Below are positions 1 to 64,000 of a DNA stretch of 64,000 nucleotides, piece by piece. The notes below the pieces were generated by a model. That model searched no databases. It was not told where the DNA came from and was given only the letters and a program-made list of their open reading frames with translations. Every line of letters starts with the position of its first letter. Within the stretch, counting starts at the first letter, position 1. A program made the translations under genes and the position numbers. Source of the DNA: Candidatus Eiseniibacteriota bacterium (GTDB taxonomy: Bacteria; Eisenbacteria; RBG-16-71-46); contig JBGAOA010000010.1 in NCBI GenBank assembly GCA_044222065.1, positions 8,672 through 72,671 of the forward strand, given 5' to 3'.

Positions 1-329
1 ATCCCGAGCACGATCGTGAGTTCGCGCGGCGTGAAGAGCGATCCGCCCCGGTACGCGGAGAGGATCTCGTCCACGCCGGACTCCCCCGCCTGCAGCACGC
101 GGGCGCGCGGCGCTTCGGGCACGTGCCGCGCCCACGCGGCCTTGAGCTCCGCGAGGAACGCCGCCTTCAAGGCCTCGTCCGGCCCCTCCACGTAGAGCGT
201 CGGCGCGAAGGTGCCGAGGTCGAAGCGCTCGAGCGGCGCGACGCCCGAAGCGGTGGCCGCGGCCGCGCGGGCGCGAGGCGCCGCCGCGCGGGCGCTACCA
301 GCCCTGGACGGTGCGCGCGAGGACTTCAT
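1..329 (-). CDS. holA: DNA polymerase III delta subunit, N-terminal part (runs off window start)
   Basis: Not in the ORF track. Manual translation from ATG 329 gives MKSSRAP...TFAPTLYVEGPDEALKAAFLAELK...GVDEILSAYRGGSLFTPRELTIVLG, with the HolA-type xLYxxG and SLF motifs. lptE-holA adjacency is typical. Confidence 0.7.
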   Translation of the reverse strand, partial: MKSSRAPSRAGSARAAAPRARAAAATASGVAPLERFDLGTFAPTLYVEGPDEALKAAFLAELKAAWARHVPEAPRARVLQAGESGVDEILSAYRGGSLFTPRELTIVLG

Positions 330-822
330 CGGCGATCTTTCCCACGGCCGTGCGGCGGCCGTCGGCCTCGGTGCGCGCGCTGTCGCCGCCCACCGGCTGG
401 ACGTAGTAGTTCGCGGTCTTCTGCAGCGCCGCCTCGCTCCACAGCTCGCGGTTCTTCACGACGTCCTTGAACGACACCTGGACCGTGATGCTCACGCGGT
501 ACTCCTGCGCGCGGTTCTGCTCCGAGAAGCCGAACACCGAGTTGCGGTACTCGATGATCTTGCCGCGCAGCACCGCGCTCGCCGAGCGCTCGTCCACGAC
601 CTTCAGGCTGTTGTCGCGGATGAAGCGATCGATCACCGCGTTCGTCAGATCCTGTTCGAGCGCGTATTCGGTCGTGGAGTTCTCGAACACCGGGATCGCC
701 ACGGTGCGCAGGTGGGCCGGCAGCGCGCCCGAACGCACCGTGTACGCGCAACCCGCCCCCAGGCAGGCCAGCGCGACGGCGAGTCCGAGCGTGGCCTGAC
801 GGAGGCGGGCGGAAGTGTTCAA
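295..822 (-). CDS. lptE: LptE family LPS-assembly lipoprotein
   Basis: TTG start overlaps the upstream stop (TTGA). Lipobox LGAGC, then AYTVRSGALPAHLRTVAIPVFENST; ends RTVQGW. Confidence 0.85.
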   Translation of the reverse strand: MNTSARLRQATLGLAVALACLGAGCAYTVRSGALPAHLRTVAIPVFENSTTEYALEQDLTNAVIDRFIRDNSLKVVDERSASAVLRGKIIEYRNSVFGFSEQNRAQEYRVSITVQVSFKDVVKNRELWSEAALQKTANYYVQPVGGDSARTEADGRRTAVGKIADEVLARTVQGW

Positions 823-2240
823 GCGGCGGAGGCTTCGTCCCGGGCCGGGTGGATCTCGTAGAGCTTCATCCGATAGCGCAGCTTGTCGCGCTTCAGATTC
901 AGCACGTCGGCAGTGCGACTCTGGTTCCACTTCGTAGCATACGAGGCGTGGAGGATCAAGGCTCGCTCGAGTTCCTCGACGAGCGACTCGAACGGAATCC
1001 CGTCCTGCGGCACCGCGTTCTGCAGGTACTCGTCCACGCGCTGGCCCAGCGACAGGTCGCCGGCGCCGCGCACGCGCGGCGCGAGCTTCAGGTGCTGCGG
1101 CTCGAGCGTCTCTCCCTGCTCGAGCAGCACGGTGCGCTCGAACAGGTTCTTCAGCTCGCGGATGTTCCCCGGCCACGGGTAGTCGAGGAGCAGGCGCTCG
1201 GCCGGCGGCGACATCGCGCGGAACTGCTTCCGGAACTGCTTCGTGAAGCGTTCCATGAAGAGCCGCGACAGCGGCAGGATGTCCTCTCGGCGCTCGCGCA
1301 GCGGCGGAACGTAGAGCGGCACGACCTTGAGCCGGTAGTAGAGGTCCTCGCGGAAGTGGCCGTCCTGCACGCGGCGCTCGAGGTCCTGGTTCGTCGCCGA
1401 GATGATGCGCAGGTTCACCGAGATGTCCTTCGTGCCGCCGACGCGCCGGAACGTGCGCCGTTCGAGCACGCGCAGCAGCTTCACCTGCAGCATCGGCGCC
1501 ATCTCCCCGATCTCGTCGAGGAACAGCGTGCCGCCGTTCGCGATCTCCATCAGTCCGAGCTTCTGCGCGCGGGCGTCGGTGAACGCGCCCTTCTCGTGCC
1601 CGAACAGTTCGCTCTCGAGCAGCTCGCTCGGGATCGCCGCGCAGTTCACCTCGACGAACGGCTGGTCGTGGCGCGCGCTCATGCGGTGGATGAGGTTCGC
1701 GAAGTACTCCTTGCCCGTGCCGCTCTCGCCCTGGATCAGCACGCTCGTCGTGTCGCCGAGCGCGACCTGTTCCGCGATCGCGTAGGCCTCCTGCATCGCG
1801 GGGCTGGCCGAGTGCAGGAACTCCTCGTCGGCGAACGCCTGGTGGCGGAGCCGCTTCAGCTCGAGGCGCGTCTTCTGCGTTTCGAGCGCCCGCGCGACGA
1901 GCGCGAGGAGCTCCTCGTTCTGGAACGGCTTCTTCACGAACCAGAACGCACCCGCGTTCATCGCCTCGACGGCCGTCTCGAGGTCGCCGAAGGCGGTCAT
2001 CATGATGATCGGAACGTCCACGTCCACGCGCCGGATCTCGCGCAGCAGCTCGAGTCCGGTGCCGTCGGGCAGCTTCAGGTCGAGGATCGCGAGATCCGGC
2101 ATCGCCTGGTCGAGCAGACCGCGGGATTCGCGGACCGACCCGGCGCACTGCACGGTGTAGCCCTCGTCCTCGAGGCACTTCGTCACGAAGTGGCGGATCG
2201 AATCCTGATCGTCCACCACCAGAATGTTCGCTTTGCTCAT
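819..2240 (-). CDS. Sigma54-dependent response regulator (REC-AAA+-HTH, NtrC/AtoC family)
   Basis: Starts MSKANILVVDDQ. Walker A GESGTGKE, ESELFGHEKGAFTDA, LFLDEIGE, WPGNIREL and a C-terminal Fis-type HTH. Confidence 0.95.
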   Translation of the reverse strand: MSKANILVVDDQDSIRHFVTKCLEDEGYTVQCAGSVRESRGLLDQAMPDLAILDLKLPDGTGLELLREIRRVDVDVPIIMMTAFGDLETAVEAMNAGAFWFVKKPFQNEELLALVARALETQKTRLELKRLRHQAFADEEFLHSASPAMQEAYAIAEQVALGDTTSVLIQGESGTGKEYFANLIHRMSARHDQPFVEVNCAAIPSELLESELFGHEKGAFTDARAQKLGLMEIANGGTLFLDEIGEMAPMLQVKLLRVLERRTFRRVGGTKDISVNLRIISATNQDLERRVQDGHFREDLYYRLKVVPLYVPPLRERREDILPLSRLFMERFTKQFRKQFRAMSPPAERLLLDYPWPGNIRELKNLFERTVLLEQGETLEPQHLKLAPRVRGAGDLSLGQRVDEYLQNAVPQDGIPFESLVEELERALILHASYATKWNQSRTADVLNLKRDKLRYRMKLYEIHPARDEASAA

Positions 2241-4186
2241 GGATTCCCTCCCGCGGGCTCGATGGGGATGTCGACGGTGAAGCAGGTGCCCTCTCCGGGG
2301 TCGCTCTTCACGGCGATCGTTCCCCCGTGTCGCTTGACGATGTCGTGGCTGACGTACAGACCGAGCCCGCTGCCTCCTTTCTTGGTGGTGTAGAACGGTT
2401 CGAAGATGGTCTTGATCGCTTCCGGCGGAATGCCGCTGCCGCGGTCGCGCACGGTCACGCGCACGGCGGCGGGCCACGCGCCCGCGGGCCCCGGACCGTC
2501 GCGCTCGTGCGGCGCCGGCGCCACGGCCACCCGCACGTCGGCGCCCTGCGGCGACGCCTCGATCGCGTTCTTGACGAGGTTGAGCAGCACTTGTTCGAGG
2601 TGGTCGGCGTCGTGCGCGGCCGCGGGGGTCCGCGGCGCGACGTCGAGCCGCAGCGTCACGCCGCGCGCCGCGCCGATCGCCTCGGCGCACTGCACCGCGC
2701 GCCGCGCGGTCTCCTCGACCGGCGCGGCCCGCAGGCGCAGCTCGCGCGGATGCGTGATGTCGAAGAGGTCCTGCAGCACGCGGTCGAGGCGCTGGATCTC
2801 GCGCTCGATGAACTCGAGGTGCTCGCGCGGCGGGCCGTCTTTCGGCAGCGACTTCGTCAGGTACTGGGCCCCGGCGGCGATGCCGGCGAGCGGATTGCGG
2901 ATCTCGTGGGCGACGCTCGAGGTGAAGCGGCCGAGCGCCGCGAGCCGGTCGAGGCTGCGCGCCTGCTCTTCCGCGCGCTTGAACGGCGTCAGGTCCACGA
3001 ACAGCGCGATCGCGCCGTACACCGTGCCGCGGTCGCGCTTGAGCAGCGACGACGTGAAGCTGACCGGCAGCCGCGAGCCGTTGCGCGTGCGGATCCACGT
3101 CTCGATCCGCCGCGAGACGCGGCCGTGCTCGAGCGCATCGCGCATGGCGTCGGCGCACTCGGGTCCGGCGATCTCGGCGAACGTGCGGCCGAGCGCTTCG
3201 GCCTCGTCCCAGGCGAGCAGCGCCTCGGCGGCCGGGTTCACGGTCAGGACGTGGCCGCGCAGGTTCACCGCCACGAGCGCGCTCGACATCGAATCGAGGA
3301 TGTTCTCGCGGAACTGCTCGCTGCGGCGCAGCTCCTGCTGGAGCTGCGCGTTCTCGAGCAGCGGCGCGATCGAGAGTCCGATGGACTCGAGCAGTTCGGC
3401 GTCGCGGGTCGTGTCCGGATCGGAGCCGCGCCCGCGCGACGTCGCGAGGACGCCCATCATCGGCATGACGTCGCAGCCGAGGCAGTGGCGCTGCCGCGCC
3501 TCGCGCTCGAGCGCCCAGCGCGCCGCGGCCGGCCCCGGCGGCGGCACGAGCCCCGAGGCGTCGCCCAGGATGCAGCGCGCGCCGCACACCTCGTGCGTGT
3601 CGGAGCCCGCGACGAGCGACTGGCTGCGCTGAAGCGGGACGCACACGAGCGGCCCCATCGTCTCCATGACGTCGAGCAGCGGGTGGCCGTCCGGCAGCGT
3701 GGCGAGCGTGTGCGACACGGTCGTGCGCTGGATGAGCGTGCGGTTGAGCCACAGCGCGCGCGGAATCGCGCCGCCGTCGCCGACGAGCGGCAGCTCGAGC
3801 GAGTGCGCGCGCTCCTCCCCGCCCTGCCGGTGCATCCACGTGCCGGTCAGGGTCTCGCGTTCGCGGTCGAGGAGCAGCAAGCCGACGTCCTCGTAGCCGA
3901 ACGCGCGCGCGAGGTAGCGCGCGATCGTGCGCGTGGCCTCGGCGAGATCGGACGCCGCGACGACGCCGCTCGCGACCTCGCGCAGCGATACGAGCTGCAC
4001 GCGGGTCTCGATGAGGCGGCGCTGGCTCTTCTCGAGCTCCTCGACGAGCTCTCCGAGCGTCTGCACGAGCGAATCCGTGTCCGACGGATCGAGGGTCGCC
4101 GGAGTCCCGGCGCGATCCGACAGACCGCGGACGTCGTCCACCCGCTGGAGCAGCTCGCGCAGGGCGCGAGCGCGGTGATCCTCCAT
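2237..4186 (-). CDS. GAF-PAS sensor histidine kinase
   Basis: H-box AHEIRNPL, N-box NLVKNA, DRGSG, FEPFYTTK, GSGLGL. PAS domain before HisKA. Stop overlaps the regulator start. Start at MEDHRA is a choice; the ORF extends to 4243. Confidence 0.92.
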   Translation of the reverse strand: MEDHRARALRELLQRVDDVRGLSDRAGTPATLDPSDTDSLVQTLGELVEELEKSQRRLIETRVQLVSLREVASGVVAASDLAEATRTIARYLARAFGYEDVGLLLLDRERETLTGTWMHRQGGEERAHSLELPLVGDGGAIPRALWLNRTLIQRTTVSHTLATLPDGHPLLDVMETMGPLVCVPLQRSQSLVAGSDTHEVCGARCILGDASGLVPPPGPAAARWALEREARQRHCLGCDVMPMMGVLATSRGRGSDPDTTRDAELLESIGLSIAPLLENAQLQQELRRSEQFRENILDSMSSALVAVNLRGHVLTVNPAAEALLAWDEAEALGRTFAEIAGPECADAMRDALEHGRVSRRIETWIRTRNGSRLPVSFTSSLLKRDRGTVYGAIALFVDLTPFKRAEEQARSLDRLAALGRFTSSVAHEIRNPLAGIAAGAQYLTKSLPKDGPPREHLEFIEREIQRLDRVLQDLFDITHPRELRLRAAPVEETARRAVQCAEAIGAARGVTLRLDVAPRTPAAAHDADHLEQVLLNLVKNAIEASPQGADVRVAVAPAPHERDGPGPAGAWPAAVRVTVRDRGSGIPPEAIKTIFEPFYTTKKGGSGLGLYVSHDIVKRHGGTIAVKSDPGEGTCFTVDIPIEPAGGNP

Positions 4187-4300
4187 CCGATCCGTCCGCC
4201 GCGCGCGCCCACGGGGCTCGGGGCGCGCGGCGTGAAGGTTCACCGGCGCGCCGCCTCAGGGCGGGGAGGGCGGCGCGCGCCGGCGTGTTACCGGGAAGGC

Positions 4301-5431
4301 TCAGCCATCCACGAATTCGCGAACGGTGTTCGCGACGTAGCGGATCTGCTCCTCCGTGAGCTCGGGGTAGATCGGGAGCGCGACCGTCTCGAGCGCCGCG
4401 GCTTCCGAGTTCGGCATGTCGCCGGTCTTGTGGCCGAGCGAAGCAAAGCACTTCTGCAGGTGCAGCGGAACCGGGTAGTACACCTCGCAGCCGACTCCGC
4501 GTTCGCCGAGGAACGTCTTCAGCTCGTCGCGCTTCGGCACGCGGATGACGTACTGGTTGTAGATGTGGCGCGTGCGCGGGTCGTGGTACGGCCGGCCCAC
4601 CTTCGACCCCTCGAACAGCTGGTTGTAGAGCGCGGCATTCTTCGCGCGCCCTTCGCTCCAGCGGTCGAGATGGCGAAGCTTCACGCGCAGGATCGCGGCC
4701 TGCAGCGCGTCGAGGCGCGAGTTCGTGCCGACGAGCGAGTGGTAGTACTTCGGCTTCGCGCCGTGGTTGCAGAGCAGCCGGGCGCGGTCCGCGATCTCGG
4801 CGTTCTGGCTGACGATCATGCCGCCGTCGCCGGCGCAGCCGAGGTTCTTCGACGGGAAGAACGAGAAGCAGCCGAAGTCGGTCATCGAGCCCGAGCGCTT
4901 CCCCTCCCACTCCGAGCCGATGGACTGCGCCGCGTCCTCGATGAGCCAGATCTTGTGCTTCTGGCAGATCGCCTTGATCGCCGGCAGGTCGCAGCACTGA
5001 CCGAACAGCGACACGGCCACGACCGCCTTCGTGCGCGGCGTGATGGCGGCCTCGAGCCGGTGCGGATCCATGTTGTACGTGCGCGCGTCGATGTCCACGA
5101 ACACCGGCGTCGCGCCGTTGTTCGCGATCGTGCCGGCGCTCGCGAAGAACGAGTACGCGCTCGTGACGACCTCGTCGCCGGGGCCGATGCCGAGCGCCCA
5201 CATCGACAGCAGCAGCGCGTCGGTGCCCGAGGCGCAGGCGACCGCCTGACTCGTCTGCGAGTAGCGGGCGACCTCCTCCTCGAGGCCCTTCACCTCCGGG
5301 CCGCCGATGAACATCGTGCTCTCCATCACGCGGCGCACGGCGTCGTCCACGTCCGCCTTGATCGTCGCGTACTGCGCCTTGAGGTCCAGCAGAGGGACCG
5401 TCATCGCCGCCTTCGTCGGGCTGCCTGCCAT
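4301..5431 (-). CDS. DegT/DnrJ/EryC1/StrS aminotransferase (WbpE/WlbC-like)
   Basis: VPLLDLKAQY, SGTDAL, IEDAAQS, SFFPSKNLG (PLP Lys), NSRLDALQAA. Confidence 0.95.
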   Translation of the reverse strand: MAGSPTKAAMTVPLLDLKAQYATIKADVDDAVRRVMESTMFIGGPEVKGLEEEVARYSQTSQAVACASGTDALLLSMWALGIGPGDEVVTSAYSFFASAGTIANNGATPVFVDIDARTYNMDPHRLEAAITPRTKAVVAVSLFGQCCDLPAIKAICQKHKIWLIEDAAQSIGSEWEGKRSGSMTDFGCFSFFPSKNLGCAGDGGMIVSQNAEIADRARLLCNHGAKPKYYHSLVGTNSRLDALQAAILRVKLRHLDRWSEGRAKNAALYNQLFEGSKVGRPYHDPRTRHIYNQYVIRVPKRDELKTFLGERGVGCEVYYPVPLHLQKCFASLGHKTGDMPNSEAAALETVALPIYPELTEEQIRYVANTVREFVDG

Positions 5432-5459
5432 TCCCTGTCTCCTTCGATCGAGAGCCGGA

Positions 5460-6218
5460 CTACGCGTCCACCCAGCCCTGGTTTTCGAGCAGTTGTTCCA
5501 CCGGGACGTCGCGCAGAACCCGCGCGGGCGTGCCCATGACGATCTTGCGCGCCGGAACGTCCTTCGTGACGACCGAGCCCGCGGCGACGAGCGCGTCCTC
5601 GCCGACGGTGACGCCCGGGAGCGTGACCGTGCCGGCGCCGATGCGGCCGCCCTTCTTCACCGTGAGGCCCTTGAAGTGCTTGAAGCGCTCCGCCGTGCGG
5701 CCGACGAAGTTGTCGTTCGACATCACGACGCCGGGAGCGATGAACACCCGGTCCTCGAGCGTCGAGTAGGCGGTCACGTAGCACTCGCTCTCGAGCTTGC
5801 AGTAGCGGCCGACGCTGCAGAAGTTCTCGACCGTGACGCCGCGGCCGACGATCGTGCCGCGGCCGATCGTGACGTTCTCGCGCACGGTGCAGAGGTCGGC
5901 CATCAGCACCTTCGGGTCGATCTTCGCGCCGCGGTAGAGCACGACGCCGGTGCCGACGATGCACAGCTCGCCGAGCTCGAGGGGCGGCAGCTCCTGCTCC
6001 TTCGTCGTCGCCGAGTTCGCCGCCTTCATGGGCTTCTTGCCGAGCGAAGCGTGGTCGTCGATGCGCACGGTGTCGCCGACGACGGTGTCGTCGTGGATCA
6101 CGACGTGGTGTCCGATGCGGCAGCCCTTGCCGATGCGCACGTTCGCGCCGATCACGCAGTACTCACCGAGCGTCGTGCCTTCGCCGACGACGGCGCTCGA
6201 ATGGATGACGCTGCTCAT
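5460..6218 (-). CDS. Hexapeptide-repeat N-acetyltransferase (WbpD/WlbB-like)
   Basis: MSSVIHSSAVVGEG start, left-handed beta-helix repeats, ending VAAGSVVTKDVP...GTPAR. Confidence 0.88.
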   Translation of the reverse strand: MSSVIHSSAVVGEGTTLGEYCVIGANVRIGKGCRIGHHVVIHDDTVVGDTVRIDDHASLGKKPMKAANSATTKEQELPPLELGELCIVGTGVVLYRGAKIDPKVLMADLCTVRENVTIGRGTIVGRGVTVENFCSVGRYCKLESECYVTAYSTLEDRVFIAPGVVMSNDNFVGRTAERFKHFKGLTVKKGGRIGAGTVTLPGVTVGEDALVAAGSVVTKDVPARKIVMGTPARVLRDVPVEQLLENQGWVDA

Positions 6219-7252
6219 GACACCCCCGCGGTCTGGCCCTGCACGGCGACCGGCGCACCGCCCGCCTCGAGCGACGCCTGCGCGGCGGCGAGCACCTTCA
6301 CGACCCTGAGGCCGTTCTCCCCGTCGGTGAGCGGCTGCTTGCGCTCGCGAATGCAGTCCACGAAATGCCGGCACTCGATGGACAGCGGCTCCTGGTTCGA
6401 GATCTTCGGCAGCAGGATGTCGCCGCTGCGAACCGTGAGCGCGTCGCCGTAGGACACGACCTCGCCGGCGCGGTCCACGCCCTTGTCGTAGATGCGGATC
6501 TTCTCGCTCGCTTCCATGTCGTCGAACACGACCATCTTCTGGCTGCCGACGACCGTGAACTTGCGCAGCTTGTGCGGATCGAGCCACGAGACGTGGACGT
6601 GCGCGAGCTTGCCGCCCGGGAAACGCAGGTCCACGAACACGACGTCCTCGACCTTGCCCTGCAGGAACGCCGAGCCGCGGGCGACGACGTCGATCGGCTC
6701 CTGACCGATGAGGTGCAGGACGACCGAGAGGTCGTGAGGCGCGAAGCTCCAGAGCGCGTTCTCGTCGCGGCGGACCTTCCCGAGGTTCACGCGCTGGGAG
6801 TAGATGTAGTAGAGGTCGCCGAGGTCGCCGGAATCCACCATCTTCTTCAGGTACTGGACGCCCGGGTGGTAGAGCAGCAGGTGGCCGACCATGAGGATCC
6901 GGTTGCGCTCCTTCGCGAGCTTCACGAGCGCTTCGGCGTCGGCGACCTTCAGCGTGAGCGGCTTCTCGACGTACACGTCCTTCCCCGCCTCGAGCAGCTG
7001 CTTCGCGAGCGGGAAGTGGCTCACCGCCGACGACGACACGACGGCGCCCTGGATGTCGGCGGCCGCGCACACTTCGTCGACGTGCGACAGCGCACGCGTG
7101 CCGGGGTACTGCGCCGCCGTCTTGGCGAGCCGCTGCGCGTCCGCGTCGCACAGCGCGACGAGGCGCGCGCCCGGGACGCGCGAGAAATTGCGGACCAGAT
7201 TGGCTCCCCAGTCGCCGGTGCCGACGACCGCGATGCCCGGACCGTCCGTCAT
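6215..7252 (-). CDS. Gfo/Idh/MocA oxidoreductase (WbpB/WlbA-like)
   Basis: IAVVGTGDWG Rossmann motif, VEKP, MVGH. Clustered with the acetyltransferase and DegT genes. Confidence 0.92.
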   Translation of the reverse strand: MTDGPGIAVVGTGDWGANLVRNFSRVPGARLVALCDADAQRLAKTAAQYPGTRALSHVDEVCAAADIQGAVVSSSAVSHFPLAKQLLEAGKDVYVEKPLTLKVADAEALVKLAKERNRILMVGHLLLYHPGVQYLKKMVDSGDLGDLYYIYSQRVNLGKVRRDENALWSFAPHDLSVVLHLIGQEPIDVVARGSAFLQGKVEDVVFVDLRFPGGKLAHVHVSWLDPHKLRKFTVVGSQKMVVFDDMEASEKIRIYDKGVDRAGEVVSYGDALTVRSGDILLPKISNQEPLSIECRHFVDCIRERKQPLTDGENGLRVVKVLAAAQASLEAGGAPVAVQGQTAGVS

Positions 7253-7315
7253 GAACGTTCTCCTCTCGAGTTCGTTTCGGTGAGCGCGCGCGCGGGATCC
7301 GCAGCGCGGCGGCGG

Positions 7316-7344
7316 AGTCTAGCAACGCCGTCGGGCCGCGGCAA
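7316..7344 (-). promoter_or_regulatory. Sigma70-type promoter for the sugar-modification cluster
   Basis: TTGCCG-N17-TAGACT with an extended TG, upstream of RBS GAGGAG and ATG 7252. Confidence 0.6.
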
Positions 7345-7358
7345 AAGTCCGGGCCGCA

Positions 7359-8354
7359 TCAGGCCGCCTGCGGCCACAGCGTCTCCACGCGATTGCGTCC
7401 GCGCTGCTTCGCCTGGTAGAGCGCACGGTCCGCGACCTGAATGAGCGACGTGCTGTCGGTCGCGTCCTCGGGGAACATCGAGACGCCGAGGCTGATCGTG
7501 ATCGTTCCCGCGTGGGTGAGCGGAAACGCGTGCTCCTCGATCGAGGCGCGAACGCGCTCGGCGACGACCATCGCTCCCTCGCGATTGGTCTGCGGCAGGA
7601 TCACGGTGAACTCGTCGCCGCCGTACTTCGCGACGAGGTCGAACGACCGCACCTGCTGCGCGATGAGGCCGGCGGCCTCCTTGAGCAGGTGACTGCCGCG
7701 CAGGTGGCCGTTGCGGTCGTTGTACGTCTTGAGATTGTCCACGTCGATCATCACGAGCGCGAGCTCCTGGTTGTAGCGCCCGGCGCGCTTGATCTCGCGG
7801 CGCAATGCGGTCTTGAGGAAGCGGTAGTTGTAGACCTGCGTGAGGTCGTCGGTGACGGCGAGCTTCTCGAGCGCGCTCGTCAGCCGCGCGCCGTCGAGCG
7901 TGGCGGCCGCCCACGCCGCGAGCACCATCGCGACGGCCGTCTCGTCCGAAGTGAAGCGTGCGCCGCGCGGCGCGCGATGGAACGCGAGGTAGCCGCCCGC
8001 CGTCTCGCGCGCCCGCAGCGGCACGAACATCACCGGGCCCGAGACGAATCCGGGGCAGGCTTCCGCCTCCCCGACGCGCGGGTCCTCGGCGAAGTTCGTG
8101 ACGACGACCGGCACGCCGTGCCGCAGCAGCGAACGCGGGAACGAGGACTCACGGCCCTCGTGAGGGCGCGCCTCGGTGTCCCCCGCCCTCAGCACGTGCA
8201 GGCTGCCGCGGCGGCCCGAGACCACGGCGGCGTCACACTCGATCAGCTCGACCGAGGCGCGCAGCAGCCGGTCCACGACCGACGCGTACGAGCGGAGACC
8301 ACGGCGATTGTGCAGCTCGAGCAGCGCCTCGAGCGCGCGTTCACGTGGAAGCAC
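7359..8354 (-). CDS. GAF-GGDEF diguanylate cyclase
   Basis: TDDLTQVYN, DVDNLKTYND..GH, RSFD I-site and an intact GGDEF motif. N-terminal GAF-like domain. Confidence 0.93.
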   Translation of the reverse strand: MLPRERALEALLELHNRRGLRSYASVVDRLLRASVELIECDAAVVSGRRGSLHVLRAGDTEARPHEGRESSFPRSLLRHGVPVVVTNFAEDPRVGEAEACPGFVSGPVMFVPLRARETAGGYLAFHRAPRGARFTSDETAVAMVLAAWAAATLDGARLTSALEKLAVTDDLTQVYNYRFLKTALRREIKRAGRYNQELALVMIDVDNLKTYNDRNGHLRGSHLLKEAAGLIAQQVRSFDLVAKYGGDEFTVILPQTNREGAMVVAERVRASIEEHAFPLTHAGTITISLGVSMFPEDATDSTSLIQVADRALYQAKQRGRNRVETLWPQAA

Positions 8355-8399
8355 GAGCGATACCCCCGGGGAATGAGCGGACGGATCCGCCCGGGAGGC

Positions 8400-8415
8400 T
8401 GCAACGCCTGTGCCA
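8400..8415 (-). promoter_or_regulatory. Sigma54 (-24/-12) promoter of the GGDEF gene
   Basis: TGGCAC-AGGCG-TTGCA is an exact consensus match. Predicted +1 is ~8389, 35 nt before the GTG start. Confidence 0.8.
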
Positions 8416-8436
8416 TCCCCCCCAGCGGCCGGGGAA

Positions 8437-9483
8437 TCAGCGCGAATCGTCGAAGAAGCTCCCCGCGAGGGCGATCGTTCGCGCTCCGAAACCCACGATC
8501 CCGGCCACGATCAGCACCCACCCCGCGAGCTTGCCGGCGTCGGACAAGGGCAGTTCGGCGTTGAACTTGGCGTAGACGACGAGCGCCCAGACGAGCGCCG
8601 CGGTCAGGACCGCCGAGAGAACCGCCTGAACGCGCGCCCACGTGCGGGCCTCGCTCCCGCGCGCCGCATCCGGATGGGGCAATTGGCCTGATTCGGAGCC
8701 GCCCGTTCGTGCGGACTGCACGCTTTCCATCCGCTCGGGTCGGATGCCGCCACCGACCCCGGGGGCGGCATCCGGGGCGCGCAGCGTCCAGAGCGCCGTC
8801 GCTCCGAGCAGGAAGCGGCGCCGGCGCACGAGTGTGAACCCGCGCTCGCGCGCCGCCCGCTCGAACGCCTCGCCGTCGCCGAACTCGAGGATGGACTGGC
8901 CGAGGTAGCGGTACGCGCTCGGGTCGCCCGAGAGCCGGCCGAGCGCCGGCACGCCGTGCTCGAGGTGCGCGCGATGGAGCGGCGCGAGCGGGCCCGGGCG
9001 CGGCGCGGTCGCCTCGAGCACGACGAGCGTGCCGCCGGGCGCGAGCACGCGCGCGAGTTCGGCGAGCGCGTCCGCACGCGGCCGCAGGTTGCGCATGCCG
9101 AACGCGATCGTGACGGCGTCGACCGAGCCGCGTCCGAGCGGCAGGTGGAACGCGTCGGCGCACGCGAGCCGCGGCGCCCAGCCGGGGCCGAAGTGCTCGT
9201 CGGCGGCGGCTTCGAGCATGCCGAGGCTCACGTCCACGCCGAGCAACGTGCGGCCCGGCCGGCGCAGTCCGGGCAGCGACACGCCGTTGCCTGTGCACAG
9301 GTCGAGCACGACGCGCGCGCGCTCGGGCACTTCGCGCCACATCGCGCGCCGCCACGCGTCGTCCTGACCGAGCGTCATCAGCCGGTTCAGGAGGTCGTAG
9401 CGCCCGGAGACCGAGTCGAACATGGACGCCATCGCACGCGCGGCGCGCGGCTCGAAGCGTTCGGAACCGGAGTCGGGAGTCAT
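8437..9483 (-). CDS. UbiE/MenG family SAM methyltransferase with a C-terminal two-helix membrane extension
   Basis: MFDSVSGRYDLLNRLMTLGQDDAWRR, VLDLCTGNG, TIAFGMRN, RVLAPGG, AYRYL. Two hydrophobic segments at the C-terminus. Confidence 0.85.
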   Translation of the reverse strand: MTPDSGSERFEPRAARAMASMFDSVSGRYDLLNRLMTLGQDDAWRRAMWREVPERARVVLDLCTGNGVSLPGLRRPGRTLLGVDVSLGMLEAAADEHFGPGWAPRLACADAFHLPLGRGSVDAVTIAFGMRNLRPRADALAELARVLAPGGTLVVLEATAPRPGPLAPLHRAHLEHGVPALGRLSGDPSAYRYLGQSILEFGDGEAFERAARERGFTLVRRRRFLLGATALWTLRAPDAAPGVGGGIRPERMESVQSARTGGSESGQLPHPDAARGSEARTWARVQAVLSAVLTAALVWALVVYAKFNAELPLSDAGKLAGWVLIVAGIVGFGARTIALAGSFFDDSR

Positions 9484-9521
9484 GCGCCGCGGCGGGACCT
9501 CGGGACGAGGCCGAACGGGAG

Positions 9522-9598
9522 TGGTGCGCCCGACAGGAATCGAACCTGTAACCTTTAGCTCCGGAGGCTAACGCTCTATCCAATTGAGCTACGGGCGC
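9522..9598 (-). tRNA. tRNA-Arg(CCG)
   Basis: GCGCCCG acceptor stem, anticodon arm TTAGC-CTCCGGA-GCTAA, GGTTCGATT T-loop, encoded CCA. Confidence 0.97.
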
Positions 9599-9609
9599 AG
9601 CGGGCCGCG

Positions 9610-9618
9610 TTTATAGCA
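9610..9618 (-). promoter_or_regulatory. Extended -10 promoter of tRNA-Arg
   Basis: TGC-TATAAA followed by a GC-rich discriminator just upstream of the tRNA. Confidence 0.5.
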
Positions 9619-9663
9619 CAGCGCGCGCGCGGCCGTCACTCGGACCCGCGTTCCGCGCGGCCA

Positions 9664-9805
9664 GGCTCCGTTTGAGAACCCGAGTGCGAGACGGCGATGG
9701 AGTGCGACCCACGCTTCGCGTGGGTACCCCGGAGGTGTATCCGCAGGATACTCCGCAGTGACGAGCGACCGAGCCAACGCAGCCCTCGGGTTCTCAAACG
9801 GAGCC
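9664..9805. mobile_element. MITE-like element with perfect 21-bp terminal inverted repeats
   Basis: GGCTCCGTTTGAGAACCCGAG at 9664-9684 and its exact reverse complement at 9785-9805. Two internal hairpins, no coding capacity. Confidence 0.6.
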
Positions 9806-9819
9806 CGTGGCGCTCGCGC

Positions 9820-9828
9820 TGCTATGCT
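9820..9828 (+). promoter_or_regulatory. Extended -10 element, probably giving a leaderless aldehyde dehydrogenase mRNA
   Basis: TG-C-TATGCT ends 7 nt before ATG 9836; no Shine-Dalgarno sequence. Confidence 0.45.
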
Positions 9829-9835
9829 GCCGCCG

Positions 9836-11190
9836 ATGCACTCGATCGATCCCCTAACCGGCGAGACGCTCGCCGAGTACGCGCCCCACGACCGCCCGGA
9901 ACTCGAGCGCCGCCTCGAACGCGCCGCTTCCGCCGCGCGCGCGTGGCGGGCCGCGGACGCCGGCGAACGGTCGCGCGGCTCTCCGCCCTCGGCGCGGCGC
10001 TGCGCGCACGGCGCGATGCGCTCGCGCGCCTCGCCACGCTCGAGATGGGCAAGCCGATCGCGCAGGCCCAGGCCGAAGTCGAGAAGTGCGCGCGCGCCTG
10101 CGACTGGGCCGCCGCGCGGCGCGGCGGCCTCGCGTCCGAGCCGGCTGCGACCGAGGCGCGCGCGAGCTACGTGCGCTTCGATCCGCTCGGGGTCGTGCTC
10201 GCGGTGATGCCGTGGAACTTCCCCTACTGGCAGGTCTTCCGGTGCGCCGCGCCCGCGATCGCGGCCGGCAACGCGATCGCGCTCAAGCACGCCTCGAACG
10301 TGTGCGGCTGCGCGCTCGCGATCGGCGACGTGTGCCGCGACGCCGGCCTGCCCGAGGGACTGCTCGAAGTGCTGCTCGCTCCCGCGTCCGAGGTGGACGC
10401 GCTGATCGCGCATCCCGCGGTCGCGGCCGTGAGTCTCACGGGCAGCGAAGCGGCCGGGCGCGCGGTCGGCGCCGCCGCGGGCCGCGCGCTCAAGCCCGCC
10501 GTGCTGGAACTCGGGGGCTCGGATCCGTTCCTCGTGCTCGCCGACGCCGACCTCGAGACGACGGTCGCCGAGGCAGCGCGCGCGCGGCTTCAGAACAACG
10601 GCCAGAGCTGCATCGCCGCGAAGCGCTTCATCGTCGAAGCGCCGGTCGCGGAGGCGTTCGAGCGCCGGCTCGCCGATCGCTTCGCGGCGGTGCGCACCGG
10701 CGATCCGCTCGATCCCGCGACCGAACTCGGACCGCTCGCGCGCGCCGACCTGCGCGACGAGCTGCACGCGCCGGTCGCGCGCTCGCTCGCAGCCGGCGCG
10801 CGTCGGCTCGCCGGCGGCGTCGTGCCGCCCGGCCCCGGCGCCTTCTACCCCGCGACGGTGCTCGCCGACGTCCGCCCCGGCATGGCGGCGTTCGACGAAG
10901 AGACGTTCGGTCCGGTCGCGGCGGTGACGCGCGCGCGCGACGAGGACGACGCGGTGCGGCTCGCGAACGCCACGCGCTTCGGTCTCGGCGCGAGCGTGTG
11001 GACGGGCGACGCGGCGCGCGGCGAACGGCTCGCGGCGCGGCTCGAGGCGGGCTGCGTGTTCGTCAACGCGATCGTCGCGTCCGATCCCCGGCTGCCGTTC
11101 GGAGGCGTGAAGGCGTCGGGCTACGGGCGCGAGCTCGCCCGCGAGGGGCTGCGCGCCTTCAGCGACGTGAAGACGGTGTGGGTGAAGTAG
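9836..11190 (+). CDS. NAD(P)-dependent aldehyde dehydrogenase (succinate-semialdehyde dehydrogenase-like), with a 1-nt frameshift near 9970
   Basis: N-terminus [10 protein letters not shown] is in one frame; [31 protein letters not shown] and EETFGPV are in another. Adding one G at ~9970 (CGG GTC) joins them. Confidence 0.88.
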
Positions 11191-12391
11191 CGCCCGCGCG
11201 CTCGGCCAGCACCCGCAGCACTTCGTTCACGTCCTTGTCGCCGCGTCCCGACAGGTTCACGAGCACGCGCGTCCCGGGCCCGAGCGCGCGGCCCTCGCGC
11301 AGCGTCCACGCGAGCGCGTGCGCGCTCTCGAGCGCCGGCAGGATGCCCTCGAGCCGCGCGAGCGCCTGGAACGCCTCGAGCGCCTCGCCGTCGTCGGCCG
11401 ACGCGTACTCGGTGAGCCCGCGATCGTGCAGCCACGCGTGCTCGGGGCCGAGCGCCGGGTAGTCGAGGCCCGCCGAGACCGAGTGCGTCTCGCGGATCAT
11501 GCCGCGCGCGTCCTGGAGCACGAGCGTGCGCGTGCCGTGCAGCACGCCGACGCTCGGATCCGCGAAGCGCGCCGCGTGCTTGCCGCTCGCGATGCCGTGG
11601 CCGCCCGCCTCGACGCCGACCTTGCGCACGTCCGAGTCGCCGAGGAATGCGTGGAAGAGGCCGATCGCGTTGCTGCCGCCGCCCACGCACGCGACGAGCA
11701 CGTCGGGCCGGCCGCCGAACCGCTCGGCGAACTGCGCGCGCGCCTCCTCCCCGATCACGCGATGGAAGTCGCGCACCATCATCGGGAACGGATGCGGTCC
11801 GAGGACCGAGCCGAGCACGTAGTGCGTGTCGCGCACGCGAGTCACCCAGTCGCGGAGCGCCTCGTTGATCGCGTCCTTGAGCGTGCGCGTGCCCGAGTCC
11901 ACCTCGCGCACCTCGGCGCCGAGCAGGCGCATGCGCTCGACGTTCAGGTGCTGGCGGCGCGCGTCCTCGGCCCCCATGTAGACGACGCACTCGAGCCCGA
12001 AGCGCGCGGCGGCCGCGGCCGTCGCGACGCCGTGCTGTCCCGCGCCGGTCTCGGCGATCACGCGCGGCTTGCCCATGCGGCGCGCGAGCAGGCACTGCCC
12101 GATCGTGTTGTTGATCTTGTGCGCGCCCGTGTGGAGCAGGTCCTCGCGCTTCAGGAACACGCGGCAGCCCGCGGCCTCCGAGAAGCGGCGCGCCTCGATG
12201 AGCGGCGTCGGCCGTCCGGCGAAGTCCGCGAGCTCGCGCGCGAGCTCGGCGCCGAACGCGGCGTCGGCGCGCGCACGCGCGTACTCGGCCGTCAGCTCGT
12301 CGAGCGCGTGCACGAGCGTCTCGGGGACGAAACGTCCGCCGTAGGGACCGAAGTGCCCGGTCGAATCAGGCGCCGGCGGGTTGTCGGGCAT
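11159..12391 (-). CDS. trpB: Tryptophan synthase beta chain
   Basis: [59 protein letters not shown]. Confidence 0.97.
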
Positions 12392-13022
12392 CCCACTCCC
12401 TCACGGCGCGCACGAACGCGCTCACGAGTTCCGCATCCTTGAGCCCCGGCGCGCTCTCGAGCCGCGACGAGGCGTCCACTCCGAACGGCCGGCACGTCTC
12501 GAGCGCCTCGGCCACGCACGATCCGTCGAGCCCGCCCGCCAGCATCACCGGGCGCTCGAGCGCGATCGCGCGCGCGGCCTCCCACGGAAAGCGCATCCCC
12601 GTGCCGCCCGCGCGGGTCGCGTGCGCGGTGTCGAGCAGCACGAGGTGGCGGGCGTCCGGGAGCGCGCCGTCGAACGTCCCGTCCGGCCCGACGCCGAGCG
12701 CGAACGCGACCGGCAGCGGGAAATCGGCGGGCCACGAGGCGGGGTCCACGCGGTGCAGCTGCACGCGTTTCGCGTAGGCGCGGCGCGCGAGGTCGAGCGC
12801 CTCCTCCGGCGACGGCGACACCATCACGGCGACGCCGACGGCGCCGGGCAGCGTCGTCATGACCGTGGACATGTACTCGGGACGCACGCGGCGCGGACTC
12901 TCGCCGTGCACGATGAAGCCGAGCCAGTCGGCGCCGGCGCGCCGCGCGTCGTGCGCGTCCTGCAGCCGCGTGAGGCCGCACACCTTCACGATCGTGCGGC
13001 GGCGTTCGGGTTCGAGCGTCAC
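12366..13022 (-). CDS. trpF: Phosphoribosylanthranilate isomerase
   Basis: VKVCGLT, SPRRV, VQLH, GGTG, LAGGL, GVDASS..E..PG.KD. GTG start is coupled to the trpC stop. Confidence 0.93.
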
Positions 13023-13828
13023 GCGCCGCCCCGCGCGGCGTCGGCGAGCGCGCGCAGCGTCCCGGCGGGATCGGCGCTCGTCATGAACGCCTCGCCGATC
13101 AGCACGGCGTCGCAGCGCGTCGCGCGCAGGCGCGCGAGATCCTCGGGACGCAAGAGGCCGGACTCGGCGACGGCCGTGGCGTGCGGCGGGATCTGCGGCA
13201 TCAGTTCGATCGAGGTCTCGAGCCGCACCTCGAACGTGCGGAGATCGCGGTTGTTCACGCCGACGATCGTCGCCCCGGCCCGGAGCGCCGCGTGCAGCTC
13301 GGACGCGTCGTGCACTTCGACGAGCGCGTCGAGCCCGAGCAGCCGCGCCTCGCCGATGAGCACCTGCATCTGCGTCTCCGAGAGCAGCGCGGCGAGCAGC
13401 AGCACGGCGTCGGCGCCGCGCACCGCGGCGTCGAGGAGCTGCCAGCCGTCCACGACGAAGTCCTTCATGAGGAGCGGCAGCGCGACGTGCGGCCGCACGC
13501 GGTTCACCCACTCGGGATCGCCGAGGAAGTGGTCGGGTTCGGTCACGAGCGAGACCGCGGCCGCGCCGCCCGCGGCGTAGAGCTTCGCCGTTTCGACCGG
13601 ATCCACCGCGTCGCGCAGCACGCCCTTCGAGGGCGACGCGCGCTTCACCTCGCACAGCAGCCGGATCGGACGGCCCGCGCCCCCGCGCCGGAGCGCGCGC
13701 TCGAGGCGTCCCGCGGGGCGCGCCGGGCCGAGCCGCTCGCGCAGCAGGTGGCCGGGCGTGCGCGCCTTTCCCTCCTCGACGCGCCGGCGGCGGTCGTTCG
13801 CGATGCGCGCGAGGACGTCGGCGCTCAC
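13019..13828 (-). CDS. trpC: Indole-3-glycerol phosphate synthase
   Basis: EVKRASPSKG, SLVTEPDHFLG, KDF, LVEVH, GVNNRDL, AESG. GTG start at 13828. Confidence 0.95.
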   Translation of the reverse strand: MSADVLARIANDRRRRVEEGKARTPGHLLRERLGPARPAGRLERALRRGGAGRPIRLLCEVKRASPSKGVLRDAVDPVETAKLYAAGGAAAVSLVTEPDHFLGDPEWVNRVRPHVALPLLMKDFVVDGWQLLDAAVRGADAVLLLAALLSETQMQVLIGEARLLGLDALVEVHDASELHAALRAGATIVGVNNRDLRTFEVRLETSIELMPQIPPHATAVAESGLLRPEDLARLRATRCDAVLIGEAFMTSADPAGTLRALADAARGGA

Positions 13829-14547
13829 GTCTCGCTCCGCACGACGAGCGTGCCCGCCATGAGGTCGTGCAGCGCCTGTCGGCGCGCCGTGAACGGCTGG
13901 AACAGGTAACCGATGAGCAGGATGAAGCCCGAGATCCACTTGCCGAAGTAGCGCCCCGTCGCGCGCGCGAACGACACGCGGCCGTAGTCGAGGTCCGTGA
14001 CCTTGAGGCCGAGCATCATCTTGCCGAGCGTCGCCTGGCGTCCGGAGCTCTCGAGGAACGCGAAGTAGAACCAGCTCGTGAGCGTCGCGAAGAACCAGCC
14101 GGCGAGAAGCGTGCTCATGGACGAAGCGAGCACCGAAAGATCGGACGAGCCCGCGGCCGTTTCGAGTTCGCGCAGGTGCGGCGCCCACACGATGAACGAG
14201 ATCGGCACGTTGACGACGTACAGGATGAGGTTGTCCATGAACGCTGCGAAGAACCGCCGCCAGAAACCGCCGTAGCGGATCGGCGGCGCGGCCGGCACCG
14301 GCGCCGCGGCGAGGCTCGCCCACGTACCGGCGGGTGGTGCGGACGGCGCTTCGGGGGGCGCCGCCGGTGGCGCGGAGGTGAATGGCCCCGCGTACGCGGC
14401 CGGCCCGGGCGCTTCGGCCGCCTCCGGGGCCACCGGCGCGGCCGGGGGCGCCGCGGCCGCCGGCGCGGACACGGGGAGCGCGGCTCCGCAGCGCGCGCAG
14501 AAACGCGCGTCGGCCGCCGCTTCGGCACCGCAACGAGAACAGAACAC
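13825..14547 (-). CDS. Zinc-ribbon plus RDD family membrane protein
   Basis: MFCSRCG...ARFCARCG, a Pro/Ala linker, then YGGFWRRFFAAFMD, QATLGKM and RQALHDLMAGT. Confidence 0.9.
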   Translation of the reverse strand: MFCSRCGAEAAADARFCARCGAALPVSAPAAAAPPAAPVAPEAAEAPGPAAYAGPFTSAPPAAPPEAPSAPPAGTWASLAAAPVPAAPPIRYGGFWRRFFAAFMDNLILYVVNVPISFIVWAPHLRELETAAGSSDLSVLASSMSTLLAGWFFATLTSWFYFAFLESSGRQATLGKMMLGLKVTDLDYGRVSFARATGRYFGKWISGFILLIGYLFQPFTARRQALHDLMAGTLVVRSET

Positions 14548-14570
14548 GGCGAGTCCTCCCGCGCTCCGCG

Positions 14571-15574
14571 TCAGCCGCGGAACGACGTCAGTTCCTCGAG
14601 CTTTGCCCGCGCTTCGCCCTGGTCCAGCGCGCGCGCGGCGCGCGCAACTCCGGCTTCGAGCGAGTCCGCGACGCCCGACACGACGAGCGCCGCACCCGCG
14701 TTGAGCAGCACGATGTCGCGCCCCGCCCCCCGTTCGCCGTCGAAGATCGCGCGCACGCGGGCCGCGTTCGCGGCCGCGTCCCCGCCGGCGACTCCGGCGC
14801 GGTCCTCGTGCGCGAGTCCGAGCGACTTCGGGTCCACCTCGAATTCTCGGATGCCTTCCGGCGTCACCTCGGCGACGTGCGTCGTCGCGAAGATCGTCAG
14901 CTCGTCCATGCCGTCGCGGCCGTGCACGACCCACGCGCGCTCGGCGCCCAACTGGCGAAGCACTTCGGCGACCGGGCGCACGAGCGCATCCGAGTACACG
15001 CCGAGCAGCTGGCGCTGCGCGCCCGCCGGATTCGTGAGCGGTCCGAGGATGTTGAACACGGTCCGCACGCCGATCTCGCGCCGCGCGGCGGAGGCGTGGC
15101 GCAGCGCCGTGTGGTAGTTCGGCGCGAACAGGAACGTGATGCCGAGCAGGTCGAGCGAGCGCGACGCGCTCTCGGGCGTCAGGTCGATCCGCACGCCGAG
15201 CGACTCGAGCACGTCCGCGCTGCCCGTGCGGCTCGACACCGCGCGGTTGCCGTGCTTCGCCACGGCGACGCCGCACGAGGCGGTGAGCAGCGCGACGGTG
15301 GTCGAGATGTTGAACGTGCCGGCGTTGTCCCCACCCGTGCCGCAGGTGTCGAGCAGCGGACGGCGGCGCGAGCGGATCGGCGGAACGCGCTCGCGCATCG
15401 CCTCGGCCATGCCGGCGATCTCGTCGGGTGTCTCGCCCTTCATGCGCAGGCCGATCGCGAGCGCGGCGATCTGCGCGGTCGTCGCCTCACCGGACAGGAT
15501 CTGCTCCATCGCGGCGTGCGCGAGTTCGCGGCTCAGGTCTTCGCGGGACACGGCCCGGGCAATGGCGGACTGGA

Positions 15575-15578
<4 letters not shown>
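14571..15578 (-). CDS. trpD: Anthranilate phosphoribosyltransferase
   Basis: [47 protein letters not shown] start overlaps the trpG stop. Confidence 0.96.
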
Positions 15579-16161
<583 letters not shown>

Positions 16162-16165
<4 letters not shown>

Positions 16166-17631
16166 GCCTGCCCCCCGCGCTCGGCGCGCTGCACGGCGAG
16201 CCACAGGGCGCGCCCCTTGTTGAGCGTCTCCTCCCACTCCTGCTCGGGAACGGAGTCGGCGACGATGCCCGCGCCCACGCCCCAGTACGCGCGGCCGTTC
16301 GCGTAGACGAGCGTGCGGATCGCGATGCACAGGTCGAGGTTGCCGTGGTAGTCGAAGTGGCCGACCGCGCCGGCGTACACGCCGCGCCGCACGGGCTCGA
16401 GGTCCTCGAGGATCTCCATCGCGCGCACCTTCGGAGCGCCCGAGACCGTTCCGGCCGGGAAGCACGCGCGCACGATGTCGAGCGGCGAGACCGACGGCGT
16501 CGCGCGGCCGCGCACGTTCGACACGAGGTGCATGACCTGCGAGTAGCGTTCGACCTGCATGTATTCGTTCGTCTCGACGCTGCCGAATTCGGAGACGCGG
16601 CCCACGTCGTTGCGCCCGAGGTCCACGAGCATGACGTGCTCGGCGCGCTCCTTCTCGTTCGCGCGCAGCTCCTCTTCGAGCGCACGGTCCTCGTCGGCGT
16701 TGCGGCCGCGCGGCCGCGTGCCGGCGATCGGCCGCACTTCGACCGTGCCCTCGGTGCGGCGCACGAGCACCTCGGGCGAGGAGCCGACGATCGAGAAGTC
16801 GCCGAGCCGCAGGAAGTACATGTAGGGCGACGGATTCGTGACGCGCAGCGCGCGGTAGCCCTCGAACGGCGGCTGCGCGACCTCGGCGCTCATGCGGTGC
16901 GCGAGCACGAGCTGGAACAGGTCGCCCGCGCGGATGTGCTCCTTCGCCGCCTCGACTCCCGCGAGGTACTGCTCGCGCGTCATCGAGGAGCGCGGCTCGC
17001 TCACGGCGCCCCACGCCGGCGGCTCGACGAACGCGAGCGGCGTCCGCAGCCGCGCGACCTCGGCCTCGAGTCGCGCGACGGCCGCGTCGTAGGCCGCGCC
17101 GGGATCGTCCCCGCCGCGCGCGTGCGTCACGACCTTCATCGTGTGCGTCAGGTTGTCGAACACGCTGACGACGTCGCCGAACAGGAACATCGCGTCCGGC
17201 AGTTCGACGTCGCGCGCGGCCCTGGACGGCAGCCGCTCGAACCAGCGCACGGCGTCGTAGCCGAAGAACCCGACGGCGCCGCCGCAGAAGCGCGGCAGGC
17301 CCGGCAGCGGAGTCGCCTGGTGCTCGCGCAGCAGGCGCGCGAGCTCGTCCACGGGATGCCCGCTCAGGGGCTCGACGCGGTCGCCGGTGCGTAACTCGCA
17401 CGAGTCGCCGCGGGCGACGAAGACCTGCGAGGGGCGGCTGCCGAGGATCGAGAAGCGCCCCCACTTCTCGCCGCCCTCGACGCTCTCGAGCAGGAAGCCG
17501 TAGGGGCCGTCGTCGATCTTCCGGAACGCCGAGACGGGCGTGTCGTGGTCGGCGAACACCTCGCGGTACACGGGGACGAGCTTGCCCGCGCGCGAGAGCG
17601 TCGCGAATTCCTCGCGGCTCGGGACGATCAC
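16162..17631 (-). CDS. trpE: Anthranilate synthase component I
   Basis: [57 protein letters not shown]. Start overlaps the recN stop. Confidence 0.96.
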
Positions 17632-19316
17632 GCGTCGCGTCCCGCGCGCGCGCCGAGCAGCTCGCGCGCCTGCCGCCGCGTCGTGTCCGTCACCCGCTCG
17701 CCGGCGAGCATGCGCGACAGCTCTTCCACGCGCTCGGGCGCCGCGAGCGCGCGCAGCCGCGCGACGGTCCGTCCGGCGGCGAGCTGCTTCTCGACGGCGA
17801 AATGCTGGGCGGCGAGCGCGGCGATCATGGGCAAGTGGGTCACGCAGACGACCTGTCGGTGCTCGGCGAGCGCCCGGAGTCGTTCCCCGACCGCCTGTGC
17901 GACGGCTCCGCCGATCCCGGAATCTACTTCGTCGAAAACCAGAAGGTCAACGCGGTCACGGGCTTGGAGCGCGCACTTGAGGGCCAGCATCACCCGGGAA
18001 AGCTCCCCACCGGAGGCGATCTTCTGGAGCGGACGCGCCGGCTCGCCCGGGTTCGGCGAGAACAGCAACCGCACGTCGTCGAAGCCCGCGGGCGTCGGCT
18101 CGCCCTCGGGCAGCGGCGCGAGTTCGAACGCGATTCCGGCGCGCGCGAAACCGAGCGGGCGCAGCTCCTTCGAGAGCGTCGCGCTCCACGTCCGCGCGGC
18201 CTCGGCGCGGCGCCGCGTGAGCGCGCGTCCCGCCGAGCGGCAGTGCGCCCACGCCTCGTCCACGCGGGCGCGCGCGCGCGCGATCGCGCCCTCGGCGTCG
18301 TCGCCCGCGGCGAGTTCGTGCTCGAGCTCGGAGCGCCAGGCGATGAGCGCATCGACGTCACGCCGGTACTTGCGGCGCAGGCGCGCGTACGACTCGCGGC
18401 GCGCCTCGATCGTCTCGAGCGCTTCGGGGTCGGCTTCGAGGTTCGCGCGATAGTGCGCGAGCGCGCGCGCCGACTCGGACGCCGCGATTTCGGCCTCGTG
18501 GATCGTGCGCGCCGCGTCCTCGAGCGACGGGTCCAGCTGCGCGGCCTGCTCGATCGCGTGACGCGCGGCGCCGAGGCGGTCCGCGGCCGAGTCGTCGCCG
18601 TCGGCGAGGCGGTCGAGCGCGAGCGTCGCGAGTTCTCGCAGGCGGTCGGCGTGCGCGAGCCGCGCCGCCTCCGAGGCGAGTTCCTCCTCTTCCCCGGCGC
18701 GCGGCTTCAGCTCGTCGAGATCGCGCGCGGCGTTCGCCAGGTAGTCGCGGCGCTCGGCGAAGGTCGCGAGCGACGTCTCGAGCCGCTTCCACTCCTGTTC
18801 GGCCTCGCGCACGGCCGCGAGCGTGGCGGCGAAGGCGGCGCGCTCGTCGTCGAGGCCCGCGAGTCGGTCGAGCGTGAGCAGCGGCGCGCCGTCCTTGAGC
18901 AGGCTCTGGTGTTCGTGCTGGCCGTGCAGGTCCGCGAGCGTCTCGCCGAGGCGCTTGAGCGAGGCGAGCGTCACCGCCGACTGGTTCACGGTCGCGCGGC
19001 TGCGGCCCTCGGCCGAGACCTCACGGCGCAGCACGAGCGACTCGCCGTCGAAGTCGAGCCCCCACTCCTCGAGCAGTGCGCCCGCGCGGCGGGCCGCCGG
19101 ACCCGCGAGGCGGAATTCGCCTTCGACGATCGCGGCCTTCGCACCCTCGCGCACGGCATCCGCGTCGCCGCGGCCGCCGAGCAGCAGCGCGAGCGACTCG
19201 ACGAACAGCGACTTGCCGGCGCCGGTTTCGCCGGTCACCGCGTGCAGGCCGGCGCCGAAGTCGATCTCGGCCCGCTCGACGAGCGCGAGGTCGCGGATCG
19301 TGAGCCGGGTCAGCAC
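17628..19316 (-). CDS. recN: DNA repair protein RecN
   Basis: [16 protein letters not shown], coiled coil, [21 protein letters not shown]. Confidence 0.97.
17921..17950 (-). promoter_or_regulatory. Candidate sigma70 promoter inside recN, reading into the trp operon
   Basis: TTGACC-N18-TAGATT in a patch of unusually A/T-ending codons about 290 nt upstream of trpE. Confidence 0.5.
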
Positions 19317-19320
19317 GCCG

Positions 19321-20007
19321 TCACGCTCCTCGGCCCGCGCGCGCGACCGCGGCCGCCGCCGAGCGCGCCGGGCGCGCGGGACGCCAGCGTCGCGCGAGTC
19401 CGGTGCTCGCGAGCAGTTCGCCGAGCGCGTCGTCGTAGCGCAGCGGAACGAGCGGCAGCAGGCCGATCAGGAGCGACTCGAGGTGGCCGTCGGCGACCGG
19501 GCTCTTCTCGAGGCACGCGGCGCGCACGCGGTCGAACGGTTCGTCCGGCGAGCGCAGTCCGGTGGCGGGCGGGGCGGCGACCGCCGCGCCGTAGTACGCC
19601 AGGCGCGCGTCCATCTCGTGCGCGTCGCGGAACGAATCGGCGGCCTTGAGCAGCGCCGCGCTCAGGACGAGCTGTCCGAACTCGCGCGTGAGCCACTGCC
19701 CGCGCGTGAGCGCCCACGAGAGCGAGAAGACGTGCAGGTACTTCTCCTCGGTCTGCCACCAGCGCCGCGTCTCGGGCGCGAGCGCCCAGAACGCCGGCGA
19801 GTCGCTCTTTCCGACCGCGCTCTCGAGCTGGAGCGCGAACTCCTCGGCGAGCACGCGCGCATCGCGCGCCGACCGGCCGTCGAGCCGGAAGTCGAGCGCC
19901 CCCGCGGCCGCGGTCACATCGGGATCGCGGCGCGTGAGCCGGTCCCACAGCACGCCGGCGGCGACGAGCGCCGCGAGCGCGAGCAGGATGCCGAGCAGGA
20001 GCGCCAT
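19321..20007 (-). CDS. Hypothetical protein with an N-terminal membrane anchor
   Basis: MALLLGILLALAALVAAGVLW. Normal codon pattern; fills the gap between nadK and recN. Confidence 0.7.
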   Translation of the reverse strand: MALLLGILLALAALVAAGVLWDRLTRRDPDVTAAAGALDFRLDGRSARDARVLAEEFALQLESAVGKSDSPAFWALAPETRRWWQTEEKYLHVFSLSWALTRGQWLTREFGQLVLSAALLKAADSFRDAHEMDARLAYYGAAVAAPPATGLRSPDEPFDRVRAACLEKSPVADGHLESLLIGLLPLVPLRYDDALGELLASTGLARRWRPARPARSAAAAVARAGRGA

Positions 20008-20012
20008 GCGCC

Positions 20013-20885
20013 CTAGAGACTCCGCTTCTTGCTGCCCTGCCAGCCGAGCTTGCGCTGCAGCGAGCGCACGAACGGCCGGCCCGGATTGACGAACGTGCGG
20101 ACGACGGTCCGGTCCAGCCGCACGCGCACCTCGTCGCCGCGATGCAGGTCCACGGTTTCCTGTCCGTCGAGGAGCAGCGCCATGTGGTCGAACGAGCCGA
20201 TCACCTCGATCGCCAGCTCCTCGCCCGGCGGCATGACGAGCGGCCGCGTCGCGAGCGCGTGCGGGCACACGGGCGTGACGACCATCGCCTCGACGCCGGG
20301 CGTGAGCAGCGGGCCTCCGGCCGAGAGCGAGTACGCGGTCGAGCCGGACGCGGTCGCGAGGATCAGCCCGTCGGCGACGAGGCGGCCCAGGTCGTGGCCG
20401 AGCGCCGTGAGCTTGAGGTGGATCGCGGTGTAACCGCTCGCGCCCTTCACGACGGCGTCGTTCAGCGCCACACCGCGGTGCAGCGTACGGCCGCGGCGTC
20501 GCACGAGCGTCCCGAGCAGACGGCGTTCGGCGACGGGCCAGCGGCCCGCGAACGCGGCGCGCACCGCGAGCGAGAGCTGCGCGGCCTCGGCCACCGTGAG
20601 GAAGCCGAGCCCGCCGAGGTTCACGGGCAGCAGCACCGCCCGCGTGCCGGCGAGCGCGCGCGCGCCCGTGAGCGCCGTGCCGTCGCCGCCGAGCGTCACG
20701 AGCACGTCGCACCAGCGCACGAGCTTCGGCAGCGGCAGCCCGTCGAGCGCGCACTCGGCCGCGAGCCGTCCGTCGAGCCGCACGCTCATGCCGCGGCGCC
20801 CGAGCAGCGCGCACAGCCGCTGCGCGGCACGACGCACTCCCGGTCGTCCGGAGTGACCGAGGATTCCGACGCGGCGGACCGCCAT
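20013..20885 (-). CDS. nadK: NAD(+) kinase
   Basis: LGGDGT, NLGGLGFL, ALND, ADG...GSTAYSLSAGGP, ending RKLGW. Confidence 0.94.
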   Translation of the reverse strand: MAVRRVGILGHSGRPGVRRAAQRLCALLGRRGMSVRLDGRLAAECALDGLPLPKLVRWCDVLVTLGGDGTALTGARALAGTRAVLLPVNLGGLGFLTVAEAAQLSLAVRAAFAGRWPVAERRLLGTLVRRRGRTLHRGVALNDAVVKGASGYTAIHLKLTALGHDLGRLVADGLILATASGSTAYSLSAGGPLLTPGVEAMVVTPVCPHALATRPLVMPPGEELAIEVIGSFDHMALLLDGQETVDLHRGDEVRVRLDRTVVRTFVNPGRPFVRSLQRKLGWQGSKKRSL

Positions 20886-20893
20886 GCGGGACC

Positions 20894-22786
20894 TCAGGTG
20901 GTGAGCGACTGGGTCACGCGCACCCAGTCCGAAACCGAGCGCGCGATGCCGGCGGCGTCGAGGCCGATGCGTTGCAGCAGCGCTTCGCGCTTGCCGTGCA
21001 GCACGAAGGCGTCCGGCACGCCGAGCCGGAGGTGCGGGGTCGCGGACAGGCGTTCGCGGTCGAGCATCTCGCTCACGGCGCTGCCGAAGCCGCCGGCGAT
21101 GACGTTCTCCTCGATCGTGACGATGCGGCCCACCGAGCGCGCGAGCCCGCCGATCGTGCGGACGTCCACCGGCGTGGCGAAACGCGCGTTGACGACGGTC
21201 GCCGACACGCCCTGCTGCGCGAGGATCTCGGCCGCGAGCAGCGCCGGCTGCACCATCGTGCCGAGCGCGACGAGCGCTACGTCGGCGCCGGCGCGCAGCT
21301 GTTCGGCGCGGCCGATCTCGAGCACGCGCGGCTCGCCCTCGGGCAGCGAGTCGTCGGGCACGTTCGCGCGCGGATAGCGCACCGCGATCGGGCCCGTCCC
21401 CTTCCAGTGCGCGGCCGTCCACAGCATGTCGCGCAGTTCGGCGCCGTCCTTCGGCTGCATCACGACGCAGCCCGGGATCATGCGCAGGTAGCCGACGTCG
21501 AACACGCCGTGCTGCGGCGCGCCGTCGTCGCCTACGAGGCCCGCGCGATCGATGCACAGCGCGATCTTGAGCTCCTGGATCGCGACGTCGTGGATGATCT
21601 GGTCGAACGCGCGCTGCAGGAACGTCGAGTAGATGGTCGTGAGCGGCAGCAGCCCCTCGGCCGCGAGCCCGGCGGAGAACGTCACCGCGTGCTCTTCGGC
21701 CATGCCGACGTCGAAGAACCGCTCGGGGAAGCGCTTCGCGAACTGCGTCAGTCCGGTGTTGTCCGTCATCGCCGCCGTCACGGCGACGGCGTTCGGGAAG
21801 GTCTCCCCGATCCGCACGGCGGTCTCGCCGAACACGTGCGAGTACGTCTTCTTCGTGCCCTTCGACGCGACGCCCGACTCGGGATCGAACACGCCGACGC
21901 CGTGGAACGCGGTCGCGTTGCCTTCCGCGGGCAGGTAGCCCTTGCCCTTGCGCGTCACGACGTGCAGGAGCACCGGCTCCTCGAAGCGCTTGAGGTCCGA
22001 CAGCGTTTCTTCCAGCGCGTCGAGGTCGTGGCCGTCGATCGGGCCGAAGTACTTGAAGCCGAGTTCCTCGAACAGCACGCCCGGGACGAGCAGGTTCTGC
22101 AGCCCCTCCTTCACGCGGCTCGCGCCCTCCTGCGCGCGGAACGCGCGGGGCAGCTTGCCGAGCAGTTCCCAAACGTCGTGTTCGAAGCGGCGGTAGATGC
22201 GGCTCGTCGTGAGCTTCGTCAGGTAGCGCGCGATCGCGCCGACGTTCGGCGAGATGCTCATCTCGTTGTCGTTCAGGATCACGATGAGGCGGCGTCCGAT
22301 TTCGCCGGCGTTGTTGAGCCCCTCGAACGCCATGCCGCCCGTCAGCGCGCCGTCGCCGATGACGGCGATGACGTGGTGCTTCTCGCCGCGCAGGTCGCGC
22401 GCTGCGGCGAAGCCGAGCGCCGCACTGATCGACGTGCTGCCGTGGCTCGTGCCGAACGGATCGTGCGGACTCTCGGCGCGGCGCGGATAACCCGCGATGC
22501 CGTCGATCAGCCGCAGCGTGTCGAAGCGGCCGTAGCGGCCGGTGACGAGCTTGTGCGGATAGGACTGGTGACCGACGTCCCAGATGATCTTGTCCGTCGG
22601 CGAGTCGAACACGCGGTGGAGCGCGATCGTCAGCTCGACGACGCCGAGGTTCGGAGCCAGGTGCCCGGCGTTGCGCGCCACGGTCTGGATGACGACGTGG
22701 CGGATCTCCTGGGCGAGCGCGCCGAGCTCGGCGCGCGAGAGGCGCTTGAGATCCGCGGGCGACTGGATGCGATCGAGCAGGCTCAT
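20894..22786 (-). CDS. dxs: 1-deoxy-D-xylulose-5-phosphate synthase
   Basis: MSLLDRIQSPADLK, GHLAPNLGVVEL, WDVGHQ, GDGALTGG, NDNEMSI, DRAGLVG, RYPR. Confidence 0.97.
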   Translation of the reverse strand: MSLLDRIQSPADLKRLSRAELGALAQEIRHVVIQTVARNAGHLAPNLGVVELTIALHRVFDSPTDKIIWDVGHQSYPHKLVTGRYGRFDTLRLIDGIAGYPRRAESPHDPFGTSHGSTSISAALGFAAARDLRGEKHHVIAVIGDGALTGGMAFEGLNNAGEIGRRLIVILNDNEMSISPNVGAIARYLTKLTTSRIYRRFEHDVWELLGKLPRAFRAQEGASRVKEGLQNLLVPGVLFEELGFKYFGPIDGHDLDALEETLSDLKRFEEPVLLHVVTRKGKGYLPAEGNATAFHGVGVFDPESGVASKGTKKTYSHVFGETAVRIGETFPNAVAVTAAMTDNTGLTQFAKRFPERFFDVGMAEEHAVTFSAGLAAEGLLPLTTIYSTFLQRAFDQIIHDVAIQELKIALCIDRAGLVGDDGAPQHGVFDVGYLRMIPGCVVMQPKDGAELRDMLWTAAHWKGTGPIAVRYPRANVPDDSLPEGEPRVLEIGRAEQLRAGADVALVALGTMVQPALLAAEILAQQGVSATVVNARFATPVDVRTIGGLARSVGRIVTIEENVIAGGFGSAVSEMLDRERLSATPHLRLGVPDAFVLHGKREALLQRIGLDAAGIARSVSDWVRVTQSLTT

Positions 22787-23210
22787 CAGGTGAGCTTGGC
22801 CCAGACGAGGGCGCTGGCGACTCCCAGGAGGCCGCCGACGAGGACCTCGAGCGGCGTGTGGCCGAGCAGCTCCATCAGACGCTGCGTGTCCGCGCCCGGA
22901 TCCCGGAAGTGCTCGTCGATCAGGCGGTTGAGAATCGCGGGGCCGACCCGCGCGCACGCCGCAAACCGGCGGCATCATACATGACGATCAGGCTGAAAAA
23001 CAGCGTCACGCAGAACAGCGACGAGGTGAAGCCGTCGCGCAGCCCGATCGACGTGCTGAGCGCCGCGACCGAGGCCGCGTGCGAACTCGGCATGCCGCCG
23101 GTGGCGACGAAGCGCCGCAGGTTCCAGCGTCCCGATCCGAGATAGGCGCGGAATCCCTTGTACCCCTGCACCGCGAAACCGACGCCGAGTGCGAGCCAGA
23201 ACGGTTCCGT
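22786..23210 (-). pseudogene. Divergent PAP2 (DUF212) family protein, frameshifted near 22945 and with an apparent ACG start
   Basis: GGMPSSH and VMYDAAGLRR are in one frame; AILNRL...LMELLGHTPLEV..G is in another, with TGATG coupling to dxs. May be sequence error. Confidence 0.8.
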
Positions 23211-23265
23211 GACGACCTCCCTGTGAGCGCCGCCCGCTCCCGATGCCGTGCGCGCGGCGCGCCGG

Positions 23266-23294
23266 ATGCTGCGGGTGGCGGCACGGACTGTCAA
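23266..23294 (-). promoter_or_regulatory. Sigma70-type promoter upstream of PAP2-dxs
   Basis: TTGACA-N17-CAGCAT. Confidence 0.55.
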
Positions 23295-23312
23295 TGCCCG
23301 CGCCGATCGGCC

Positions 23313-24245
23313 TCAGCGGTTGCGCTCGGTGACCTCGACGACGAGCGATGCGAGCCTTCGAGCGCGCGGTCCGAACGACTCGATCGTCGAGAGCGCCTCC
23401 GTGAAGTAGCCGGCCGCGTCCTCGATCGCGCGCGACACGCCGACCGCGCGCGGCCAGGTGGCCTTGCGCTTCTTCGCGTCGGTCCCCGCGCGCTTGCCGA
23501 GCTTGCCGAGCGTGGAGCCCGCGTTCAGAAGGTCGTCCTGGATCTGGAACGCCACGCCGAGTTCCATGCCCGCACCGGCGAGCGCCTGCACCGCGCGGGA
23601 GTCGCCGCCGCCCGCGAGCGCGCCGAGCGCGACCGCGGCGCCCATCAGCGCGCCCGTCTTCTTCGTGTGGATGGACTCGACGATCTCGCGCGTCGCCTTC
23701 CGTCCTTCCGCGGCGACGTCCTCGGCCTGGCCGCCGACGAGCGCGTGCGCGCCGGCCGCCATCGCGAGCAGCTGCGTCGCGGCGATCGCGCGGCGCGGTT
23801 CCTTGCGGACCGCGGGGAGCCGCATCAGCTCCTCGAAGGCGAACGCGAGCAGCGCGTCGCCCACGAGCACGCCGAGCGCTTCGCCGTACTTCTTGTGGGT
23901 CGTGAGGCGTCCGCGGCGGTAGTCGTCGTCGTCCATCGCGGGCAGGTCGTCGTGCACGAGCGAGAACGCGTGCACGCACTCGATCGCCGCGGCGGCGGGC
24001 AGCGCGTCGCGCCACTTCCCTCCCACGGCTTCGCACGCGGTGAGCGCGAGCATCGGACGCAGGCGCTTGCCCGGGGACAACGCGGCGTACTGGATCGCCG
24101 CGCCGAGACGGCCCGGGGGCACGGCATTCGCGGTCAGGGTGCGTCGCAGGTAGCGCTCGAACTCGGCTTTGAGCGGCAGCAACGACGTGCGCGAGGGGCG
24201 CACGCGCGAGCTGCGCCGGGCGGATGCGGCCACGCGGCGCGGCAT
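23313..24245 (-). CDS. ispA: Farnesyl/geranylgeranyl diphosphate synthase
   Basis: GKRLRP, SLVHDDLPAMDDDDYRRG, KTGAL, FQIQDD. xseB-ispA-dxs synteny. Confidence 0.94.
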   Translation of the reverse strand: MPRRVAASARRSSRVRPSRTSLLPLKAEFERYLRRTLTANAVPPGRLGAAIQYAALSPGKRLRPMLALTACEAVGGKWRDALPAAAAIECVHAFSLVHDDLPAMDDDDYRRGRLTTHKKYGEALGVLVGDALLAFAFEELMRLPAVRKEPRRAIAATQLLAMAAGAHALVGGQAEDVAAEGRKATREIVESIHTKKTGALMGAAVALGALAGGGDSRAVQALAGAGMELGVAFQIQDDLLNAGSTLGKLGKRAGTDAKKRKATWPRAVGVSRAIEDAAGYFTEALSTIESFGPRARRLASLVVEVTERNR

Positions 24246-24577
24246 CAGAAGGGCAACTCGTTCTCGCCGGGCGTGCCCGGCTCGAGCGTCGTGACGGCGG
24301 TGGTCGGCTTGCGGCGCTTCGCGCGCGCTCCGGACTCGGACGCCCCGGGCGCATCGTCCGCCTCGCCCTCGACGAGCGTCTCGATCGCCTGCTCGGCGTC
24401 GTCGAGCGTGCGGCCGAGCCGCTTCGAGAGCTTCATGCCCTCCTCGTAGTGTCGCAGCGACTGCTCGAGCGACAGCGAGCCGCTCTCGAGCTCCTCGACG
24501 ATCGTCTCGAGCCGGTCGAGGGCGTCCTCGAACGACGGCGCTTCGGTCTCGGCCTCAGGGTTCTTGCGGGCGGTCAT
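24245..24577 (-). CDS. xseB: Exodeoxyribonuclease VII small subunit
   Basis: SFEDALDRLETIVEELESGSLSLEQSLRHYEEG. Confidence 0.94.
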   Translation of the reverse strand: MTARKNPEAETEAPSFEDALDRLETIVEELESGSLSLEQSLRHYEEGMKLSKRLGRTLDDAEQAIETLVEGEADDAPGASESGARAKRRKPTTAVTTLEPGTPGENELPF

Positions 24578-25937
24578 CGGGGTCTCCGGGGCGAACGGCT
24601 TCGATCCGCGCGTCGGCTTCGCCGCGCGCGAATTCGAGCGTGACGAGCTGGCCGCTCGTGAGCGCGGACGCGGCGCGCAGCAGAGTACCGTCGGCCGCGC
24701 GCGCGAGGCAATACCCGCGCTCGAGCACCTGCCGCGGCGACAGCGCGCGCAGGCGGTCCTCGACCGCGGTCAGTCGCGAGCGGCGCGACTGGAGGCCCGA
24801 GACGAGCGCCGCCTCGAGCCGTGCCGAGACGTTCGCGACCCGTTCGCGGCGCGATTCGAGCGCGCGCGGGAACTCGCGCAGCCCGTACGCGCCGGCGAGG
24901 CGCGCGAGCCGCTCGCGCCCCGCGCGCACGCGGGCGCGCAGCGCCGTGCGGACCCGTTCGAGCGCGTCGTCCACGCGCTGACGGAAGCGCTCGACGACGT
25001 CGCCGAGCCGGCGGAAGCCGTGCTCGCGCACGAGCGTGTCGAGCCGGCGGCGGCGCTCGGCGAGCCCCTGGCGTAGCGCGCGTTCGGCGCGCGCACGCAG
25101 CTGCTCGATCCGGCGCGCGACCTCGTCGCGGCTCGGCACGGCGAGCTCGGCGGCGTTCGACGGCGTCGCCGCGCGCACGTCGGCGGCGAAGTCGGCGAGC
25201 GTCGTGTCCACCTCGTGGCCGACCGCCGAGATCACCGGCAGCCGCGACGACGCGATCGCGCGCACGACGACCTCTTCGTTGAACGCCCACAGGTCCTCGA
25301 GCGAACCGCCGCCGCGACCGACGATCAGCACGTCCACCTCGCCGTAGCGGTTGAAGCGCTCGATCGCTGCGGCGATCTCTTCGGCGGCCCCCTCCCCCTG
25401 CACGCGCACGGGCGCGAGCACGATGCGGATCGCGGGCCAGCGCGTGCGCAGCACCTTCACGACGTCGCGCACGGCGGCGCCGACCGGCGACGTGACGACG
25501 CCGATGCTCGTCGGGTAGCTCGGCAGCGGCCGCTTGCGCGCCGCGTCGAACAGCCCTTCGGCCTGCAGGCGGCGCTTGAGCTCTTCGAGCTGCTGGAGCA
25601 GCGCGCCGAGTCCCGCCGGGCGCATCTCGCGCACGATGAGCTGGTAGCTCCCGCGCGGCGCGTAGACGTCGATCTTGCCGAGCGCCTCGACCTCGATGCC
25701 GTCCTTCGGATCGAACGCGAGGCGCGCGGCGGGCTGCCGCCACATCGCGCAGGCGAGCACCGCCTCGCGGCCCTCCTTGAGCGTGAAGTAGACGTGTCCC
25801 GAGTCCGGTCGCTTGACGCCCGACAGCTCGCCGCGCACCCACACGTCCGGGAACTCGCCCTCGAGCGTGTCCTTGATCGCCCGCGTCAGCTCGAGCACCG
25901 AGTACACGCGGTCGTCGTGCACGGGCAGCGTGCTCAC
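24555..25937 (-). CDS. xseA: Exodeoxyribonuclease VII large subunit
   Basis: VWVRGELS, SGHVYFTLKE, RGGGSLEDLWAFNEE, SAVGHEVD, ATPSNAAE, LSPRQVLERGY. Confidence 0.97.
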   Translation of the reverse strand: MSTLPVHDDRVYSVLELTRAIKDTLEGEFPDVWVRGELSGVKRPDSGHVYFTLKEGREAVLACAMWRQPAARLAFDPKDGIEVEALGKIDVYAPRGSYQLIVREMRPAGLGALLQQLEELKRRLQAEGLFDAARKRPLPSYPTSIGVVTSPVGAAVRDVVKVLRTRWPAIRIVLAPVRVQGEGAAEEIAAAIERFNRYGEVDVLIVGRGGGSLEDLWAFNEEVVVRAIASSRLPVISAVGHEVDTTLADFAADVRAATPSNAAELAVPSRDEVARRIEQLRARAERALRQGLAERRRRLDTLVREHGFRRLGDVVERFRQRVDDALERVRTALRARVRAGRERLARLAGAYGLREFPRALESRRERVANVSARLEAALVSGLQSRRSRLTAVEDRLRALSPRQVLERGYCLARAADGTLLRAASALTSGQLVTLEFARGEADARIEAVRPGDPDDRPQEP

Positions 25938-25938
25938 C

Positions 25939-27627
25939 TCAGCGCATCGCTCCGGCGGCGAGCCGCTCGGCGGCGAGCACCGTGTTCGCGACGACCATCG
26001 CGACGGTCATGGGGCCGACGCCTCCCGGGACCGGCGTCAGCGCTCCGGCGACCGGGCGCACCGACGCCGCGTCCACGTCGCCCGTGATGCGCGAGCCGGT
26101 GCGGCGCGTGGCGTCCGCGACGCGGTGGATGCCGACGTCCACGACGACGGCGCCGGGCTTCACCCACGACGCGTCGATGCTCTCGGGGCGGCCGATCGCG
26201 CACACGAGCAGGTCGGCTTCGCGCGCGAGTTCGCGCAGCGCCGGGCCGCTCGCGCTGTGTCCGATCGTGACCGTCATGTTCGCGTCCTTGCCCGAGAGCA
26301 GGTTCGCCATCGGGCGGCCGACGATGTTGCTGCGTCCGAGCACGACGGCGCGCCGGCCCGCGAGCGGGATCTCGTAGTGCCGCAGCAGCTCGAACACGCC
26401 GCGCGGCGTGCACGGCACGAAGCACGGCAGTCCCGAGGCGAGGCGACCCGCGTTCTCGGGATGGAAGCCGTCCACGTCTTTCGCGGGCGGGACGGCTTCG
26501 AGCACGGCCTGGGCGTCCGCGGGCGCGGCGAGCGGCAATTGGACGAGGATGCCGTGCACGTCCGGATCGGCGCCGAGAGTCTGCACCTTTTGGACGACGG
26601 TGCGCGTGTCGGTGCCTGCGGGAAGCTGGATGCGGCGCGATTCGATCCCGGCTTCGGCGCACGCCTCGCCCTTGCGCTTCAGGTAGATCTGCGACGCGGG
26701 GTCCTCGCCCACCGAAACGAGCGCGAGCACGGGCTGCACGCCGGCGTCGACGAGCGTCGCGACGCGCGCGCGGCAGGCGAGCCGCACCGCGAGCGCCGGC
26801 TCCTCGCCGCCGAGGAGTCGCGCGCCGCCCGTGTCGGCGGCGCTCGCGAGCGGCACCTGCAGCCGGCGGATCGCGCTCGTGCGGCCGGTCGCGGGATCGA
26901 TCGTGAGCAGCACGCCGTTCAGTCGCACGTCGCCGGTCGCGGGCTGGAGGCGCTCGGGCAGGCCGCGCGTGAAGCGGCGCAGCGCGGCGTGCCGGTCCAT
27001 GCCGATCACCGATTCGAAGCCGCCGGTCATGCCGGCGTCGGACAGGCACGCGGTGCCGCCCTCGAGGATGCGCTCGTCGGCCGTCTGCACGTGCGTATGC
27101 GTGCCGAGCACCGCGCTCACGCGGCCGTCGAGGTGCCAGCCGAGCGCGACCTTCTCGGCGGTCGTCTCCGCGTGGAAGTCCACGAGGATCGTGCGCACCC
27201 CGGCGCCGCGCAGCGCCTCGACCGCCGCGTCGCTCGCACGGAACGGATCGTCGGCTTCCTTCATGAAGACGCGGCCGAGCAGGTTCACGACGCCGACCGC
27301 CGAGCCGTCGCGCGCGCGGAACGTGCGCCAGCCCTCGCCCGGAGTGCCCGGCGGCAGGTTCGCCGGACGCACGAGGCGCGGCTCCTCGGCGAGGTAGTCC
27401 ACGGACTCGCGCTTGTCCCACAGGTGATTGCCGCCCGTGAGCACGTCCACGCCGGCGTCGAACAGGTCGCGCGCGGTGTCGCGAGTGACGCCGTAGCCGG
27501 CGGCGGAGTTCTCGCAGTTGCAGACGACGAGATGGACGTCGTGCCGTTCGCGCAGCCGCGGGAGCAGGGCGCGCACCGCGTCGCGTCCGGGCGAGCCGAC
27601 GACATCGGCGATGAAGAGCAGGTTCAC
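25939..27627 (-). CDS. folD: YmdB-like metallophosphoesterase fused to FolD (methylene-THF dehydrogenase/cyclohydrolase)
   Basis: N-half: ADVVG, NCEN, TGGNH, DFHAETTAEK, GTHTHVQTAD, DAGMTG. C-half: YxxxK, HGILVQLPL, KDVDGFHP, PCTP, GRSNIVG, TPVPGGVGPMT. One uninterrupted 562-aa ORF. Confidence 0.92.
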   Translation of the reverse strand: MNLLFIADVVGSPGRDAVRALLPRLRERHDVHLVVCNCENSAAGYGVTRDTARDLFDAGVDVLTGGNHLWDKRESVDYLAEEPRLVRPANLPPGTPGEGWRTFRARDGSAVGVVNLLGRVFMKEADDPFRASDAAVEALRGAGVRTILVDFHAETTAEKVALGWHLDGRVSAVLGTHTHVQTADERILEGGTACLSDAGMTGGFESVIGMDRHAALRRFTRGLPERLQPATGDVRLNGVLLTIDPATGRTSAIRRLQVPLASAADTGGARLLGGEEPALAVRLACRARVATLVDAGVQPVLALVSVGEDPASQIYLKRKGEACAEAGIESRRIQLPAGTDTRTVVQKVQTLGADPDVHGILVQLPLAAPADAQAVLEAVPPAKDVDGFHPENAGRLASGLPCFVPCTPRGVFELLRHYEIPLAGRRAVVLGRSNIVGRPMANLLSGKDANMTVTIGHSASGPALRELAREADLLVCAIGRPESIDASWVKPGAVVVDVGIHRVADATRRTGSRITGDVDAASVRPVAGALTPVPGGVGPMTVAMVVANTVLAAERLAAGAMR

Positions 27628-27750
27628 GATGGGGATCCTCGAAGTTCCGGGCCGCGCGGCGCCGGGGCCGTGCGCGGGCCGAGTGACGCCCGCGGCGCGG
27701 CGACGCGCGCCGCGGCAGCATACGTCATCGGAGCACGCGGGCGCGCGCGC

Positions 27751-28185
27751 TCAGCGGACGATCGCGAGTCCGTGAGCGCCGGACGGCAGCGCCGCGCGGT
27801 TCGGTGCGACGGGCGGAGGCTCCACCCAGAAACGGTCGTTCACGACGAACGTGAAGCGCGTCGTGTCGCCGGGGCGCAGGTCCGCGATCCGCACCGATCG
27901 CTGCCACACGTTCTCGTCCTCGTCGAGCGGGTCGCGCGCCGGGTCCCAGCCGTTGAACGCGCCGACGACCGAGACGCGGCGGATGCGCAGGTCGCGCAGC
28001 GCGACGCTGTCGCCCGTGCCCTCCCAGCGCGTCCACGCGTAGCGCTTCGGCACGAACGTGAAGCGCGCGCGCGCGCCGCGCCAGCGCGCGCCGAGCGCGT
28101 GCGGTGCGGACGGCCGGCGCTCGATCGTCGCGACGAGCGCGACGATCCCGGCGACGAGCATCAGCAGTGCGAGCGCGCGTCCCAC
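27751..28185 (-). CDS. Membrane-anchored or exported protein with a CBM48/glycogen-binding-like domain
   Basis: N-terminal hydrophobic helix, then VSVVGAFNGWDP...W...LRPG...FTFVVND..W. Confidence 0.65.
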   Translation of the reverse strand: MGRALALLMLVAGIVALVATIERRPSAPHALGARWRGARARFTFVPKRYAWTRWEGTGDSVALRDLRIRRVSVVGAFNGWDPARDPLDEDENVWQRSVRIADLRPGDTTRFTFVVNDRFWVEPPPVAPNRAALPSGAHGLAIVR

Positions 28186-28194
28186 CGCCGCCTC

Positions 28195-29748
28195 CTACTT
28201 CGCGTAGTCCACGGCGCGCGTCTCGCGGATGACCGTGACGCGGATCTGGCCGGGGTACTCGAGTTCCTTCTCGATGCGGCGCGCGATCTCGCCGGCGAGG
28301 CCGTGCGCGCGCGCGTCGTCCACCTTCTGGTGTTCGACCATGATGCGCACTTCGCGGCCGGCCTGGATCGCGTACGACTTCTCGACGCCCGGGAACGCGT
28401 TCGCGATCTTCTCGAGCGCCTCGAGGCGCTTGATGTAGATCTCGAGGCTCTCGCGGCGCGCTCCGGGACGGGCGCCCGAGATCGCGTCGGCCGCGCTCAC
28501 GAGCACCGGCCACAGGCTTCCGCCGGCGTAATCGTCGTGGTGGTAGCCGATCGCCTCGAGCACGGGCTGCGGCTCACCGTAACGCGCGGCGACCTCCATG
28601 CCGAGCGCCGGGTGCGTGCCCTCCTGGTCGTGGTCGATCGCCTTCCCGATGTCGTGCATGAGGCCGCCGCGCTTCGCCATGCGCTGGTCCATGCCGATCT
28701 CGGCGGCCATCATGCCGGAGAGGTGCGCGACCTCGATCGAGTGCTTGAGGATGTTCTGGCCGTAGCTCGTGCGGTAGTGGAGCCGGCCGAGCAGGTTCTG
28801 CAACTCGGGGTGGATGCCGTGCACGCCGACCTCGAGGCAGGCCATCTCGCCGAGTTCGCGGATCTTGCTCTCGACCTCGGTCTTCACCTTCGCGACGACC
28901 TCCTCGATGCGCGCCGGGTGGATCCGGCCGTCCGAAACGAGTCGCTCGAGCGCGAGGCGCGCGATCTCGCGGCGCACCGGATCGAAGCCCGACAGGATCA
29001 CCGCCTCGGGCGTGTCGTCGATGATCACGTCGACGCCGGTGATGATCTCGAACGAGCGGATGTTGCGGCCCTCGCGCCCGATGATGCGGCCCTTCATGTC
29101 GTCGCTCGGCAGGTGGACGACCGACACCGAGGACTCCGACGCGTGTTCGCCCGCGTAGCGCTGGATCGCGATCGTGATGATCTTGCGCGCCTCGCGTTCG
29201 GCGTTGCGCTGCGCGCCGTCGCGGACCTCGGCGACGAGCCGCGCGGCCTCGGCGCGCGCCTCGGACTCGATGCTCGCGACGAGCTGGTGACGCGCGTCCT
29301 CCTTCGTGAGCCCCGAGACGCGCTCGAGCCGGGTCGTCTGTTCGCGGATCAGCCCGTCGAGTTCGGTGTTGCGCGTCGTGACGGCGGTCTCGCGGGTCGC
29401 GAGGTCGTTCTCCTGGCGCTTGAGATCGCGCTCCTTCTTCTCGATGAGCTCGACCCGACGGTTGAACGCCGCTTCCTTCTCCTGGAACGCGCGCTCGGCG
29501 GCGAGCTGGTTCGTGCGCGCGGCCTGCGTCTCGCGCTCGACTTCCTGCTTGAGCTGGAGCGCTTCCTCGCGGCCCTCGAGGACCGCGTCGCGCTTGAGGC
29601 TGTCGGCCTCGCGGGCCGCGCGTTCGAGGGTCTGCTTCGCCTGCGCTTCCGCCGCGTCGAGGCGGATGCGACCGAGACGGGACCGCACGAAGTAGCCGAT
29701 CACGAAGGCGGCGAGCGCGGCGCCGCCGGTCGCGAGTGCGATGTTCAT
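28195..29748 (-). CDS. rny: Ribonuclease Y
   Basis: N-terminal TM helix, coiled coil, KH domain [15 protein letters not shown] domain [26 protein letters not shown]. Confidence 0.97.
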
Positions 29749-29790
29749 GACTCTATTCCTCCGGCCCTGCGACGGGGCCCGAGGCAAGGG

Positions 29791-29987
29791 AGATTCCCCG
29801 CCGGTTGCCGTGTGCGGTGAAGTTCTTGAGACCTGGAACGAACCAGGTGGGTGCCCCTGTCGACCGGGTCTGCCCCCCACGCGTCCGACCGCGACGGTGG
29901 TTCGACTTCGCCGGCCACCGGAACTCCCGTGACTTCACATTGTGGTTCAAGAACTGTGACGCATCACGAGCACGGCAGGGAAAACTC
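29791..29987 (-). ncRNA. ssrS: 6S RNA
   Basis: Sits between zapA and rny. Ends pair (TTCCCTGCCGTG with CACGGCA..CGGGGAA), TTCTTGA pairs with TCAAGAA, central bubble, CCCACCTG; about 195 nt. Confidence 0.88.
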
Positions 29988-30004
29988 TGGCGACGCGGTC
30001 TCCC

Positions 30005-30316
30005 TCAGCGTTGCGAACCGTCGTGCAGCAGGTCGTCCAGCACGGCGTTCAGGCGCGCGGCGCGATCGGAGAGCTTGACGTTCTCGTCCTTCTGCTTCGC
30101 GCGCTCCTTGAGGAGTTCGTCCGCGATATTGAGGGAGGCGAGGATCGCCACCTTGGAGAGCGAGGCCACCGGCAGCTTCTCGGTGATCTCGCGCATCTTT
30201 CGGTCCACGTACTCGGCGACCCTGAGGATGTACTCACGGTCGGCCTCGCCGCGGATGGAATACGTGTGTCCGAAGATCTGGACCTGCACCAGATTCTTGG
30301 CGTCCCGCGTCTCCAT
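30005..30316 (-). CDS. zapA: Cell division protein ZapA
   Basis: VQIFGHTYSI...VAEYVDRKMREI...AILASLNIADEL. Confidence 0.93.
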   Translation of the reverse strand: METRDAKNLVQVQIFGHTYSIRGEADREYILRVAEYVDRKMREITEKLPVASLSKVAILASLNIADELLKERAKQKDENVKLSDRAARLNAVLDDLLHDGSQR

Positions 30317-30402
30317 GGCGCCTACCCCGCTTCGCCGAAGTTCCCTGCGTCGGTACCTATTGAGTCGCGAAGTCGCGAGCCCCGAGGGGGCGTGGCTCCG
30401 CG

Positions 30403-30702
30403 CTACACCTCGAGGCGCTCGAGCTTCTTGATGAGCGTCTCGATTCGATTGGCCACGTCGCGCCGCTCGGCGGTCCACTCGCGCTGCTCCTTGCGGAGCG
30501 CGTGGACTTCCTGCACGAGCGCGGCGGCGTCCTGGCCCTGAAGCTTGGTTTCGAGTTCGAGCAGGCGGCGCTGCAGTTCGGCGCGCTCGCCTTCGAGTCG
30601 GGTGCGGTCGTCGCGCAACTGCGAGACCAGGGCCGCCGCCTTCTCCACGCGGTCGGTGAGTCGGTCGAGATCGCTCTGCTGGATCGTCGTCAGTTCGCTC
30701 AT
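30403..30702 (-). CDS. zapB: ZapB-like coiled-coil protein
   Basis: LDRLTDRVEKAAALVSQLR heptad repeats; pheT-zapB-zapA position. Confidence 0.65.
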   Translation of the reverse strand: MSELTTIQQSDLDRLTDRVEKAAALVSQLRDDRTRLEGERAELQRRLLELETKLQGQDAAALVQEVHALRKEQREWTAERRDVANRIETLIKKLERLEV

Positions 30703-33128
30703 TTCTCTCTCAACCGGCCGCCGCAGTCCGTCGCGACCGCCGTCACCATGAGTGTCTGAATCGCTTCGACCTCGGACTCCGCGAACGTGCGCTCCGGGTG
30801 CTGCCACTCGAGCGCGTACGCCAGGCTCTTCATGCCCTCCGGAGTGCCGGGACCCGAATAGACGTCGAACAACTCCAGCGCCGAGAGCCACTCACCGCCG
30901 GCGCGCTGGAGCGCGCCCGTGACCTCGGCGTGCGTCGTGCGCTCGGGAACGAAGAAGGCGAGATCGCGACGCACCGGCGGGAAGCGTCCGGGAAGGACGA
31001 CGCCGCGCCGCTCCGGGCGGGACGCGAGCAGTGGATCGAGGCACGCGACGAACGCGTGGACGTCCTGTGCTGCCGGTGTCTCGATCTGCCACTCGCGCAG
31101 CCACGAAGGACTGAGCGTTCCGGCCCATCCAATGCGTGAAGCCGATGACGCAACTTCCGCACTGGCACCGGGTTTCCAGCCGGCGGCAGAATAGGTCCGC
31201 CACCGGGGGGTGTCAACGCCCATTTGGTCGAGCCACGCCTCCCAGAGACCCTTCGCGTCGGCGAAGTCGACGGCGCCCTGCGAGGCGTCGTGCGCGTGCG
31301 CGAAGCGCGCTCCGGTGACGATCGCGCCGAGCAGGACGCGCTCCTCGGGGAGCGCCGCGGACGAGACGCGGAACCCCGCGCCGACCTCGAACAGCCGCAC
31401 GGACGTGCGCCCCTGGCGCAGGTTGTGCGCGAGCGCGCGCAGCAGGCCGGGCAGCGGATTCGGACGCAGCGTGCCGCGATCCTCGCTGAGCGGATTGGAC
31501 AGCGCGACGAGCGAATCCGCGCCGTCGCCGAGCAGCGCCGCGGCCGCCGCCGCCTCGCGCGCCGAGACGAGAGTCGTGCACCACGCCTCGGTGAAGCCGA
31601 GCGCGCGCATCGCGTGGCGCGCGGCGGACGTGACGGACTCGCGCGGCTCGCGCTTCGCGTGCGCGCCGTGCGTCTCGAGCGCGGCATTCGGGATGCGGTC
31701 GTAGCCCTCGGCGCGAGCGACTTCCTCGACGAGGTCGTCTTCGAGCGTCACGTCCGCGCGCCAGCTCGGCACGGTGACCATCAGCGGATCGCCGCCCGCG
31801 ACGCCGAACTCCATCGCCTCGAGGTGCGCGCGGCAGCGCGCGGCGTCGAGCTCGAGCCCGGTGAGACGCGCGACGCGCGACGGGCGCAGCGTGAGCGGCG
31901 CGGCCTGCGCGCGCGCGTGCCGGCGCTCGCTGGCCGCGCCGAGCGCCGCGCCGGGCGACAGCTCGCGCACGAGTTCGACGAAGCGCGCGGCCGCGGCGGC
32001 GGTCGCATCGGGATCCACGCCGCGCTCGTAGCGCTTGCTCGCCTCGGTCGAGAGTCCGAGCGAGCGCGATCCGCGGCGCACGCGTGCGGGCTGGAACCAC
32101 GCGCACTCGAGCAGCACGCGCGTCGTGCGCTCGCTCACCTCGCTCGCGGCTCCGCCCATGATGCCGGCGAGCGCGGTCGGGCCGTCGCCGTCGGCGATCA
32201 CGAGCACTTCGTCCGAGAGCGTTCGCGGCTTTCCGTCGAGCGTCACGAGCGTCTCCCCCGCCCGCGCGCGGCGCACGCGGATGCGCGGCCCCGCGAGCCG
32301 GTCGAGATCGAACGCGTGCACGGGCTGGCCGAACTCGAGCAGCACGAGGTTCGTCGCGTCCACGACGTTGTTGATCGAGCGCTGGCCCGCCGACTCGAGG
32401 CGTTCGCGCAGCCACGCGGGCGACGGCGCGACGCGCACGTTCTCGATCGCCTGCGCGACGTAGCGCGGACAGCCCTCGGCGTCCTCGAGTTCGAGATCGA
32501 ATCCCGCGCCGCCCGGGAGCTTCGCCGCGAGCCGCTCGCGCGCGGCGTCGGTCCAGCGGCCGCCGAGCGCGGCGCGCACCTCGCGCGCGAGTCCGACGAC
32601 GCCGAGGCCGTCGGGCCGGTTGAACGGCACCTCGACTTCGAGCACGGCGTCCGGCGGAGGCAGGAGCGACTGGAACGGGCGCCCGGGCTCGAGGCCCTGC
32701 GATGCGCCCCGCCACGCCTCGAGGTCGAGGATGCCGCCGTGATCGTCCGAGAGCGCGAGCTCGCGCGCCGAGCACAGCATGCCCTGGCTCTCCTCGCCGC
32801 GGATCTTGCTCTTCTTGATCGTGAGGCCGTTCGGCAGCGTCGCGCCGATCGTCGCGAGCGGCACGAGCATCCCCGCGCGCACGTTCGGCGCGCCGCACAC
32901 GATGCGCAGCTCGTCGCCGCCCGCGTTCACGCGGCACAGCGACAGCTTGTCCGCGTTCGGGTGCTTCGCGACCTCGAGCACGCGCGCGATCACGACGCCC
33001 GGCAGCTCGTGGCCGAGCCGCTCGATGCCCTCGACGTAGAAGCCGCGGCGCGTGAGCGCTTCGGCGACCGCGTCGGCGCCGCCGTCGAATTCGATCCAGT
33101 CCTGGAGCCAGCGGATGGGGAGCTTCAT
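30699..33128 (-). CDS. pheT: Phenylalanine-tRNA ligase beta subunit
   Basis: HPNADKL, VCGAPN, NRPD, INNVVD, RYERGVD, DLVEEVAR, RFPPVRRDLAF. Confidence 0.97.
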   Translation of the reverse strand: MKLPIRWLQDWIEFDGGADAVAEALTRRGFYVEGIERLGHELPGVVIARVLEVAKHPNADKLSLCRVNAGGDELRIVCGAPNVRAGMLVPLATIGATLPNGLTIKKSKIRGEESQGMLCSARELALSDDHGGILDLEAWRGASQGLEPGRPFQSLLPPPDAVLEVEVPFNRPDGLGVVGLAREVRAALGGRWTDAARERLAAKLPGGAGFDLELEDAEGCPRYVAQAIENVRVAPSPAWLRERLESAGQRSINNVVDATNLVLLEFGQPVHAFDLDRLAGPRIRVRRARAGETLVTLDGKPRTLSDEVLVIADGDGPTALAGIMGGAASEVSERTTRVLLECAWFQPARVRRGSRSLGLSTEASKRYERGVDPDATAAAAARFVELVRELSPGAALGAASERRHARAQAAPLTLRPSRVARLTGLELDAARCRAHLEAMEFGVAGGDPLMVTVPSWRADVTLEDDLVEEVARAEGYDRIPNAALETHGAHAKREPRESVTSAARHAMRALGFTEAWCTTLVSAREAAAAAALLGDGADSLVALSNPLSEDRGTLRPNPLPGLLRALAHNLRQGRTSVRLFEVGAGFRVSSAALPEERVLLGAIVTGARFAHAHDASQGAVDFADAKGLWEAWLDQMGVDTPRWRTYSAAGWKPGASAEVASSASRIGWAGTLSPSWLREWQIETPAAQDVHAFVACLDPLLASRPERRGVVLPGRFPPVRRDLAFFVPERTTHAEVTGALQRAGGEWLSALELFDVYSGPGTPEGMKSLAYALEWQHPERTFAESEVEAIQTLMVTAVATDCGGRLREK
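31188..31216 (-). promoter_or_regulatory. Near-consensus sigma70 promoter inside pheT
   Basis: TTGACA-N17-TATTCT in a patch of atypical codons, pointing toward zapB-zapA-ssrS-rny. Confidence 0.7.
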
Positions 33129-33134
33129 GTCGTC

Positions 33135-34268
33135 CTAGAACTGCTCGAGAAAGCGCAGGTCGTTCTCGAGGAAGAGTCGGATCTCGGGCACCTTGTAGCG
33201 CGCCATCGCGATGCGCTCGAGCCCCATGCCGAACGCGAAGCCGGTCCATTCCTCGGGGTCGAGGCCGACGGCGCGGAACACGTTCGGGTGCACCATGCCG
33301 GCGCCGAGCACCTCGCTCCAGCCCGCGCCCTTGCACACGGCGCAGCGCGCGCCATCCGCGAGCTTCCCCGCGCCGTCGCAGATCGCGCACGCGACGTCGA
33401 GCTGGCAGCCCGGTTCGACGAACGGGAAGTAGATCGGGATCAGGCGCGTCTTCACGTCGCGCCCGACGATCGAGCGCGCGAACGTGTCGAGCGTCGCCTT
33501 CAAGTCGGCCATCGAGACGTTGCGGTCCACGAACAGGCCGTCCATCTGGTGGAACTGGTCCATGTGGCTCGCGTCGATCTGCTCGGCGCGGTAGACGCGT
33601 CCGGGAAACACGAGCCTGAGCGGCGGCTTCCGCTCCTCCATCGCGCGCACCCAGCCCGGCGACGTGTGCGTGCGCAGCACGACATCGGGATTGATGAAGT
33701 ACGTGTCGTGGGCGTCGCGCGCCGGATGGTCGGGCGCGAAGTTGAGCTTGCCGAAGTTGTACGCGTCGAGTTCGGCCTCGGGGCTCGAGTACACCGAGAA
33801 GCCGAGACCGTGGAACAGGTCGAGCAGGTCGTCGCGCACCTGGGCGAGCACGTGGAAGCGCCCCGTCCACGGACGGCGGCCCGGCAGCGTCACGTCCACG
33901 CCGGCGCGCGACTCGGCGGCGGCGGCGAGCGCGTCGCGCTTCGCATCGTGCAGCTCCTGCAGCCAGCGCTTGAGCAGGTTGAGCCCGCGGCCCCACGTCC
34001 GCTTGCGCTCGACCGGCAGCCCTCCGAGCGTGCCGAGCGCGGCGGTCAGTGCGCCGCGTTCGCGCCCGAGCAGCGCGACGTAGCGATCGCGCAGCTCGGC
34101 GTCGTTCGCGGCGCCCGCGAGCACCTCGGCGCCGCGCGCGTAGAACGCCGACAGCTCGCGATCGAGCGACTCGATCTCGGCGAGCCGCCCCGCGTGCTCA
34201 GGCGCGAAGGGCGCCGGATCCGCGCCCTTCCAGGCGGGATCCAGCGCCTCGAGGAGTGCGCTCGACAT
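33135..34268 (-). CDS. pheS: Phenylalanine-tRNA ligase alpha subunit
   Basis: DVTLPG, HPARDAHDT, LRTHTSP, FHQMDG, YFPFVEP, GFAFGMGLER, NDLRFLEQF. Confidence 0.97.
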   Translation of the reverse strand: MSSALLEALDPAWKGADPAPFAPEHAGRLAEIESLDRELSAFYARGAEVLAGAANDAELRDRYVALLGRERGALTAALGTLGGLPVERKRTWGRGLNLLKRWLQELHDAKRDALAAAAESRAGVDVTLPGRRPWTGRFHVLAQVRDDLLDLFHGLGFSVYSSPEAELDAYNFGKLNFAPDHPARDAHDTYFINPDVVLRTHTSPGWVRAMEERKPPLRLVFPGRVYRAEQIDASHMDQFHQMDGLFVDRNVSMADLKATLDTFARSIVGRDVKTRLIPIYFPFVEPGCQLDVACAICDGAGKLADGARCAVCKGAGWSEVLGAGMVHPNVFRAVGLDPEEWTGFAFGMGLERIAMARYKVPEIRLFLENDLRFLEQF

Positions 34269-34271
34269 GCG

Positions 34272-34628
34272 TCAGACCGCCGCCGACTTGGCCTTCTCCG
34301 CGAGCTTCGCAAACGCTGCGGCGTCGCGGACGGCGAGGTCGGCGAGCAGCTTGCGGTTGATGTCGATGTTCGCCTTCTTGAGGCCCGAGATCAGCACGCT
34401 GTACGACAGGCCGAGCTCGCGGGCGGCGGCGTTGATGCGCTGGATCCAGAGCGCGCGGAAGTCGCGCTTCTTCGTGCGGCGGTGTTCGTAGGCGAACTGT
34501 CCCGCGCGCTGCACCGTCTGGAGCGCGGACTTGTAGAGCTTGCGGCGGCCGCTGAAGTTGCCCTTCGCGGCGCGCATCACCTTGCGTCGGCGGGCGCGTC
34601 CCGGGACGACGGTCTTGGAACGGGGCAT
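34272..34628 (-). CDS. rplT: 50S ribosomal protein L20
   Basis: [18 protein letters not shown]...SYS...[10 protein letters not shown]. Confidence 0.97.
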
Positions 34629-34703
34629 CGGATGAACCTCCTGCGACCCGGGTCGGCCGTGGGCGCCGCGCCGGGGAAAGATGGATGCGGAGTGGGAACG
34701 CGC

Positions 34704-34901
34704 TCAGCGCTTGCCGAGCATGCGGAGCACGCGCGGCTGATCGACGTCGGCGACGAGCACCATGCCGCCGAGGCGGCGCTTGCGGTCGCGCGCCTTGCCG
34801 ATCATGCCGTGACGCACGCCCGACTGTCCGCGCATCGCGCGGCCCTTGCCGGTGAGCTTGAAGCGCTTCGCCGCGGCGCGATTGGTCTTCTGCTTGGGCA
34901 T
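34704..34901 (-). CDS. rpmI: 50S ribosomal protein L35
   Basis: MPKQKTNRAAAKRFKLTGKG. Confidence 0.96.
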   Translation of the reverse strand: MPKQKTNRAAAKRFKLTGKGRAMRGQSGVRHGMIGKARDRKRRLGGMVLVADVDQPRVLRMLGKR

Positions 34902-34920
34902 CGGTACGACTCCTCTTCTG

Positions 34921-35514
34921 CTAGGGGGTCTGCGGAGCGGGACCTTCCGCGTCCTCACCCGTCTTCGTCCCGCTCTTCGCGGGAGCCGGCTTCTGCGCCT
35001 TCGGCATGAGCACCGCGACGATCGTGCGGCCCTCCATGCGCGGCGGCGACTCGACGAGCGCGACGTCCGCGAGCGCGACGATCGCGCGCTCCATCAGACG
35101 GTGCCCGATTTCCTGGTGCGCCATCTCGCGACCGCGAAACTGCACCGTCAACTTCACCTTGTCGCGGCCCTCGAGGAACTCGCGGCCGTGCGTCACTTTG
35201 AAGTTGAAGTCGTGCTCTTCGATCTTGGGACGCAGCTTGATCTCCTTGAGCTGCATCTGGTGCTGGTTCTTGCGGGCCTGGCGGGCCTTGCGGTTCTGCT
35301 CGTACTTGAATTTGCCGTAGTCCATGATGCGGCAGACCGGCGGTCGCGCCGTCGGCGACACTTCAACGAGATCGAGCCCCTGGGACTGAGCCATGGCGAG
35401 CGCCTCACGGACCGGAAGCACTCCGATCTGCTGGCCGTCGTCGCCGATGACCCGCACCTGCGGGACGCGAATGCGCTCGTTGACCCGGACTTCGGGCGTC
35501 TTCTGAATCGAAAT
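34921..35514 (-). CDS. infC: Translation initiation factor IF-3 (ATT start)
   Basis: RVNERIR, LDLVEVSP, PPVCRIMDYGKFKY, KEIKLRP, FRGRE. SD GGAGGTG precedes an in-frame ATT at 35514. Confidence 0.96.
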   Translation of the reverse strand: MSIQKTPEVRVNERIRVPQVRVIGDDGQQIGVLPVREALAMAQSQGLDLVEVSPTARPPVCRIMDYGKFKYEQNRKARQARKNQHQMQLKEIKLRPKIEEHDFNFKVTHGREFLEGRDKVKLTVQFRGREMAHQEIGHRLMERAIVALADVALVESPPRMEGRTIVAVLMPKAQKPAPAKSGTKTGEDAEGPAPQTP

Positions 35515-35567
35515 GGCGGTCACCTCCGTCGGTGGTGCGTGATTCGAGCCGGCCGCTCGCCGAGCAA

Positions 35568-35721
35568 GCGAAACGCCGGGCGGGATTCCCAAGCACGAGA
35601 ACCCCGCCCGGCGTCTTCGCCGGACGCACGACCGCGCCGAGGCGGTCGCGTCACGTGACCCTTGAGCGAGGCTCGCTGGCCCGCGGGGGTGAGAAGCACG
35701 AGGCTCCTGCTTGAAAATCGA
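35568..35721 (-). promoter_or_regulatory. L20-leader-like cis-regulatory RNA of infC-rpmI-rplT
   Basis: CAAGCAGGAGC..GCTTCTCACC resembles the Firmicutes L20 leader core. It is followed by a long GC hairpin (35571-35625) with a short U run. Confidence 0.65.
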
Positions 35722-35727
35722 GGCGGC

Positions 35728-35756
35728 AGTCTACTGAGCGCCGGGCCCGTGCGCAA
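35728..35756 (-). promoter_or_regulatory. Sigma70-type promoter of the infC operon
   Basis: TTGCGC-N17-TAGACT directly upstream of the leader. Confidence 0.65.
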
Positions 35757-35864
35757 GCCGGTCCGACGGGGATCGCTCACGGTCCGAGCCCTCGAGCGGG
35801 TTGACCGTGCCCGGAGGCTCGGGCAACGTGCGCACGTCTTCCACGCGGACTCCGGAGACCTCGC

Positions 35865-36503
35865 ATGCGTTCCGTTCGTCGCTCGCTGATCCTCGCCGCG
35901 CTCGCGCTCGGTGCCCTTCCCCTGCGCGTCCACGCCGATGGCGGTCAGATGGTCGCGCTCCAAGTCGCGGGCGCCCAGGCGGACCTGGCGGACGCGCGCG
36001 GCACGTATCTCGAGCCGTTCTCGCACGCCGAACTCGGCGTCGGCGGCGAGCTCTGGTACTTCCTCGACCCGAGCCTCGCGATGGCCGTGCGCGGCCGCTA
36101 CTCGCGGGCGCGGGACACCGAGACGGCCGCTTCGGCCTCCGGCCGCATCTACCGGCAGTGGTCGTGGAGCGGGCGACTCGGCGTGGATCGCGTCGCGGAT
36201 CTCGGCCACGGCGCGCTCCTCTACTTCGGCCCCGGCGTCGAAGTGTGGCGCGGCAAGGCCCAGTTCCTCGGCTACGGCACGACGCCCGCCACGAACGACG
36301 TCACGAGCCCCGAGATCCAGCGCCTCTCGATCTCGGCGCGACTCGGCGCCGTGTTCGCGCTCGGCGAAGCCTGGGGGCTGCAGGGCGAGGTCGGCAGTCA
36401 CTTCGGCCGCGCCGACGCCGAGTCGCGGAACGCCAAGACGAACTGGTACACGCAGGGATTCGAAGCGTCCGCCGGACTCGTCTTCGCGTTCGGGGACGAC
36501 TGA
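35865..36503 (+). CDS. Small outer-membrane beta-barrel protein (paralog 1)
   Basis: Signal peptide ending VHA, amphipathic beta strands, C-terminal VFAFGDD. Confidence 0.75.
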   Translation: MRSVRRSLILAALALGALPLRVHADGGQMVALQVAGAQADLADARGTYLEPFSHAELGVGGELWYFLDPSLAMAVRGRYSRARDTETAASASGRIYRQWSWSGRLGVDRVADLGHGALLYFGPGVEVWRGKAQFLGYGTTPATNDVTSPEIQRLSISARLGAVFALGEAWGLQGEVGSHFGRADAESRNAKTNWYTQGFEASAGLVFAFGDD

Positions 36504-36588
36504 CCGGAGGCACTTTTCCACCGGGTGCGCGCGCGCGGGACCGCGCGTCGCCCGATCGTTCCGCAAGTCCCGACACGGAGGTCTCAGG

Positions 36589-37230
36589 ATGCGCAGACTC
36601 CTGGCGCTCGTGACGGTGGCGATGTTCGCCGCCGCCCCGGCCCACGCCCTCGGAAAGGGCGCGTCGCTGTTCTCGATCCAGTTGTCGAACGGAACCGCCG
36701 ACCTCGTCGAGCCCGAGGCGGGCAACGGCTTCATCTCCGCCTACGACCACAGCGAACTCGGCGCGCAGGTCGAGTTCTGGCACCTGCTCAGCGACGACTA
36801 CGCGTTCACGGCGTCGGGCGGCATCGGCTTCTTCAGCGAAACCGACGAACCGGGAACGAACGCGCCGGCGGCCGCGCCGGAGGCGAAGTACACGCAGTCG
36901 TCGTTCAGCCTGCGCGTCGGCGGCGATCGAGTCGTGAAGATCGGCGATCGCGCGATCGTGTACTTCGGACCCGGCCTCCAGTTCTGGAGCGGAAAGGCCA
37001 AGTTCGAGGGCTTCGCCCCGACCGATGTCGAGAGCGAGACCGTGACGCGCATCAGCCTGTCGAGCCGCATCGGCGCGAACATGATGATCGGGCCCAACTG
37101 GGGCGTCGGCTGTCACCTCGGACGCCTCATCGGACGCGCGTCGGCCGAGGACGCCGGAGCGAAGGCCTCGTGGTGGCCGAGCAGCCTGGACGCGGCGGGC
37201 GGCATCGTCTTCCAGTTCGGCGGAGACTGA
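36589..37230 (+). CDS. Small outer-membrane beta-barrel protein (paralog 2)
   Basis: SD GGAGG, signal peptide MRRLLALVTVAMFAAAPAHA, C-terminal VFQFGGD. Aligns by eye with paralog 1. Confidence 0.8.
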   Translation: MRRLLALVTVAMFAAAPAHALGKGASLFSIQLSNGTADLVEPEAGNGFISAYDHSELGAQVEFWHLLSDDYAFTASGGIGFFSETDEPGTNAPAAAPEAKYTQSSFSLRVGGDRVVKIGDRAIVYFGPGLQFWSGKAKFEGFAPTDVESETVTRISLSSRIGANMMIGPNWGVGCHLGRLIGRASAEDAGAKASWWPSSLDAAGGIVFQFGGD

Positions 37231-37245
37231 TTCACCGCTCGGAGA

Positions 37246-37277
37246 ACGCGGGCCGGTCCTTCGGGACCGGCCCGCGT
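37246..37277 (+). terminator. Stem-loop after the OMP pair
   Basis: 14-bp stem ACGCGGGCCGGTCC/GGACCGGCCCGCGT with a cUUCGg loop; weak U tail. Confidence 0.6.
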
Positions 37278-37352
37278 CGCGTTTCGTGCAGATCGCAATG
37301 CCGCGGCCGGCCGCCCTCGCTCGCGCGAGTCGGCAGTCGTGGCGCTGCAACG

Positions 37353-37380
37353 TGAAGCCGCCGTCCGCGGTCGCCGATAA
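37353..37380 (+). promoter_or_regulatory. Sigma28 (FliA/WhiG)-like promoter
   Basis: TGAAG-N15-GCCGATAA with a perfect sigma28 -10 box, 53 nt upstream of the TonB receptor ATG. Confidence 0.6.
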
Positions 37381-37433
37381 AGGCAGCGCAGGCCCTTGCT
37401 CGATTCGACCTCACACAATCGGGAGTTCTCAGC

Positions 37434-39419
37434 ATGCGCTCGCGGTTCGTCCCGGCGCTCGGCCTGTCCCTTTCCCTCATCGCCTCCACGGCGTTCGGCG
37501 ACCCGTCCGGGCCCGCACCGGAGAATCCGTTCGACCTCGTTCGCGAGGCCGCCGAAGGCGCGCGCGCCCGGCGCACGCAGCCGTTGTCCGAAGTCCCGGC
37601 CGCCACGATCTCCGTCATCACGCGCGAGGAGATCCTCGCGCAGGGCTACGAGACCGTGGCCGACGCGCTCGCATGGGTGCGCGGCCTCTACGTTTCGGGC
37701 GACTTCGTCTACCGCTACGTCGGCGTCCGGGGAGTGCAGCGACCGGGTGACCTGAACAACAAGGTCCTGATCGCGATCGACGGACACGCCTTGAACGGAA
37801 ACGTCTACGGCGACGGACTCGTGGGTGACGAGTCTTCGATCGACCTCGAGGCGGTCGAACGCATCGAGGTGATCCGCGGCCCCGGCTCCGCGCTCTACGG
37901 CAGCTACGCCGTGCTCGCGGTCGTCAACATCGTGACGCGCGGCGCGCGACCGGACGGCGACTTCGCGTTCCACGGACACGCCTCACAGGACGGCCGTCGC
38001 TACGGACACGCCGCGCTCCAGCGCCCGTTCGGATCGGGCGGCTCCGTCGCGCTCCGGGCCTCGTGGCTGGGCGCCGACGGACGCGACTTCCGCTACCCGG
38101 AATTCGAACTCGAGGGGCTCTCGGACGGCTGGTCGCGATCGTCGTCCCGGACGCGCCGCGTCGCGGCGTTCAGCGACGTGCGATGGCGGGGTTCGCGTCT
38201 CGTCGCGAGCATCGGCGAGCGGCTGCAGCACGACCCGACCGGCAGCTACGGCGCCGATCTCGGGGACGAGCGCAATCACAGCCGGGACCAGCGCGCGTTC
38301 GTCGAATGGTCGACGTCCCGGACGGCCGACGATTCGCGCGGGTCGGTGCGCGCCTACTGGGATCGAGCGGACTTCGAGGGCCGGTTCGTCTACACGGTCG
38401 ACTCGACGACGTCGCTCGTGAACGTCGAACGCGGGACCGGCGACATCTTCGGCGCGGAGGCTCGCGTCTCGTTCGCCGCGTCGGGATCGCAGGTGCTGAC
38501 GGTCGGCGCGAACGCCGAATACACGGCCCGGGCCCGCGTGCTCAGCGTGGATGTCGGCGCGGGCGCGCCGAACTCGTTCACGAACCCGCGCGGCGGGCGG
38601 CTCGGACTTTACGCGCAGGACGAGATCCGCCTCGGAGCCGCTGCGCTCACGACGCTCGGCGCGCGGCTGGACGGCGCCGAGGGGCAGCAGACGGTGGCGA
38701 GTCCGCGGGCGGACTTCGTCGCGCGCGTGAGCGAACACACGCGCTGGAAGGCGCTCGTCGGCGGGGCGTTCCGTCCTCCGGCCCCGATCGAGAAGTCGCT
38801 CGAAGGCGCGGGCCAGGTCGCGAATTCGGCGCTGCACGCCGAACGGGCGATCACGTTCGAGAGTTCGATCGAGCACTCGATGCCCGCAACCACGTTCATC
38901 CTGTCGGGCTATCGCAATCGCCTCCGCGACCTCATCGATCTCGTCACGATCGGCGCGGACGAGGCGCTTCAGTTCCAGAACCTCGGGGCCGCGGTCACGA
39001 CCGGCATCGAGGGCGAGGCGCAGCTGCGCTCGAGCGGCGGCGTGAGCGGCCGCGTCACGCTCGCGTGGCAGAGCAGCCGCACCGACCCGGGTGACGTGCG
39101 CCTCACGAATTCGCCCGAATGGAACGCCCAGGCCGTGCTGACGGCGCGCCCGCACGGCGCGCCGTACGCGCTCGGCCTGAGGGCCCGCTGGCTGTCGCGC
39201 CGGCTCACGCGCGCGGGCGCCTGGACGGCGGCTCCGGTCGTCGTGGACGGCAGGGTCGGCTGGCGCTTCGGCGCCGCGTTCGATGCCGGGCTCTCGGTGC
39301 ACAACGTCTTCGACTCCGTGTACGGAGATCCCGTCGGCGACTACCTGCTTCAGGACCAGATCGAGGCGCCGCGCCGCAACGCGACGCTCGAGCTCGACTG
39401 GGCGTGGGGAGCGCAGTGA
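37434..39419 (+). CDS. TonB-dependent receptor (plug plus barrel)
   Basis: Signal peptide. Plug motifs EVPAATISVITREEI, NNKVLIAIDG and ERIEVIRGPGSALYG; C-terminal NVFD..Y...LELDWAW. Confidence 0.92.
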   Translation: MRSRFVPALGLSLSLIASTAFGDPSGPAPENPFDLVREAAEGARARRTQPLSEVPAATISVITREEILAQGYETVADALAWVRGLYVSGDFVYRYVGVRGVQRPGDLNNKVLIAIDGHALNGNVYGDGLVGDESSIDLEAVERIEVIRGPGSALYGSYAVLAVVNIVTRGARPDGDFAFHGHASQDGRRYGHAALQRPFGSGGSVALRASWLGADGRDFRYPEFELEGLSDGWSRSSSRTRRVAAFSDVRWRGSRLVASIGERLQHDPTGSYGADLGDERNHSRDQRAFVEWSTSRTADDSRGSVRAYWDRADFEGRFVYTVDSTTSLVNVERGTGDIFGAEARVSFAASGSQVLTVGANAEYTARARVLSVDVGAGAPNSFTNPRGGRLGLYAQDEIRLGAAALTTLGARLDGAEGQQTVASPRADFVARVSEHTRWKALVGGAFRPPAPIEKSLEGAGQVANSALHAERAITFESSIEHSMPATTFILSGYRNRLRDLIDLVTIGADEALQFQNLGAAVTTGIEGEAQLRSSGGVSGRVTLAWQSSRTDPGDVRLTNSPEWNAQAVLTARPHGAPYALGLRARWLSRRLTRAGAWTAAPVVVDGRVGWRFGAAFDAGLSVHNVFDSVYGDPVGDYLLQDQIEAPRRNATLELDWAWGAQ

Positions 39420-40351
39420 GCGGCGTCGTGCGACGGCAGGCGGCGCGCAGGACCGCCCTCGCCCTCGCCTTCTCCCTCACGGCGCTCGCCGCGACGCCGC
39501 CGGCCGCTCGCGCGGGCGGCGTGCACGTGCTCGTGATGCGCTCGAGCAACGCGGCGCCGTACGAGTCCGCCGTGAAGGGATTCCGGCACGAGTACGGCGC
39601 GCCGTTCGAGGAGCTGACGCTCGACGGGGTCACGAACGAGGCGGCGCTCGCCACGGTGCGGACGAAGTCGCCGGACGTGATCGTCGCCGTCGGATTGCGC
39701 GCGGCGCTGTTCGCGCGCGACCGCATCAGCGACGTGCCCGTGGTCTTCTGCGCCGTCGCGCAGCCGGAACGCTACGAGCTGGGCGGCACGCGACTCACCG
39801 GAGTCGCTTCGGACGTTCCGGCCGCCGACGTCGTCCACGCGATCGCGAAGCTCGCGCCGGACGTGCACGACGTCGCGGTGTTCACCGGACCGACTCCCGC
39901 GCGCGACCTGGCGCGGCTCGCGCGCCGGGGCTCGGGCGAATCGCCCCGCATCGTGCCCGTCGTCGTGAAGGAGCTGAATGCGTTCGCGAACGAGGCGCGC
40001 CGGGTCGAACCGAACGTCCAGGCGTTCTGGCTCCATTCCGATCCCGACGTCGCGACGCCCGAGACCTTCCAGTTCCTGCTCGGGCTGTCCGTGTCGAAGC
40101 GCAAGCCGCTGTTCGTGTTCTCGGACGCGCTCGTGCGCTCGGGGGCGATGGCGGCCGTCGTCCCGGATTACGAGCGCGCCGGCGTGGAGGCGGCGGCCGT
40201 CCTGCGCCGGCTGCTCGCGGGCGAGCGCCCCGCGGACCTGCCGATCGTCGCGTCGCGCGGCTCTCGCGTCGTGGTCAACGGCGCCGCCGTCACCGCGCTC
40301 GGCCGCACGCTGCCCCCCGAATCGCTGCGCGGCGTGGAGCAAGCGCGATGA
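39416..40351 (+). CDS. ABC-type substrate-binding protein (ABC_sub_bind-like) with no transporter genes nearby
   Basis: Export signal, PY...VKGF, PDVIVAVG..AA, PVVFCAV, TGV, DY...G..AA....L.G..PADLP, VVN...ALG. GTGA overlap with the receptor. Confidence 0.82.
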   Translation: MSGVVRRQAARRTALALAFSLTALAATPPAARAGGVHVLVMRSSNAAPYESAVKGFRHEYGAPFEELTLDGVTNEAALATVRTKSPDVIVAVGLRAALFARDRISDVPVVFCAVAQPERYELGGTRLTGVASDVPAADVVHAIAKLAPDVHDVAVFTGPTPARDLARLARRGSGESPRIVPVVVKELNAFANEARRVEPNVQAFWLHSDPDVATPETFQFLLGLSVSKRKPLFVFSDALVRSGAMAAVVPDYERAGVEAAAVLRRLLAGERPADLPIVASRGSRVVVNGAAVTALGRTLPPESLRGVEQAR

Positions 40352-42828
40352 GCGCGGCGCGCGCCCGCGTGCAGATCTCCCGTCGGCTGAGAGGGCTCGA
40401 TCTGCGCGCCCGCGCCTCGCTCGTCTTCGTCGGCGGCGCGATCGCGTGCGCCTTCGCCTACTACGTCCTGTTGCTCACGATGTCGGGACGATTCCTGGAC
40501 GACGAACTCGAAAAGCGCAGCCTCGTGCTCGTGAGCGGGTTCGCCGAGGACGCAGCCATGCCCATGCTCGTCGGCGACGCGGAGCAGCTGACCGCGGTGT
40601 GCCGTCGGCTCACCGCCGAGACCGACATCGTGTCGGCCTCGATCTTCGACGCCGAGGGCGTCCTGCGTTGGAGCGCAGACCGCAGCACGCGCACGAATGC
40701 GGGCGCCGGCGAGCGTCGAACGAGCGCCGCAGAGTCGGCGCCCGTGCGAGTGTTCGAAGCGCCGGTCCGGCGCGCGGCCGTGGATCGCGCGCTCGACGGC
40801 CTCGAGGACGGGCTCCCGCGGCCCGGCGGTGACGGCAACGCGAGCACGATCGGCCGGGTGCGCATCGAGGTCTCGACCGCGCGGCAGCAGGCGACGCTGC
40901 GCGGCACGGCCCGCGTCGGGCTGCTGCTGCTCGCGATCGGCCTCGTCATCGGCCTCGGCGGCGCGTGGACGTTCGTGCGCGTGCTCGTGCGGCCGCTGCG
41001 CGAGGCCGGCGATCTCGCCCACGACATCGCGAACGGAAACCTCGACCGCCGCCTCCCCGTGCGTCAGGACGACGAGCTCGGCGCGCTCGCCTCGTCCATG
41101 AACCTGATGGCGCAGACGCTGCAGGAGTCGCTCGCCCGCGAGCGCGCCGAGGCCGAGACGATGCGCCACGTGGCCGAGGCGGTGCTCGACGTGTCGCGCG
41201 GCGCGCGCGCGTCCTACGATCCGCGCAGCGTCTTCAAGGTCGTCGCGGCGCAGATCCGGCGGATCGCGGAATGCCGCTCGCTCGCGCTCGCCGTGCGGGA
41301 CGGCCTCGAGGGGCCGTTCGTCTTCTGCTACTCGGACCCGTCCTCGGCGGAGCCGCTGTTCCGCGACCACTCGATGCTCGCGCCCGACCTCGCCGAGATC
41401 TGCCTGCGCACCGGCGAGCCCTACGAGTTCGACCCGCGCCTGCGCTCGGACGACCTGTCGCGCGCGCTCGCCGAGGACGGTGTCGGGTGGGCGTCGCTCG
41501 TGCCTATGGCGCTCGGCGGCGGCGTCTCCGCGATGCTGCTCGTCACCGCGGGCCGGCAGCGTGCCCCGCGGCGCGAGGAACTGCGCCTCGTCGCGGCGCT
41601 GACGGGACACGTCACGGCCTCCATCCAGTCGCAGCAGCTGCGCGTGCGGCTCGAGAAGGCGTTCGAGGAGCTCCAGGCCACGCGCGACCAGCTGCTTCGC
41701 AGCGAGCGCCTGCGCGCGACGGGCGAACTCGCCTCGGGCGTCGCCCACGACTTCAACAACGTTCTCGGTGCGATCCTCGGGCGCGTTCAGCTCGTGCGCC
41801 GTCAGATGGACCGCGGCGAGCGCGACCTCGCCGGCCTCGGCGAGTCGCTCGGCGTGATCGAGATCGCGGCTCGCGACGGCGCCGAGACCGTGCGGCGACT
41901 CCGTCAGTTCAGCATCGGCGAATCCCCCGCCGCCGGCGGGACCGCCGTGGACCTGCCGTCCGTCGTGCGCGAAGCCGTCGAACTGACGCGGCCGCGCTGG
42001 AAGCACGAGGCCGAGGCCGAAGGCCGCGAGATCTCGGTCGTCACCTCGCTGCGGGACGGCACCTGGGTGACCGGGCGCGCGAACGAACTGCGCGAGGCGC
42101 TCGTGAACCTGATCCTGAACGCGGCGGACGCGATGCCGCAGGGGGGCGTGATTCGCATCGGCGTCACGCCGGCCGACGGTGAGGTGGCGCTCGTCGTCGA
42201 AGACAACGGCACGGGCATGGACGAAGAGACCCGCAAGCGCATGTTCGACCCGTTCTTCACGACCAAGGGCGCGCGCGGCACCGGACTCGGCATGTCCATG
42301 ATCTACGGCATCGTCCAGCGCGCCGGCGGTCGGATCGACGTCCGCAGCGCGCTCGGCATCGGCACCGTCGTGGACGTGTACCTGCGCCGATCCGAACCGC
42401 CGTCCGAGGCCCCGGCCGAGACGCCGATCGAACCCGCGGCGCCGCTCCAGCGTCTGCGCGTGCTGGTCGTGGACGACGAAGACATCGTGCGCGAACTGCT
42501 GCGCGACATCCTCACGGACCTCGGGCACGAGGTCGAGGACCATCCCGGCGCCGAGGAAGCGCTCGCGCAATTCGAAACCGGCGCGTACGACCTCGTGCTG
42601 ACCGACCTCGGCATGCCGGGCGTGAGCGGCTGGGACGTGGCGCGCGTCATCCGCCAGCGCGACCGCCACGTCGTGATCGCGTTCGTCACCGGGTGGGGCG
42701 ACGAAGTGCACCCGAACGCGATGCGCGAGGCCGGCGCGGACCACGTCGTGCCGAAGCCGTTCTCGATCGAAGACCTCGTCGAGGTGCTGCAGCTCGCCGC
42801 CGCGCGCCGACTCGCGCGCGCCGCGTGA
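40348..42828 (+). CDS. Hybrid sensor kinase (2TM-periplasmic-HAMP-GAF-HisKA-HATPase-REC)
   Basis: Two TM helices, HAMP DELGALASSMNLM, AHDFNN, NLILNAADA, FDPFFTTK, GTGLG, REC VLVVDD/TDLGMP/KPF. ATGA overlap. Confidence 0.93.
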   Translation: MSAARARVQISRRLRGLDLRARASLVFVGGAIACAFAYYVLLLTMSGRFLDDELEKRSLVLVSGFAEDAAMPMLVGDAEQLTAVCRRLTAETDIVSASIFDAEGVLRWSADRSTRTNAGAGERRTSAAESAPVRVFEAPVRRAAVDRALDGLEDGLPRPGGDGNASTIGRVRIEVSTARQQATLRGTARVGLLLLAIGLVIGLGGAWTFVRVLVRPLREAGDLAHDIANGNLDRRLPVRQDDELGALASSMNLMAQTLQESLARERAEAETMRHVAEAVLDVSRGARASYDPRSVFKVVAAQIRRIAECRSLALAVRDGLEGPFVFCYSDPSSAEPLFRDHSMLAPDLAEICLRTGEPYEFDPRLRSDDLSRALAEDGVGWASLVPMALGGGVSAMLLVTAGRQRAPRREELRLVAALTGHVTASIQSQQLRVRLEKAFEELQATRDQLLRSERLRATGELASGVAHDFNNVLGAILGRVQLVRRQMDRGERDLAGLGESLGVIEIAARDGAETVRRLRQFSIGESPAAGGTAVDLPSVVREAVELTRPRWKHEAEAEGREISVVTSLRDGTWVTGRANELREALVNLILNAADAMPQGGVIRIGVTPADGEVALVVEDNGTGMDEETRKRMFDPFFTTKGARGTGLGMSMIYGIVQRAGGRIDVRSALGIGTVVDVYLRRSEPPSEAPAETPIEPAAPLQRLRVLVVDDEDIVRELLRDILTDLGHEVEDHPGAEEALAQFETGAYDLVLTDLGMPGVSGWDVARVIRQRDRHVVIAFVTGWGDEVHPNAMREAGADHVVPKPFSIEDLVEVLQLAAARRLARAA

Positions 42829-42841
42829 ACCGCCGCCGCGT

Positions 42842-44617
42842 TCAGCGGCGGCGCTCGGCGACCTCCGCGCGCACGCGCTCGATGAACGCCTCGCGCGTCA
42901 TCACGTCGAGCTGTCCCTCGCCCTTCCGGCGCGGGGACACCGTGCCCGCCTCGGCCTCGCGCGGGCCCACGACGAGCATGTAGGGGATCTTCTCGACCTC
43001 GGCGTCGCGGATCTTCGCGTTCATCTTCTCCTCGCGCACGTCGGCCTCCGCCCGCAGGCCCGAGTCCTTGAGCAGCCGCGCGGTGTCGAGCGCGTAGTCG
43101 AACGCCTTCGGGTTCGCGGGGATCACCTTGACCTGCGTCGGCGCGATCCACACCGGGAACTCGCCTCCCGTGTGCTCGATGAAGATGCCCGCGAAGCGCT
43201 CGAGCGATCCGTAGAGCGCGCGGTGCAGCATGATGCACTCGTGATCCTGTCCGTCGGGCCCCGTGTAGTGGACCCCGAAGCGCTTCGGCAGGTTCAGGTC
43301 CACCTGGATCGTCGGGCACTGCCATTCCCGGCCGAGCGCATCGCGCAGCTTGACGTCGATCTTCGGCGCGTAGAACGCGCCGCCGCCCTCGTCCACCTCG
43401 TAGGGCAGGCCGCGCTTCTCGAGCGCCTGGCGGAGCGCGTCGGTTGCGAACGACCACTCCTCGTCGGTGCCGAGGTACTTCTCCTTCGGCCGCGTCGCGA
43501 GGTAGCAGACGTACTCGTAGCCGAACGTCTTCAGCAGGTAGTCCATCAGGTCGAGGATGCCCTGAACTTCGTCCTGCAGCTGGTCCGGCGTGCAGAAGAT
43601 GTGCGAGTCGTCCTGCGTGAAGCCGCGCACGCGCTCCATCCCGTGCAGCACGCCGGAGCGTTCGTAGCGGTACACCGTGCCGAGTTCGGCGAAGCGCAGC
43701 GGCAGGTCGCGGTACGAACGGCGCCGCGACTTGTAGATCATGATGTGCCCGGGGCAGTTCATGGGCTTCGTGCGGTACGGCATGCCGTCCACGTCCATCG
43801 GCGAGTACATGATGTCGCCGTAGTTCTGCAGGTGCCCCGAGATCTCGAACAGCTTCTCGCTCGCGACGTGCGGCGTGAACACGAACGAGTACCCGCGGCG
43901 GAGGTGCTCTTCCTTCCAGAGCTTCTCCATCTCGTGGCGCACCATGCCGAGCTTCGGGTGCCAGAAGATGAGCCCCGGCCCCACCTCTTCGTGGATCGAG
44001 AACAGGTCCAGCTCGCGTCCGAGCCGGCGATGGTCGCGGCGCAGCGCCTCCTCGACGTTGCGCAGGTGCTGCTCCAGCTCGGCCGCCGACGGGAACGCGG
44101 TGCCGTAGATGCGCTGGAGCATCTCGTTGCGTTCGTTCCCGAGCCAGTACGCGCCGGCGACGTGCGTGAGCTTGAACGCCTTCACCTCGCCGGTGCTCTT
44201 CACGTGCGGCCCGCGGCACAGGTCGAGGAACGGACCATTGCGGTAGGTCGTGACCTTCGCGCCCTCGGGAATGACCGTGAGGAAGTGCAGCTTGTACTTC
44301 TCCCCCGCCTTCTCCCAGTGCGCGCGCGCCGCGTCGCGGGTCGTCTCCTCGTACGCGAACGGCTGATCGGCCGCGACGATCTCGCGCATCTTCGCTTCGA
44401 TCGCCTCGAGGTCCTCGGGCGTGAACGGCTTGTCGCGCGCGAAGTCGTAGTAGAAGCCGTTCTCGACCGGCGGACCGCCGGCGACCTTCACGTCGGGGAA
44501 CAGCTCGGTCACCGCGGTTGCGAGCACGTGCGCCGCGGAGTGGCGCAGCCGGTACAGCGCTTCGCCGCCGGGGTAGTGGGTCACGTCGGGACGGTCGTCA
44601 GCTGTCGCCTGGCTCAT
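42842..44617 (-). CDS. thrS: Threonine-tRNA ligase (short form lacking the N-terminal TGS domain)
   Basis: RHSAAH, DLCRGPH, RDHRRLG, KPMNCPGH, RVRGFTQDD, LHRALYGSLERF. Confidence 0.97.
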   Translation of the reverse strand: MSQATADDRPDVTHYPGGEALYRLRHSAAHVLATAVTELFPDVKVAGGPPVENGFYYDFARDKPFTPEDLEAIEAKMREIVAADQPFAYEETTRDAARAHWEKAGEKYKLHFLTVIPEGAKVTTYRNGPFLDLCRGPHVKSTGEVKAFKLTHVAGAYWLGNERNEMLQRIYGTAFPSAAELEQHLRNVEEALRRDHRRLGRELDLFSIHEEVGPGLIFWHPKLGMVRHEMEKLWKEEHLRRGYSFVFTPHVASEKLFEISGHLQNYGDIMYSPMDVDGMPYRTKPMNCPGHIMIYKSRRRSYRDLPLRFAELGTVYRYERSGVLHGMERVRGFTQDDSHIFCTPDQLQDEVQGILDLMDYLLKTFGYEYVCYLATRPKEKYLGTDEEWSFATDALRQALEKRGLPYEVDEGGGAFYAPKIDVKLRDALGREWQCPTIQVDLNLPKRFGVHYTGPDGQDHECIMLHRALYGSLERFAGIFIEHTGGEFPVWIAPTQVKVIPANPKAFDYALDTARLLKDSGLRAEADVREEKMNAKIRDAEVEKIPYMLVVGPREAEAGTVSPRRKGEGQLDVMTREAFIERVRAEVAERRR

Positions 44618-44722
44618 CGGAGGATCCCGCGGAAAGGAAGAAGGCGGCGCGCCGCAACCGGCGCCGCCGCCTCGGCCCCACGCCGCTCGCACCTCGGGCA
44701 GTCGGGGCGATCGGACGGAAAG

Positions 44723-44798
44723 TGGTGGGCGCTACTGGACTTGAACCAGTGACCCCTTGCTTGTCGAGCAAGTGCTCTACCAGCTGAGCTAAGCGCCC
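44723..44798 (-). tRNA. tRNA-Val(GAC)
   Basis: GGGCGCT acceptor stem, anticodon arm CTTGC-TCGACAA-GCAAG, GGTTCAAGT T-loop, encoded CCA. Confidence 0.95.
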
Positions 44799-44884
44799 GC
44801 GAGGCGCAGCATTTAGCCGTAGGGCGCGTGAGGGTGTCAAGCGGCCGACCTCGACTCGCGCGCCCTTCCCGCATTCTCGGACGG

Positions 44885-44924
44885 AATGAAACCGGGTGCC
44901 GCGAACGTGAGTTCGCGACACCCG
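44885..44924 (-). terminator. Terminator-like hairpin
   Basis: CGGGTGTCGCGAAC-TCAC-GTTCGCGGCACCCG followed by GTTTCATT. Confidence 0.55.
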
Positions 44925-45035
44925 CATCGTCCGGAGTCCCCCTCAGGCCTCCGGCGACGTCTCTCGCTTCCGGTCTTCTTCGTTCCGTCTCTCTCTCGCG
45001 ACTCACGCCCGCCGCCCCGCGGCGAGCGGAGTCGG
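44885..45035 (-). ncRNA. Candidate sigma54-dependent small RNA
   Basis: Begins at the predicted +1 of a sigma54 promoter. Contains a 5' 16-bp hairpin, a 38-nt U-free purine-rich linker, a second hairpin and a 14-bp terminator-like stem. Confidence 0.55.
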
Positions 45036-45045
45036 ACGATCACTG

Positions 45046-45061
45046 TGCAACGCGCGGGCCA
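45046..45061 (-). promoter_or_regulatory. Sigma54 promoter
   Basis: TGGCCC-GCGCG-TTGCA (GG-N10-GC). Confidence 0.65.
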
Positions 45062-45545
45062 ATCGCGGATCGGCCCGACTCGATCGCGCCCGGTCCCCGC
45101 ATCGTGGACGACTCCTCGGACGCCTCGCCGTCTCGCGCGCGTCGAAACGCGAGGAGCCGCGGGTCCGACCCGCGGCTCGCTCGTCGTGGAGTCACGTCGT
45201 GACTCCGGCAGGCACTTGGTGAGGAAGCTGGAGAACTCCCTGTCGTCTTGGGCTTCCTTCCGCCGCGAGGCGGTGGATCCCGTTCACGTCATGCGCCCCC
45301 TTTCGCTCGGGTCGTGGCACGACGCGCACGAGGGCGCGTCCGGGATCAACGTGGCCCACGCGAAGGCGTCGCTGGCGCGAGACGGCGAGCGGCGTCGAGC
45401 GGGATCGCCCACGGAGTGCGCGCGAGCGCGAGTCCGGTGGGGCGTCGGCGGCGCGGCGAAGTCGAGCATGGGCGTCTCACGGTGACGGGGCGGTCCGGGG
45501 CGCGGGCCTGCGAGCCGCGCGGGGGTCGGGATCGATTTCCCGAAT

Positions 45546-45561
45546 CGCAATCGCCGCGCCA
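45546..45561 (-). promoter_or_regulatory. Sigma54 promoter
   Basis: TGGCGC-GGCGA-TTGCG (GG-N10-GC), upstream of a small CxxCH-containing ORF. Confidence 0.55.
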
Positions 45562-45683
45562 CGGGGTGCAGCCGCGGACGTGCACGCAAGTGGCTGCGGC
45601 GGCGTCGCGGCGTGGCGCCAGCGCTGCGGCGAGGGGCAGGATCTTCCGAACGCGCGGCCGGACCTTCCGGACGATCGCGCCGC

Positions 45684-46905
45684 TCAGGCCGCGGGGCGGA
45701 ACTCGAGCACGAGCGCGAGCGCGTCCTCGTGCGGGCGACGCCGGCCCGCGTGCGCCATCGCGGCGTCCACGGCGGCGCGCGCGAGCGACTCGACCGGCGC
45801 CGGACGCGCGGACTCGAGCGCTTCGAGCAGCCGTGCTTCGCCGAGCGGCTCCCCCGCCGCGTCGGGCGCACCCGTCAGGCCGCAGAGGCGATGACGAGCC
45901 GGTCGCCGGGCAACAGTCGCGACTCGGTCTCGGGAAGCGCGGCGTGCTCTTCCCCGTGCGGTTCGCCGCGTCGGTCGGCGATTCGCGTCACGCGCCCGCC
46001 GTCCGCGGGAATCCAGAACGGCGCCGCGACGCCCGTGTTGCACGACGTCGCGCGGCCCCCGCGGCCGAGGTGGGCGATCCAGAACGCGCGCGCGGCGCCG
46101 GGCCGAAGCGCGAGTGCGTGCGCAGGTGCGCGAGCGTCGCGAGCCACGCGAGAGGCCGGTCGGAGCCCTGCGCCCCGCAAGCAGTCCTTCGAGGAACGCG
46201 CAGGGACCGAACGACTCCGCCTTGGAGCCGCGCGTCTCGAGCAGGTAGACGGTGTGGGACCCGTCGAGGTGCGTGAGCTGCCCGCACGTCACGGCGCCGA
46301 ACGCGCGCGCGTCGCGCCGCGCCGCGGCGAGCGCGTAGTGACGGAACTCGGAGCGGCTCGCCGTCGGCCGGGAGCGAGGGCCGCGATGCGGCGCGCGCGC
46401 GTTCCACGGCGCTCGCGAACGCCTCTCCGAGCGCGGGCGCGCGCGGCGCTCGAGCAGGTTCGCGAGCGGCGCGGAGCGTGCGCCGCACCCTCGAGGTCCG
46501 CCTCGCCGAACGCGCTCGCACCGGCGGGGCGCGCGAGGTTCACGAGTCCGAGCGCGCCGTCGGCGCCGAGCACCGGCACGCACAGCGACGACCCCCACGC
46601 TCCGCCGAGACCCTCGAATCGCCCGTCCTCGGCGCGGCCTCGTGCTTCAGGGGCGCGCCGAGCAGCGAATCGGGCAGTCCGAGCACGACGCGCACGTGGA
46701 ACCGGTCGTCCTCGCCGTCGGCGAGCGACAACGAGGCGCGAGGCGCGTTCGCGGCCTCGGCGATGCGCTCGAGCGCGGCGCGCACGAAAGTCTCGTCCCC
46801 GGCCGCGTGGGCGGCGGCGAGGCCGGTCAGATCGGCCTCGAGTCGGGTCCAGTCGATGGAACGGTGCGGTGCGGCGGCAGGCACGGCGGGCGCCCGGTCG
46901 GGCAT
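45684..46905 (-). pseudogene. GAF plus degenerate SpoIIE/PP2C-like protein broken by several frameshifts
   Basis: Fragments in changing frames: RASLSLAD..FHVRVVLGL, SSLCVPV...LGLVNLAR...FGEADL, SCNTG..APF, LLPGDRLVIAS and GLT...GEPLGEARL...EDALALVLEF. Confidence 0.65.
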
Positions 46906-46952
46906 GCGAAGACTCTCCCTGAGGAGTCCGGGTCGAAGTGCCTGCGGCGGAG

Positions 46953-46980
46953 TGATCGGCCGTTCGGGCCCCGCGCTTGA
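46953..46980 (-). promoter_or_regulatory. Sigma28-like promoter
   Basis: TCAAG-N15-GCCGATCA upstream of the GAF-PP2C start at 46905. Confidence 0.5.
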
Positions 46981-47004
46981 GGCTCGAGTCGCCGCGCGCG
47001 CGGG

Positions 47005-48018
47005 CTAGAGGTGGCGGCCGATCGCGCCCGCGATCGTGCGCACCTGGACGACGAGCTCGTCGAACTGCGACGGGTAGAGGGACTGGGCCCCGTCCGAGAG
47101 CGCGTGATCGGGGTCGTGGTGGACCTCGACGATCAGGCCGTCCGCTCCCGCGGCCACACCGGCGCGCGCCATCGCCGCGACCTTGTTGCGGATCCCGGTG
47201 CCGTGCGAGGGGTCCACGATCACCGGCAGGTGCGTGAGCTCCTTCACGACCGGAATCGCGTTCAGGTCGAGCGTATTGCGCGTGTAGGTCTCGAACGTGC
47301 GGATGCCGCGCTCGCACAGGATGACCTGCGAGTTGCCGTGCGAGATCACGTGCTCGGCGCTCATCAGCCACTCTTCGATCGTGTTCGCGAGGCCGCGCTT
47401 GAGCAGCACCGGACGCTCCGCGTGTCCGACCTCGCGCAACAGCGCGAAGTTCTGCATGTTGCGCGCGCCGATCTGCAGCACGTCGGCGTAACGCGCGAGC
47501 AGCGGCACCTGCGCCGTGTCCATGACTTCGCTCACGACCGCGAGCCCGTTCGCGTCCGCCGCGCGGCGCAGGATCTTGAGGCCCTCCTCGCCGAGGCCCT
47601 GGAACGCGTACGGCGAGGTGCGCGGCTTGAACGCGCCGCCGCGCAGGATCGTCGCGCCGGACTTCGCGACCGCCTCGGCGATCGTGAAGGCCTGCGACTC
47701 GCTCTCGACCGAGCACGGACCGGCCATGATCGCGAGCTGCGCGCTGCCGATGCTGCACCGCCCCACCGTGATGATGGTGTCGTGCGGATGGAACGCGCGG
47801 CTCGCGAGCTTGAACGGCGCCGGGATCTTCGTGACCGACTCGATGGACGGGAACTTCTGGATGACCGCCCAGTCCACCAGTCCGGCCTCGCCCATCGCCG
47901 CGAGACGCACCTGACCTCCGTGATCGGTGCGGTGCACGGCGAGCCCGGCCATGCGCAGCCAGGCGATCAGGTCGGCGACCGCCGCTTCGGACAATCCGGC
48001 TTTGAGCAGCACGAGCAT
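47005..48018 (-). CDS. aroF: DAHP synthase, type I-beta, with an N-terminal regulatory domain
   Basis: [58 protein letters not shown]. Confidence 0.95.
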
Positions 48019-48031
48019 CGGGTCAGGCCCC

Positions 48032-48063
48032 AAACAAAACGCCCACGCCGTCGTGGCATGGGC
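48032..48063 (-). terminator. Attenuator terminator upstream of aroF
   Basis: GCCCATGCC-ACGAC-GGCGTGGGC followed by GTTTTGTTT. Confidence 0.8.
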
Positions 48064-48087
48064 CGGGAGCTTCGAATCGCGACGGGA

Positions 48088-48168
48088 TCAACGCGCGCGA
48101 TCGGGCTCCCGGCGACGCCAGGAAATCCCGAGTCCGCACCACCACGCACGCTGAAGCAAAGTCGTCAC
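48088..48168 (-). CDS. Trp-rich leader peptide (TrpL-like), MTTLLQRAWWCGLGISWRRREPDRAR
   Basis: SD GGAGG 5 nt before GTG. Tandem TGG TGG codons plus a third Trp; overlapping alternative hairpins. Confidence 0.8.
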   Translation of the reverse strand: MTTLLQRAWWCGLGISWRRREPDRAR

Positions 48169-48196
48169 GAGCGCCTCCAAGTCAGGAACGCGCAAG

Positions 48197-48225
48197 AGGC
48201 TAGCACGGCCCGAAAAAACCGCCAA
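48197..48225 (-). promoter_or_regulatory. Sigma70-type promoter of the leader-aroF transcript
   Basis: TTGGCG-N17-TAGCCT with an extended TG. Confidence 0.65.
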
Positions 48226-48236
48226 AGACCCGTGCG

Positions 48237-48725
48237 TCACATGCGGCGGATGATCTCGTAGCGGTGCGGATCCTCCACGAACTTCGCCTTGTTCCCATCG
48301 TTCTCGAAGAAGTAGGGCCCGCCGAGCCAGTAGGCCTCCGGCGAGCGGCTCGAGGGCAGGAAGCGCCGGCCCGAGACCGGATCGCGAAGCGCACCGCACC
48401 ACAGCGTCGGCGACAGCATGAAGCGTCGCAGCGTGCGCTCGTCGGCGAAGCGGTACACCTCGCCGTTCACGCGGAACTGCAGCGCCGCGTCGAGCGAGCC
48501 GATGCGGGTCGGATCCACCGGATCCCAGAGCGCGCGCGACAGGTGGAACAGCGCCCAGTCCGGATCGATCACCGGTCCCAACGGGACCGCGGTGAGCTCT
48601 CAGGTGAAGCGCGTGGACGGCGGACCGGCGAGCGCGTCGAGCGAGCGCTCGTTCGCGCGCGCGGCGCCGGCGAGGATCGCGGCCGCGGCGAGCGCCGCCG
48701 CGGCGACGGCCGCCGCTCGTCTCAC
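48237..48725 (-). CDS. Secreted tandem YHS-like domain protein with an in-frame TGA at codon 42 (possible selenocysteine)
   Basis: GTG overlaps the aroC stop. Ala-rich signal peptide; the same frame continues past TGA 48600-48602 into DPV...NGEVYRFAD...F and DPVSG...YFFE....KF..DP.RY. Confidence 0.65.
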
Positions 48726-49783
48726 GCGCCACCCCGCAGCGCGCGCTGGCGGAGCCACGCGTCCACGAGCACGATCGCCACCATGCTCTCGGCGACCGGC
48801 ACGACGCGCGGGCAGATGCACGGATCGTGTCGCCCCTCGATCGCGACGGTGCGCGTCCCGCCCTCGGCGGTCGCCATCGTCTGGGGCTTGCCGATGGACG
48901 TCGCCGGTCGCACCGCGACGCGCACGACGACGTCGGCGCCGTTCGAGATCCCGCCGCTTACGCCGCCCGAGTGGTTCGTGCGGTAGCGCCCGTCCTCGAA
49001 CACGTCGTTCGTCTCGGATCCGCGCCGGCGCGTCATCTCGAAACCGCCGCCGATCTCGACGCCCTTGGTCGCCGGGATCGAGAGCATCGCGGCGCCGAGC
49101 GCGGCGTCGAGCTTCGCCATCGTCGGATCGCCCCAGCCGGCGGGCACGCCGCGCGCGACGATCTCGACGACGCCGCCGAGCGAGTCCTTCTCGTCGCGCG
49201 CCCGTTCGATCGCGCGCGCCATGTCGGCGGCCGCGGCCGCGTCGGGGCAGCGCACGGGATTGCGCTCGACCTCGTCCCAGTCGCGCGCTGCCGCCTCGAC
49301 GTCCGCGACGCGCACGGTGCCGCCGACGATCGTGACGCCGGCGGTCGCGAGCGCGAGCTTCGCGAGCGCGCCCGCCGCGACGCGGCCGACCGTCTCGCGG
49401 CCCGAGGCGCGCCCGCCGCCACGGTGGTCGCGCACGCCGTACTTCTGCGCGTAGGCGTAGTCGGCGTGCCCCGGCCGGTAGACGTCCTTCAGCGCGTCGT
49501 AGTCCTTCGAGCGCGAATCGGAGTTGCGCACGAGCATCGCGATCGGCGTGCCGAGCGTGACGCCGTCGTAGATCCCCGACAGCACCTCGACGCGGTCGGC
49601 CTCCTGCCGCTGGGTCGTGAGCGCGCTCTGTCCCGGGCGGCGGCGGTCGAGTTCGCGCTGGATCGCCTCGACCGCGACCGCGATGCCGGGCGGCATGCCG
49701 TCCACGACGACGCCGACGCCGGCGCCGTGCGACTCGCCGAACGTCGTGATCGTGAACAGCGTGCCGAAGGACGACGAGCCCAC
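48722..49783 (-). CDS. aroC: Chorismate synthase
   Basis: TTFGESHG, RRRPGQ, RPGHAD, RGGGRASGRET, NHSGGVSGGISNG, GRHDPC. Confidence 0.97.
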   Translation of the reverse strand: MGSSSFGTLFTITTFGESHGAGVGVVVDGMPPGIAVAVEAIQRELDRRRPGQSALTTQRQEADRVEVLSGIYDGVTLGTPIAMLVRNSDSRSKDYDALKDVYRPGHADYAYAQKYGVRDHRGGGRASGRETVGRVAAGALAKLALATAGVTIVGGTVRVADVEAAARDWDEVERNPVRCPDAAAAADMARAIERARDEKDSLGGVVEIVARGVPAGWGDPTMAKLDAALGAAMLSIPATKGVEIGGGFEMTRRRGSETNDVFEDGRYRTNHSGGVSGGISNGADVVVRVAVRPATSIGKPQTMATAEGGTRTVAIEGRHDPCICPRVVPVAESMVAIVLVDAWLRQRALRGGA

Positions 49784-50235
49784 TAGCGCTTCTTCGGCCG
49801 TCGCGCGGGACGCGACGCGGCGCGCTTCGCGCTCGCGAGGTAGGCCGCGTTCACGCGCGCGCGGAAGGCGAGGTGGTCCTGCACGAGACGCTCGAACTGG
49901 TAGAGGTAGGTCGGCCGCAGGTCCGCGCGCGCGCCGGCGATCCAGCTCTTGCAGCGCTCCCACGTGACGATGTCCTCGCCCGTGTGATCGAAGAACAGGT
50001 CCGGGTGGAGCAGGCCGCGATTGACGAGCGTCCCGACCATTTCCCAGTACGAGATCGTCATCCGGAACCAGCGGTCCTCGTCCGAGTGCGACAGGTAGCG
50101 GGCCTTGATCTCGGACCACTCCCCGGGCTTGAACTCGCTCAGGAACCACGCGCGCGCGCGGCGCAACTGCGGCTCGCGCCGCATCTCGTAGAGCTTGAGC
50201 AGCAGTTCGGCGTCCGCCGGTGCGGGCTTGCGCAT
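49783..50235 (-). CDS. Conserved hypothetical protein (DUF4760-like)
   Basis: DAELLLKLYEMRRE..RRARAW...SYWEM pattern; translationally coupled to aroC. Confidence 0.65.
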   Translation of the reverse strand: MRKPAPADAELLLKLYEMRREPQLRRARAWFLSEFKPGEWSEIKARYLSHSDEDRWFRMTISYWEMVGTLVNRGLLHPDLFFDHTGEDIVTWERCKSWIAGARADLRPTYLYQFERLVQDHLAFRARVNAAYLASAKRAASRPARRPKKR

Positions 50236-50371
50236 GTCGTCACCTCTCGGGTTGGGATCGATCGCGGAGCGCGAAATCTACTCAATCCCGTTCGCCCGGG
50301 TCGAGCGCCGAAGCACGCGCGTCGCCCGCGCGAGTTGCGTCCGCGGCGCGGGCAGGCTATCGCTCCCGCCC

Positions 50372-51913
<1,542 letters not shown>

Positions 51914-52171
51914 GGGCGCGGCGAAAAGACGCGGGCGGACGCCCCTCGCGGAGCGCCCGCCGCATCGCGCTCACCGGGCGGTCGTTCCTCCACCCGGCGC
52001 GTATCGGAAGCGCCGCATCGGGCCTCACGACGCCCTCCGTAGTCTCGGCGGCGAATGCGGCGGCTGTAGCCCCTCCACCCGGGACCGCGCGGGGCCCTGT
52101 GCTAGCGTGACACCGCAGCGCCGCGCCGCGCGCGGCGCGACTCCTCCACTCCGCACGTGTTCGAGGGCCGC

Positions 52172-53167
52172 ATGGACACCCCTTCCGAAACCCCGTCTCC
52201 CGCGCTCGTTCCGCCGAACGCTCCCGCCGCGCCGATTCGGTTCCAGTACGTCGCCGACGGCGGCGAACTGTTCGGCATTCGATTCATGACCTCGCTGCTC
52301 TCGATCGTCACGCTCGGGATCTACTACGCGTGGGGGCGGGCGCGCGAGCTGCGCTACGTCATCGGGGCCGTTCACGCCGACGACGACGAGTTCACGTTCC
52401 ACGGCCACGGCCGCGAGATCTTCCTCGGCCTGCTGAAGGCGTGGGCGATGTTCCTGCTTCCGCTCGTCGGGCTCTACGCGGTGCTGCTCACGTCGAAGGA
52501 CTCGGGCCTCGAGCTCGCGGTGCTGCTCGGCTTCTACGCCGTGCTCGGACTGTTCGTGATCTACGCCGCGATCGGTTCGCTGCGCTACCGCTCGAGCCGC
52601 ACGACGTGGCGCGGGATCCGCTTCGGTTTCGACGGGACGTTCAACGAGTTCGGCGCCGCTTACCTGCCGCGCGTGCTGCTGGTCCTCTTCTCGCTCGGCA
52701 TCGCCTATCCGTTCGTCGCGACCTGGCGGCGCGACTACGTGCTCTCGCACGCGCGCCTCGGCAGCGAGCGCTTCGCCTTCGACGGCAAGGCCGACGACCT
52801 GTTCGCCCGCTACCTGATGTGCTGGTTCCTCGCGATCCCGACGCTCGGCCTGTCGCTCGCCTGGTACCACGGCTTCCAGCAGCAGTACTTCTGGAACCAC
52901 ACGCGGCTCGCGGGCGGCCGCTTCCGCTGCGGACTCTCGGGCTCGGACTGGCTCGTGCTCGGGATCCAGAACGCGCTCCTCGCGGCCGTGACGTTCGGCA
53001 TCGCCGTGCCGTGGATCTACGTCCGGCTCCACGAGCGCTTCTTCGGGACCCTGCACCTCGAGGGGCTGGACGTCGCGAAGCTGCGCCGCGGCGAGAGCGA
53101 GGGATCGGCGCTCGGCGAGGCGGCGGGCGACCTGCTCGACTCGGACGGCGGCTTCGACCTCGGATGA
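52172..53167 (+). CDS. YjgN/DUF898 family membrane protein
   Basis: LLSIVTLGIYYAW, F.FHG.G.E.F, T.WRGIRF.FDG and TFGIAVPW repeats. Confidence 0.9.
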   Translation: MDTPSETPSPALVPPNAPAAPIRFQYVADGGELFGIRFMTSLLSIVTLGIYYAWGRARELRYVIGAVHADDDEFTFHGHGREIFLGLLKAWAMFLLPLVGLYAVLLTSKDSGLELAVLLGFYAVLGLFVIYAAIGSLRYRSSRTTWRGIRFGFDGTFNEFGAAYLPRVLLVLFSLGIAYPFVATWRRDYVLSHARLGSERFAFDGKADDLFARYLMCWFLAIPTLGLSLAWYHGFQQQYFWNHTRLAGGRFRCGLSGSDWLVLGIQNALLAAVTFGIAVPWIYVRLHERFFGTLHLEGLDVAKLRRGESEGSALGEAAGDLLDSDGGFDLG

Positions 53168-54300
53168 GCGAGCCGGCGACCCCCGCACGATTCCCGGCAC
53201 GGCTCTTCGACGGCGAGTCGGCCGAAGCGCACGCGGTGACGGCGGAGCCGCTCGGCTTCGGCGTGCGCGTGGTGCGCGCGGACGGTCGCGAGGACGTGTG
53301 GCCGTACGCCGAGTGCGTGCTCGTGCGCGGCGAGGCGCGCGGCGAGGACGTGCAGCTCGAACGACGCGCCGATCCCGTCGAGGTGCTCGTCGTCCGGGAC
53401 GGTTCGTTCCTCGCCGAGATGCGCGCCGCGCTTCCGCCCGCGACGCGGCTCGCGCGGCTCGGCGGGCCGTCGTTCGGCCTGCGCGCCGTGCTGTGGATCG
53501 CGCTCGCCGCCGCCGCGCTGCTGTTCGGCCTCTACCGTTGGGGGCTTCCCGGCCTCGCGGAGTTCGCCGCCGCCCGCGTGCCGCCCGCGTGGGAGGCGAA
53601 GCTCGGCGAGGCCGTGGTCGAGGAGCTCGCCCCCGCCGAGCGGCGGATCGAGAATCCCGCGGTGACGGGGCCCGTGATCGCGATCCACGCCCGGCTCCGC
53701 GACGGCACGCCAGCGGCCGAGTCGCGCGTCGTCGTCGCCCGGCTCCCGATGGTGAACGCCTTCGCCGCGCCCGGCGGCACGATCGTCGTCACGACGCCGT
53801 TGCTCGACGCGCTGCACTCCCCCGAGGAACTCGCGGCGGTGCTCGCGCACGAGCTCGCGCACGTCGAACGCCGCCACGCGCTCCGCGGGCTCATCCAGCA
53901 GCTGTCGCTGCAGGCGCTGCTCGGACTCATCGCGGGCGATGCCTCCGCGCTCGGCGAGGGCCTGCGCGTCGCGGGACGGCTCGGAAGCCTGTCGTACAGC
54001 CGTGCCGACGAACTCGCGGCCGACGACGGCGCCGAGACGCTGCTCGAGCGCGCCGGGGTCGGAGGCGCGGCGCTCGCCGACGCGCTCGAGAGTCTCGGCC
54101 GCGCCTCGCCACGCTCGGGCGGCCTCGACTTCCTCTCGACCCACCCCGCCCCCGAGCGCGCGCGCGGCGGATTCGCGCGCGAGCGCGCGGCGGGCCGGGC
54201 GACCCCGGACGGCGAGCCGCTCGTCGGACCCGAGGCGTGGCGGGCGATGCAGGAGGCCGCGCGCGCCTCGGGCGGGGACGCCGGAGCGCTCACGCGCTGA
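53164..54300 (+). CDS. M48 family metallopeptidase
   Basis: VNAFAAPGG, LAHELAH, YSRADELAAD, FLSTHP. ATGA-coupled to YjgN, a common gene pair. Confidence 0.92.
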   Translation: MSEPATPARFPARLFDGESAEAHAVTAEPLGFGVRVVRADGREDVWPYAECVLVRGEARGEDVQLERRADPVEVLVVRDGSFLAEMRAALPPATRLARLGGPSFGLRAVLWIALAAAALLFGLYRWGLPGLAEFAAARVPPAWEAKLGEAVVEELAPAERRIENPAVTGPVIAIHARLRDGTPAAESRVVVARLPMVNAFAAPGGTIVVTTPLLDALHSPEELAAVLAHELAHVERRHALRGLIQQLSLQALLGLIAGDASALGEGLRVAGRLGSLSYSRADELAADDGAETLLERAGVGGAALADALESLGRASPRSGGLDFLSTHPAPERARGGFARERAAGRATPDGEPLVGPEAWRAMQEAARASGGDAGALTR

Positions 54301-54547
54301 GCGCGCTCGCCCCTTCGGCCGTCGCCGACGAGCGGCTTCGGTGCTAGTCTTCGGGCCGTGAGGCGCAAGCGCGGCGCCCCGCCGCGGTCGCACAGACCTC
54401 CTCGCGGGAGCCGCGTCGCCCGGAACGGGTCCGACCGCCCGCGTCGTTGACTCCGCCCGTTCCCTCCGCGCGCGCGACCGCGTGCGCCTGCGACCTCCGC
54501 GCTCCGGGCATCCGCGCCTTTCGCTTCGCGAAAGGAGGCGAAGAGCC

Positions 54548-55228
54548 ATGCTGGCGATTCCACGCCACGGGAGCTTCCCGTGGCTCGCCGCGATCCTCGC
54601 GCTCGCGTTCGCCGTTCCGGCGGCGCGTGCGGCGCCGGCGGCCGCGGCCAAGACGCCGACGCCGAGCGAGACCTCGGAGCCGCTCGAGATCCACGACACC
54701 GGCGCGAACCTGCAACGCGCGTTCGGCGGCGAAGTGAACGCGCACCATCGCTACCTGGAGGCCGCGAAGGTCGCGGAGTCCGAAGGCCGCCGCGACGTGG
54801 CGGCGCTGTTCCGCGCGTGCGCGACGGCCGAACAGGCGCACGCCGACCGGCACGTCGAGGCGATCGCGTGGACGAGCGGCGGCGAAGCGCGCGCGATGAT
54901 GGCGCGGCTGTCGCTCGGAACGACGCTCGAGAACCTGCAGCTCGCGGCGGCGCTCGAGGACTATGAAGTGCAGTCGCTCTACCCCGCGCTGCTCGAGCGC
55001 GCGAAAACCGAAGGGCACACCGAGGCGGTGCGCTCGTTCAACTTCGCGCTCTCCGCGGAGCGTGAGCACGCACGGCTGCTGCGCTCGGCGCTCGACCGCT
55101 GGAACGCGGGCGCGGGGCCCGCGGCGTTCCACGTCTGCCCGAAGTGCGGCAAGACCGTCGTGGACGTGACGTTCCCGAAGTGTCCGAACTGCTTCACGAG
55201 CGCCCGCCGCTTCGTGCGGGTGTCGTAA
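54548..55228 (+). CDS. Rubrerythrin with an N-terminal signal peptide
   Basis: NLQRAFGGE..A..RY, LF....AEQAH, TLENL, AEREH, C-terminal CPKCG...CPNC. Signal peptide ends AARA; SD AAGGAGG. Confidence 0.88.
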   Translation: MLAIPRHGSFPWLAAILALAFAVPAARAAPAAAAKTPTPSETSEPLEIHDTGANLQRAFGGEVNAHHRYLEAAKVAESEGRRDVAALFRACATAEQAHADRHVEAIAWTSGGEARAMMARLSLGTTLENLQLAAALEDYEVQSLYPALLERAKTEGHTEAVRSFNFALSAEREHARLLRSALDRWNAGAGPAAFHVCPKCGKTVVDVTFPKCPNCFTSARRFVRVS

Positions 55229-55256
55229 CGCAGCGGACGAGAAAGCGAGGTTCCTC

Positions 55257-55829
55257 ATGTCGGTGCTTCCCGCCGTTCCCGGGTGGGACGGACTCCATCC
55301 GGCGCTGGCGCAGTTCCCGCTCGCGCTGATCGCCGCAGCCCCCGTGCTGCTCGTCGTCGGACTGTTCGCGCGCGGCGCGTGGCGCAGCTGGACCATCGCG
55401 GCGCTGCTCCTGCTCGCGCTCGGCGCCGCGGCCTCGTGGTTCGCGAGCGCGACGGGCCACGCGGCGGGCCAGCTCGTCACGAAGACGCCGCAGCTCGAGG
55501 CCGCGATCCTGCGGCACGAGTCGCTCGGCGTGCTGACGCGCAACGTGGCCACGCTGCTCGTGTTCGTGCTCGGGGCCCTGCTGCTCGTGCCGCGCGTGTT
55601 CCGCCGGGAATGGCCCGAGCCGCTGCGCATCGGCGTCTATGCGGTGTTCGCGCTCGTGTCCATCGCGGCGAGCGGCCTCGTACTGAAGACGGCCGATCGC
55701 GGCGGACGGCTCGTGCACGAGTACGGCGTGCGGGCGATCGTAGCGCCGGAGCAGAAGACGGCGACGGCCGCCGCGAGCGCCGTGGCCGAATCGCCCTCCC
55801 CCGTGCCGCCGGCGGCGCCTCAACGCTGA
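55257..55829 (+). CDS. DUF2231-like membrane protein
   Basis: LHPALAQFPLAL, ATG..A, RHE.LG, GGRLVHEYGV; four TM helices. Confidence 0.75.
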   Translation: MSVLPAVPGWDGLHPALAQFPLALIAAAPVLLVVGLFARGAWRSWTIAALLLLALGAAASWFASATGHAAGQLVTKTPQLEAAILRHESLGVLTRNVATLLVFVLGALLLVPRVFRREWPEPLRIGVYAVFALVSIAASGLVLKTADRGGRLVHEYGVRAIVAPEQKTATAAASAVAESPSPVPPAAPQR

Positions 55830-55987
55830 CGGTGCGGCCGAGCCCCGGCGCCGGGCCCGTCCGTCCGGCGCCGGGGAACCTTTTCGAGCGCTGGACGCTT
55901 CGAGCGGCGGATGCGACATCCTCGGGACGGAGCGGCGCCGGGACGCGCGCCGCGAACTCCCGCCACGGGCCGCGAAAGGACGACGGC

Positions 55988-57052
55988 ATGGAATGGACGC
56001 TGACACTCGCCGCGCTGCTGGTCGGCGCGGGACTCCAGGCGCCCGCGCGCGAATCGTCCGCGACGCCGCGCGAGCTCGGCCGCGTGCGCTGGGGCCACGA
56101 CCTCGACCACGCGTTCGAGCGCTCGCGGTCGGACGGACGCCCGGTCGCGCTGCTCTTCGACGAGGTGCCGGGCTGCGCGACGTGCGTCGGGTTCGGCCGG
56201 CAGGTGCTCGGCCATCCGCTGATCGCAGACGCGCTCGAGAGCGAGTTCGTTCCCGTGTTCGTCGCGAACAATCGTCCGGGGCGCGACGCCGAATCGCTCG
56301 CGCGCTTCCGCGAGCCCGCCTGGAACAACCCCGTCCTGCGCCTGCTCGATGCGCGCGGTCGCGACCTGATCCCGCGGGCCGATGGCGTGTACGCGCCGCA
56401 CGAGATCACGGCCCGCCTCGTGAAGTCGCTCTCGGCCGCGCGCCGGCCCGTGCCCGGCTACCTCGTGCTCGCGTCGCTCGAGACGCGGATCGCGACGCGC
56501 TCCGAGGCCGCGTTCGCGATGCACTGCTTCTGGGAGGGCGAGGCGCAGCTCGGAGGGCTCGACGGCGTCATCGCCGTGGAAGCGTTCCACTGGCAGGGGC
56601 ACGAGGCGGTGCGGGTCGTGTTCGACGAGTCCGCGCTCCCCTACGAACGACTCGTGCGCGAGGCCGAGGAGCGCGATTGCGCCGATCGCGTGATCGCGCG
56701 CACGACGCGGCAGTACGACGTGGCCCGCAGGATCGTCGGCGCGCGCGCCGTCCGCTCCGACGCCACGGGGCGGCCCGCGGCGGCCGGCGACCACGAGCAC
56801 GCGCTGTCCGCCTCCCCGCTGCGCTGGCTGCCGCTCACGGCGGCGCAGGCCGCGCGCGTCAACGCGGCGCTCGCGACCGGGGCCGCACCCGAACGCTGGC
56901 TGAGCCCGCGCCAGCGCGCGCTCGCGGCCGAGATCGCGCTCGTCGCGCACGATGCTCCGGCCCGGCTCGCGGGACTCGAACGACCGGCGGAGTTCGAGCG
57001 CCTCGAAGACTACGAAGCGCGCCTCGTCGGAGCGCTGGCCGCCGCGCACTAG
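55988..57052 (+). CDS. Exported thioredoxin-like protein (VPGCxxC, Cys form of the VPGUxxT-type family) with an MsrA-like C-terminal part
   Basis: ELGRVRW, LLFDEVPGCATC, EPAWNNPV, then AAFAMHCFWEGE...EAVRVVFD. Confidence 0.78.
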   Translation: MEWTLTLAALLVGAGLQAPARESSATPRELGRVRWGHDLDHAFERSRSDGRPVALLFDEVPGCATCVGFGRQVLGHPLIADALESEFVPVFVANNRPGRDAESLARFREPAWNNPVLRLLDARGRDLIPRADGVYAPHEITARLVKSLSAARRPVPGYLVLASLETRIATRSEAAFAMHCFWEGEAQLGGLDGVIAVEAFHWQGHEAVRVVFDESALPYERLVREAEERDCADRVIARTTRQYDVARRIVGARAVRSDATGRPAAAGDHEHALSASPLRWLPLTAAQAARVNAALATGAAPERWLSPRQRALAAEIALVAHDAPARLAGLERPAEFERLEDYEARLVGALAAAH

Positions 57053-57116
57053 GCGCCGCTCGAAGTCGCGATCGCCGGCGCGCCGGGTACGGATCGCGGC
57101 GCGCCGGCGCCGTCGT

Positions 57117-60100
57117 TCAGCGCACGACCATCAGCTTCCGCTGCGCGCTCGCGCGTCCCGCGTCGAGCCTGCAGAAGTAGAGCCCGCTCGCGAGCCCGCG
57201 CGCTTCGATCGTCACGCGGTAGCGGCCGGCCGTCTGCCGCTCGTTGACGAGCGTCTTCACCTCGCGACCCTGCACGTCGAAGAGCCGCAGCACGACGTGC
57301 TCGGCCGCCGGCAGGTCGTACAGCAGGCTGGCGCGGCCGTGCACCGGGTTCGGCGCGACCGGCGCGAGCGCGAGCGCGGCGACCGGGCCCGAGGCGACCG
57401 GTTCCACGTCCACGAGCCGCACCGAGTCCGTGCCGCCGAACTGGTAGTAGCGCGCCGCGAACTCCTGCAGGTAGTGGTTCGCGATGACGTGGTCGTGGAT
57501 CACGAGCGTGTTCTCGTTGTTCGACGCCTCGGCCGCCGCGGACCAGTTGTGCGATCCCGTGAGGACGAAGCTCGACCAGCCGGGACTCTCGGCGTCGCCG
57601 ACGAGGTACTTGTGGTGCAGGAGCCCACCGCCCGTGTTGAGGTGCACGTCCACGCCGGCCGAGACGAGGTTCCCGTACTCGGAGCCGGTGTCCGTGCCGT
57701 TGTCGAGGTCGCCCCGCACCTTGAGTCCCGCGTTCTTGCGCGCGATGAGTCCGTTCGCGAGGTCCGAGCGCGTGAGCGTCAGCAGCTCGAAGCCGAGCGA
57801 ATGCTGTGCGGCGTTGATCGCGGTGAGGATCTTGAACGTCGTGCCGTCCGACGGGCTGAAGTAGCACTCGACCGCCTTGCCGCCGATCGAGAAACGGTGT
57901 GGCGTGTCGTCCAGCTTGCGAGCGCCGAAGCGCGAGACGGACGCGTTCGGAGTGCTCGTCGAGCTGCCCCACATCTCGTCGAACTCCATCGTGTAGACCT
58001 TCGCAAGCGATTGGTCCTGGATTTCGATCGCGTTCTGGTAGTCGTTGTTCGTGCCCGGATCGGTCGGATTCCACGAGCCGGTCCACACCCACGCGCTCTC
58101 GGGCGCGCCCGCGCGGCCGTCGATCACGAAGAACTTGTTGTGCATGAGGCCGGCGCCGAAGTTCACGGGATCGAAGCGGTCGTTGATCAGCGGAATCCCC
58201 GCCGACGTGAGCGAATTGAACGCCGTCGTGGCCTGGTTGTCGTACTCGCAGATCACGCGCACGTTCACGCCGCGGTTCTTCGCGGCGATCAGCGCGTTCG
58301 CGAGCGTCGTGCCGGGCGTGCCGCTCAGGTTGTAGATCGCCGCGTCGATCGAGCGCCGCGCGCCGTCGAGCCGCGGTACGAGCTGGGCCGGAAGGTCCAC
58401 GTTTCCGTTCGCCGGCGAGATCGTCATCACGCCCGTGTTCACGCTCTTGTTGAAGTAGACGTGCATCAAGCCCGTGGACGCCGGTGTCGAAGCGGTGATG
58501 AACACGCTCGTGGCGCTGAAATTCGCGCCGTTCCCGTCGGCCGAGCCGGCGCTGTAGTAGTAGAGCGTCGCGGGCTGGAGCCCGGACACCGTGAGCGCGT
58601 GGTTCGTGACGGCCGCAGCGTCCACGGCGCTGTCGCCGAGCGCCGGCGTGAGTCCGTAGCGGACGACGCTCGTCGAGGCCACGTCGGTCGTCCAGTTGAT
58701 GCGCACCGAGTTCCAGGCGATCTGGTCCTCGTAGGGCGTCGTCAGGAGGATCGGACCGGGGTGCGCGATGATGTCGTCCGGCGTGCGCGGCGAGATCTCG
58801 TAGTCCGCCGTGTACGGGGGCCCTGGCGCCGGCGTGCCGGGCTTGAACTGCTTCAGCACGCCGATGACGTCGAAGACGCTCGGCGCCGGCGGGTAGCTCG
58901 CCGGGATGAAGATGTTCGTCGTGCCGCTCGCGTCCGTGATCGTCGAGGTGATCGAGTTGTAGGTCACGCCGTTGATGCGGATGAGGCGGCTCTCGTTCGG
59001 CTCGGTCCAGTCGAGGTGGAACGTGGCGTTCACGTCGGCGCACGACACGACGAGCGGCTCGGGCACCGGGCGTCCGGTCGAATGGCGCGTGAGCAGCGCG
59101 AAGTCGGGCTGGAGTTCCGTGAGCCCGCGGAACTGCAGGATCGTGCCGGTGACGGTGATGCTGTCCCCCGGCGCGAGCGTGATCGGACCGAGCGCGGCGT
59201 TGAACAGGTTGATACCGCCCGTCACGTCCTGGACGTAGACGTCCGTGCGCGTGCTGCTCAGGTTCGCGGTGACGATGCCGCTCACCGTCGCCTCGGCGCC
59301 GACGGCGTAGGGCGAGGCGGCGACGCCGCTCGCGTCGTTCACGTGCAGCGTCACGATCGGCACCAGCTCGAGCGCGCGCACCGAAGGCTGCGCCGCGATC
59401 GGGGTCAGCGTGCCGGCCGCGATGGCCGTGCGCGTCGTGAAGATCGAGGCGCCCTTCGTGGCCGGCGCCGTGAGGTTCGCGACCGTGACCGTGCCGGGAT
59501 TCGCGGTCGTGATCGCGGCGCCGGTCACGAACACCGTGTCGCCCGTGACCGAAGCACTTGCGCCACCGAGCCCCGCGCCGCTCAGCGACACGTCGCCGGC
59601 CGAGTGCGACCAGGTCCAGCCCGCGGGCACGAGGATCGCGACGCTCGCGAGCGTGTAGCTCGAGTCCTGCGTGATCGCGAACGCGAGCGAGGCGACCGAC
59701 TGGTTCGCGAACACGAGCGACGGGCTCACGGACACGAGCCCGGTGCCGTTGCCTCCGACCGCGAGCGCGGGCTCGATCGCGCTCGCCGCGTTCTGTGGAC
59801 TGCGGCCGTGGGTCTGGACCACGAAGTCGACCGAGTTGTTGTTCGTATCCTGGCCGTTGCCGAGCAGCGCGTGCGCGCCGCCGCTTCCGAGCGAGTCCGC
59901 GGTCGAACTCGAGAGGGCCTTGCGCTCGAGGCTCAGTCCGTTCGCGCTCGTGCCGTGGTTCGGCGCCGCGATGCCCTCGGGATCGATCGCGGTGCCCCAG
60001 CCCACCTTGTCCACTTCGACCGCGGCCGCGTTGATGATGCGCTCGTGGCCGTTGTCGGCCATGCCGGTGCCGGAGTTCCACAGCGCGGACATGTAGTCGG

Positions 60101-60422
60101 CGGCGGGACCCGAGTAGCTCGTCTGGTTCCCGATCAGGAAGTAGCCGTGCGCCGCGATCACCGTGCTCGCCGGCAGGATCGCGCGGTCGTTCCACGTCGT
60201 GCCGCTCGTGGACTTGTACTGGAGCTTCCAGCCCGACAGGTCGATCGGGGCGCTGGTCGGGTTGTACAGCTCGACGAACTCGTCGGTCGCGCTGGCGGGG
60301 CCGCGCGTGGCGAGTTCGCTGATGACGACCTGGCTCGAGGCGGTGGTCGCGGTCGCGGCCGCGAGGGCGAGCGCCGCCAGGGAGGCGAGCGCGCGGGAGG
60401 CGAAGTGGTGGAGGGAACGCAT
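57117..60422 (-). CDS. Secreted lamin-tail/OB/FN3/phospholipase D protein with an FlgD-Ig/T9SS-like C-terminal domain
   Basis: Signal peptide, VVISE..DEFVELYNP lamin-tail motif, two HKD motifs (MHNKFFVID, HHKYLVGD), C-terminal PNP...DVQGREV...LASGLYF.RL. Confidence 0.88.
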   Translation of the reverse strand: MRSLHHFASRALASLAALALAAATATTASSQVVISELATRGPASATDEFVELYNPTSAPIDLSGWKLQYKSTSGTTWNDRAILPASTVIAAHGYFLIGNQTSYSGPAADYMSALWNSGTGMADNGHERIINAAAVEVDKVGWGTAIDPEGIAAPNHGTSANGLSLERKALSSSTADSLGSGGAHALLGNGQDTNNNSVDFVVQTHGRSPQNAASAIEPALAVGGNGTGLVSVSPSLVFANQSVASLAFAITQDSSYTLASVAILVPAGWTWSHSAGDVSLSGAGLGGASASVTGDTVFVTGAAITTANPGTVTVANLTAPATKGASIFTTRTAIAAGTLTPIAAQPSVRALELVPIVTLHVNDASGVAASPYAVGAEATVSGIVTANLSSTRTDVYVQDVTGGINLFNAALGPITLAPGDSITVTGTILQFRGLTELQPDFALLTRHSTGRPVPEPLVVSCADVNATFHLDWTEPNESRLIRINGVTYNSITSTITDASGTTNIFIPASYPPAPSVFDVIGVLKQFKPGTPAPGPPYTADYEISPRTPDDIIAHPGPILLTTPYEDQIAWNSVRINWTTDVASTSVVRYGLTPALGDSAVDAAAVTNHALTVSGLQPATLYYYSAGSADGNGANFSATSVFITASTPASTGLMHVYFNKSVNTGVMTISPANGNVDLPAQLVPRLDGARRSIDAAIYNLSGTPGTTLANALIAAKNRGVNVRVICEYDNQATTAFNSLTSAGIPLINDRFDPVNFGAGLMHNKFFVIDGRAGAPESAWVWTGSWNPTDPGTNNDYQNAIEIQDQSLAKVYTMEFDEMWGSSTSTPNASVSRFGARKLDDTPHRFSIGGKAVECYFSPSDGTTFKILTAINAAQHSLGFELLTLTRSDLANGLIARKNAGLKVRGDLDNGTDTGSEYGNLVSAGVDVHLNTGGGLLHHKYLVGDAESPGWSSFVLTGSHNWSAAAEASNNENTLVIHDHVIANHYLQEFAARYYQFGGTDSVRLVDVEPVASGPVAALALAPVAPNPVHGRASLLYDLPAAEHVVLRLFDVQGREVKTLVNERQTAGRYRVTIEARGLASGLYFCRLDAGRASAQRKLMVVR

Positions 60423-60581
60423 GGATGCTCCGCGAGAAGGGTTCGGGAACGGCGACGAACGCCGGAGAGAGTAGCACGCGGGTCCGTGACGAATCGCCGT
60501 TCGAGCGTTTCCCTTTCGAAGGCCTGCGTCCTAGAGTGCCTCCGCTCGCCAGCGGACCGACGAATCCTCTCAGGAGCCCTC

Positions 60582-61775
60582 ATGCACAAGTTCCGCATCG
60601 CCCTCGTCCTCGCCCTCGCGTGCGGCCTCGCGGCCGCGCCCGCACAGGGCGGATTCGACCTGATGAACAAGGTCAAGCAGAAGGTGAAGCAGAAGGCCGA
60701 CCAGAAGGCCGACCAGGCGATCGACAAGACGCTCGAGGGCGCCGAGGGCGCCGTGAAGCCCGGCGCCGCCCCGGCAGCGGAGGCGGACGCCGCGGCCACG
60801 TCGACCGAGGCCGCGTCCCCGGCCGCCGCCGCGGATCAGCTGAAGCCGGGCGAAGGCGCGTGGGTGAACTACGACTTCCGCCCCGGCAACCGCATCCTGT
60901 ACGCCGACGACTTCACGAAGGACGAGGTCGGCGACTTCCCGCGTCGCATGGAATTCGTGAGCGGCACGATGGAGATCATCGAGTGGCAGGCGAGCCGATG
61001 GCTCAAGCTCACGACGACTTCCAAGTTCCGCGTCGTGCTGCCCGAGGTCCTCACCGAGCGCTACACGATGGAGTTCGACTTCAGCGTGCCGGGCGGCGAG
61101 ATGTGGATCTACCCGGGCGAGGAATCTGCGCACCCCTACTTCATGATCTTCGCGAACGGCGGCGTCGCGGGCGTCCAGGGCACCGGCATCCAGGCCCGCT
61201 CGCAGCACAACCCCGCGCTCGCCGGAAAGATCGTTCACGCGCGCGTGCTGGCGGACGGCCCGTACATCAAGCTCTACGTGAACGACCGGAGGCTCGCGAA
61301 CATTCCGAACTTCAGCCCCGCGCGCGAGAACAAGATCCTCTTCTACGTGGACGCGCACGAGCAGACGCCGGCGATGTTCGGGAACTTCCGCATCGCGGCC
61401 GGAGGCAAGAAGCTCTACGACGCGCTCGCGGCCGACGGACGCGTCGCGACGCAGGGCATCTACTTCGACACCGGCTCCGACCGCGTGCGCCCCGAGTCCT
61501 CGCCCACGCTCAAGGAGATCGCGACGATGCTCACGGAGCACGCCGACCTGAAACTCCTGATCGAGGGTCACACGGACAACGTCGGCCAGGCGGCCGCGAA
61601 CCAGACGCTGTCCGACAAGCGCGCCGCCGCGGTGAAGGCCACGCTCGTCGAGTCCTACGGCGTGGACGGCGCCCGGCTCCAGACGAAGGGCTTCGGCCCC
61701 TCGAAGCCGGTGCAATCGAACGACACGCCGGAAGGCCGGCAGATGAACCGGCGCGTCGAACTCGTGAAGCTGTAG
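60582..61775 (+). CDS. OmpA family protein
   Basis: Signal peptide, YDFRPG...DDF....GDFP, IYFDTGS, IEGHTDNVG, N..LS.KRA, NRRVEL. Confidence 0.92.
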   Translation: MHKFRIALVLALACGLAAAPAQGGFDLMNKVKQKVKQKADQKADQAIDKTLEGAEGAVKPGAAPAAEADAAATSTEAASPAAAADQLKPGEGAWVNYDFRPGNRILYADDFTKDEVGDFPRRMEFVSGTMEIIEWQASRWLKLTTTSKFRVVLPEVLTERYTMEFDFSVPGGEMWIYPGEESAHPYFMIFANGGVAGVQGTGIQARSQHNPALAGKIVHARVLADGPYIKLYVNDRRLANIPNFSPARENKILFYVDAHEQTPAMFGNFRIAAGGKKLYDALAADGRVATQGIYFDTGSDRVRPESSPTLKEIATMLTEHADLKLLIEGHTDNVGQAAANQTLSDKRAAAVKATLVESYGVDGARLQTKGFGPSKPVQSNDTPEGRQMNRRVELVKL

Positions 61776-61792
61776 GCTGCGCTCCCCGGCCC

Positions 61793-61830
61793 GCGCCCCG
61801 GCGGCCCCCCCGCCGGGGCGCGCGCTTTTT
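61793..61830 (+). terminator. Intrinsic terminator
   Basis: GCGCCCCGGCGG-CCCC-CCGCCGGGGCGC followed by GCGCTTTTT. Confidence 0.7.
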
Positions 61831-61924
61831 CCCTGTTGGATCGGGCCCGCTCCGGCGAATACTCGTGGAGAGCGTCCCGTTCCCCGCCCCTTCCTTCCGG
61901 CGGTCCATCCCACCCGGAGAGTCC

Positions 61925-62800
61925 ATGCGCCACCGCCCGGTTGTCACGCTGCCTGCCGTCCTCGTCGCGCTCGCCATTTCCGCCAGCGCGGCTCGCGCGG
62001 TGAACCTCGTACCGAACCCGAGCTTCGAGACCGTGTCCCCCTGCCCCACGGGCTTCGGCCAGCTGAACGTCGCCGTGCCGTGGGACACGCCGAACACGGG
62101 CACGTCGGACGCGCTCCACGCCTGCGCGCCGTCCGGGCCGTTCGCCCCCGGCGTGCCGTTCAACGCGCTCGGCCAGCAGGCCGCGTTCTCGGGTGTCGGC
62201 TACGCGGGACTGATTCCCTACAGCTCGGCCGCGGACTATCGCGAATACCTGTACGCGCCGCTCAACTCGCCGCTCGTCGCCGCGCAGACGTACACGTTTT
62301 CGTTCCACGTCTCGCTCGCCGACACGAGCATGCTCGCGATCGACCGGCTCGGGGCCTACTTCTCGGTCGGGCCGATCGGGCCGTACGGGAACTACGCGCC
62401 GCTCCCCTTCACGCCGCAGGTCGAGAGCCCGGCGAACGCGTTCCTGACGAACACGACGGGTTGGACCACGATCAGCGGCAGCTTCGTCGCCGTGGGCGGC
62501 GAGGATCACATCGTGATCGGGAACTTTCACGACGACGCGACCACGAACACGACGCCGATGCCGGGCACGTGGCCGGGCGGCGCGTACTACTACGTGGACG
62601 ACGTGACGGTCGAGATCGTGCTGCCGACCGATCAGGCCTGCTGCCTCGCGGACGGTTCGTGCGCGGTGATGCTGCCGGGCGAGTGCCAGGCCCTCGGCGG
62701 CACGCCGGGCGGCGCGGGCAGCGTGTGCGATCCGTCGCCGTGCGGTCCCACGCCCGCGAAGCGCACGAGCTGGGGCGCGGTCAAGACGATCTACCGCTGA
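61925..62800 (+). CDS. Secreted protein (NLVPNPSFE domain, Cys-rich ACC module, C-terminal SWGxxK tail)
   Basis: Signal peptide ends AARA. NLVPNPSFE...YREY...YYYVDDV, QACCLADGSC...C...GG...C...PC, ending PTPAKRTSWGAVKTIYR. Confidence 0.8.
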   Translation: MRHRPVVTLPAVLVALAISASAARAVNLVPNPSFETVSPCPTGFGQLNVAVPWDTPNTGTSDALHACAPSGPFAPGVPFNALGQQAAFSGVGYAGLIPYSSAADYREYLYAPLNSPLVAAQTYTFSFHVSLADTSMLAIDRLGAYFSVGPIGPYGNYAPLPFTPQVESPANAFLTNTTGWTTISGSFVAVGGEDHIVIGNFHDDATTNTTPMPGTWPGGAYYYVDDVTVEIVLPTDQACCLADGSCAVMLPGECQALGGTPGGAGSVCDPSPCGPTPAKRTSWGAVKTIYR

Positions 62801-62913
62801 CGATCGGGCCGACGCCGGCGCCGCGGGGCGTCACTCCGGACGGGTGACGCCCCGCCGCGTTTCGCACCGCGGCAACTTGAACCGAGCCCGAGCGTGTCGG
62901 ACAGTGCCGCCCC

Positions 62914-64000
62914 ATGTCCGACGCGCCCGCGCCTTCGCCGAAGTCCCCGCTCCAGTTCGCGCGTTTCGACCGGCACGAACTCGCAGGCTCGCTCGGCGAC
63001 CTCGGGACGTTCCTCCCGCTGCTCGTCGGCATGTCGGCGCAGAACGGCCTCGACTTCGGCGCCGCGCTGTTCTTCGCGGGACTCTTCAACGTCGTCACCG
63101 GGCTGACCTTCGGGATCCCGATGGCCGTGCAGCCGATGAAGGCCATCGCGGCGGTCGCGCTCACCGAAGGTCTCACGACGCCGCAGATCCTCGCCGCCGG
63201 CATCACCGTGAGCGCGATCGTGCTCGTGCTCGGCCTGCTCGGACTCGTCCGCGTGCTCGACCGCGTCGTTCCGCGCAGCGTCGTGCGCGGGCTCCAACTC
63301 GCGCTCGGTCTGTCGCTCCTCACGAAGGGACTCCAGATGTCGGCGGGTTCCCCCGCGAGCTGGACGTGGGACGGGGTCTACGCCGCGATCGCGGCGGCGC
63401 TCGTCGTGCTCGGCCTCGCGCGCTCGCGGACCGTGCCCGCGGCGCTCGTGCTGTTCGCGGGCGGCATCGCGATCGCGCTGATGCGCGACCCCGCCGTCGC
63501 GCGCGAGGTGCAGCTCGGCCTCACGCTGCCGAAGTGGTCGCCGCCCGCCTGGGGCGACTTCGTTTCGGCGTTCCCGCGCGCCGCCCTTCCGCAGATCCCG
63601 CTCACGACGCTCAACTCGGTGATCGCGGTGTGCGCGCTCTCGGGGTCGCTCTTCCCCGACCGTCCGGCGGACTCGCGCAAGGTCGCGATCTCGGTCGGCC
63701 TCATGAACCTCGTCGCGGGCTGGTTCGGCGGCATGCCGATGTGCCACGGGGCGGGCGGGCTCGCGGGCCAGTACCGCTTTGGCGCGCGCACGAACGGCTC
63801 GATCCTGTTCCTCGGCGCGGCGAAGATGATCCTCGCCGTGCTGTTCGGCGCCTCGCTGATGGGACTGTGCCGCGCGTTCCCGGCGAGCGTGCTCGGCGTG
63901 ATGCTGGCCTTCAGCGGCCTCGAGCTCGCGCTCGTGTTCCGCGACCAGACGCGGCGGCGCGATGCGTTCGCGGGCGTGCTGACCGCGGGCGCCTGCCTCG
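62914..64000 (+). CDS. MOT1 family molybdate/sulfate transporter (runs off window end)
   Basis: Not in the ORF track. Manual translation gives ELAGSLGDLGTFLPL, PMAVQPMKAIAAVA, PQIPLTTLNSVIA and GGMPMCHGAGGLAGQYRFGAR. Confidence 0.9.
   Translation, partial: MSDAPAPSPKSPLQFARFDRHELAGSLGDLGTFLPLLVGMSAQNGLDFGAALFFAGLFNVVTGLTFGIPMAVQPMKAIAAVALTEGLTTPQILAAGITVSAIVLVLGLLGLVRVLDRVVPRSVVRGLQLALGLSLLTKGLQMSAGSPASWTWDGVYAAIAAALVVLGLARSRTVPAALVLFAGGIAIALMRDPAVAREVQLGLTLPKWSPPAWGDFVSAFPRAALPQIPLTTLNSVIAVCALSGSLFPDRPADSRKVAISVGLMNLVAGWFGGMPMCHGAGGLAGQYRFGARTNGSILFLGAAKMILAVLFGASLMGLCRAFPASVLGVMLAFSGLELALVFRDQTRRRDAFAGVLTAGACL

Follow-up and report, generated by a model that had tools for sequence, protein, structure and literature searches.

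In the window, which is the whole analysed stretch of 64,000 nucleotides, a candidate RNA of ~155 nt was found on the minus strand upstream of tRNA-Val. Judged from its sequence, it is probably a sigma54 small regulatory RNA and an orphan of a single genome. A real sigma54 transcript from this locus is considered rather probable. The full explanation preferred here, an Hfq-independent sigma54 small RNA that base-pairs through GA-rich segments, is proposed tentatively. The elements of the locus are listed below, each with its basis in brackets where one applies.

45188..45206, strand unspecified: perfect 8-bp dyad, ~153-171 nt upstream of the predicted start
45046..45061, minus strand: sigma54-type -24/-12 promoter motif, TGGCCC variant (sequence, spacing enrichment, match in the relative G050)
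44880..45035, minus strand: candidate small RNA, ~155 nt, 5' hairpin plus three-way junction (agreement of MFE and centroid, z -5.0)
44999..45034, minus strand: P1, 5' hairpin of 16 bp with one bulge (predicted fold)
44990..44998, minus strand: unpaired GA-repeat linker, first candidate pairing seed (unpaired probability ~0.9)
44978..44989, minus strand: 5' strand of the closing helix P2, within the purine tract (pairs with 44880-44891)
44960..44977, minus strand: purine junction, mostly unpaired, in which GCGAGAGA occurs a second time together with the one GGA that is largely exposed (predicted pairing)
44925..44959, minus strand: P3 hairpin, with CCTGAGGGGG at its tip, a G-run that resembles a Shine-Dalgarno sequence and precedes an ATG by 10 nt (predicted fold)
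44885..44924, minus strand: P4, terminator-like 14-bp hairpin with a GTTTCATT tail (terminator scan)
44835..44840, minus strand: TTGACA -35 box of a separate tRNA-Val promoter, outside the candidate RNA (conserved in relatives)
44723..44798, minus strand: tRNA-Val(GAC), downstream neighbour (tRNA/Rfam annotation context)

An earlier, sequence-only reading had placed a sigma54-type motif, TGGCCC-N5-TTGCA, at 45061-45046 with a +1 at ~45035. The motif is present there on the minus strand, and the spacing from its -12 element gives a start near that position. Non-coding TGGC-N7-TTGC sites numbered 21 in this genome, compared with 5-9 for six other spacings (~3-fold enrichment); on this ground about two-thirds of them are real and about one third is expected by chance. 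It was observed that 17 of the 18 promoter bases are identical to the promoter heading a conserved RNA in the relative G050, where this sequence occupies the position of the canonical sigma54 motif in G050's relatives. The TGGCCC variant also precedes three other conserved non-coding elements in relatives. When it was tallied by pattern search across the family it was no commoner than a reversed control (64 sites against ~70), and the 16 of these 64 sites that were retrieved included no homologue of the candidate RNA. A search of the genome for rpoN, which had been proposed as a check, was positive, and ~21 full sigma54 activator domains were found as well; motif, correct spacing, sigma factor and activators thus occur together, as would be expected of a sigma54-dependent small RNA. 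The dyad at 45188..45206 may be an activator site. Its GTCAC-N3-GTGAC sequence occurs twice in the genome, both times in non-coding DNA.

The anatomy that had been described downstream of the motif was recovered. The 16-bp hairpin P1 was found at 45034-44999, with 16 pairs and one bulge, beginning one base past the predicted +1. The U-free stretch follows at 44997-44960, 38 nt long with 33 purines. Only three tracts genome-wide passed a matched purine filter, the other two being Lys-rich coding ends by eye, and the tract is unique among the non-coding DNA of the genome. The CCGGAG/CTCCGG hairpin and the 14-bp stem with its U-rich tail also lie on the minus strand as given; the helix of the former (44954-44931) is extended by five further pairs to 44959-44925. 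The 14-bp stem (44924-44893) followed by GTTTCATT was the sole terminator-like site in 44600-45700, where shuffled sequences gave 0.5 +/- 0.8. Its U tail is weak, and this end lies 45 nt ahead of the independent tRNA-Val promoter.

One element of the earlier description has to be revised, namely that the A/G-rich stretch is a free single strand. Eleven tract bases (GACGGAA and GAAG) form pairs with positions 44891-44880 of the 3' tail. The resulting helix closes a three-way junction in which P3 and P4 sit, and the structured unit extends ~5 nt beyond the end given before. The 9-nt GA linker and the 18-nt junction are left unpaired, with one copy of GCGAGAGA in each; two copies, both unpaired, compare with 0.005 expected per window in that count. 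The P3 motif C[CT]GAGGGG has a frequency of 0.012 occurrences per 200 non-coding nt and is partly paired in the predicted fold. The fold as a whole was stable, with z -5.01 and none of 200 shuffles equally stable. A second estimate was z -5.8, and 4 of 253 random non-coding windows (sampled from 2,006) were at or below -5; the ends of the stretch folded for the candidate in this comparison were picked by eye. The MFE structure and the centroid concur. The minus strand folds at -94.1 kcal/mol and the plus strand at -84.2 kcal/mol, a difference of ~10 kcal/mol in favour of the minus strand, whose fold contains five G-U pairs.

The statement that no credible ORF is present was borne out, since all six overlapping or adjacent ORFs scored negative in a genome-trained codon model, in which the real 79-aa csrA itself reaches only ~0. 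A stable fold, non-coding sequence and a terminator-like end, the features of a sigma54 sRNA, were therefore all observed. Reading along the minus strand, one meets aroF, then a phosphatase-like gene with a frameshift, a sigma54-like motif at 45561, ~500 nt of non-coding DNA with hairpins, the candidate RNA, the TTGACA promoter, tRNA-Val and thrS. The candidate lies 80 nt before tRNA-Val on the same strand. Among the thrS loci of 29 relatives, tRNA-Val was present in 28, and TTGAC was seen before it in 27 of those 28 (by eye), so tRNA-Val has its own promoter. These 28 neighbourhoods include one unpublished relative (G026), and no claim hangs on that genome alone. The region upstream of tRNA-Val differs among the relatives and the DNA there thus turns over fast. 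The upstream phosphatase-like gene was not syntenic: among the matches listed, the relatives mostly have miaB-like genes next.

Several observations were made on the surroundings. The phosphatase-like gene (45684-46905, minus strand) is frameshifted in the window, and in each of two studies the RNA contigs share indels relative to it at 45879, 46350, 46436 and 46473, which suggests assembly errors. The segment 45130-45561 on the minus strand is possibly a second small unit, judging from the second sigma54-like motif at 45561, a strong hairpin at 45154-45178 and a Shine-Dalgarno-like run ahead of frames of 2 and 31 codons; a 61-aa ORF (45469-45284) contains CxxCH, and no homologue of it was found. 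In the RNA data, consisting of assembled contigs from four of the six listed runs, the organism is represented by scattered pieces of 150-300 nt at a depth of 2-5. One short jointed piece touches 45004-45170, and 44837-45003 lies outside the coverage. The 6S RNA at 29791-29984 on the minus strand (Rfam RF00013, 63.9 bits) would be a useful expression control.

An Rfam covariance search over the candidate RNA gave no match, 6S, tmRNA, RNase P, T-box and riboswitch families included, which agrees with its having been called undescribed; elsewhere in the genome, contig C98 carries tmRNA, and an RNase P motif was seen on C120. The earlier reading had named conservation of promoter and hairpins in relatives as a check, and upstream of tRNA-Val-thrS nothing similar to the candidate was found in 28 relatives. 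With blastn against the 88 family genomes, all of other genera (the study genome is the only member of its genus in this set), only short GC-rich matches and no homologue were obtained. A one-sequence covariance model reached at best 26 bits in the same genomes, with no promoter; this match, in G024, was rejected as a homologue, and so was the G050 element, which belongs to a family termed E below. With 0 homologues in 88 genomes of other genera, neither conserved sequence nor covarying structure could be found. Sequence patterns across the family and GTDB likewise gave nothing related. The GTDB-wide promoter-plus-GA pattern had 14 matches, none above 10.9 bits, and a phylum-wide pattern matched in 140 of 206 genomes, about the control frequency, 130 rows (most family rows among them) being outside the matches listed. 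A metagenome scan with a 16-nt tract pattern produced at least 119 chance matches, and none of 100 of these loci matched model R1, which is one sequence entered twice. As no more than 29-150 candidates are scored per genome in the genome-wide RNA searches, these may overlook distant homologues. The sigma54-driven non-coding RNA of ~150 nt that had been proposed is therefore plausible as regards rpoN, the ~21 activators, the missing Rfam match and the G050 promoter identity, and its expected conservation is not borne out in these other genera. The best reading is that the RNA would be lineage-restricted, found so far in one uncultured bacterium.

The element in G050 (G050:C267:15093-15308; L079:1501-1716) belongs to an uncatalogued sigma54-led RNA, family E, that is found in 41 other family genomes. 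Its models score 75-122 bits in 42 of the 88 genomes, 31 of which were used to build the model, and 36 of the 37 copies retrieved have a sigma54-type motif upstream. In its three helices pairing stands at 96%, double changes occur at 16 of 29 pairs, a terminator is present and the apical CCGAGGGG is invariant; an Rfam search of family E gave no match. The G050 copy follows an NtrC-type activator gene. Family E is better supported than the candidate RNA. In the study genome, a syntenic look-alike with CCGAGGGG and a long stem (G000:C104 ~15750-15900, minus strand; L327:754-897) scores ~11 bits and has no sigma54 motif upstream. A family-E-like hairpin with a terminator (L235:2325-2451, G005; 39 bits) was seen directly after a flagellin stop codon.

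Other elements of this kind were encountered. Element A is a conserved rod-like RNA of ~125 nt that follows a sigma54 motif of the TGGCCC type; its 5' hairpin bears a tetraloop and its apex a G-run. It was located at G000:C107:14614 (minus strand; L282), G017:C24, G061:C3, G024:C18, G058 (two copies) and G007:C48, with 78-88% identity between genera and no Rfam match. Element D is a sigma54-led non-coding region of 250-330 nt in one genus (L212, L213, L388, L389 and L390, from G069, G080, G064, G077 and G079, respectively), in which CU-rich CTCTCC and CTCCCC are repeated in hairpin loops and a C/T run precedes the terminator. Two scanned copies had no Rfam match, and the element was not found in G000. 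Two further conserved non-coding elements behind sigma54-like motifs, at G000:C7:71230 (minus strand; L284) and G000:C106:99470-99680, are common to G017, G052 or G061. From these sequences the bacterial family appears to make uncatalogued sigma54-led RNAs, which raises the prior for the candidate RNA.

Under the preferred explanation, sigma54 RNA polymerase would transcribe a stand-alone sRNA of ~155 nt from ~45035 upon the switching-on of an activator, and the transcript would end at the P4 hairpin, ahead of the separate tRNA-Val promoter. A stable scaffold would present the two unpaired GA-rich segments, which would act through base pairing, free of Hfq, on CU-rich mRNA leaders. The leading candidate target would be the flagellin leader, in which a CU run flanks the helix over the ribosome-binding site; pairing at this run would favour translation. 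The genome encodes csrA and flagellin, csrA (79 aa) lying among flagellar regulators (G000:C121:9151-9390; L062). No PF17209 match for hfq was obtained in the 94%-complete genome (a control search found hfq in 5 of 14 genomes), and proQ and fliW were also without a match in it. The proposed check for hfq and csrA was thus positive for csrA only. Once a protein sponge is judged unlikely, base pairing is the standard mode of action that remains, and it is regarded as possible, on predicted structure, with some reserve.

Three genomic occurrences of TCTCTCTCT were found: opposite the candidate RNA, in the flagellin leader and opposite the flgE leader. The predicted 15-bp duplex with the flagellin leader has -17.6 kcal/mol after opening costs and ranks 3 of 3,319 called leaders, this leader having been noticed before the target scan was run. 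Opening the ribosome-binding site costs 8.7 kcal/mol alone and 6.1 kcal/mol with the pairing site occupied, which is why pairing would favour translation. Nevertheless, 11% of 400 dinucleotide-shuffled tracts bind the flagellin leader equally well, so the match reflects composition more than sequence and is largely compositional; flagellin also came first in 9 of 57 shuffles when a sample of 244 leaders was used. Relatives lack the long CU run in their flagellin leaders, two genomes alone having short versions of it, and none of five relatives has the GA run of flgE. On these predictions flagellin is a quite doubtful target. Flagellin itself is patchy, being present in 28 of the 88 relatives. 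In flagellated relatives (L220-L249) its leader is conserved: there is a promoter of TCAAG type, and of the two hairpins one is at the 5' side while the other has CAGAAG, CAGGAG or ATGGAG in its loop; the next gene is often one that looks like flbT.

The simplest alternative is that the locus makes no functional RNA, a chance promoter-like motif standing beside GC-rich terminator or insulator hairpins in a fast-changing intergenic region between the phosphatase-like gene and the tRNA-Val promoter. Strong hairpins are common throughout this 72% GC genome, and the promoter scored below 8 bits, outside the 189 ranked sites, with a matrix trained on promoters of 33 relatives. The chance share of the promoter sites (about one third), the variable DNA upstream of tRNA-Val and the failure to find a homologue in 88 family genomes or by GTDB patterns point the same way. 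This reading is nevertheless considered rather unlikely: the motif, the hairpin next to the start, the helix that closes the junction at long range and the terminator-like end are aligned on one strand, which is the more stable by 10 kcal/mol with five G-U pairs, and the purine tract has no equal in non-coding DNA. Alternatively, the candidate could be the 5' leader or attenuator region of a longer sigma54 RNA that continues through tRNA-Val and thrS, or it could be a small mRNA whose translation starts with the G-run and the ATG at the base of P3. The same-strand position 80 nt before the tRNA, the weak U tail and a G-run-to-ATG spacing that resembles the flagellin start would fit. This is very unlikely, given that tRNA-Val has its own conserved promoter, that no T-box or riboswitch was matched, that no competing fold appears (MFE and centroid being in agreement) and that the frame opened by the ATG extends across the tRNA and is rated non-coding, at -63, by the codon model.

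The RNA could also work as a decoy, with GGA motifs or the two unpaired GCGAGAGA copies, whose number far exceeds expectation, sequestering CsrA or some other RNA-binding protein of the flagellar system; with csrA present and fliW without a match, an RNA antagonist could be needed. Binding of Hfq or CsrA by the A/G-rich strand had been suggested from the sequence, and it is poorly supported. Hfq binding is unlikely because hfq has no match, which also speaks against the decoy. A GGA in a hairpin loop is the usual binding site of CsrA (PMC13443453). In the candidate 4 of 5 GGA are paired, among them the only ANGGA. A CsrB/RsmZ-type sponge would expose many ANGGA in loops. Five or more GGA occur in 22% of 12,518 non-coding windows, so the density is ordinary, and the looped CAGGA, ATGGA and CAGAAG hairpins found around the flagellin genes of relatives are missing. 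A CsrA sponge is accordingly unlikely, as is the decoy in general. A relocated, diverged paralogue of family E is a further alternative, in which P3-P4 would be the functional end and the apical GAGGGG loop before the terminator the working part. The order of parts is that of the G050 copy (5' hairpin, purine segment paired to the U tail, C[CT]GAGGGG stem, last hairpin), with 76% identity to it over promoter and first hairpin. The loop motif lies downstream at only 2 of 95 non-coding TGGC-N8-TGC sites, and the study genome has no canonical family E copy, only the syntenic look-alike that lacks the sigma54 motif. The family E models, however, give the candidate 12.7 and 12.6 bits (E ~0.2 in 77 kb) against 75-122 bits for members, and it was not assigned to the family; as these models also miss the look-alike (11.3-11.6 bits), they are insensitive at that distance. 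Such a descent is held to be quite improbable.

If the preferred sigma54 sRNA is real, it would be an uncatalogued one from an uncultured phylum that lacks detectable Hfq, ProQ and FliW, and would offer a testable route to post-transcriptional activation of flagellin. In the literature pairing Eisenbacteria with small or non-coding RNA, no title on such an RNA was found among the titles seen. Its status as an apparent single-genome orphan limits its weight, and the several conserved sigma54-led RNAs of the family matter more than the candidate itself. In a wider and quite improbable scheme, the lineage would run an Hfq-free layer of sigma54-driven RNAs acting through exposed GA-, G- and CU-rich runs, with the candidate linking the sigma54 tier to flagellin by pairing at the CU run and freeing the ribosome site.

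Among known systems, Qrr and GlmY/GlmZ resemble the candidate in a stand-alone sigma54 promoter, a structured RNA and a terminator-like end. Qrr and GlmZ need Hfq, whereas the candidate has no Rfam match and its genome no hfq match, so that an Hfq-dependent sRNA is not indicated. The sponges CsrB/CsrC/RsmZ and CrcZ are likewise purine-rich, and csrA is in the genome, but the GGA motifs of the candidate are not enriched and are mostly paired; CrcZ needs Hfq, so a sponge of its type is not indicated either. Family E has the promoter type and the order of parts in common with the candidate, and in both GAGGGG, partly paired in the candidate's predicted fold, sits at the tip of the hairpin that precedes the last one. 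The candidate differs in failing its covariance model (12.6 bits), in its locus and in the long GA tract, which is missing from family E. A further comparison is CJnc230 (FlmE) of Campylobacter jejuni, an RpoN-dependent sRNA that adjusts flagellar genes by pairing a single-stranded stretch with their mRNAs, and the candidate would work in a similar way. FlmE is processed from the flgE mRNA, exposes an anti-Shine-Dalgarno motif, represses flgM and is conserved across species (PMC11187230). Compared with FlmE as described there, the candidate is without homologues, has a promoter of its own and carries a purine-rich seed that would pair upstream of the ribosome site. The two have no sequence in common, and the candidate would activate where FlmE represses.
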